A DNA stretch of 32,000 bases from Isorropodon fossajaponicum endosymbiont JTNG4 (GTDB lineage Bacteria; Pseudomonadota; Gammaproteobacteria; PS1; Pseudothioglobaceae): assembly GCF_016592615.1 (NCBI RefSeq), contig NZ_AP013043.1, positions 1,260,001-1,292,000 of the forward strand, in the 5' to 3' direction. Below, piece by piece: positions 1 to 32,000 of the stretch (position 1 is its first letter; each line of letters begins with the position of its first letter). The notes beneath the pieces are model-generated. The model did no database searches and was not told where the DNA came from. It saw only the letters and a program-made list of their open reading frames with translations. The position numbers and the translations under genes are program-made.

Positions 1-1144
1 TCCAATAAGTAATTGGCATTTTTTTGCGCAACCCACCCATTTTGCGAATGTCTTGCTGATGATGCATGGCAACAATGACTGAACCTGCGCCTAAAAATAA
101 CAGTGCCTTAAAAAATGCGTGTGTCATTAGGTGAAAAATTGCGACTGAATACGCACTCACACCTAGCGCAACCGTCATATAGCCCAATTGTGACAAAGTT
201 GAATAAGCCACCACTTTTTTAATATCATTTTGTACAATACCGAGCAACCCCATAAACAAAGCAGTAGTCGCACCTACAATCATAACCACTGTTAGCGCAA
301 CATCACTTAGTTCAAACATAGGTGACATACGCGATACCATAAAGATGCCTGCGGTTACCATGGTTGCTGCGTGAATTAGGGCTGAAATTGGCGTAGGGCC
401 TTCCATTGACCCTGGCAGCCAAACATGCAGTGGCACTTGTGCAGATTTGCCCATTGCGCCAACAAATAATAATAGGCAAATAATAGTAATAAGGTCTAAG
501 CCCCAAAGCTGTTGGTTCATTGTTTTATCAAGACTTGAAAATACTTCCATATAATCTAATGAGCCACTAAATGCCAATACCAAGCCAATGCCTAGTAAAA
601 AGCCAAAATCACCCACACGATTAACCAAAAAGGCTTTAAGATTTGCTTGTACCGCGCTTTCTTTGTGGTGCCAAAAACCAATTAATAAATATGAAACCAA
701 TCCAACCGCTTCCCAGCCAAAGAAAAGCTGCATAAAGTTATTACTCATCACTAACATGAACATCGAGAACGTGAACAGAGAAATATAACTAAAGAACCTC
801 GTATAACCTGTATCGTCATGCATATAGTCAATGGTATAAATATGCACCATGAGTGAGACAAAGGACACCACCACCAACATCACGGACGTTAAATTATCAA
901 TTAAAAAACCAACACTGGCGTTTAGATTATTAATTTGCATCCAAGTGTAGAGATTTTGATTAAAAACTTCGCCCTGCTCTAAAACGTGATAATTAAACAC
1001 ATACAAAGACAATACAGTTGAAATCAACACGCCTAAAATAGTCAGCACATGTGTGGCTGTTTTGCCGAGCATGGTGCCAAAAAATCCTGCAAGAATTGCG
1101 CCTACTAAAGGTGAGAGTGCAATTGTTAAATAAATATTTTCCAT
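1..1144 (-). CDS. nuoL: NADH-quinone oxidoreductase subunit L, N-terminal ~381 codons (gene continues beyond the left window edge)
   Basis: Absent from the ORF track because it has no stop in the window. My reverse-strand translation from ATG 1144-1142 reads MENIYLTIALSPLVGAILAGFFG...FGWEAVGLVSYLLIGFW...KSAQVPLHVWLPGSMEGPTPISALIHAATMVTAG...VAYSTLSQLGYM...HLMTHAFFKALLFLGAGSVI, classic NuoL/ND5 motifs. Position after nuoK fits operon order. Confidence 0.93.
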   Translation of the reverse strand, partial: MENIYLTIALSPLVGAILAGFFGTMLGKTATHVLTILGVLISTVLSLYVFNYHVLEQGEVFNQNLYTWMQINNLNASVGFLIDNLTSVMLVVVSFVSLMVHIYTIDYMHDDTGYTRFFSYISLFTFSMFMLVMSNNFMQLFFGWEAVGLVSYLLIGFWHHKESAVQANLKAFLVNRVGDFGFLLGIGLVLAFSGSLDYMEVFSSLDKTMNQQLWGLDLITIICLLLFVGAMGKSAQVPLHVWLPGSMEGPTPISALIHAATMVTAGIFMVSRMSPMFELSDVALTVVMIVGATTALFMGLLGIVQNDIKKVVAYSTLSQLGYMTVALGVSAYSVAIFHLMTHAFFKALLFLGAGSVIVAMHHQQDIRKMGGLRKKMPITYW

Positions 1145-1147
1145 GCT

Positions 1148-1378
1148 TTATTGATTGTTAATATCGTAAATAATCGTATCAAAGCTAAAATCTTGTCCAT
1201 TTTTCCATTCTATGCCATACTTAGTGGCATACACAGTACTAAAATAGCCTTTATTTTTAAGCTCTTTAAATGCACGCCCATTTAAATAGGGCTTTACATC
1301 AAAAACACCATTGATGGTTTGCATTTGGATTTCAATACAATAGTTATCTAATGGTTTTATGTTTAATACTTGTTCCAT
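1148..1378 (-). CDS. DUF2442-family small protein (76 aa), second gene of a DUF4160/DUF2442 pair inserted in the nuo operon
   Basis: ORF track. Pattern ...FDVKPYLNGRAFKELKNKGYFSTV...GIEWKNGQDFSFDTIIY matches my recollection of the DUF2442 consensus (pyl..g.F..L.d...F..v...g.i.Wpng.D..pd.ly). Stop 1148-1150 lies 3 nt before the nuoL ATG. Confidence 0.72.
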   Translation of the reverse strand: MEQVLNIKPLDNYCIEIQMQTINGVFDVKPYLNGRAFKELKNKGYFSTVYATKYGIEWKNGQDFSFDTIIYDINNQ

Positions 1379-1381
1379 TTT

Positions 1382-1597
1382 TTATCTAAGTGGTTTAATT
1401 TTAAAGACGTCATCACCTTTGGATGCTAAATTCCAATCTGCTATTAATTCTTCTTGATGAATTTCCATCCAAGCCTGAACCAATTTTATCTTTTTATTAG
1501 GAATTGAGCCGCTTAAAATTTCCCCAGTTTCAATTTCAAAGCTGACCTCAAATTTGCCGTATTCTGCGTGAATATGAGCAACATTTGATAATTCCAT
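1382..1597 (-). CDS. DUF4160-family small protein (71 aa as the open frame; the ancestral N-terminus appears displaced into another frame starting at 1619)
   Basis: ORF track. HIHAEYGKFEVSFEIETGEILSGSIPNKKIKLVQAWMEIHQEELIADW matches the recalled DUF4160 core (pPHfHa.y.e.ea...G.lp.k....v.eW...h..eL...W). A different frame starting at ATG 1619-1617 encodes MPVISMFYGII, the typical DUF4160 N-terminus. Confidence 0.68.
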   Translation of the reverse strand: MELSNVAHIHAEYGKFEVSFEIETGEILSGSIPNKKIKLVQAWMEIHQEELIADWNLASKGDDVFKIKPLR

Positions 1598-1621
1598 AAA
1601 ACATTGATATTACTGGCATGT

Positions 1622-1927
1622 CTACCCCTTTAAACTGTTAGTAACATCAACACTAATAGAACCGCGGTTTCTAAACAACAAGGTCAAAATCGCCAAACCA
1701 ATGGCAACCTCAGCTGCTGCTACCGTCAAAATAAAGAAAACAAAAATTTGCCCTGCTTCATCGCCTAAGAAATGTGAAAAGGCAATAAAATTGGTATTAA
1801 CAGCAACCAAAATTAACTCTACACACATTAACAGGGTAATGATATTGGTACGATTAACAAAAATACCCACCAAGCCAATGCAAAAAATAACACTACTTAG
1901 AATTAAATAATCACTCAAACTAACCAT
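1622..1927 (-). CDS. nuoK: NADH-quinone oxidoreductase subunit K
   Basis: 101-aa, three-TM protein typical of NuoK/ND4L, lying between nuoJ and nuoL. The nuoJ stop abuts its ATG. Confidence 0.94.
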
Positions 1928-2539
1928 TTATTTATCCCCCTTACTAGGCGAGGTGATTGAAACAAGCCTTACCCTATCTTTGGCTTGAACATTCACTTGC
2001 TCAGAAATAGATTGTTTTTTACGGCTGGTTTCGTTTCTGTGTACCAAAGTAATAGCGGCAATGATTGCAATCAATAACAACACTGCAGCAAGCTCAAATG
2101 GATAAACATAGGTGGTATAAAGTTGCATTGCCAATACCGTAATATTGCTATAATCTGCACCGTGACGCGCTGGAGCGCTGAACACGTCTAGCCCAAATTG
2201 ATTAGCGCCTAATACTAAGCTCATCTCGGCCACAATAATAGCAGCAACAATAAGCCCCAACGGCAAATAGCCTGCAAATTTTGCCCTGAGTGTTGATTTG
2301 TCGATATTAAGCATTTTAATCACGAATAAAAACAACACCATGACCGCACCAACATAAACCAAAATCAAAGTAATGGCTAAAAATTCAGCCTCCAATAAAA
2401 TCCAAATACTGGCAGCACTAAAAAATGCCAGTACCAAAAATAAAACCGCCTTTGCTGCATTGCGTGAAAAAATCATCGCCAAGGAACTAGCGACAAACCA
2501 AAATGAAAGAATATAAAATATTATTTGTTCGGATTCCAT
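1928..2539 (-). CDS. nuoJ: NADH-quinone oxidoreductase subunit J
   Basis: 203-aa hydrophobic protein in the operon position between nuoI and nuoK; NuoJ/ND6-like. Confidence 0.93.
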   Translation of the reverse strand: MESEQIIFYILSFWFVASSLAMIFSRNAAKAVLFLVLAFFSAASIWILLEAEFLAITLILVYVGAVMVLFLFVIKMLNIDKSTLRAKFAGYLPLGLIVAAIIVAEMSLVLGANQFGLDVFSAPARHGADYSNITVLAMQLYTTYVYPFELAAVLLLIAIIAAITLVHRNETSRKKQSISEQVNVQAKDRVRLVSITSPSKGDK

Positions 2540-2548
2540 GCTCTACCT

Positions 2549-3049
2549 TTATTTATACTTAGCGTCTTCAAGCCTAGCTTGGTTAATGGCTTGTTCATTT
2601 TGACTGCCTACTTCCAAAAGGCGCTCCTTAGTCATAATACTACCTTGTCTTGACTCAAATGCATAATCAAAAATTTGTGTCTCAACAATTGCATCAACAG
2701 GACAAGCCTCTTCGCAAAATCCGCAAAAAATGCACTTAAATAAATCAATATCATACACAGTAGTGCGACGTGTGCCATCATCTCTCATTTCAGATTCAAT
2801 GGTAATGGCGTTCGCCGGACAAACGGCTTCGCACAATTTACAAGCAATACAGCGTTCTTCACCATTGGGATAGCGACGTAGTGCATGCAAACCTCTAAAA
2901 CGTGGCGATATCGGGGTTCTTTCTTCTGGGAATTGGACGGTAATTTTTTTGTTAACCAACTCTTTAGCAGTAATTTTCAGCCCAGTGCGTAACTCGCTTA
3001 GGGTGAAATCTTTAACCAATTTACTTAATTTTTTAATCATAAAATGCAC
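2549..3049 (-). CDS. nuoI: NADH-quinone oxidoreductase subunit I (2x[4Fe-4S] ferredoxin-type)
   Basis: Two CxxCxxCxxxCP motifs ([24 protein letters not shown]). Start could instead be the fourth codon (MIKKL, 3040). Confidence 0.95.
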
Positions 3050-3053
3050 TCAC

Positions 3054-4127
3054 TTAGAACCATGGTCCTAATTTTAATTGGGTCATTAACGCCACAACAA
3101 ATATCCAAATAATGGTGATTGGTAAAAACACTTTCCAAGACAAGCGCATAATTTGGTCGTATCTAAAGCGTGGAAAAGTAGCACGCACCCATAAATATAA
3201 AAACATAAAGAAGGTTGTTTTCGCCAACAACCAAACAATGCCCGGTACCCAAGCAAATGCGCTTTCAAGATAGGGAATAGCTTCAAAAGGAGAATGCCAG
3301 CCACCAAAGAACATCACCACAGCAAGCACCGCCATTAAAATCATATTGGCATATTCTGCTAAGAAAAATACTGCAAACGTCATGCCCGAATATTCAACAT
3401 GTGTGCCACCAACAATTTCTGACTCACCTTCTACAACATCAAAAGGCGCACGATTGGTTTCTACAAGGGCTGAGATAAAAAAGATAATCATCATCGGAAA
3501 CAAAGGAATAAAGTACCAATGAATAATGCCGCCTTGTTGTGCTTGAACAATGGTGTTTAAATTAACACTACCAGCAATCATCACAACTGTTACCAATGCA
3601 AAACCAATGACAATTTCATACGAAACCAGCAAAGATGCACTTCTAAGTGCGCCTAATAGTGGGTATTTGGAATTAGACGCCCAGCCTGCCAAAATAATGC
3701 CGTAAACCCCAATAGAGCCAATCGCCAAAACATACAACAAGCTAATATCTAGATTGGTGACATAAATACCTTCATCAAATGGAATCACTGCCCATACTGC
3801 AATGGCAGGTGCAATCGCCAATACAGGTGCCAGTAAAAATAGATAAATATTTGCCTTAGTCGGAAAAATGATTTCCTTGGTCATTAGCTTTAAAGCATCA
3901 GCAATAGGCTGCAACCAACCTTTTGGACCAACACGATTAGGTCCGATACGTAATTGCATATAGCCAATCACTTTGCGTTCAGCGTAAGTGAAATACGCCA
4001 CCACTAACATCAGCGGCATCACCAAAGCAATTGCCTTAATCAAAATAATTAAAATACTAGCCACTGTGCCATCAAGCCAAGGAATCAGCGTATGCAACAT
4101 TTGCACAAAGGCTTGCCAAAGCTCCAT
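3054..4127 (-). CDS. nuoH: NADH-quinone oxidoreductase subunit H
   Basis: NuoH/ND1 motifs ([30 protein letters not shown]-like [16 protein letters not shown]). I place the start at ATG 4127-4125 (MELWQAF...), which shares one base with the nuoG TAA at 4127-4129. The ORF-track start at 4178 would overlap nuoG by 52 nt. Confidence 0.92.
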
Positions 4128-6382
4128 TACGCTTGCTCCTGAGTGTTGGTTGCATGATTGGTATTGATAAATACACAATCATCTGCCACTACACTAGTGA
4201 TCACCACAGGCACCCCTAAATATTTATCATTGGCTGATAAGCCTAATATTTCAGCACTTGCTGGGTTCATGTAAGCGCTGTTCATTTGTCCGATTTTAGT
4301 TTTTTGCAATGCACTACTGTGTCTTAATACAGCATCAATGCTGTAAGGTGAACTTTGCCAAATTGTGCTAATACCATTATGTTTACTAGCCAGATTGATG
4401 CACTCATCATGGATATGTTTTGCATGTGGTTGATGAGATATTTCAGCCACAACCTGGGTAGAGTCTACATAATGAAAGCCTGGCAATTCTAATAAATCAG
4501 CCATGACTTTTAAGACCTTCCAAGCAGGTTTGACTTCATTTGGTGCTTTAACTGCTGCCGTATAGGATTGCATATCGTTGTTAATATTAAGCTGCGTTCC
4601 TGAAGTTTCATAAATACTGGCAATCGGCAAAATAACATCTGAATAGCCAGCAACGGTATTGTCTTTAAAACTATTTAAAGAAATGACAAAAGTATCCTCT
4701 GGTGTGAAGGCTTTAACGGCTGTGTCTAAATCATGAAAATCGTACTGCGGATAAATGTCTAACAAAATAAAGCCACGCATATCAGACGCAAGCATCGTAT
4801 TAACATCCATGCCAGAGTTTTGCGGCACAAACCCAACCAAATTAGCCGCTATAGTGTTTGCTGTTACACTTAAATTAAGTGTTTTACTATTAGTATTGTG
4901 AGCAATTTGGGTGACTAGATTAGCAATGACTGAAGCATCTTCATTGTTAACAACATGCTCACCTAAAATAATAACCGAACTGTTAGAATTTAACAACTTA
5001 GAAGCTATATTATTAGCAACTTCATCAACCTCAACAGTTGTCAAATAATCAGGCAACTCTTGAACATTACTGGTCATAACTGACTTAAGCACACTTGCCA
5101 ACGTAGACGCTATTTTGCTTGGCGCGGTAATATTTTCAGTATTAAGCGGATAGTTAAAATCAAATGCCATTACATTTAATACATCAATATCAGCGCTTTT
5201 TTTTGTGGCTTTGCGCAAACGATGATTAATCATGGGTTGCTCTAATCGAATGTTAGCGCCTACAATAAGGGCGTAATCTATCCTTTCCAATGCATCTAAT
5301 TTGATGTTTGAACCAAGTACAATAGCATTGTCTAAGTTTTTAACATTTAAACGATGGTCAATATTGTCACAACCAACTTCTGTTAGGATTTTTTTCAATA
5401 AATAAAGTTCTTCCATGGTTGCTGTGCTTGATGCTAAAGCACCTAATTGATTGGCTTTTTGATGCTTTAAAACATGACTATTGAGTCCTTTTATAGCATA
5501 ATCCAATGCCGCCTTCCAGCTCACTTGTTTCCACTGTCCTTGGACTTTAATTTGAGGCTCTAACAATCTATTTTCGTGCGTTAAGCCCTCATACGAAAAG
5601 CGATCACGATCAGAAATCCAAGTTTCATTAACTGCATCATTATCAGCAGACACAACTCGTTTAACCTTGCCTTTATAAGTTTGCACAAACAGATTTGAAC
5701 CCACTAAATCATGCCTTGCGACACTAGGCATTGAATGCATCTGCCACGACCTTAACTCATATCTAAATGGCTTAGAGGTGAGTGCGCCGACTGGACAAAC
5801 ATCAATCATATTGCCTGACAATTCAGATTGAATACCTTCTCTCAAAAATGGCTCAATCTTTAAATGCTCACCTCGTCCAGTACCGCCCATCTCCATCATG
5901 CCAGCAATTTCTAAACCAAAACGCACGCAACGCGTGCAATGAATACAACGTGTCATATCCGTTTGGATGAGTGCGCCAATATCACTATCTGGCACAATGC
6001 GTTTGCCTTCTGAAAAACAAGAAACATCTGAGCCATATTCAACAGCCACATCTTGCAACTCACATTCGCCACCTTGGTCACAAATTGGGCAATCAAGCGG
6101 ATGGTTAATGAGTAAAAATTCCATCACTGCCTTTTGACTAGCTTTGGCTTTGTCATTCTGTGTGTGGACTTTCATACCCTCATTCACAGGCGTAGAGCAC
6201 GCAGGCTGTGGCTTGGGCGCGCCTTCCACATCTACCAAACACATCCGACAAGAGGCAGCTACTGAGAGTTTTTTATGATAGCAAAATCTTGGCACACTAA
6301 TGCCTTCTCTATCAGTCACCTGAATGAGCATTTCACCTGCTTTGGCTTTGACTACACTGCCATTAATTTCAATTTCTATCAT
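4127..6382 (-). CDS. nuoG: NADH-quinone oxidoreductase subunit G (751 aa)
   Basis: N-terminal 2Fe-2S and 4Fe-4S cysteine clusters ([42 protein letters not shown]) followed by a molybdopterin-like domain. Confidence 0.95.
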
Positions 6383-6640
6383 AATTCTTTTAATACTTCG
6401 TATTGCTTTTTAATGTTGTCTTTAAAATAATTAGGAATTCTATCTCCAATCCAATACATCTATCAAAAATGGGATATTAGACTCCTTTAAATCATCCTTA
6501 AAGTGCATAAACTCTTCAAAATCAAGTGGCTTGTCATCTTTGGTTTTCACCACCAAATCTAAATCACTGCCATTACAAGCATCGCCATTAACCCTACTTC
6601 CAAAACAACCAATCGATATATTCTTTCTTGATAAAGAAAC
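6379..6640 (-). pseudogene. Remnant of an HI0073-like minimal nucleotidyltransferase (MNT, DNA-polymerase-beta superfamily); 5'-truncated and frameshifted
   Basis: My translation of a frame not in the ORF track: ...ISIGCFGSRVNGDACNGSDLDLVVKTKDDKPLDFEEFMHFKDDLKESNIPFLIDVLDWR then TAG (6440-6442). One base later it resumes as [20 protein letters not shown] then TGA (6379-6381). GS...DxD NTase motif. The frame is closed upstream by TGA 6641-6643 with no start codon. Confidence 0.7.
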
Positions 6641-7038
6641 TCATTTTCTTTATTAGAGATATTATTAAATGTCCAATTAATAACGCCATGATAGCCTGGA
6701 TCTACCACTGTAGAATTAGTTACAATTCCTTCTCTTGACAAATCTGTTACTGGAAACATATAAGTAAATAAATCGCATTTTGGATATAGTTTATGAACTG
6801 CATCTCTACGAAAATCAAGTGTTTCAAATGACATAATCGCAACTGAATTACCTGTAGGTAATTTAAAGCCTTCCTTGTGTTTACTGATATCAAACTCTTT
6901 GCCTATATGCATGTATTCTCCTTTAGCGGCTAAACGCAAAATATAGGCATTAGAACGAACACGACTCTCATCGCCATTGATAATAATGTTATTATCAATC
7001 AATTTTTTTAGTTCAATATCATTTAATGTTTTTGCCAT
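6559..7038 (-). CDS. dCTP deaminase/dUTPase-fold protein (159 aa), probably 3'-truncated; inserted between nuoF and nuoG
   Basis: LNDIELKKLIDNNIIINGDE...SNAYILRLA, FKLPTGNSVAIMSFETLDF and TDLSREGIVTNSTVVDPGYHGVINWTFNNISNKENEFLYQERIYRLVVLE align by eye with E. coli Dcd blocks (CDRDIEAWLDEG...VDVRLG; LHPGELALAVTLESVTL; SSLARLGLMVH...[35 protein letters not shown]). The last ~27 codons overlap the NTase remnant out of frame. Confidence 0.62.
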   Translation of the reverse strand: MAKTLNDIELKKLIDNNIIINGDESRVRSNAYILRLAAKGEYMHIGKEFDISKHKEGFKLPTGNSVAIMSFETLDFRRDAVHKLYPKCDLFTYMFPVTDLSREGIVTNSTVVDPGYHGVINWTFNNISNKENEFLYQERIYRLVVLEVGLMAMLVMAVI

Positions 7039-7044
7039 TTTTTT

Positions 7045-8313
7045 CTACCCTCTCACTATGCTTTTACCGTGTTCAATGTAATATTCAAACTCTTCACGGA
7101 AACACCGTAAAAAACTTTCCACTGGCATTGCTGCAGCATCACCGAGTGCGCAAATGGTGTTGCCCATAATTTTATCTTGTACGCTTAATAATAAGTCAGT
7201 ATCGCCCTGTTTACCATTGCCATCAATAATGCGTTTTAATACGCGATATAGCCAACCTGTACCTTCACGACAAGGGGTGCATTGTCCACAAGACTCATCA
7301 TAATAAAAATGTGCCAATCTTGTTAGCACTTCTACCATGCAAGTTGACTCATCCATAATAATAACTGAGCCTGCGCCGAGCATTGAGCCTGCTTTTTCAA
7401 TACCGTCATAATCCATGGTCATGTTCATAGCAACTTCTGCGGTGAGTACTGGGGTTGATGAGCCACCTGGAATCACGGCTTTTAACTTAGCACCGTCACG
7501 CATGCCACCTGCCATCTTGAGTAAATCTTTAAAAGGTATGCCCATAGGCACTTCAAAATTTGCCGGATTTTTAACATGACCTGAGATTGAAAATAACTTA
7601 CAACCACCAGAGTTTTCAACGCCGATATCTGCAAACCACTGCCCGCCACGGCTTAGAATTTCAGGCACACTTGCAAAACTCTCAGTATTGTTAATCGTAG
7701 TGGGTTTGCCAAACAATCCTACATTAGCAGGAAATGGCGGCTTAAATCTAGGCTGACCTTTCTTACCTTCAATAGATTCTAACAAAGCAGTTTCTTCACC
7801 ACAAATATAAGCGCCTGCGCCTAAGTGTGTGTACAAATCAAAATTAACTGAACTTTTGTTAATATTTTGACCTAGTAATCCTGCCTCATACACCTCTTTT
7901 AACGCATATTCAAAGCGATAAAACGGTTCCATAAATTCACCGCGGATATAATTATAACCGACACTAGCGTTCATAACAAAGCCACCAATTGCCATGCCTT
8001 CAATCACGGCGTGTGGATTAAACCTTAAAATATCTCTGTCTTTACAAGTGCCTGGCTCACCCTCGTCTGAATTGCAAACCACGTATTTCTGCCCATCAGA
8101 ATGACGTGGCATAAAGCTCCATTTAAGTCCAGTGGGAAACCCGGCACCACCACGACCACGCAAGCCTGAGGCTTTAAGCTCATCAATAATGTGTTCAGGT
8201 GTTAACTGACCTTTTATGATTTTGCGCCAGACTGAATAGCCACCACTGGCTTCATAAGTCTTGAGCGAGTAGCACTGGTCTTTGGTCAAATTTTTAAAGC
8301 AAACCTCGTTCAT
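7045..8313 (-). CDS. nuoF: NADH-quinone oxidoreductase subunit F (NADH/FMN-binding)
   Basis: [28 protein letters not shown] and [12 protein letters not shown] motifs. Confidence 0.97.
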
Positions 8314-8783
8314 TTGAGGTTGTCCAAAATTTGATCAATTTTATCAGCCGTTAAATTTTCAAAATATTCATCATTAATTTGAAACATTGGCGCGCCCACA
8401 CAAGCACCCAAACACTCAACTTTTTTAACACTAATCAAGCCATCAGGTGTTATTTCACCCGTTCTAACGCCCAATTTATTTTCCAAATGCGTAATTAAAT
8501 CATCAGCACCATTCAACATACATGAAATATTATGACAAAAACGAATCACATGTTTGCCGACTTTTTTATGATTATAATTTTCATAAAAAGTTGCCACTTC
8601 TTGAGCAGCAATACCTGGCATATCTAAATAATCAGCCACTGCTTGAATCGTATCAGCACTCAATTTGTTTTCATTTTCTGCTTGAACAATTTTTAAAGCT
8701 TGCATAACAGCAGAGCTTTTCCTGTCTTTTGGATATTTTGCAATCCAAGTGTCAATTTGTTTTTTTGCGTCAATTGAAATCAT
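8310..8783 (-). CDS. nuoE: NADH-quinone oxidoreductase subunit E (2Fe-2S)
   Basis: 157 aa with [10 protein letters not shown]...[11 protein letters not shown], the NuoE/24-kDa pattern. 4-nt overlaps on both sides. Confidence 0.95.
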
Positions 8784-10033
8784 CTGTCTATCTCACCAAA
8801 TACAACATCTTGCGTGCCAATAATAGTCACAACGTCTGACAACATATGCCCTCTTACCATCTCATCCATAGCGGCCAAATGCGCAAAACCAGGTGCTCTA
8901 ACTTTGACTCTGTAAGGCTTATTGGCACCATCAGAAATCAAATATATACCAAACTCACCCTTTGGATGTTCGATAGCGCGATACACTTCACCTTCTGGCA
9001 AGCAGTAACCTTCAGTAAACAATTTAAAGTGATGAATTAAAGACTCCATGTCATCTTTCATATCAGTGCGTTTTGGGGGTGATACCTTGTGATCATCGCT
9101 CATGACTGCGCCTGGATTTTCTTGTAGCCACTTAACGCATTGTTTAATAATATGGTTTGATTGGCGCATTTCTTCCATGCGTACTAAATAACGATCATAA
9201 CTGTCGCCTGTTACGCCCACTGGAATATCAAACTCTAATTGGTCATAAACCGCATAAGGCTGGTTTTTCCTCAAATCCCACGCCACACCAGAGCCTCTAA
9301 GCATAGGACCTGTAAATCCTAGTTGCTTGGCACGATTGGCAGAAACAATGCCAATATTCACTAGGCGTTGTTTCCAAATACGATTGTCTGTTAATAAGTC
9401 ATCATACTGCTTGATACTTTTAGGGAATTCTTTAACAAAATCAGCAATAAAATCTAACAATGAACCTTGGCGATTTTCATTCATGGCCTTTAATTCTTTA
9501 TCCGTGCGAAAACCTGAGGCTAAATATTGTGGCATTTTATCTGGCAAATCTCGATAAACACCGCCTGGACGATAATAAGTTGCATGCATGCGTGAGCCTG
9601 ATACTGCCTCATAACAATCAATCAATTTTTCACGTTCACGAAATGCGTATAAGAAAATACTCATCGCACCCACATCAAGTCCGTGCGTGCCTAACCACAT
9701 TAAATGGTTAAGAATTCGGGTAATTTCGTCAAACATTACTCGGATATACTGAGCACGCTCAGGCACTTTGATACCTAACATGGTTTCAATTGCCATGACA
9801 TAAGCGTGTTCGTTACACATCATTGAAACATAATCAAGCCTGTCCATATAACCAATTGATTGGTTGTATGGCTTTGATTCTACTAATTTTTCTGTACCAC
9901 GATGTAATAAACCGATATGTGGATCAGCGCGTTCAATCACCTCGCCATCGATTTCTAAAATAAGGCGCAACACACCGTGCGCTGCAGGATGTTGAGGGCC
10001 AAAATTAAGCGTATAGTTACGAATTTCAGCCAT
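8780..10033 (-). CDS. nuoD: NADH-quinone oxidoreductase subunit D
   Basis: [27 protein letters not shown] and C-terminal DVVFGEIDR. Confidence 0.97.
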
Positions 10034-10034
10034 T

Positions 10035-10649
10035 TTATTTCCTGATTACTCTTGGTACGTTAATATTGGGCTCAATACTCACTTTTTCATAAACCACTCG
10101 ACCTAAGTCTTCGTCATAACGCATTTCAACTTCGCCAATCATTGGGAAGTCTTTACGTAATGGATGGCCTTTAAAACCATAATCAGTCAAAATCCGGCGT
10201 AAGTCCGTATGATTTTCAAACAAAATACCCATTAAATCAAAGGCCTCGCGTTCATACCAATCAGCAGATGCCCAGATATCAGTAACTGACTTAATCATAG
10301 GCTCGGCCTCATCAACAAATGATTTCACTCTAATGCGTTTGTTTTTACTAACAGATAGTAAATGATATACCACAGCAAAACGTTGCTCATGTCTATCTTC
10401 CGAGCCTTGATGATTGCGCCCTCTGGAAAAGCCAGAAGCGCTGGCATTGCCATTCCAGTCTGATTGTCCATAAGTTAAATAATCAACACCACATAAATCT
10501 ATTAACGTGTCAAAGGAGAAAAAATCTCTTAATTTTAAACAGGTTTTAATAATATCCTGAGAATCAACTGTTAAAGTCAGCTCGCCGAAAGCTTCAAGCA
10601 AGTGGTGCTCACCGAAAACCTCAATTAATGATGCTTTTAAATCTTGCAT
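10035..10649 (-). CDS. nuoC: NADH-quinone oxidoreductase subunit C (separate from nuoD)
   Basis: [39 protein letters not shown], the 30-kDa subunit signature. Confidence 0.93.
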
Positions 10650-11128
10650 TAGGTTCTTGCAATGGTGTTAGTACGACGGATTTTATCTTGCAGTTGCATG
10701 ATGCCGTATAGCAATGCTTCTGCCGTTGGTGGGCAGCCCGGGACATAAATATCAACGGGAACAATACGATCACAGCCCCTAACAACTGCATAAGAGTAAT
10801 GGTAATAACCGCCGCCATTCGCACACGAGCCCATAGAAATTACCCATCTTGGCTCAGGCATTTGGTCATAAACTTTGCGTAAAGCTGGTGCCATTTTATT
10901 GGTGAGTGTACCCGCTACAATCATCAAATCTGATTGACGTGGCGTGGGTCTAAAAACAATACCAAAGCGGTCTAAATCATAGCGAGAAGAGCCTGCTTCC
11001 ATCATCTCCACCGCACAGCATGCCAAGCCAAAAGTCATAGGCCAAAGTGAGCCTGTTCTTGCCCAGTTAATGATACTGTCAAGTGATGTGGTTACAAAAC
11101 CTTGTTTCATTAAGCCTTCAATTGCCAT
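10649..11128 (-). CDS. nuoB: NADH-quinone oxidoreductase subunit B
   Basis: [24 protein letters not shown] and VPGCPP motifs. Confidence 0.97.
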
Positions 11129-11131
11129 TAG

Positions 11132-11488
11132 CTATTCCCATTCAAGTGCGCCGTTTTTCCACTCAAAAACAAAACCAACCACCAATAAAAATAAGAAAAT
11201 ACTAATCGCAATAAAGCCAAACCAACCAAGTTGAGACTGAACTACCGCCCACGGAAAAACAAAAGCAACTTCTAAGTCAAACAAGATAAATAAAATAGCC
11301 ACTAGATAATAACGCACATTGAAATACATACGCGAATCATCAAAGGCAGGAAAACCACACTCAAATTGAGTATTTTTTTCTGCATATGGTTTACTTGGTC
11401 CTAGTAAATAACCAATTAACATGGGTCCAACACCAAAGGCAAGCCCTAAGAAAATAAAAACAATGATAGGTAGATAGTTTTCTAACAC
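11132..11488 (-). CDS. nuoA: NADH-quinone oxidoreductase subunit A
   Basis: 118-aa, three-TM protein with FECGF motif. First gene of the operon, with AGGAG upstream. Confidence 0.93.
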
Positions 11489-11586
11489 CTAATTTCTCCT
11501 AACCCAAAAAATAGAATTCTGAACATTATATCTAATTTAATCAATCAATTCACCTATAACCAACAAATACATCTTTAGAGGCTAAA

Positions 11587-13011
11587 TTACGCATTAACCT
11601 CGGTACCGCCTACAGTTAGTTGGTCTATTTTTAGACTGGGTTGACCAACACCTACAGGCACACTTTGGCCATCTTTACCGCACACGCCAACGCCACTATC
11701 AAGTTTTAAATCATTCGCTACCATGGATATTTTTTTTAATACTTCATCACCAGAGCCTATTAAGGTCACGCCTTTAACAGGGTGCATCACTTTTCCATTC
11801 TTAATAAGGTAGGCCTCGTTAGCACTAAAAACAAACTTACCTGAAGTAATATCAACTTGACCACCATCAAAATTAAGCGCATAAATACCATCATCAACAG
11901 AAGCAATCATATCATCTAAAGAATCTTGCCCGTTTAGCATATAAGTGTTGGTCATTCTTGGCATGGGAATATGGGCATAAGACTCGCGTCTGCCATTGCC
12001 TGTTGACACTGTATCCATTAGTTTGGCGTTCATTTTGTCAAATAGATAGCCTTTTAAGATGCCATTTTCAATCAACAAAGTGTTTTGTGTTGGCGTGCCT
12101 TCATCATCAATGGTTAAACTGCCACGCCTATTTTCCAAAGTGCCATTATCAACAATGGTGCATTTATCACTGGCCACTTGCTCACCGATTCTGTTGGTGA
12201 ATACGGATGATTTTTTACGATTAAAGTCACCTTCTAAGCCATGACCAATGGCCTCATGTAATAACACCCCTGGCCAACCAGAACCTAGTATGACTGGCAT
12301 ATTGCCAGCAGGTGCATTTTTTGACTCCAGTGCTACTAACGCCTGTCTAATAGCTTCATTAACATAAATTTCATCTAAAGCATGGTCAACAAAATATCGA
12401 TAATCATACCGACCACCACCACCACTTGAGGCTGATTCAGTTCTACCATTGTGTTCAACAATGATACTCACACTAACACGCACCATCGGGCGATAATCTT
12501 TTGCAAATACGCCATCAGTTGAGGCGATTAATACCTCGCTAAACCCGCCAGAAATCGAGGCACTGACTTGCTTAACTTTAGGCTCCTTTCTGGCAAACAT
12601 ATCAATTCTATTTAAAAAATCAACCTTTTCTTGCGAAGAAAAACTACTGAGTGGATTCGAGCCGTTATATCTAGCCACTTGTGGAATAGGCTGAAAAGCT
12701 CGAATTTTTCGTACGCCAGTTTGGGTCGATACTCCCTTGGCAAAACCAATGGCTTTTTCAATCGCCTTGAGGTTTAAATCATCTGAATAAGCAAAGCCAG
12801 TTTGGTCAGAACTGACGGCTCTAGCGCCCACACCATGACTAATATGATAAGTGCCAGACTTAACAATACTTTCTTCTAAAAACCAGGATTCAACCACTGA
12901 GTGTTGAAAATATAAATCTGCATAATCAGTGCCCTTAACTGCCAAAGAAGACAATAAAGTGGTTATTTTTTCTTGATTTAGATGATGATCATCCAGTAGC
13001 TGTTCAATCAT
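11587..13011 (-). CDS. tldD: TldD-family metalloprotease
   Basis: 474 aa with LLHEAIGHGLEGD (HExxxH-type TldD motif) and a GGG-rich loop. Synteny with the upstream yhdP-like gene matches E. coli. Confidence 0.92.
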   Translation of the reverse strand: MIEQLLDDHHLNQEKITTLLSSLAVKGTDYADLYFQHSVVESWFLEESIVKSGTYHISHGVGARAVSSDQTGFAYSDDLNLKAIEKAIGFAKGVSTQTGVRKIRAFQPIPQVARYNGSNPLSSFSSQEKVDFLNRIDMFARKEPKVKQVSASISGGFSEVLIASTDGVFAKDYRPMVRVSVSIIVEHNGRTESASSGGGGRYDYRYFVDHALDEIYVNEAIRQALVALESKNAPAGNMPVILGSGWPGVLLHEAIGHGLEGDFNRKKSSVFTNRIGEQVASDKCTIVDNGTLENRRGSLTIDDEGTPTQNTLLIENGILKGYLFDKMNAKLMDTVSTGNGRRESYAHIPMPRMTNTYMLNGQDSLDDMIASVDDGIYALNFDGGQVDITSGKFVFSANEAYLIKNGKVMHPVKGVTLIGSGDEVLKKISMVANDLKLDSGVGVCGKDGQSVPVGVGQPSLKIDQLTVGGTEVNA

Positions 13012-15476
13012 AATACGGTTGATATATTTTCAATAATAGGCTCATGCCATGGACCTGTTATTTTATATTTAAATTCAACAACTTTATCAACAATATTATT
13101 AATCAACCTACCTTTAAACAGCACCTTATCCGCCAACCAAACCCCCAAGCCTGCCAAGCCACCACCAGCCAAATAAGTGGCAATCGGCACGGCATCGCTA
13201 ATCGCAGGCAATACTTTTGCCTCTAAATGATAGGTTTGTTTAACGATATCACTTGAGCCTGTTAAGTTAATGGTGCTTGAGCTTGAGTCAAGTTCAAAAT
13301 GGCTAATGGTTGCCATAGAATTATGAATAGAAATTTGTGCATCGATCGTATCATAAGCAAACCCTTTGCTAACCAAATCAGTGACATTTAATTCTAAACG
13401 CTTGGCAATGGATTTAATATTAAGCAATGATAAAACCCGACCAATATTAGGGTCCTTATTGGTAAACACACCTTCTTTAACTTTCATTTTAATCAAACCA
13501 CTGGTGTCTTTAAAACTCATATTCCACGGGGCACAATTACAAAATAAGCGTATGTCAAATTCAAATTGACCACCACGAACCTTTTCTTTGATGTTTAATT
13601 TATCAAGAAATTCACTCAATTTACTGCCTTTTGCTTTAGCAGTGAGTATGGTTCTACCATCAACCCAAACACCATCAAAACTAAGGTTTTGACTACCCAC
13701 ACCTATGCCTAAAAATTCTAAATTAATGATTTTAAGCACCTTATCCTGCGACCCAAGCGTGGCCTTAAAATCAGGCAGCTTGCTTTCACCCACTCGGATA
13801 CCCTGTACACTTAAACGCATACTAGGGAAATCCTTTGCCTGAATATTCCAGTTGCCTTTTATTTTGTCTAATGCTGTTACTTGGAGGTTTGTCAGTCTCA
13901 CTTCAGGCAAAGCACCCTCATTTAGTATAATTTTTACATCAGTTTTTAACGCATCGGACTTAACATTTGCTTGCCATGATTGATCCGAATATTTAGCCAA
14001 ATAAAACTCAAAATTATCATTACTGTTGGTAAGCCCTACTTCAAATAATGCATCTGAGCCGCTATCTTGATGATTAGAATTAATGCGAATATTAAATGAT
14101 TCGCCTCGAATATTGCCCACACCCTTTAAGGTAATTTGATTATTATGCAATGCCAATTGTGCATCATAGTTCTTAACCACAATGGCACCATCCAATGTTG
14201 TCAAACGGTTGTCTTGGATGCTCAAATCAATATCCAATACTGGCTCTGCTTCATCCAATGGTATTATTAAATCTAGTTTGCCTGCCACCTTGCCAAATAA
14301 GCTGAATTGCCCAAGCACATCATTTACACTATCATTCAGGGGTGCATCTTTTAAAAATTGAGTTAATATTTCACTTTGGGTGTTAATTTTACCAACGATG
14401 CTAATCTCTAACTTGTCTTTGCTCATGTCCAGCATTTGAACTTTCACACCTTGCAAAGGCATGTCGTTTAACGTAGTATGATTAATCATAACTGTGATTT
14501 TTTTACCATCAATAGCAATATTTGCATCTAATTGCTTAAGACTTTGCCAATCAGTATTAAACCGTAATTCGGTATTGCTTAAGTGTGCATCAAATTTTAT
14601 CTTTGCTAGTAGTTGCGTTGAAAGATTTTTCTTGATATTGATATTGATATTATCCAATTCACCTGATTGAAATGCATGCTTAATCCATTGATGAGTAACC
14701 TCACCTATCAATGCTATAGGTAAATAATCACTAATATTAATCACATTCATACGCTGGATAAGGCCACTAAATTGGATAAAATCATCACCTTGCTGGTTAT
14801 ACAGTTTAAGGCTTGATAACAACTCAAAATCATCGCCACTCAAAGTAATGGGCAGCGTTAAAAAGCCATTTTGATTAGTCTTAGTGCCAGACAGGGCGAT
14901 TGTAATGTCAAGATGTTTAGTGCCAATACTCTGGTTAGGTATTGTTAACAAAAATTGCATCCCATCTCTTTTAAGCGTTAATGGCGCAATTTCAACTGTA
15001 TCTTTAATAATTGTTTTATTAATATACAAAGATTCAAAAAAAGATAGTTCTTTTAACACATCAAGTGAGACCATATTTTTAATATCGTTTATATTAAAGT
15101 CATCAGGATTAGAATAAAGCACCAAAGTGTCAATATAAATTTGGCTAGGATGATAAATATCATCAAACAAACTTAACAGATTAATATACCAAGATAAGTT
15201 TTTAATCATGACCATTTGCTGAGCCTTGCCAGATGCGATGGAAATATCATGCACTTTTAAAGCAATGCCTTTATTTTCAAAATCAAATGTGATTTTAGAC
15301 AGCTGAACATCAAGCCCAGTTAAACTTGATAATTGAGTTTCAATCGGTGCTTTTAGTAACATTGGAAAGGTGACAAAAAATCCCACTACTAATACAATAA
15401 TGAACGCAAAAATAACACTAACCCAAGTGCTTATTTTTAATACTTTAATACCACTTAAGCGTGTTTTTTTAATCAT
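13008..15476 (-). CDS. yhdP: YhdP/AsmA-like inner-membrane-anchored protein (822 aa)
   Basis: Single N-terminal TM helix (VSVIFAFIIVLVVGFFVTF), a long beta-rich body and a conserved C-terminal block (ITGPWHEP). ATGA overlap with tldD reproduces the E. coli yhdP-tldD order. Family assignment rests mostly on synteny and architecture. Confidence 0.68.
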   Translation of the reverse strand: MIKKTRLSGIKVLKISTWVSVIFAFIIVLVVGFFVTFPMLLKAPIETQLSSLTGLDVQLSKITFDFENKGIALKVHDISIASGKAQQMVMIKNLSWYINLLSLFDDIYHPSQIYIDTLVLYSNPDDFNINDIKNMVSLDVLKELSFFESLYINKTIIKDTVEIAPLTLKRDGMQFLLTIPNQSIGTKHLDITIALSGTKTNQNGFLTLPITLSGDDFELLSSLKLYNQQGDDFIQFSGLIQRMNVINISDYLPIALIGEVTHQWIKHAFQSGELDNININIKKNLSTQLLAKIKFDAHLSNTELRFNTDWQSLKQLDANIAIDGKKITVMINHTTLNDMPLQGVKVQMLDMSKDKLEISIVGKINTQSEILTQFLKDAPLNDSVNDVLGQFSLFGKVAGKLDLIIPLDEAEPVLDIDLSIQDNRLTTLDGAIVVKNYDAQLALHNNQITLKGVGNIRGESFNIRINSNHQDSGSDALFEVGLTNSNDNFEFYLAKYSDQSWQANVKSDALKTDVKIILNEGALPEVRLTNLQVTALDKIKGNWNIQAKDFPSMRLSVQGIRVGESKLPDFKATLGSQDKVLKIINLEFLGIGVGSQNLSFDGVWVDGRTILTAKAKGSKLSEFLDKLNIKEKVRGGQFEFDIRLFCNCAPWNMSFKDTSGLIKMKVKEGVFTNKDPNIGRVLSLLNIKSIAKRLELNVTDLVSKGFAYDTIDAQISIHNSMATISHFELDSSSSTINLTGSSDIVKQTYHLEAKVLPAISDAVPIATYLAGGGLAGLGVWLADKVLFKGRLINNIVDKVVEFKYKITGPWHEPIIENISTVL

Positions 15477-15598
15477 TTTTGATACTTGTTACTGGCTTGG
15501 CAGTATAATATATCCCTTCGGGAATTATAACTTATTTTTACGAACGAGTTATCTGTCGATATCGACATAAAGCTATATTAAAAACAAGGAAAAATACT

Positions 15599-16036
15599 AT
15601 GTACTTTAAAAATTCAGTAGCAGCTATTATCGCTATTTTTATTATTATTATTGGCGTTGATGCATTTTTTAGTCATTTAATTAAAGTTAACTCTGTTGAC
15701 ACTTCAACATTTGAAGACAGGATTAGACCACTAGGTCAAGTATATTTAGAAGGTGATATTGATGTTAACGCCATTAAAGCACCCGTAGCAGTTGCTACAA
15801 AATCTCGCAGTGGCGAAGAGGTTTATACCTCTGTATGTGCTAGTTGCCATAGTATTGGCGTTGCTGGCGCGCCTAAGTTTGGTGTTAAGGCTGACTGGGC
15901 GCCAAGAATTAAACGTGGTATTGCAGATTTAGTCAAAGTATCAATCTCAGGCGTAGGCGCAATGCCACCAAAAGGCACCTGTATGACTTGTTCAGATGAT
16001 GAGCTAAAAGCAGCTATTGAACATATGACAAAATAA
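15599..16036 (+). CDS. Membrane-anchored cytochrome c5-type monohaem cytochrome
   Basis: CASCH haem motif, GAMPPKG, and the c5-typical second Cys pair GTCMTCSDDELKAAIEHM. N-terminal TM anchor. AAGGAAAAA upstream of the ATG. Confidence 0.8.
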   Translation: MYFKNSVAAIIAIFIIIIGVDAFFSHLIKVNSVDTSTFEDRIRPLGQVYLEGDIDVNAIKAPVAVATKSRSGEEVYTSVCASCHSIGVAGAPKFGVKADWAPRIKRGIADLVKVSISGVGAMPPKGTCMTCSDDELKAAIEHMTK

Positions 16037-16060
16037 AATTTGCCAATCTCACTCAAAGGG

Positions 16061-16546
16061 CTAGGCGGATGTAAAAATACCCAGCCCTTTGTTTTTCTCT
16101 ACTTTGTCAAAATCAAACACTTGCCCATTCATAGCAATATAAACACCGCACTCTTTGGTTTGCACTGCACTCAAAGCCACACCTAAATTAAACAAGGCAT
16201 CAGAGCTACTGATAGAGCAAGGAATCATAGCACCAAACAAAACAATGGTTTTATTGTTAACTTCTTTACTCAATAGTTTTGCAGTTTTAACCATGGTGTC
16301 AGTACCATGAGTAATTAAAATACGGCTTGAATCGCCTGCCTGACACTTTGTCAAAATCAATGCTCGATCAGCATCGCTCATATCCAAACTATCCTTTAAA
16401 AACAGCACTTCGGATAAGGTATCAACCATTGACCTAGACTGATTAAGCATATCAATAAGATGAGTTTGTTTAAACACTAACTGACCAGTCAGCTCGTTAT
16501 AAACCTTATCAATTGTACCGCCAGTGATTAATAATTTAATTGTCAT
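16061..16546 (-). CDS. Asparaginase N-terminal-domain protein (161 aa)
   Basis: ITGGTIDK and ITHGTDTM motifs of the L-asparaginase/GatD N-domain; no C-terminal domain. Confidence 0.7.
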   Translation of the reverse strand: MTIKLLITGGTIDKVYNELTGQLVFKQTHLIDMLNQSRSMVDTLSEVLFLKDSLDMSDADRALILTKCQAGDSSRILITHGTDTMVKTAKLLSKEVNNKTIVLFGAMIPCSISSSDALFNLGVALSAVQTKECGVYIAMNGQVFDFDKVEKNKGLGIFTSA

Positions 16547-17118
16547 GGTGTAAACAATACCTTATCAAAATATTTAGAATTTAATAAATCATACGGTGTA
16601 ACAAAGTAACCACCATTCTTATCAATATCTAAATCATAACCTAAATCTTTAGCAGTTTTCCAATATAAGTACCAAATATACTGTGAACAACAAAATGCAC
16701 TGCTATTAGTTTTCTCAACTATCTTATATTGCTTGTGTTTAGTGTTGGGTAGATTTTTTTAAAAAGCTGTTTTAAACTTCTCATTAAATTCTTTATATCT
16801 TAGCACCGTAAATTCTTTTTTCTTACTAAGCCAAAGTATCACATCTGTTTCATAATATCCATAACACAACTCTGGATACTCTCCAACTTGGTATTTACTA
16901 ATCATAATTGCAGAATATCCAAACCATGACATTGGTTTTTTCCAGTCTTTGCTGGTAATAATGACACCTCCATTTTTTAACTTTTTACTAACCTTGTAAA
17001 GCTGACCCCTGGTTTCCCAGGTATTAAATTCAAACACATTGGAAGTAGAACAACCGCCAAGAAAGACGGTTACTATCAATAGAATGAGTGTTAATTTAAT
17101 ATCTTTAATCAGTATTTA
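16543..17118 (-). pseudogene. Lipoprotein-like hypothetical gene interrupted by an in-frame TAA (16759-16761)
   Basis: The 106-aa ORF (TTG start in the ORF track) extends upstream to ...IKDIKLTLILLIVTVFLGGCSTS, a lipoprotein signal with no ATG. After the TAA the same frame stays open for 71 more codons (KNLPNTKHKQYKIVEK...YFDKVLFTP). It ends in a TGA that overlaps the ATG of the asparaginase-domain gene. Confidence 0.5.
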
Positions 17119-17157
17119 TTACCACTAAGCATGTTAAGCCACCTTTACATTTATTTT

Positions 17158-17484
17158 TTATAAATGTGCTGTTTCTATTGCCTCTATCATGCCTTTATAT
17201 TTAGCAACATCTGCTTCGCTGTCACCTGATAATTTACTAAATGGAACACCAAGTAAAAACACGCCCCATGCGTCTTCAGTTGCTTTTGAGTTTTGCATTT
17301 CTACAAATTTAGCAAGACTGGCTCTAGCATCTGACATTTGTGTGACCAAAACTGTGCAACTACCATCAATATACCCTTCATGGGACATATAATAAGATGC
17401 GGCAATACTTTCTGGCCTGTTAACTCAACCTGTTGTGAGAATAATTGCTACCAATGCTCCTCCTAATAAGAACCTCTTGTTCAA
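17158..17484 (-). pseudogene. Small lipoprotein-like gene with TGA replacing the lipobox cysteine codon
   Basis: Upstream of the 76-aa ORF, in the same frame: (TTG 17484-17482) NKRFLLGGALVAIILTTG-TGA(17425-17427)-VNRPESIAASYYMSHEGY... GGAG lies upstream. The stop sits exactly where a lipobox L-T-T-G-C cysteine is expected. Confidence 0.55.
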
Positions 17485-17572
17485 TATAAACACAGCTCTC
17501 CTTTTAAATAATCAAAAATATGAATAAATTTTATACTAAATATTTATATTGCTTAAATAATATTTTGTGGTA

Positions 17573-17594
17573 TTTTACTACAATTGTAGTAAAA
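17573..17594. promoter_or_regulatory. Perfect 22-bp palindrome TTTTACTACAATTGTAGTAAAA; candidate autoregulatory operator of the downstream TA operon
   Basis: I verified self-complementarity base by base. It lies 34 nt upstream of the antitoxin ATG and just upstream of its GGGGAG ribosome-binding site. Confidence 0.5.
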
Positions 17595-17627
17595 TTGATT
17601 TTATTAACTAAATGCTAGGGGAGAACA

Positions 17628-17837
17628 ATGAGTATATCAATCAGAGTCAATGAAAATTTATACAATCAAGCCAAAATTCAGGCCAAAGCAGAATTAAGAA
17701 CAGTGCCCAACCAAATTGAATATTGGGCAAGAGTTGGACATGCTGCAATGGACAATCCTGACATGCCAATTGACATGGTTGAAAAATTATTAATTGCAAA
17801 ACGTGAAGCCAATCAGCCTTTTGAATTTATTGGCTGA
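17628..17837 (+). CDS. ParD-like type II antitoxin (69 aa)
   Basis: IRVNENLYNQAKIQAKAELRTVPNQIEYWARVGHAAMDNP resembles the ParD-like antitoxin pattern (RS...Qie.Wa.lG). Its stop shares one base with the toxin ATG (TGATG). Confidence 0.68.
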   Translation: MSISIRVNENLYNQAKIQAKAELRTVPNQIEYWARVGHAAMDNPDMPIDMVEKLLIAKREANQPFEFIG

Positions 17838-18103
17838 TGAATATTGAACAAAAATCTTCTTTTAAAAAGGTTTACAAAAAATTACATAAAAACCAGCGAG
17901 AAAAGGTTAATGAAGCAATTCACACCATTATTAAAAACCCGCTTTTAGGTCAAGAAAAACAAGACGATTTGTCAGGCGTATTTGTTTATAAATTTGATTG
18001 TATCAATCAACAATATTTACTAGCCTATCAATGGAGCAAAGATTATCGTTTATTACTACTTATTGGCGTGCATGGAAATTTTTATAAGAAGTTAAAGCAT
18101 TAA
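17837..18103 (+). CDS. RelE/ParE-superfamily type II toxin (88 aa)
   Basis: SFKKVYKKLHKNQREKVNEAIHTIIKNPLLGQEK...LSGVFVYKF...YLLAYQW....LLLLIGVHGNFYKKL fits the RelE/ParE/YafQ pattern. Coupled to the upstream antitoxin. Confidence 0.75.
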   Translation: MNIEQKSSFKKVYKKLHKNQREKVNEAIHTIIKNPLLGQEKQDDLSGVFVYKFDCINQQYLLAYQWSKDYRLLLLIGVHGNFYKKLKH

Positions 18104-18170
18104 ATTTTTGATTCTGATTTTTTTGAAAATTGTCCATAAAGCACTGCTTTGATAATGAAAATAATCATAT

Positions 18171-18764
18171 TTAAATTCTCTTGCCAAAAATATCTGTGCC
18201 AACACGCACAAAAGTAGCGCCATGAGTAATGGCTGATTCTAAATCATGACTCATGCCCATTGATAAAACATCTAAGTTGGAATATTGCTTAATAATGTTT
18301 GCCATTCTTGCGAAACTTTGTGCTGAATTAGAAGAGTTTGGTATACACATAAAACCCCTTAAAGTAAGATTTTTTAGACTTTCAAATTGAGTAACTAGTT
18401 CATCAATTTGTTCAACCAATACACCTGATTTAGTAGCTTCATTATCAATATTAGTCTGCAAAAGTACCTTCAGTTTGGGTAAGTTTTTTGAACGCTGGTG
18501 CTGGTCATTGAGTCTTTGGGCAATTTTTAAGGTTTATTTGACTGAATAGGGCCATAAAATGCCAAATTAAGTTTTGACTCTTTAAGTGGTTAATTTTTAT
18601 GAGTGCTTCTTGCAGATAATTTTCAGCAAAATGTTGCTGACCTACATCAACCACTTGTTGTAATTCATCTATCGATCTAGTTTTACTCACTGCAACCAAA
18701 GTAACAGACTGAGTGTGATTAACGTTGTTAATTCTTATCTGGACTTTTTCTAAGTTATCTTTAA

Positions 18765-18768
<4 letters not shown>
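18171..18768 (-). pseudogene. yggS: yggS (PLP-homeostasis protein, alanine-racemase-fold) pseudogene
   Basis: Split into 87-aa and 96-aa ORFs. N-part: VTLVAVSKTRSIDELQQVVDVGQQHFAENYLQEA...IWHF. HFIGPIQSNK is readable only after a 1-nt shift at about 18552-18563, and TLKIAQRLNDQHQRSKNLPKLKVLLQTNID only after another shift at about 18531-18538. The usual ~18-residue block containing the HSVDR motif appears to be missing. C-part: LRGFMCIP...LSMGMSHDLESAITHGATFVRVGTDIFG. Confidence 0.85.
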
Positions 18769-20502
<1,734 letters not shown>

Positions 20503-20546
20503 TTATTAAAGCACTATTTTACTTAATGCTTATACAATTAATTTGA

Positions 20547-20624
20547 TTATTTGTTTGACAACCAAAACCACCAAATAATGCCAAAAATTAATACCAGTCC
20601 TGTTATATTCACAAATATTATCAT
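20547..20624 (-). CDS. Candidate 25-aa single-TM micro-ORF, translationally coupled to copA
   Basis: Below the ORF-track size cutoff. I translated it codon by codon as [28 protein letters not shown]. Its ATG (20624-20622) overlaps the copA TGA (20623-20621) as ATGA. Confidence 0.3.
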
Positions 20625-22852
20625 GAATCAGCACCAATTTTGATGTGCCTTAACCTGTTGGCATTACTCACCACAGTGAGTGACGACATTGCCATTGCCG
20701 CACCTGCAATCATTGGATTGAGTAATATGCCAAATAGCGGATACAAAATACCGGCAGCCACCGGAATGCCTAAAGTATTATAAATAAAGGCACCAAATAA
20801 ATTTTGTTTAATATTCCTTGTGGTCATTTTAGAAATATAAATGGCATCTACCACAGCAGACAAAGATCCGAGCATTAAGACCACATCAGCACTTTCAATA
20901 GCAACATCCGTGCCTGTTTCAATTGCAAAACCAACATCAGCTATAGCCAATGCCGGTGCATCATTAATACCATCTCCAACCATACCCACAACACCACCAT
21001 TTATTTGCAATTGCTCTATTGTTTTGGCTTTTTCATTGGGCATTACCTCGGCAATAACATCAATGATATTAACCGAATTAGCCACGGCTTGTGCTGTGAC
21101 TTTATTATCACCCGTTAGTAATATCACTTTTAGTCCAGCCTTTTGCATTTGTTTAACCGCCATTGCAGAATCTGCTTTGATTGGGTCTGCAATAGTAATA
21201 ACTGCTGCAGCCTCGCCATTAATGGCTAAATAAATAGGCGTTTTAGCCTCTTGGGAGCGTAGGGCTGATTCCTCTTGTAATTCATCAATATTAATACTAT
21301 ATTCATGCATTAAGCGATTATTGCCAAACAAAACTATTTGATTGTCTATTTCTGCCTTAACCCCTTGCCCTGTTATTGAATTAAAGTTCTTGCAAGGCTT
21401 GATAGGCAGATTTTGAGATTTTGTATATTCAACAATAGCCTGTGCCAACGGATGCTCAGATGATGACTCTATCGATGCTGCAACACTCAAGCACTCTTGA
21501 TCAGAAATATGCGCTAATGTCATAATATTTGTAACACTTGGCTTACCTTGAGTGATGGTACCTGTTTTATCCAAAACAATAACATCAAGCTTACCCGCTT
21601 GTTGTAAAGCATTGCCATTACGAATTAGCACCCCATGCTCTGCTGCCTTACCAACACCAACCATAATAGAAATAGGCGTTGCCAATCCCAATGCACATGG
21701 GCAAGCAATAATGAGTACGGTTACTGATGCTATTAACGCAAACGTTATATCGTCACCAATATTAAACCATAGCAAAAAGGTGATAACGGTAATAATAAGC
21801 ACCACAGGTACAAACACGGCTGAAACCTTATCAACCAATCTGCCAATCGCAGGTTTGCTGGCCTGTGCTTTGCGTACCATTTCAATAATATGAGCCAATG
21901 CTGTGTCTTTGCCAATGCGAGTAGAAACAAACAAAAAAGAACCGGTTGTATTAATGGTTCCTGTTGTAACCTCATCGCCAATATTTTTCTTAACTGGCAT
22001 TGGCTCGCCAGTCAGCATTGATTCATCAACACTGGAGGCGCCATCAATTAACCTACCATCAACCGGTATTCTTTCTCCAGGATGCATCTTTATGGTTTCT
22101 GATAACCCTACTTGCTCAATGGGTAGAATTATTTCTTTACCATTGCGTATTACCAATGCTGTTTTTGGCTGCAGACCAATCAATCGCTTAATTGCTTGAG
22201 AGGTTTTACCACGTGCTTTGCTTTCTAACGCGGAACCAAGATTAATCAGTGAAATGATAATTGCAGTAGCTTCAAAATATACATGTTGGGCATTATCAGG
22301 AAAGTAATCAGACAATAGCACTACTAGCATTGAAAATAGCCATGCTACACTTGTACCTAATGCTATCAAGGTATCCATATTGGCATTGTGATTTGAGAAT
22401 AATTTTAAGGCACTAGTATAAAAATGGGCACCTGAATAATACATAACTGCCAAGGTTATCAAGCCTATCACTAGCCAAAATACTTGACCAGTGGTACTGG
22501 CCATTACTGGCAATATGTCTAATAAACTTGCTATAAATAAAGGCACACCAATTGAGGCAGCAAGCAGCGATTTCCTTATTAATTGTTGATAGTAAACAAG
22601 ATCTTGCTGTTCTTTTTCAAGCGTTTGATCAGCAGCACCTGATACCATCTCAGCTGCATTATATCCAGCATCCACCACAGCCTTAATTAAAACATCTACT
22701 GATACTGTAGCAACAACATTAACAGTATGGTCAGCAAAATTAACACTGGCCTTGTCAACGCCGTCAACCTTATTCAATGCATTTTCAACACTGGCAACAC
22801 ATCCAGCACAAGACATGCCTAGAATTGATAAATGAATACTGTTATCGTTCAT
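20621..22852 (-). CDS. copA: Copper-translocating P1B-type ATPase
   Basis: N-terminal HMA domain [25 protein letters not shown] and GDGINDAP motifs; 743 aa, intact. Confidence 0.95.
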
Positions 22853-22915
22853 ATAAGCCCCACACCAAAATCCTACTATAAATTAAATATAACTCTTTAA
22901 TCAATGTTTCACACA

Positions 22916-23316
22916 TTAATAAAGTTTATTTGCTTTTTGTAACTAACGAATATAACTAATAATTTTAGCAACCTCCTTGCGTTTAATATTTTCAACAGGT
23001 GGCATATTTCCAAATCGTCAATGGTGTGCTTTAACACCATTCATAGCTGCACGGTAAAATGCCTCATCTGCATGGTGTGAGCGGGTTTGTATATATCATC
23101 AAGTAACGAAGACCCTTGTTCACTTCCTAATAGGTTATCTCCATGACATGCTATACAAGCAGATTGATAGCTACGCTCACCTTGAGAAATACTAGGCTTG
23201 TAATTCATACTAGGGAAAAGACTGCTCCCCGTGTTTTTTAAACCAAACCACCCGTTCTCAATGAGTATAAAAAATCCAAGCATAAAAACTATTGTCAATA
23301 ACAAAATCTTATTCAT
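22916..23316 (-). pseudogene. Class I c-type cytochrome pseudogene
   Basis: Signal peptide plus CIACHG. A frameshift near 23071-23080 moves the sequence to HHADEAFYRAAMNGVKAHH. Then in-frame TGA (23018-23020, at a likely Trp position) followed by RFGNMPPVENIKRKEVAKIISYIR, then in-frame TAG (22943-22945) followed by LQKANKLY and TAA (22916-22918). Confidence 0.7.
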
Positions 23317-24795
23317 CGGCTTTATTTTGCATGGTTCTCACCACTACAAATTGCCCCATCATACCCCTGTCTTCGTGTTCTAAAATATGACAATGGTACA
23401 TATAGGGTATATTTTCATCACTAAACTCAGAGAATTTAATCAACACCTTGACTTTTTCATCAGGGTGAACCAACACAACATCCTTATGGCCCAATTCGTG
23501 ACCTTGGGCACCACCACGCCTAGAGATAATTTTAAACTGCACATTATGGGTATGAAATGGGTGCGGCACCATAGAGTGATTTTCAATCGTCCAAATCTCT
23601 ACACTGCCTGCTTTCACCACTTCATCAATGCGATTCATATCCATAGTTTTGCCATTAATGCTAAAGACATCACCACCAAACATCATCATTGGACCTATAC
23701 GCATTTGCAATGTCATTAAACGCTCATTACTCAACAGCAAACATTGAAATCAGTTGATGAATCGTTAATTGATTAGGAATGCTTCGGCTGCTTTTTTTGT
23801 ACGCTTGAAGCATCAATCTGGAAAATGCTCAAATCTTTATTTTGATTCATCATTCTACTCATCATACCCATACCTGATGACGCTTGGCTAGCATTGTGCT
23901 TCAAAATAGGCATTTTTCCATTTGCCACATCAAGCAAAATTTCTACTCTTTCCGCTGGTGCTAATCTAAGTGAATTGGCTTTAACAGAGCGCTCCAACAA
24001 ACCACCATCACTACCAATAATATAAAAATCTCGATGGTCGTCAAAACTCAAACGATAGGTTCTGGCATTAGAACCATTCAATAGGCGCAAGCACAATAAT
24101 GATTTTTTAGCTTTTAAAACAGGATTAATAACACCATTAACCAAAACAGTTTGCCCTTTCTTGCCCATCATTCTATCTGACATGGAACGAATATAGGTAG
24201 ATGCACCATTTTTATTAAAGTCCTTATCCTGAATAATGACTGGAAAATCATCCACACCATACTCCATAGGTAAGTTTAAGTTCTTAGCAGATTCATCATC
24301 AATAATAAACATCCCTGCCAATCCTTGGTAAACCTGCTTACCTGTTTGATGAATTTGATGAGAACGATACCACAATGTTGCTGCATTCTGAACAATATCA
24401 AACCCACTTAGCCGAGTGCCACTCGGCTGAATTGGTTGGTGAGGCCCCCATCTGCCTTGGCAGGCAGTTTCATCCCATGCCAATGTAGTGGTGGTGGTTT
24501 TATCAAGGCTATTTTTAACCTTAATGTGTACTCGGTCACCTTTATTAGCCCTCAAAGTCACGCCTAAAAAAGACTGATTAATACCTAATGTTGGGGTTAA
24601 TTGGTTGGGCAAAATAGCACTGTGTCCAGATTGGATATTTAAATCAAAATACACGTCTTTTCCAATCCTTTTGCCTATTTCTAGCATCGGCACTTGAAAA
24701 CGATTTTTAAACAATCGCCCACTTGCCAAAACCATTTGCTTAGGCAAGGCCATCAAAGCCAAACCAGCTTAAAGGAATCGTCTTCTACTAATCAT
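23309..24795 (-). pseudogene. CueO-like periplasmic multicopper oxidase pseudogene
   Basis: ATG 24795-24793 gives MISRRRFL-TAA(24769-24771)-AGLALMALPKQ, a Tat signal hit by a nonsense codon. The HWHG copper motif is readable only in a shifted frame (24471-24485). WYRSH stands where WYHxH is expected. There is a frame change between the 329-aa and 143-aa ORFs (23740-23775). The C-terminal HPFHTHN...HCHILEHEDRGMM motifs are intact. Confidence 0.82.
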
Positions 24796-25202
24796 TTTGA
24801 AAACCTTGCATCATATTTTTGCTGTATATCTTTAGGCCATAAACTATGGATGTAATCAAGCAAAGCTTGTTTTTCAGCCTCGTTGAGTTGGTTTTTAAAC
24901 CCTGGCATTTGCCCGCCAAATTGTGCACCACCGTTATTAATAGTGCGTAATAATTGTGCGGGCGAGTGATGCCAAGTGTGTGCCGTACCATTCACAGGTG
25001 GTGCTGGAAAATTGCCATCAGCTTGCCTCTTTTTCCAATCTTTAACAAGACCGCCACCTGCCTTCCCGTGACACACTAGACAATTTTTATCAAAAGTTGT
25101 TTTGCCTAATTGCACCTTATCTGCTTCTTTTGCTTGTGCGTCGCCACTATCAAAACAAGCGCTTAAAAACAACACACTTGATAATATTATTAATATTTTC
25201 AT
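24792..25202 (-). CDS. Lipoprotein c-type cytochrome (136 aa), apparently intact
   Basis: MKILIILSSVLFLSAC lipobox and a CLVCHG haem motif. I start it at ATG 25202-25200. The ORF-track extension to 25352 runs across the 3' tail of the upstream oxidase pseudogene; ATG 25271 with an AAGGAG upstream is an alternative start. Its TGA overlaps the next gene's ATG (ATGA). Confidence 0.75.
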   Translation of the reverse strand: MKILIILSSVLFLSACFDSGDAQAKEADKVQLGKTTFDKNCLVCHGKAGGGLVKDWKKRQADGNFPAPPVNGTAHTWHHSPAQLLRTINNGGAQFGGQMPGFKNQLNEAEKQALLDYIHSLWPKDIQQKYDARFSK

Positions 25203-25285
25203 TACTTCTCTCTTGTATCTTAAAAACCAACCAAATATACAACTAATTACCATTATTTTTAAATGTTTCATTTTTTCTCCTTTAA

Positions 25286-26906
25286 TTAAACAACATCTAC
25301 TCGACGAAACATGCCTAACATGCGATAAAGCAAGTGGCAGTGATACGCCCACAAGCCCCTAGCATCAACTTTAATTCGATAACTTATTTATTAGCCCCAG
25401 GTTGAACAATAACCGTGTGCTTACGAGAAATGTACATATTATCTCCAGTTTCTAAATCGCTCCACATGCCGTGTAAATGCATTGGGTGATTCATCATTGT
25501 GTCATTGACAAAAGTAATGCGCACCACTTCGCCAAATTTAAATTTAAGTGGCTCAGTATCAGCATGGGTTATCATTGAATCCATGGTAGACATATTTTGA
25601 CCATCGTTTATGTTTATTTCACCGTGGGACATGCTTGTCATTACTGGTTTTTACCCGTATCCATTTTGCTATGATTCATTTCCGAATGGTTCATGCCCGA
25701 CATCGACTTAGTCATATTCATTCCACTGTGATTCATCTTAGAATGATCCATGCCAACCATTGCTGATTTGTCATTCATCTTCATTGAATCGTGATCCATG
25801 CCTGTCATATTAGACATATCCGTATCCATGTCACTGTGTGTTAAATTAGGCACTCTGTCCAACTCTGGCACTTCACCTAACATAGGTTAATGCTCCCCTA
25901 GCATAGCCAGATCTAGCAATATCTTGTGCAAAATAGTATATGCCCTATCATCTTTAGGCTCAACAACTACATCATAAGTCTCTGCCACGCCGATTCTAAA
26001 TTCATCAATAGATATAGACTCAATATTCTGTCCATCGGCAGATACCACAGTCATTTTCAAGCCAGGAATACGCACATCAAAAAACGTCATCGCTGAACCG
26101 TTGATGAATCTTAGTCTTATCTTTTCACCTTTATTAAATATCCCTATCCAGCCCTTATCTGGCGTGACTCCATTAACCAAGTAAGTATAGGTGTATCCCG
26201 TTACATCGGATAAATCACGCTGACTCATACGCATTTGATTCCACATTTTTCTATCATTCCAGGTGTTTTCTAAACCTTTGTTTTCAATATGTGTACGCTC
26301 ATTAAAATTATAATAATGCGACAATTTTTTAAGTTTTGCATAAATATCAGCTGGATTTTCATCGCTCCAATCAGGCAACATTACTACATAATCCTTGTCA
26401 TAACTCACAGGGTCTTTTTCAATTGGATCAATCACAATAGGCCCATACAACCCAGTTTGCTCTTGGAAACCAGAATGAGAGTGGTACCAATAAGTGCCGC
26501 TTTGTTTGGCCTCAAAACGATAAGTAAAAGTCTCACCTGACTTAATACCATAGAAATCATTACTAATATCAGGAACACCATCCATCTCTGACGGCAAAAT
26601 CAGGCCATGCCAATGAATGGAGGTGATCTCTTTAAGGTTATTTTTAACATGCAAGATAATCATCTCACCTTCTTTAAATCTTAATAATGGTGCAGGTAAA
26701 GTATTATTAACTGTAGTGGCTGTCCTCATGACACTAGTAAAGTTTACACTTTGCTCTGAAATATTTAGATTAAAGGTATTACCTGTTAAGGTTGTGATGT
26801 TATTACGCATACCAGCAAATAAAATACTTGGATTGATTGCTAAAGCAGTTGCACCTATAGTAACATCCTTAACAAACTGTCTACGTGATAGTGTTTTATT
26901 GTTCAT
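25286..26906 (-). pseudogene. PcoA/CopA-type copper-resistance multicopper oxidase pseudogene
   Basis: Tat signal LSRRQFVK; HWHG and WYHSH motifs; Met/His-rich segment (MDHDSMKMNDKSAMVGMDHSKMNHSGMNM...); HPMHLHGMWSDLE. Broken by in-frame TAA 25887-25889, a shifted stretch around 25880-25937, a frame change at about 25641, and in-frame TAA 25384-25386. The tail reads GLWAYHCHLLYRMLGMFRRVDVV-TAA (25286-25288). Confidence 0.85.
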
Positions 26907-26922
26907 TTTCTTTATTCCTATA

Positions 26923-27396
26923 ATTAATGTTTATGTTTGGTTTGCATATCTGTATGATTCATGCCTTGCATATTAGAGTGGCCCATATTTGACATGCCAG
27001 CATTCAAAGATTGAATATAATTCACAAGGTGCCATATATCCATCTCTTTAAGAATACCCTTCCAAGCTGGCATAGTGCCACAACCATTAGATCAAAATCC
27101 CCATCTAAATGCATACCAGGCATAGCTCTTAAATCACTTGATTTTGGGTTGAGTGTTTTAGCCAACAAGCCATTACCATCCGCTTCATCACCATGACAAC
27201 TTGCACAATTATTGATAAATAGTATCTCACCTTTATTCACTGAGCGTCTATTTGATGCCATGGGGTTTTGCACTTGTTGTGCAAAATCGGGCGATACCCA
27301 ATGCTGGTTTTCGCCATGTCCATCATAAATACTGTTAGCAAAAGACAGTTGGGTTAAAGTTAGAACTACTAAAACAGTTGTATATTTTTTATTCAT
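26923..27396 (-). pseudogene. c-type cytochrome with C-terminal Met/His-rich tail, frameshifted
   Basis: Signal peptide MNKKYTTVLVVLTLTQLSFA and a CASCHG haem motif. After a frameshift near 27085-27095 the conserved end NGCGTMPAWKGILKEMDIWHLVNYIQSL appears, followed by NAGMSNMGHSNMQGMNHTDMQTKHKH-TAA (26923-26925), 16 nt upstream of the PcoA-like ATG. Confidence 0.7.
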
Positions 27397-27533
27397 TTTA
27401 TTTTCCTTAATCAATATTATTTGAATTGATACACAATTCTTAAATACTACTAAAAACTTAGATTAATTTGCAATTGACGATAGGGAGGGTTGTTTTGTCA
27501 AAACAACTTCAAAACGTCAATACGCTAGAAAAT

Positions 27534-27829
27534 TTAAACGATTGGAGGGAGGGTGTTTACCTTTGAGGTAAAAGATGCATAGAGCGTTTTAAAAATAAAA
27601 ACTACTGAAAGTGACTGAGGAATGTAGTGCTCAAGAAACACAACTTTTTTATCAATGGTCAAACATTGGACACAAGTTGTATCACTACATCCTGATAAAT
27701 GCCCTACAGTAGACATGTTCATTGATTTATCATCCATTTAGCAATGTTCAATATTGCTAAACATAGAAACATCGCTAGCACTGACCGATGACATAAATAC
27801 GAACAAAATCAATGACAAAAAAACTTCAT
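27534..27829 (-). pseudogene. Possible remnant of a small secreted Cys/Met/His-rich protein
   Basis: ATG 27829-27827 followed by a T7 run. One extra T would give MKFFLSLILFVFMSSVSASDVSMFSNIEHC, then in-frame TAA (27738-27740), then the 67-aa ORF MDDKSMNMSTVGHLSGCSDTTCVQC... No family recognised. Confidence 0.25.
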
Positions 27830-27841
27830 GATTTAATTATA

Positions 27842-28960
27842 TCACAAAAAAATAGCTTGCAAGTCATTCAGAAAATCAAAGCCTTTTTCACTAGGTTGGA
27901 TATGCTTATCATTCAACTCAAGTAAACCCAATGCTTGAGCCTGATTTAATTGGTGTTCAATTGCTTGTGTTGATTGCCCTGTTCTTGATATAAATAGAGT
28001 CAAATCAAATCCATGTTTTAGCCTCAGCGCATTGAGCATAAAATCAAAGTTTAAATTTTCAATAGGCTTGACTTGCTTTTGCCTATTTTTTAGATAGTCC
28101 CTTGGTGAGCGTGCCTTTATCGTTCTAAATGAATAAGGCTTATTTGAGCAGGTGATTTTACCATGAGCGCCGGCGCCTATACCAATATAATCACCAAATT
28201 GCCAATAATTTAGATTATGCTTTGATGGTGTCTTTCCAAAAGCAGATACTTCGTAGCGAATATAACCATTTTTCTCTAATAAATTCACACCCTTATTGCC
28301 CATCTGCCAAATATCATCATCATTTGGTAAAGCTGGTGGAAATTTGGCAAAATAAGTATTAGGCTCAATGGTTAATTGATAAAAAGAAATATGCTCAGGG
28401 TTTAAATTCACAGCTTGATTGATATCAGACAGGCAGTCGTCTAATGTTTGGTTTTCCAATCCATACATAATATCAATATTAAAACGCTTAAAGCCTACTT
28501 GTTTGGCTTGCTCACAAGCATAAATTGCTTCATCGGCATTATGAATACGACCCAATGATTTGAGATGTTGATCATTAAAAGACTGCACGCCAATTGAGAG
28601 TCGATTAATGCCAATACGTTTAAATACTTTGAACTTTTCAATCTCAAAAGTACTTGGATTAGTTTCTAAGGTAATTTCAATATCATTTGTAAATTTAAGC
28701 CTCGTCTTTAAACCAGAAAACAACTCAGAAAGCACCTGCTCACTCATCAAACTGGGCGTGCCGCCACCTAAAAAAACAGACTGGATAGAACGACTTTGAA
28801 CATAATCCAAATCTCCATCAAGATCTTTTAACAACGCCGTAATATAGCCACTTTGTTGCTCGCTCTCATGCGAGTTGAAATCACAATAAGGGCACTTTTT
28901 AACACACCACGGATAATGAATATACAACGCCAATGGTGGTAATTCTAGCGCGCAATTCAC
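27842..28960 (-). CDS. hemW: Radical-SAM haem chaperone HemW (coproporphyrinogen-III-oxidase-like)
   Basis: CVKKCPYCDF radical-SAM cluster motif and FLGGGTPS. GTG start overlaps the rdgB TGA (GTGA). rdgB-hemW synteny matches E. coli. Confidence 0.9.
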   Translation of the reverse strand: MNCALELPPLALYIHYPWCVKKCPYCDFNSHESEQQSGYITALLKDLDGDLDYVQSRSIQSVFLGGGTPSLMSEQVLSELFSGLKTRLKFTNDIEITLETNPSTFEIEKFKVFKRIGINRLSIGVQSFNDQHLKSLGRIHNADEAIYACEQAKQVGFKRFNIDIMYGLENQTLDDCLSDINQAVNLNPEHISFYQLTIEPNTYFAKFPPALPNDDDIWQMGNKGVNLLEKNGYIRYEVSAFGKTPSKHNLNYWQFGDYIGIGAGAHGKITCSNKPYSFRTIKARSPRDYLKNRQKQVKPIENLNFDFMLNALRLKHGFDLTLFISRTGQSTQAIEHQLNQAQALGLLELNDKHIQPSEKGFDFLNDLQAIFL

Positions 28961-29550
28961 TGATTTTTTTTGAGTATTTTAAGTAATGCTGATAAGGCCC
29001 TGCCTCGGTGAGAAATTTTGTTTTTTTCTGTGGATAAAAGCTCAGCAGAGGTGCAATTATGGGCCGGCAGATAAAAAATTGAGTCATAACCAAAGCCATT
29101 ATCACCCATTTTTTCACGCAATATTTCACCCTCCCAACCACGTTGAATGATAATGGGTGTTGGGTCATGTTCATGCTCAACAAAAACAATTGCGCACCAA
29201 AAACGAGCACTACGCACACCCTCAGCCACCGTCGCCATTTCATCCAGCAGTTTTTGTGTATTCGCCTTATCATCACCATGGTGATTTGCATAACGAGCAG
29301 AATAAATACCAGGCCTACCACCTAACGCATCAACCACAATACCTGAATCATCTGCTAAAGCAGGCAAGCCTGATACCATAGATGCGTTTCTGGCTTTAAT
29401 CAGTGCATTTTCAACAAAGGTTAACCCTATTTCTGGTACTTCTTTAACTTGCATATCTTGCATAGATACAACTTGGTAAATACCGCTTAACATGGCGTTA
29501 AACTCTTTGATTTTGCCTTGATTATTGCTAGCAAGAATGATTTTTTTCAT
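28957..29550 (-). CDS. rdgB: XTP/dITP diphosphatase (non-canonical purine NTP pyrophosphatase)
   Basis: ASNNQGKIKEF, ADDSGIVVDALGGRPGIYSARY and FGYDSIF motifs. Confidence 0.93.
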   Translation of the reverse strand: MKKIILASNNQGKIKEFNAMLSGIYQVVSMQDMQVKEVPEIGLTFVENALIKARNASMVSGLPALADDSGIVVDALGGRPGIYSARYANHHGDDKANTQKLLDEMATVAEGVRSARFWCAIVFVEHEHDPTPIIIQRGWEGEILREKMGDNGFGYDSIFYLPAHNCTSAELLSTEKNKISHRGRALSALLKILKKNQ

Positions 29551-29593
29551 CGTGTATAATTTAGCCTAATATTTAGATTGTATGGAACTCATT

Positions 29594-30256
29594 ATGACTC
29601 AAGACGAGATGAAATTTGCTGTTGCACAAGCCGCACTCAAGTACGTAGTAAAAAATACCATTATAGGTGTAGGTACAGGTTCTACTGCTAATTTTTTCAT
29701 TGACGCATTGGCAAAAATTAAAAACGACATCAAGGGCGCTGTTGCAAGCTCTAAAGTAACTTCACAACGACTAGAGAGTCATGGTATTAAAGTATTTGAC
29801 CTTAATGAGGTAAAAGCTATTTCGGTTTATATTGATGGTGCAGATGAATCAGACGACAGTCTAAATCTTATCAAAGGTGGTGGTGGTGCGCTCACGCGCG
29901 AAAAAATTGTGGCAGCAGTGGCTGATCAATTTATTTGTATTGCTGATGAATCAAAGTTAGTGACAATAATGGGTGACTTTCCACTGCCTGTTGAGGTTAT
30001 CCCCATGGCATCTAACTATGTCAAACAGCAAATCAGCCAAAGAATTGGTGGAACACCTACAGTTAGAGAAAACTTTGTCACTGACAATGGCAACTTAATC
30101 CTTGATATTAAAGATTTGAAAATCACCAACCCTAAATCAATGGAGACAGAGTTAAACAGCATTACTGGCGTAGTAACCAATGGGCTTTTTGCCAATCGTG
30201 GCGCAGATGTTTTATTATTAGGCACACCTAATGATGTGAAAGTCGTGACTGTCTAA
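29594..30256 (+). CDS. rpiA: Ribose-5-phosphate isomerase A
   Basis: [18 protein letters not shown]... parallels the E. coli RpiA N-terminus. GVGTGST, DGADE and [11 protein letters not shown] motifs. The ORF track offers an ATG four codons earlier (29582). Confidence 0.94.
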
Positions 30257-31575
30257 TTGGATAAATTCTGATACAAATCTATCAACTGCTCTAAGCGCTC
30301 AATTTTAACTGTTAAGACATCAAACAAATCTCGCGACTGGGTAACAGATTTTGCTCGCTGGTAACGAGTAACACTTTCACTTAACTTGCCTTGCAATACC
30401 AATGCCTTTGCGTTGTGCATATGCACGCGATCTAACTTGCCAGCACTTACATATAAAGATGAAAGTAACTTATGAGAATGATAAGTGCCCACATTAAGTT
30501 TTAAATAACGCCTCAATATACCAACACCCTTAGTGATTTTATTATTAGCTGCATAAGCTTTAGCTGCATAATATATGCTAGTTTCGCTGTCATTCACTTT
30601 GGAAAAATATGCTTGTGCCTTATCTATTTGCGCAAGTTTTGAATAAATTCTACCTGCAAGAATATAAGTTGGATTGTCATGATTTAGTTTTAAAAGTTGA
30701 CTAATGTGATTTTTAGCTTGTCGATACTTTTGTTTCTCTAAAGCATCGTAAGCGTACATATACAAGTTGAGTACTTTGTTTGTTTCCAATTTAATACGCT
30801 TATGTTGATGGTAATACAACTTAGCCTTAATGGTTAAATACTCAAATGAATCTGCTCGATAATCACCACGCTCTCTAGCAGAGCGTTGTATAGAATCAGA
30901 AATCCTATTGATGCTGAGCGGATGGGTGCGTAAGAATTCATTTACACCTGGATTGTCTTTAAGTTTTTTAAAAAAGTTCGCCATGCCTTTAGGGTCAAAG
31001 CCAGATTTTAATAGCATTTTAGTCCCTATCCGATCCGCCTCCCACTCATGTGCACGGGTAAAATTAATACTTTGCTGTGCAATTGCTGCAACGCCAGAAA
31101 CTGCAATGGTGGAATTATTCGCCAATACTGCAGCCAGCATACTAGCCAACATTATATAAGTTTGCTTGCCTGTCTTCTCACTAAAACGAGTCAAATGGCT
31201 TTGAGTAACATGTGATATTTCATGAGAAAGAACGCCTGCAAGTTCTGATTCAGAATCAGAACTGAGCAACATGCCAGTATGTACACCAATATAACCATAT
31301 GGACCTGAAAAAGCATTAATACTATCATCGTTCAGCATAAAAAAATCAAGGTGCTTAGATGGATTCTCACTATAAATAGACAATTCTTGACCTAATTTTT
31401 TTAAATAAACTTGAGTTTCAATATCCGCCACCACAGAACTGGTATCCCAAATAATTTGTAAAAATTCATTACCTTGTTTTTGCTCCTGTAGCGACTCGGA
31501 CAAGACCAGCTCAGGCACCTCTAATGCAAACGTAGGTAAAACAATCAATATCCACATTACTAAAAGTTTAATCAT
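30253..31575 (-). CDS. bepA: M48-family periplasmic metalloprotease with C-terminal TPR-like region (BepA/YfgC-like)
   Basis: Signal peptide, HEISHV zinc motif, downstream E (EWEADRIG), and a helical repeat C-terminal half. Confidence 0.75.
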
Positions 31576-31588
31576 GTACTTATTATAT

Positions 31589-31617
31589 TTGACTCTTTAC
31601 CGTTGGACGACTAAAAT
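31589..31617 (+). promoter_or_regulatory. Candidate sigma70 promoter for tusA: TTGACT, 17 nt spacer, TAAAAT
   Basis: -35 at 31589-31594 and -10 at 31612-31617, with the spacer counted as 17 nt. AAGGAG ribosome-binding site before the ATG at 31687. Confidence 0.45.
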
Positions 31618-31686
31618 AGCTGAAATTATTAGTTATTTCTAATATGTTTATTATTTAAACTTTAAAAAAATATAAGGAGTCCACAA

Positions 31687-31911
31687 ATGGCTGACGAAAC
31701 TTTAGACGCATCAGGCTTAAACTGCCCATTACCAATTTTAAAAACTAAGAAAGCATTATCCAAAATGGATGCTGGTAAAATCTTAGACGTAATTTCAACT
31801 GATGCTGGTTCAGTAAAAGACATTGAAGCTTTTTGTAATCAAACAGGTAATAAACTTATATCCACTGTTGAAGAAAGTGGTAAATACATCTTCACCATTG
31901 AAAAGGCTTAA
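31687..31911 (+). CDS. tusA: TusA-family sulfur carrier protein
   Basis: 74 aa with LDASGLNCPLPILKTKKAL (the CP active-site motif). Confidence 0.82.
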   Translation: MADETLDASGLNCPLPILKTKKALSKMDAGKILDVISTDAGSVKDIEAFCNQTGNKLISTVEESGKYIFTIEKA

Positions 31912-31939
31912 GTACTAATTATTTCATAGGAGAATCATT

Positions 31940-32000
31940 ATGTCAGACAATAAAAAAATGACTATTATTGCCACCAAAGGAACTTTTGATTGGGCTTTTC
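31940..32000 (+). CDS. Start of a DsrE/DsrF-like (COG2210-type) protein, truncated by the window edge
   Basis: AGGAG then ATG 31940: MSDNKKMTIIATKGTFDWAF... Only 20 codons are visible. The call rests on the N-terminal pattern and tusA adjacency. Confidence 0.4.
   Translation, partial: MSDNKKMTIIATKGTFDWAF

Follow-up and report, generated by a model that had tools for sequence, protein, structure and literature searches.

The 666-base segment between nuoF and nuoG in JTNG4, the Isorropodon fossajaponicum endosymbiont, is very probably the non-functional remnant of a larger, multi-gene accessory cassette that decayed first by a deletion and then by a frameshift. It lies within a 32,000-nt stretch of the genome (contig NZ_AP013043.1, positions 1,260,001 to 1,292,000; the window), and the features mapped from nuoF to nuoG are on the minus strand. 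The initial annotation, made from the sequence alone, had recognized in the segment an open reading frame with a dCTP deaminase (dCD)/dUTPase fold and a fragment of a minimal nucleotidyltransferase (MNT), and had suggested that the two descend from a novel toxin–antitoxin (TA) or defence pair.

The boundaries were taken from the list of open reading frames. Upstream is nuoF (422 aa, 7045 to 8313), whose stop codon TAG (7045 to 7047) is followed by a 6-nt run of A, read directly in the sequence (7039 to 7044), and then by the ATG of a 159-aa open frame (ORF159, annotated CVFO_1384, 6559 to 7038). A Shine-Dalgarno (SD)-like GAGAGGG lies inside nuoF just upstream of this A-run. Downstream is nuoG (751 aa, 4127 to 6382), which begins MIEIEI, as it does in the cassette-bearing relatives that were read. 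The TGA of the nucleotidyltransferase remnant (6379 to 6381) overlaps the ATG of nuoG (6380 to 6382) as ATGA (6379 to 6382); the same overlap is present in related loci L085, L081, L046, L031, and L089 to L095, and leaves no space for attC-like or other flanking repeats. On re-reading, these features agreed with the initial annotation, except that nuoG, described as having no obvious SD sequence, does have a weak purine-rich tract (AAAGAA) ahead of its ATG. The window contains neither a tRNA nor an Rfam family by which an integration site might be recognized. A scan of positions 6000 to 7400 for promoters and terminators gave sites no more numerous than in shuffled sequence; a promoter-like site with 10 of 12 matches within the MNT remnant (6466 to 6437) was not counted as evidence. 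Elsewhere in the window a YggS-like gene is split, an instance of ongoing decay.

The segment had been called foreign, and comparison with relatives bore this out. The nuoF of the window encodes a protein with 78–95% amino acid identity to the NuoF of 80 related loci. The gap between nuoF and nuoG is at most 120 nt in 64 of the 78 related loci in which it could be measured, being mostly 2–40 nt; we therefore regard the 666 bases as accessory DNA. None of the nearest species-level genomes has an insert at this junction: the gap is 7–16 nt in Ruthia Cpac, Ruthturnera Tsphm01, and two Vesicomyosocius.

The nucleotidyltransferase remnant is spread over two frames. Segment A (6443 to 6606) corresponds to approximately codons 27–82 of a 101-codon MNT gene. 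It has no start codon, its frame is closed upstream by a stop at 6641 to 6643 (both points as first annotated), and it translates as IGCFGSRVNGDACNGSDLDLVVKTKDDKPLDFEEFMHFKDDLKESNIPFLIDVLDWR followed by a stop; the catalytic motif GSX10DXD was read directly in it as FGS-RVNGDACNGS-DLD. Segment B (6379 to 6442), in a different frame, encodes the C-terminal 20 residues. In an alignment with the intact MNT gene of L085 (alignment A3), segment A was the same apart from one substitution and the insertion of a G at 6444, which creates the premature TAG at 6440 to 6442. Both a 1-nt frameshift and an N-terminal loss had been noted previously; the former, placed at about 6440 to 6442, is now assigned to 6444, and the latter, estimated at roughly 25 residues, is 26–27. 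A mini-ORF of 26 codons, starting with ATG at 6457 to 6459 and ending at the MNT TGA, is open by chance.

Profile-HMM searches supported the assignment of this remnant to the MNT type. It matched Pfam Polbeta at 8.7e-12 (45.5 bits, above the cut-off of 26.9), NTP_transf_2 at 1.8e-6, and NCBIfam MntA at 4.6e-9; the 60-bit equivalog cut-off of NF047752 was reached neither by the repaired remnant (36.1 bits) nor by the intact L085 orthologue (40.8 bits). In PADLOC-DB v2 the matches were to PDC-S09 candidate models at 1e-9. MntA antitoxins neutralise their toxin by adenylylation. No HEPN toxin with an RX4H(xY) motif is adjacent to the remnant in the window. Without a start, without its 5' codons, and frameshifted, the remnant is not a complete translatable gene; because the toxin is absent and the antitoxin truncated and frameshifted, no TA function would be left in the window.

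Orthologous loci show what the cassette contains when it is less decayed. In L085 (Ca. Ruthia sp. Asou_11_S2), whose flanks are 98.6–98.8% identical in nucleotide sequence to those of the window, a 35-codon dCD remnant fused to a 652-aa ORF is followed by Lcl_C, PRiA4_ORF3, HEPN, MNT, and nuoG. The HEPN gene is intact (139 aa; RNDTAHEY matching RX4HXY; TIGR01987, the HI0074 family, at 7e-15), as is the MNT gene that overlaps nuoG (101 aa; MntA at 1.6e-10). In L081, a metagenomic contig of the SUP05 clade, the order is nuoF, a full-length 318-aa dCD-like gene (P0002), HEPN (NTase_sub_bind, 139 aa), MNT (Polbeta nucleotidyltransferase, 93 aa), and nuoG, with the MNT gene interrupted by IS1595, which has an 8-bp duplication, AAAGACAA. 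The dCD-like protein of L081 has two C-terminal transmembrane helices (dCD-2TM); intact orthologous genes are present at the same locus in L096, where an unrelated 218-aa ORF follows, and in L097. In L092 and L089 the dCD-2TM gene has lost its middle to an internal deletion and survives as a 70-aa ORF made up of the first 11 codons and the 2TM end; a 660-aa ORF, a truncated HEPN gene, and an intact MNT gene come after it. We considered whether a derived state shared by L085 and L092 argues against vertical descent of the longer dCD fragment in the window, and rejected this because L092 reached its 70-aa ORF independently, through a deletion inside the same gene.

ORF159 is a chimera. Alignment with homologues and the family alignment A2 showed that positions 6602 to 7038 are codons 1 to ~145 of a dCD/dUTPase-like gene, and the last 12–14 codons (EVGLMAMLVMAVI before the stop) are MNT DNA read out of frame. 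The out-of-frame reading had been noted as an 82-nt overlap; only ~45 nt (6559 to ~6601) are MNT-derived. Residues 1–147 align with residues 1–149 of P0002 at 71% identity (E 3e-62). About 50 longer relatives align with the N-terminal domain, 53 representatives having E≤1e-10 in the exhaustive phmmer search from which the relatives were taken; a word-indexed protein search with ORF159 returned only ORF159 itself. By its own HMM scores the fold is weakly supported, with Pfam DCD at 2.9e-4 (21.4 bits against a cut-off of 27) and TIGR02274 at 1.6e-6 (27.9 bits against a curated cut-off of 92.8), but the family profile and a structural model described below make it secure. ORF159 had no real match in PADLOC-DB v2, a hit to MTase_II at 1.7e-4 being judged spurious.

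It is improbable that ORF159 is a functional, lineage-specific truncated protein, such as a soluble dUTPase-like nucleotide binder or a Nuo accessory factor, that has been kept because it is useful. Its 159 codons are still open, it starts 6 nt past nuoF behind the SD-like sequence, and it keeps residues conserved in the family, including the motifs TDLSREG and VDPGYHG. It has lost, however, the nearly invariant C-terminal arm (YxGxYQ...R, with Y161 and R176 in P0002 numbering), the coiled coil, and both transmembrane helices, and it ends in out-of-frame MNT DNA. Moreover, the sister locus L085 keeps only 35 codons of the gene and another lineage only 11, which argues that the dCD-like domain is dispensable in this clade. 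Translation of the frame from the nuo mRNA probably continues, and residual activity is possible since it is open, preceded by an SD-like motif, and located in a well-expressed operon.

The two genes are joined at a deletion junction (6601 to 6607) that connects codon ~145 of the dCD-like gene to codon ~27 of the MNT gene through the microhomology TGTTT/TTT. With the junction marked by a slash, the window reads CGATTGGTTGTTTT/GGAAGTAGGG, the dCD orthologues read ATTTTT/AAATTAGAAG at the same point, and the MNT gene of L085 reads GGGTGTTT/GGAAGTAGGG. The earlier suggestion that a deletion fused two once-separate genes was thus correct. Such a microhomology is expected for a real deletion, the contig is a 1.45-Mb complete-length sequence, and independent assemblies hold other, equally decayed states of the cassette. 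These observations make an error of assembly or consensus, such as a collapsed region or a homopolymer error giving the frameshift, a very unlikely source of the arrangement. At the frameshift the window differs from a close relative by one base, the extra G, as it would after such an error, but this G is outside any long homopolymer (GGAGAT in the window versus GGAAT). For some Ca. Ruthia symbionts, structural variation within a host has been proposed (bioRxiv 10.1101/2020.02.01.930370), which would also favour an artefact.

From the gene orders in the other genomes we infer an ancestor with nuoF, a dCD/dUTPase-like-coiled-coil-2TM gene (~318 aa), HEPN (139 aa, RX4HXY), MNT (101 aa, GSX10DXD), and nuoG, in which the MNT stop overlapped the nuoG start. 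The ancestor of the Ruthia branch would have carried an additional 652- to 660-aa secreted-type ORF and small ORFs between the dCD-like gene and HEPN. In the first step, a single deletion between short microhomologies would have removed the 3' half of the dCD-like gene, HEPN, the intervening DNA, and MNT codons 1 to 26 or 27; its size would have been ~4 kb if the ancestor was like the Ca. Ruthia sp. Asou locus, and ~1 kb if it was like L081. With the toxin already lost, the antitoxin would have been dispensable, and the +1 frameshift in MNT would have followed. The surviving chimeric ORF159 has neither the C-terminal arm of the active site nor the part that forms the membrane effector, and the cassette as a whole appears to have lost its function. 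The surviving 3' end of MNT still supplies the bases immediately upstream of the nuoG start codon and might play a role in cis in nuoG translation. Between L085 and L092, HEPN and MNT are 95.7% and 94.4% identical in nucleotide sequence, versus 89.4% and 90.6% for the flanking nuoF and nuoG; in the comparison of L085 with L081, MNT and the dCD 5' end have likewise diverged less than the flanks. This pattern suggests that some lateral exchange may blur a purely vertical scenario.

The absence of a HEPN gene from the window had been taken to point to a new pairing, with the dCD-fold ORF as a once-whole partner of the MNT. Comparison of the nuoF–nuoG junction in relatives instead revealed a cassette of HEPN-MNT plus dCD-2TM: the HEPN gene, intact in L085 and L081, once lay between the two and was deleted, and ORF159 is only half of a gene whose full-length products are 316–345 aa. 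That a dCD-fold protein and an MNT were partners in an undescribed nucleotide-directed TA or defence pair is contradicted by these loci and very unlikely: although the two are adjacent in the window, and in L081 the dCD-2TM gene shares a cassette with MNT and its stop overlaps the start of the next gene, that next gene is HEPN. In L085, L081, L046, L062, and L067, HEPN (RX4HXY) and MNT (GSX10DXD) make up a complete pair of the classical kind, in L097 dCD-2TM is the only gene separating nuoF from nuoG, and neither HEPN nor MNT was detected by tblastn in 81 other dCD-2TM loci (metagenome or viral, 533 kb).

Each module thus occurs without the other: dCD-2TM without any MNT in L097, L096, L084, and L088, and HEPN plus MNT without dCD-2TM in L046, L062, and L067. 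Neither HEPN nor MNT was among the Pfam families listed for 100 ORFs neighbouring dCD-2TM genes. On these gene arrangements, the dCD-like gene and HEPN-MNT are separate modules stacked at one insertion hotspot and not partners; "dCD + MNT" is not a new system, and the MNT of the window derives, as judged from the orthologous loci, from an ordinary HEPN-MNT pair.

This pair resembles the HepT/MntA type VII TA systems (HI0073/HI0074 family). The window remnant has the same minimal nucleotidyltransferase fold and GSX10DXD motif, and the orthologous intact loci also have an adjacent HI0074-family HEPN with RX4HXY. It differs in that HEPN precedes MNT at this locus, the reverse of the order in HI0073/HI0074 and in Shewanella MntA-HepT, in that the module sits inside the nuo operon and shows no promoter of its own, and in that its scores are below the NCBIfam equivalog cut-offs. 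The mode of decay is that of other deletion pseudogenes of vesicomyid symbionts, with a microhomology deletion, frameshifts, and sister lineages in different states of decay, and lineage-variable gene decay has been described in the literature for Ca. Ruthia; apart from the decaying DNA being within an essential operon and abutting a start codon, there is nothing unusual here.

The parent of ORF159 belongs to a family defined by alignments A2 and A4. Locus scans used the narrower A4, the broad A2 having no sufficiently conserved stretch. Full-length members combine a dUTPase-like domain with a coiled coil and a pair of C-terminal transmembrane helices; most of the homologues of ≥200 aa that were examined have a coiled coil with 2TM or TIR, and one member, P0009, has a TIR domain in place of 2TM. 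The family profile matched dUTPase and dCD chains in the PDB at 8e-16 to 6e-6. The AF2 model of P0002 (pLDDT 89.6) matched dCD/dUTPase structures in Foldseek with a probability of 1.00, and dUTPase P45 (9ln0) with E 4e-12, TM 0.91, and rmsd 1.9 Å. By HMM, P0002 scored 45.4 bits with TIGR02274 and 22.5 bits with Pfam DCD, both below the cut-offs (92.8 and 27 bits). The catalytic Glu that follows DxGFxG in deaminases is not conserved in the A2 stretch G120-x-L-N-W124-x-x-x-N128, where T, L, I, V, and others occupy the corresponding column; we take this column to be equivalent to E138 of the E. coli enzyme (E145 in M. jannaschii) on an assumed motif alignment.

The fold is common to archaeal dCD-like dUTPases (S. 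tokodaii 2yzj/2zdc, T. pacificus 8y1w, P45 9ln0) and bifunctional dCD-DUT enzymes, which the family profile matched at 8e-16 to 3e-14. The archaeal enzymes share with the family S/T-x-x-R-E/x-G, VDxG(F/Y/W)xG, and YxGxYQG. In the closest solved dUTPases the YxGxYQG...KR segment matches the family arm that ORF159 lacks, and these enzymes, like the family, are without the deaminase Glu. Relative to them, the family adds a coiled coil and two transmembrane helices, or TIR, and we know of no housekeeping dUTPase or dCD with such an addition. Anti-phage dCTP deaminases, which reportedly defend by nucleotide depletion, also place a dCD-superfamily domain in an immune context, and type I restriction-modification (R-M) genes adjoin members of the present family in ~4 of 31 informative contexts. 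In contrast to those deaminases, which have an N-terminal kinase-like domain, the family has C-terminal 2TM or TIR, no conserved catalytic Glu, and no PADLOC match, and its defence role is putative. P0002, P0006, and P0010 matched no model in PADLOC-DB v2; the TIR domain of P0009 matched ThsB, PDC-S66, and TIR-TM. Alternation of 2TM and TIR on the same N-terminal domain recalls single-protein abortive-infection or defence systems in which a sensor domain carries a swappable TM or TIR effector, for example CBASS 2TM effectors, TIR-TM, and ThsB-like TIR proteins. No signalling partner was identified for the family, and its dUTPase-like N-terminal domain was found neither in PADLOC nor in the papers searched. 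The viral collection scanned yielded one locus only, which gives no reason to regard the family as mainly phage-borne. None of the papers searched dealt with a dCD/dUTPase-like-TM/TIR defence protein. The family is rare, as far as we could find undescribed, and, given the type I R-M genes alongside some members, possibly a candidate defence gene.

Complex I operons had been assumed to be contiguous. This is not so in the SUP05/Thioglobus/Ruthia clade, in which TA and R-M cassettes have inserted repeatedly and are present at nuo junctions C-D, D-E, E-F, F-G, G-H, and I-J (operon orientation), with the antitoxin stop codon overlapping the nuoG start at F-G. None of the papers searched dealt with nuo-embedded TA modules. 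It is possible, if rather doubtful, that the parent of ORF159 belongs to an undescribed single-gene immune family and that the nuo junctions are a safe harbour for cassettes. The parent may then be an anti-phage or abortive-infection protein whose dUTPase-like domain, probably trimeric, either detects a phage factor or acts on a (modified) dNTP by sensing or hydrolysing it, and then may trigger the coiled-coil-linked 2TM membrane effector, or the TIR effector in one variant. Promoter-less HEPN-MNT, ParDE-like, type II R-M, and dCD-2TM cassettes may pile up at nuo junctions, where they may be co-transcribed with complex I and, at nuoF–nuoG, translationally coupled to nuoG. If this is true, the window holds a dead copy of such an arrangement.

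What this means for the window is modest, namely two pseudogene fragments in a genome-reducing symbiont; the annotation of CVFO_1384 should read truncated gene, and that of the nucleotidyltransferase, pseudogene of a HEPN-MNT antitoxin. The family that joins a dUTPase/dCD fold to a 2TM or TIR effector is a testable candidate immune protein, and the nuo cassettes provide a natural system for asking whether selfish modules exploit a place in essential operons to be expressed and to be shielded from deletion.

The nuo operon lies on the minus strand of the window in the order nuoA (11132-11488), nuoB, nuoC, nuoD, nuoE (8310-8783), nuoF (7045-8313), nuoG (4127-6382), and then nuoH, nuoI, nuoJ, and nuoK, and it contains extra DNA only at the nuoF-nuoG junction. 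The minus strand of this segment was read directly, and the description in the initial annotation proved accurate. The nuoF stop codon TAG (7045-7047) is followed, after six A's, by the ATG of ORF159 (159 codons; 6559-7038, minus strand). A nucleotidyltransferase (NTase) segment ending in IGCFGSRVNGDACNGSDLDLVVKTKDDKPLDFEEFMHFKDDLKESNIPFLIDVLDWR and a stop codon lies 3' of ORF159 in a second frame; it is closed upstream at 6641-6643, and a start codon is absent. The C-terminal segment of the NTase, 20 protein letters long, is in the third frame, and its TGA overlaps the nuoG ATG as ATGA (6379-6382). Scans of the segment for promoters and terminators gave no more than chance level, and no tRNA or Rfam element was present.

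Profile-HMM searches supported the NTase assignment: the repaired fragment matched Pfam Polbeta (8.7e-12) and NTP_transf_2 (1.8e-6), as well as NCBIfam MntA (4.6e-9, under the equivalog cut-off), and contained the GS-X10-DXD motif of minimal nucleotidyltransferase (MNT) antitoxins. ORF159 by itself gave a sub-threshold match to Pfam DCD (2.9e-4; 21.4 of 27 bits) and a match to TIGR02274 (1.6e-6). A word-indexed protein search with ORF159 returned only ORF159 (CVFO_1384). An exhaustive phmmer search returned 91 representatives. Because the better-scoring ones were mostly 290–390 aa long and only their residues 1 to ~147 paired with ORF159 (residues 1–147), ORF159 corresponds, by this alignment, to only the N-terminal half of such a longer protein.

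In full-length members of the family, here called dCD-2TM, a dCD-like domain with a conserved linker (YxGxYQxxxG..S.R) precedes a coiled coil and, at the C-terminus, a pair of hydrophobic helices. In one member (P0009; L086:625-1671), a TIR domain (TIR_2, 8.5e-18, with ThsB-like PADLOC matches) takes the place of the coiled-coil-2TM C-terminus; such an effector swap (2TM vs TIR) is typical of immune proteins. Another protein, P0003 (343 aa), has a phage-integrase SAM-like N-terminus, a dCD-like domain, and a NUDIX domain, and may be either a gene-call or assembly chimera or a further architecture of the dCD-like family.

The dCD/dUTPase fold is secure from the family profile and a structural model. 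A profile of 32 family members, compared with solved structures, matched S. tokodaii dUTPase (8e-16) and the 155–156-aa chains 9ln0 and 8y1w (~1e-14); these two chains were deposited as "dCTP deaminase" in entries titled dUTPase P45 and T. pacificus dUTPase. The AF2 model (pLDDT 89.6) of P0002, an intact 318-aa dCD-2TM homologue, aligned with dUTPase P45 (TM 0.91, rmsd 1.9 Å) and also matched bifunctional dCD-dUTPases. In the family alignment, the column of the catalytic Glu of true deaminases is not conserved, and the solved structures nearest to the family are dUTPases; the domain is dUTPase-like and, judged by this motif alignment, probably not a deaminase.

With NuoF as the probe, 80 species-level loci were collected from the Ruthia/Vesicomyosocius/Thioglobus/SUP05 clade. 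In most of them, and in the nearest four (Ca. Ruthia Cpac, Ca. Ruthturnera Tsphm01, and two of Vesicomyosocius), nuoF and nuoG are only 2–40 nt apart; thus, the insert is accessory. Some gaps held intact or decayed cassettes. In L046, L062, and L067, the gap holds a module of two intact genes: a 138–140-aa HEPN toxin gene (RX4H) followed by a 100–102-aa MNT gene. Two modules were present in L031, only an MNT C-terminal remnant in L027, and unrelated cargo in L025 and L068.

Further loci with the cassette, such as L081, L085, and L092, were found through look-ups of individual proteins. The 1.07-Mb metagenomic contig L081 has the order nuoF, P0002 (71% identical to ORF159), HEPN (139 aa), MNT, nuoG. 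The 3' end of its MNT gene is split by an IS1595-family element (L081:9644-10420), and the target site is duplicated over 8 bp (AAAGACAA). Downstream of the element, the tail of the MNT gene is preserved and still overlaps nuoG as ATGA. L085, from Ca. Ruthia sp. Asou_11_S2, is 98.6–98.8% identical to the window through nuoE-nuoF and from mid-MNT through nuoG-nuoH. Only the first 35 codons of its dCD-like gene are left, joined to a 652-aa secreted-type ORF with a signal peptide, which shares only 82.5% nucleotide identity with its counterpart in the related locus L092. Two more ORFs lie 3' of the 652-aa ORF in the L085 gap (L085:6100-9100), one of 204 aa with an Lcl_C domain and a PRiA4_ORF3-like one of 151 aa; both are missing from L092. 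The L085 HEPN (139 aa; TIGR01987, 7e-15; RNDTAHEY) and MNT (101 aa, overlapping nuoG) are intact, and MNTs at least 90% identical to the latter (P0097 and P0099) were located directly 5' of nuoG with a 4-nt overlap in every contig recovered. In L092 (3241-3453), and likewise in L089 and L090, the dCD-2TM gene survives as a 70-aa ORF in which its initial 11 codons are joined in frame to the 2TM end; as read from its sequence, the L092 ORF is an internal-deletion derivative still encoding a predicted small membrane protein.

These loci also bear on the proposal in the initial annotation that a dCD-fold protein and an MNT formed an undescribed toxin-antitoxin or defence pair. That proposal is refuted. 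In L081 the dCD-like gene has HEPN as its neighbor, and HEPN plus MNT is a complete classical pair found alone at the nuoF-nuoG site (L046, L062, and L067). Conversely, in L097 the dCD-2TM gene is the sole insert at this junction, and in L096 it is accompanied by an unrelated 218-aa ORF. In 81 further loci with full-length dCD-2TM members (533 kb), no HEPN or MNT was found by tblastn, and among the families listed by Pfam and PADLOC scans of 100 neighboring ORFs, none was an NTase or HEPN. Given HEPN plus MNT alone at the site, and dCD-2TM without either in L097, L096, and these 81 loci, the dCD-like gene and MNT are not partners.

The 100 neighboring ORFs were mixed, comprising housekeeping genes, a few phage or transposase genes, and type I restriction-modification components. 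The dCD-2TM gene directly follows hsdM-hsdS in L100 and adjoins a type I restriction-modification locus with an AAA_13 gene in L084. Because of this neighborhood pattern together with the alternation of 2TM and TIR, a putative defence or abortive-infection role for the family is plausible. PADLOC has no model for dCD-2TM, and a literature search found no paper on it.

The ancestral array would have had the order nuoF, dCD-2TM, a 652–660-aa ORF and possibly more, HEPN, MNT, nuoG, and the three close lineages (the window, L085, and L092) each carry an independent lesion of it. In the window lineage, a deletion removed all that lay between dCD codon ~146 and MNT codon ~26, these codons included. 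Alignment of the window with dCD orthologues (L081, L096, and L097) and the L085 MNT placed the breakpoint at ~6601-6607, inside a short shared TGTTT/TTT. On the 3' side the window departs from the L085 MNT at only two points, a substitution and an additional G at 6444 that gives rise to the TAG at 6440-6442, and otherwise matches it exactly; hence, the last 12–14 codons of ORF159, with the tail GLMAMLVMAVI, are MNT DNA read out of frame. Once the toxin was deleted, decay of the antitoxin would be expected. The interpretation in the initial annotation is supported in part, as regards the foreign cassette, its fusion by deletion, and its decay; what the window now holds is an ordinary pseudogene remnant.

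No sign of a functional toxin-antitoxin or defence module was seen in the window. Its position inside the operon, only 6 nt from the end of nuoF, and a Shine-Dalgarno-like GAGAGGG make it probable that ORF159 is translated. However, its effector part and the C-terminal arm, which is conserved in the family, are gone, and sister lineages lost far more of the dCD-like gene. The sequence 5' of nuoG (AAAGAATTATGA) is still supplied by the MNT 3' end and is similar to the nuoF-nuoG junction (AAAGGATAATGA) of the cassette-less loci L006 and L009. With the frameshift in place, a chance 26-codon mini-ORF (6379-6459, minus strand; ATG at 6457-6459; MYWIGDRIPNYF...KEL) runs to the TGA that overlaps the start codon of nuoG. 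This mini-ORF might in principle maintain termination-reinitiation there; no Shine-Dalgarno sequence was evident for it on reading the sequence.

Elsewhere in the window, a ParD-like (69 aa, 4.5e-16) and ParE-like (88 aa, 6.6e-31) pair with an ATGA overlap (17628-18103, plus strand) is an apparently intact type II toxin-antitoxin pair. A YggS-like PLP-binding gene (18171-18768, minus strand) is apparently split into 87-aa and 96-aa ORFs, the latter matching the C-terminal part of Ala_racemase_N (9.5e-9); this probably represents a further frameshift, in line with gene decay that is still under way.

Complex I operons, regarded in the initial annotation as normally contiguous, are interrupted in this clade at seven nuo junctions. 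Among L001-L095, inserts of >120 nt were found at A-B (7/68), C-D (8/71), D-E (16/75), E-F (3/82), F-G (14/78), G-H (2/68), and I-J (10/65), with none at B-C, H-I, or J-K; these counts are rough, since the set includes near-duplicate metagenome contigs and cassette-selected loci. Examples, co-oriented with the operon, are L062:2905-5056, 5523-6001, and 10247-11165; L029:3617-5531; L012:11091-11761; and L081:4414-4808 and 14259-14929. Cargo ORFs read on the strand of the operon included MNT plus HEPN pairs (D-E and I-J), an RHH plus ParE pair (G-H), an MTase-like plus R.Pab1 restriction pair (D-E), small TM proteins (C-D), and a conserved, uncharacterized 136–138-aa ORF (E-F). The nuoF-nuoG cassette is one instance of this clade-wide habit.

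Over the short stretches compared, nucleotide identity between L085 and L092 was 95.7% for HEPN and 94.4% for MNT vs 89.4% for nuoF and 90.6% for nuoG (94–96% vs 89–91% over L092 and L089); between L085 and L081, it was 84% for MNT and the dCD 5' end vs 79% for nuoF and 72% for nuoG. HEPN and MNT have thus diverged less than nuoF and nuoG on either side of them, a hint that the cassette may be exchanged laterally through its conserved flanks. Both the intact parent family, dCD-2TM, and the nuo-embedded cassettes of the clade are worth following up.
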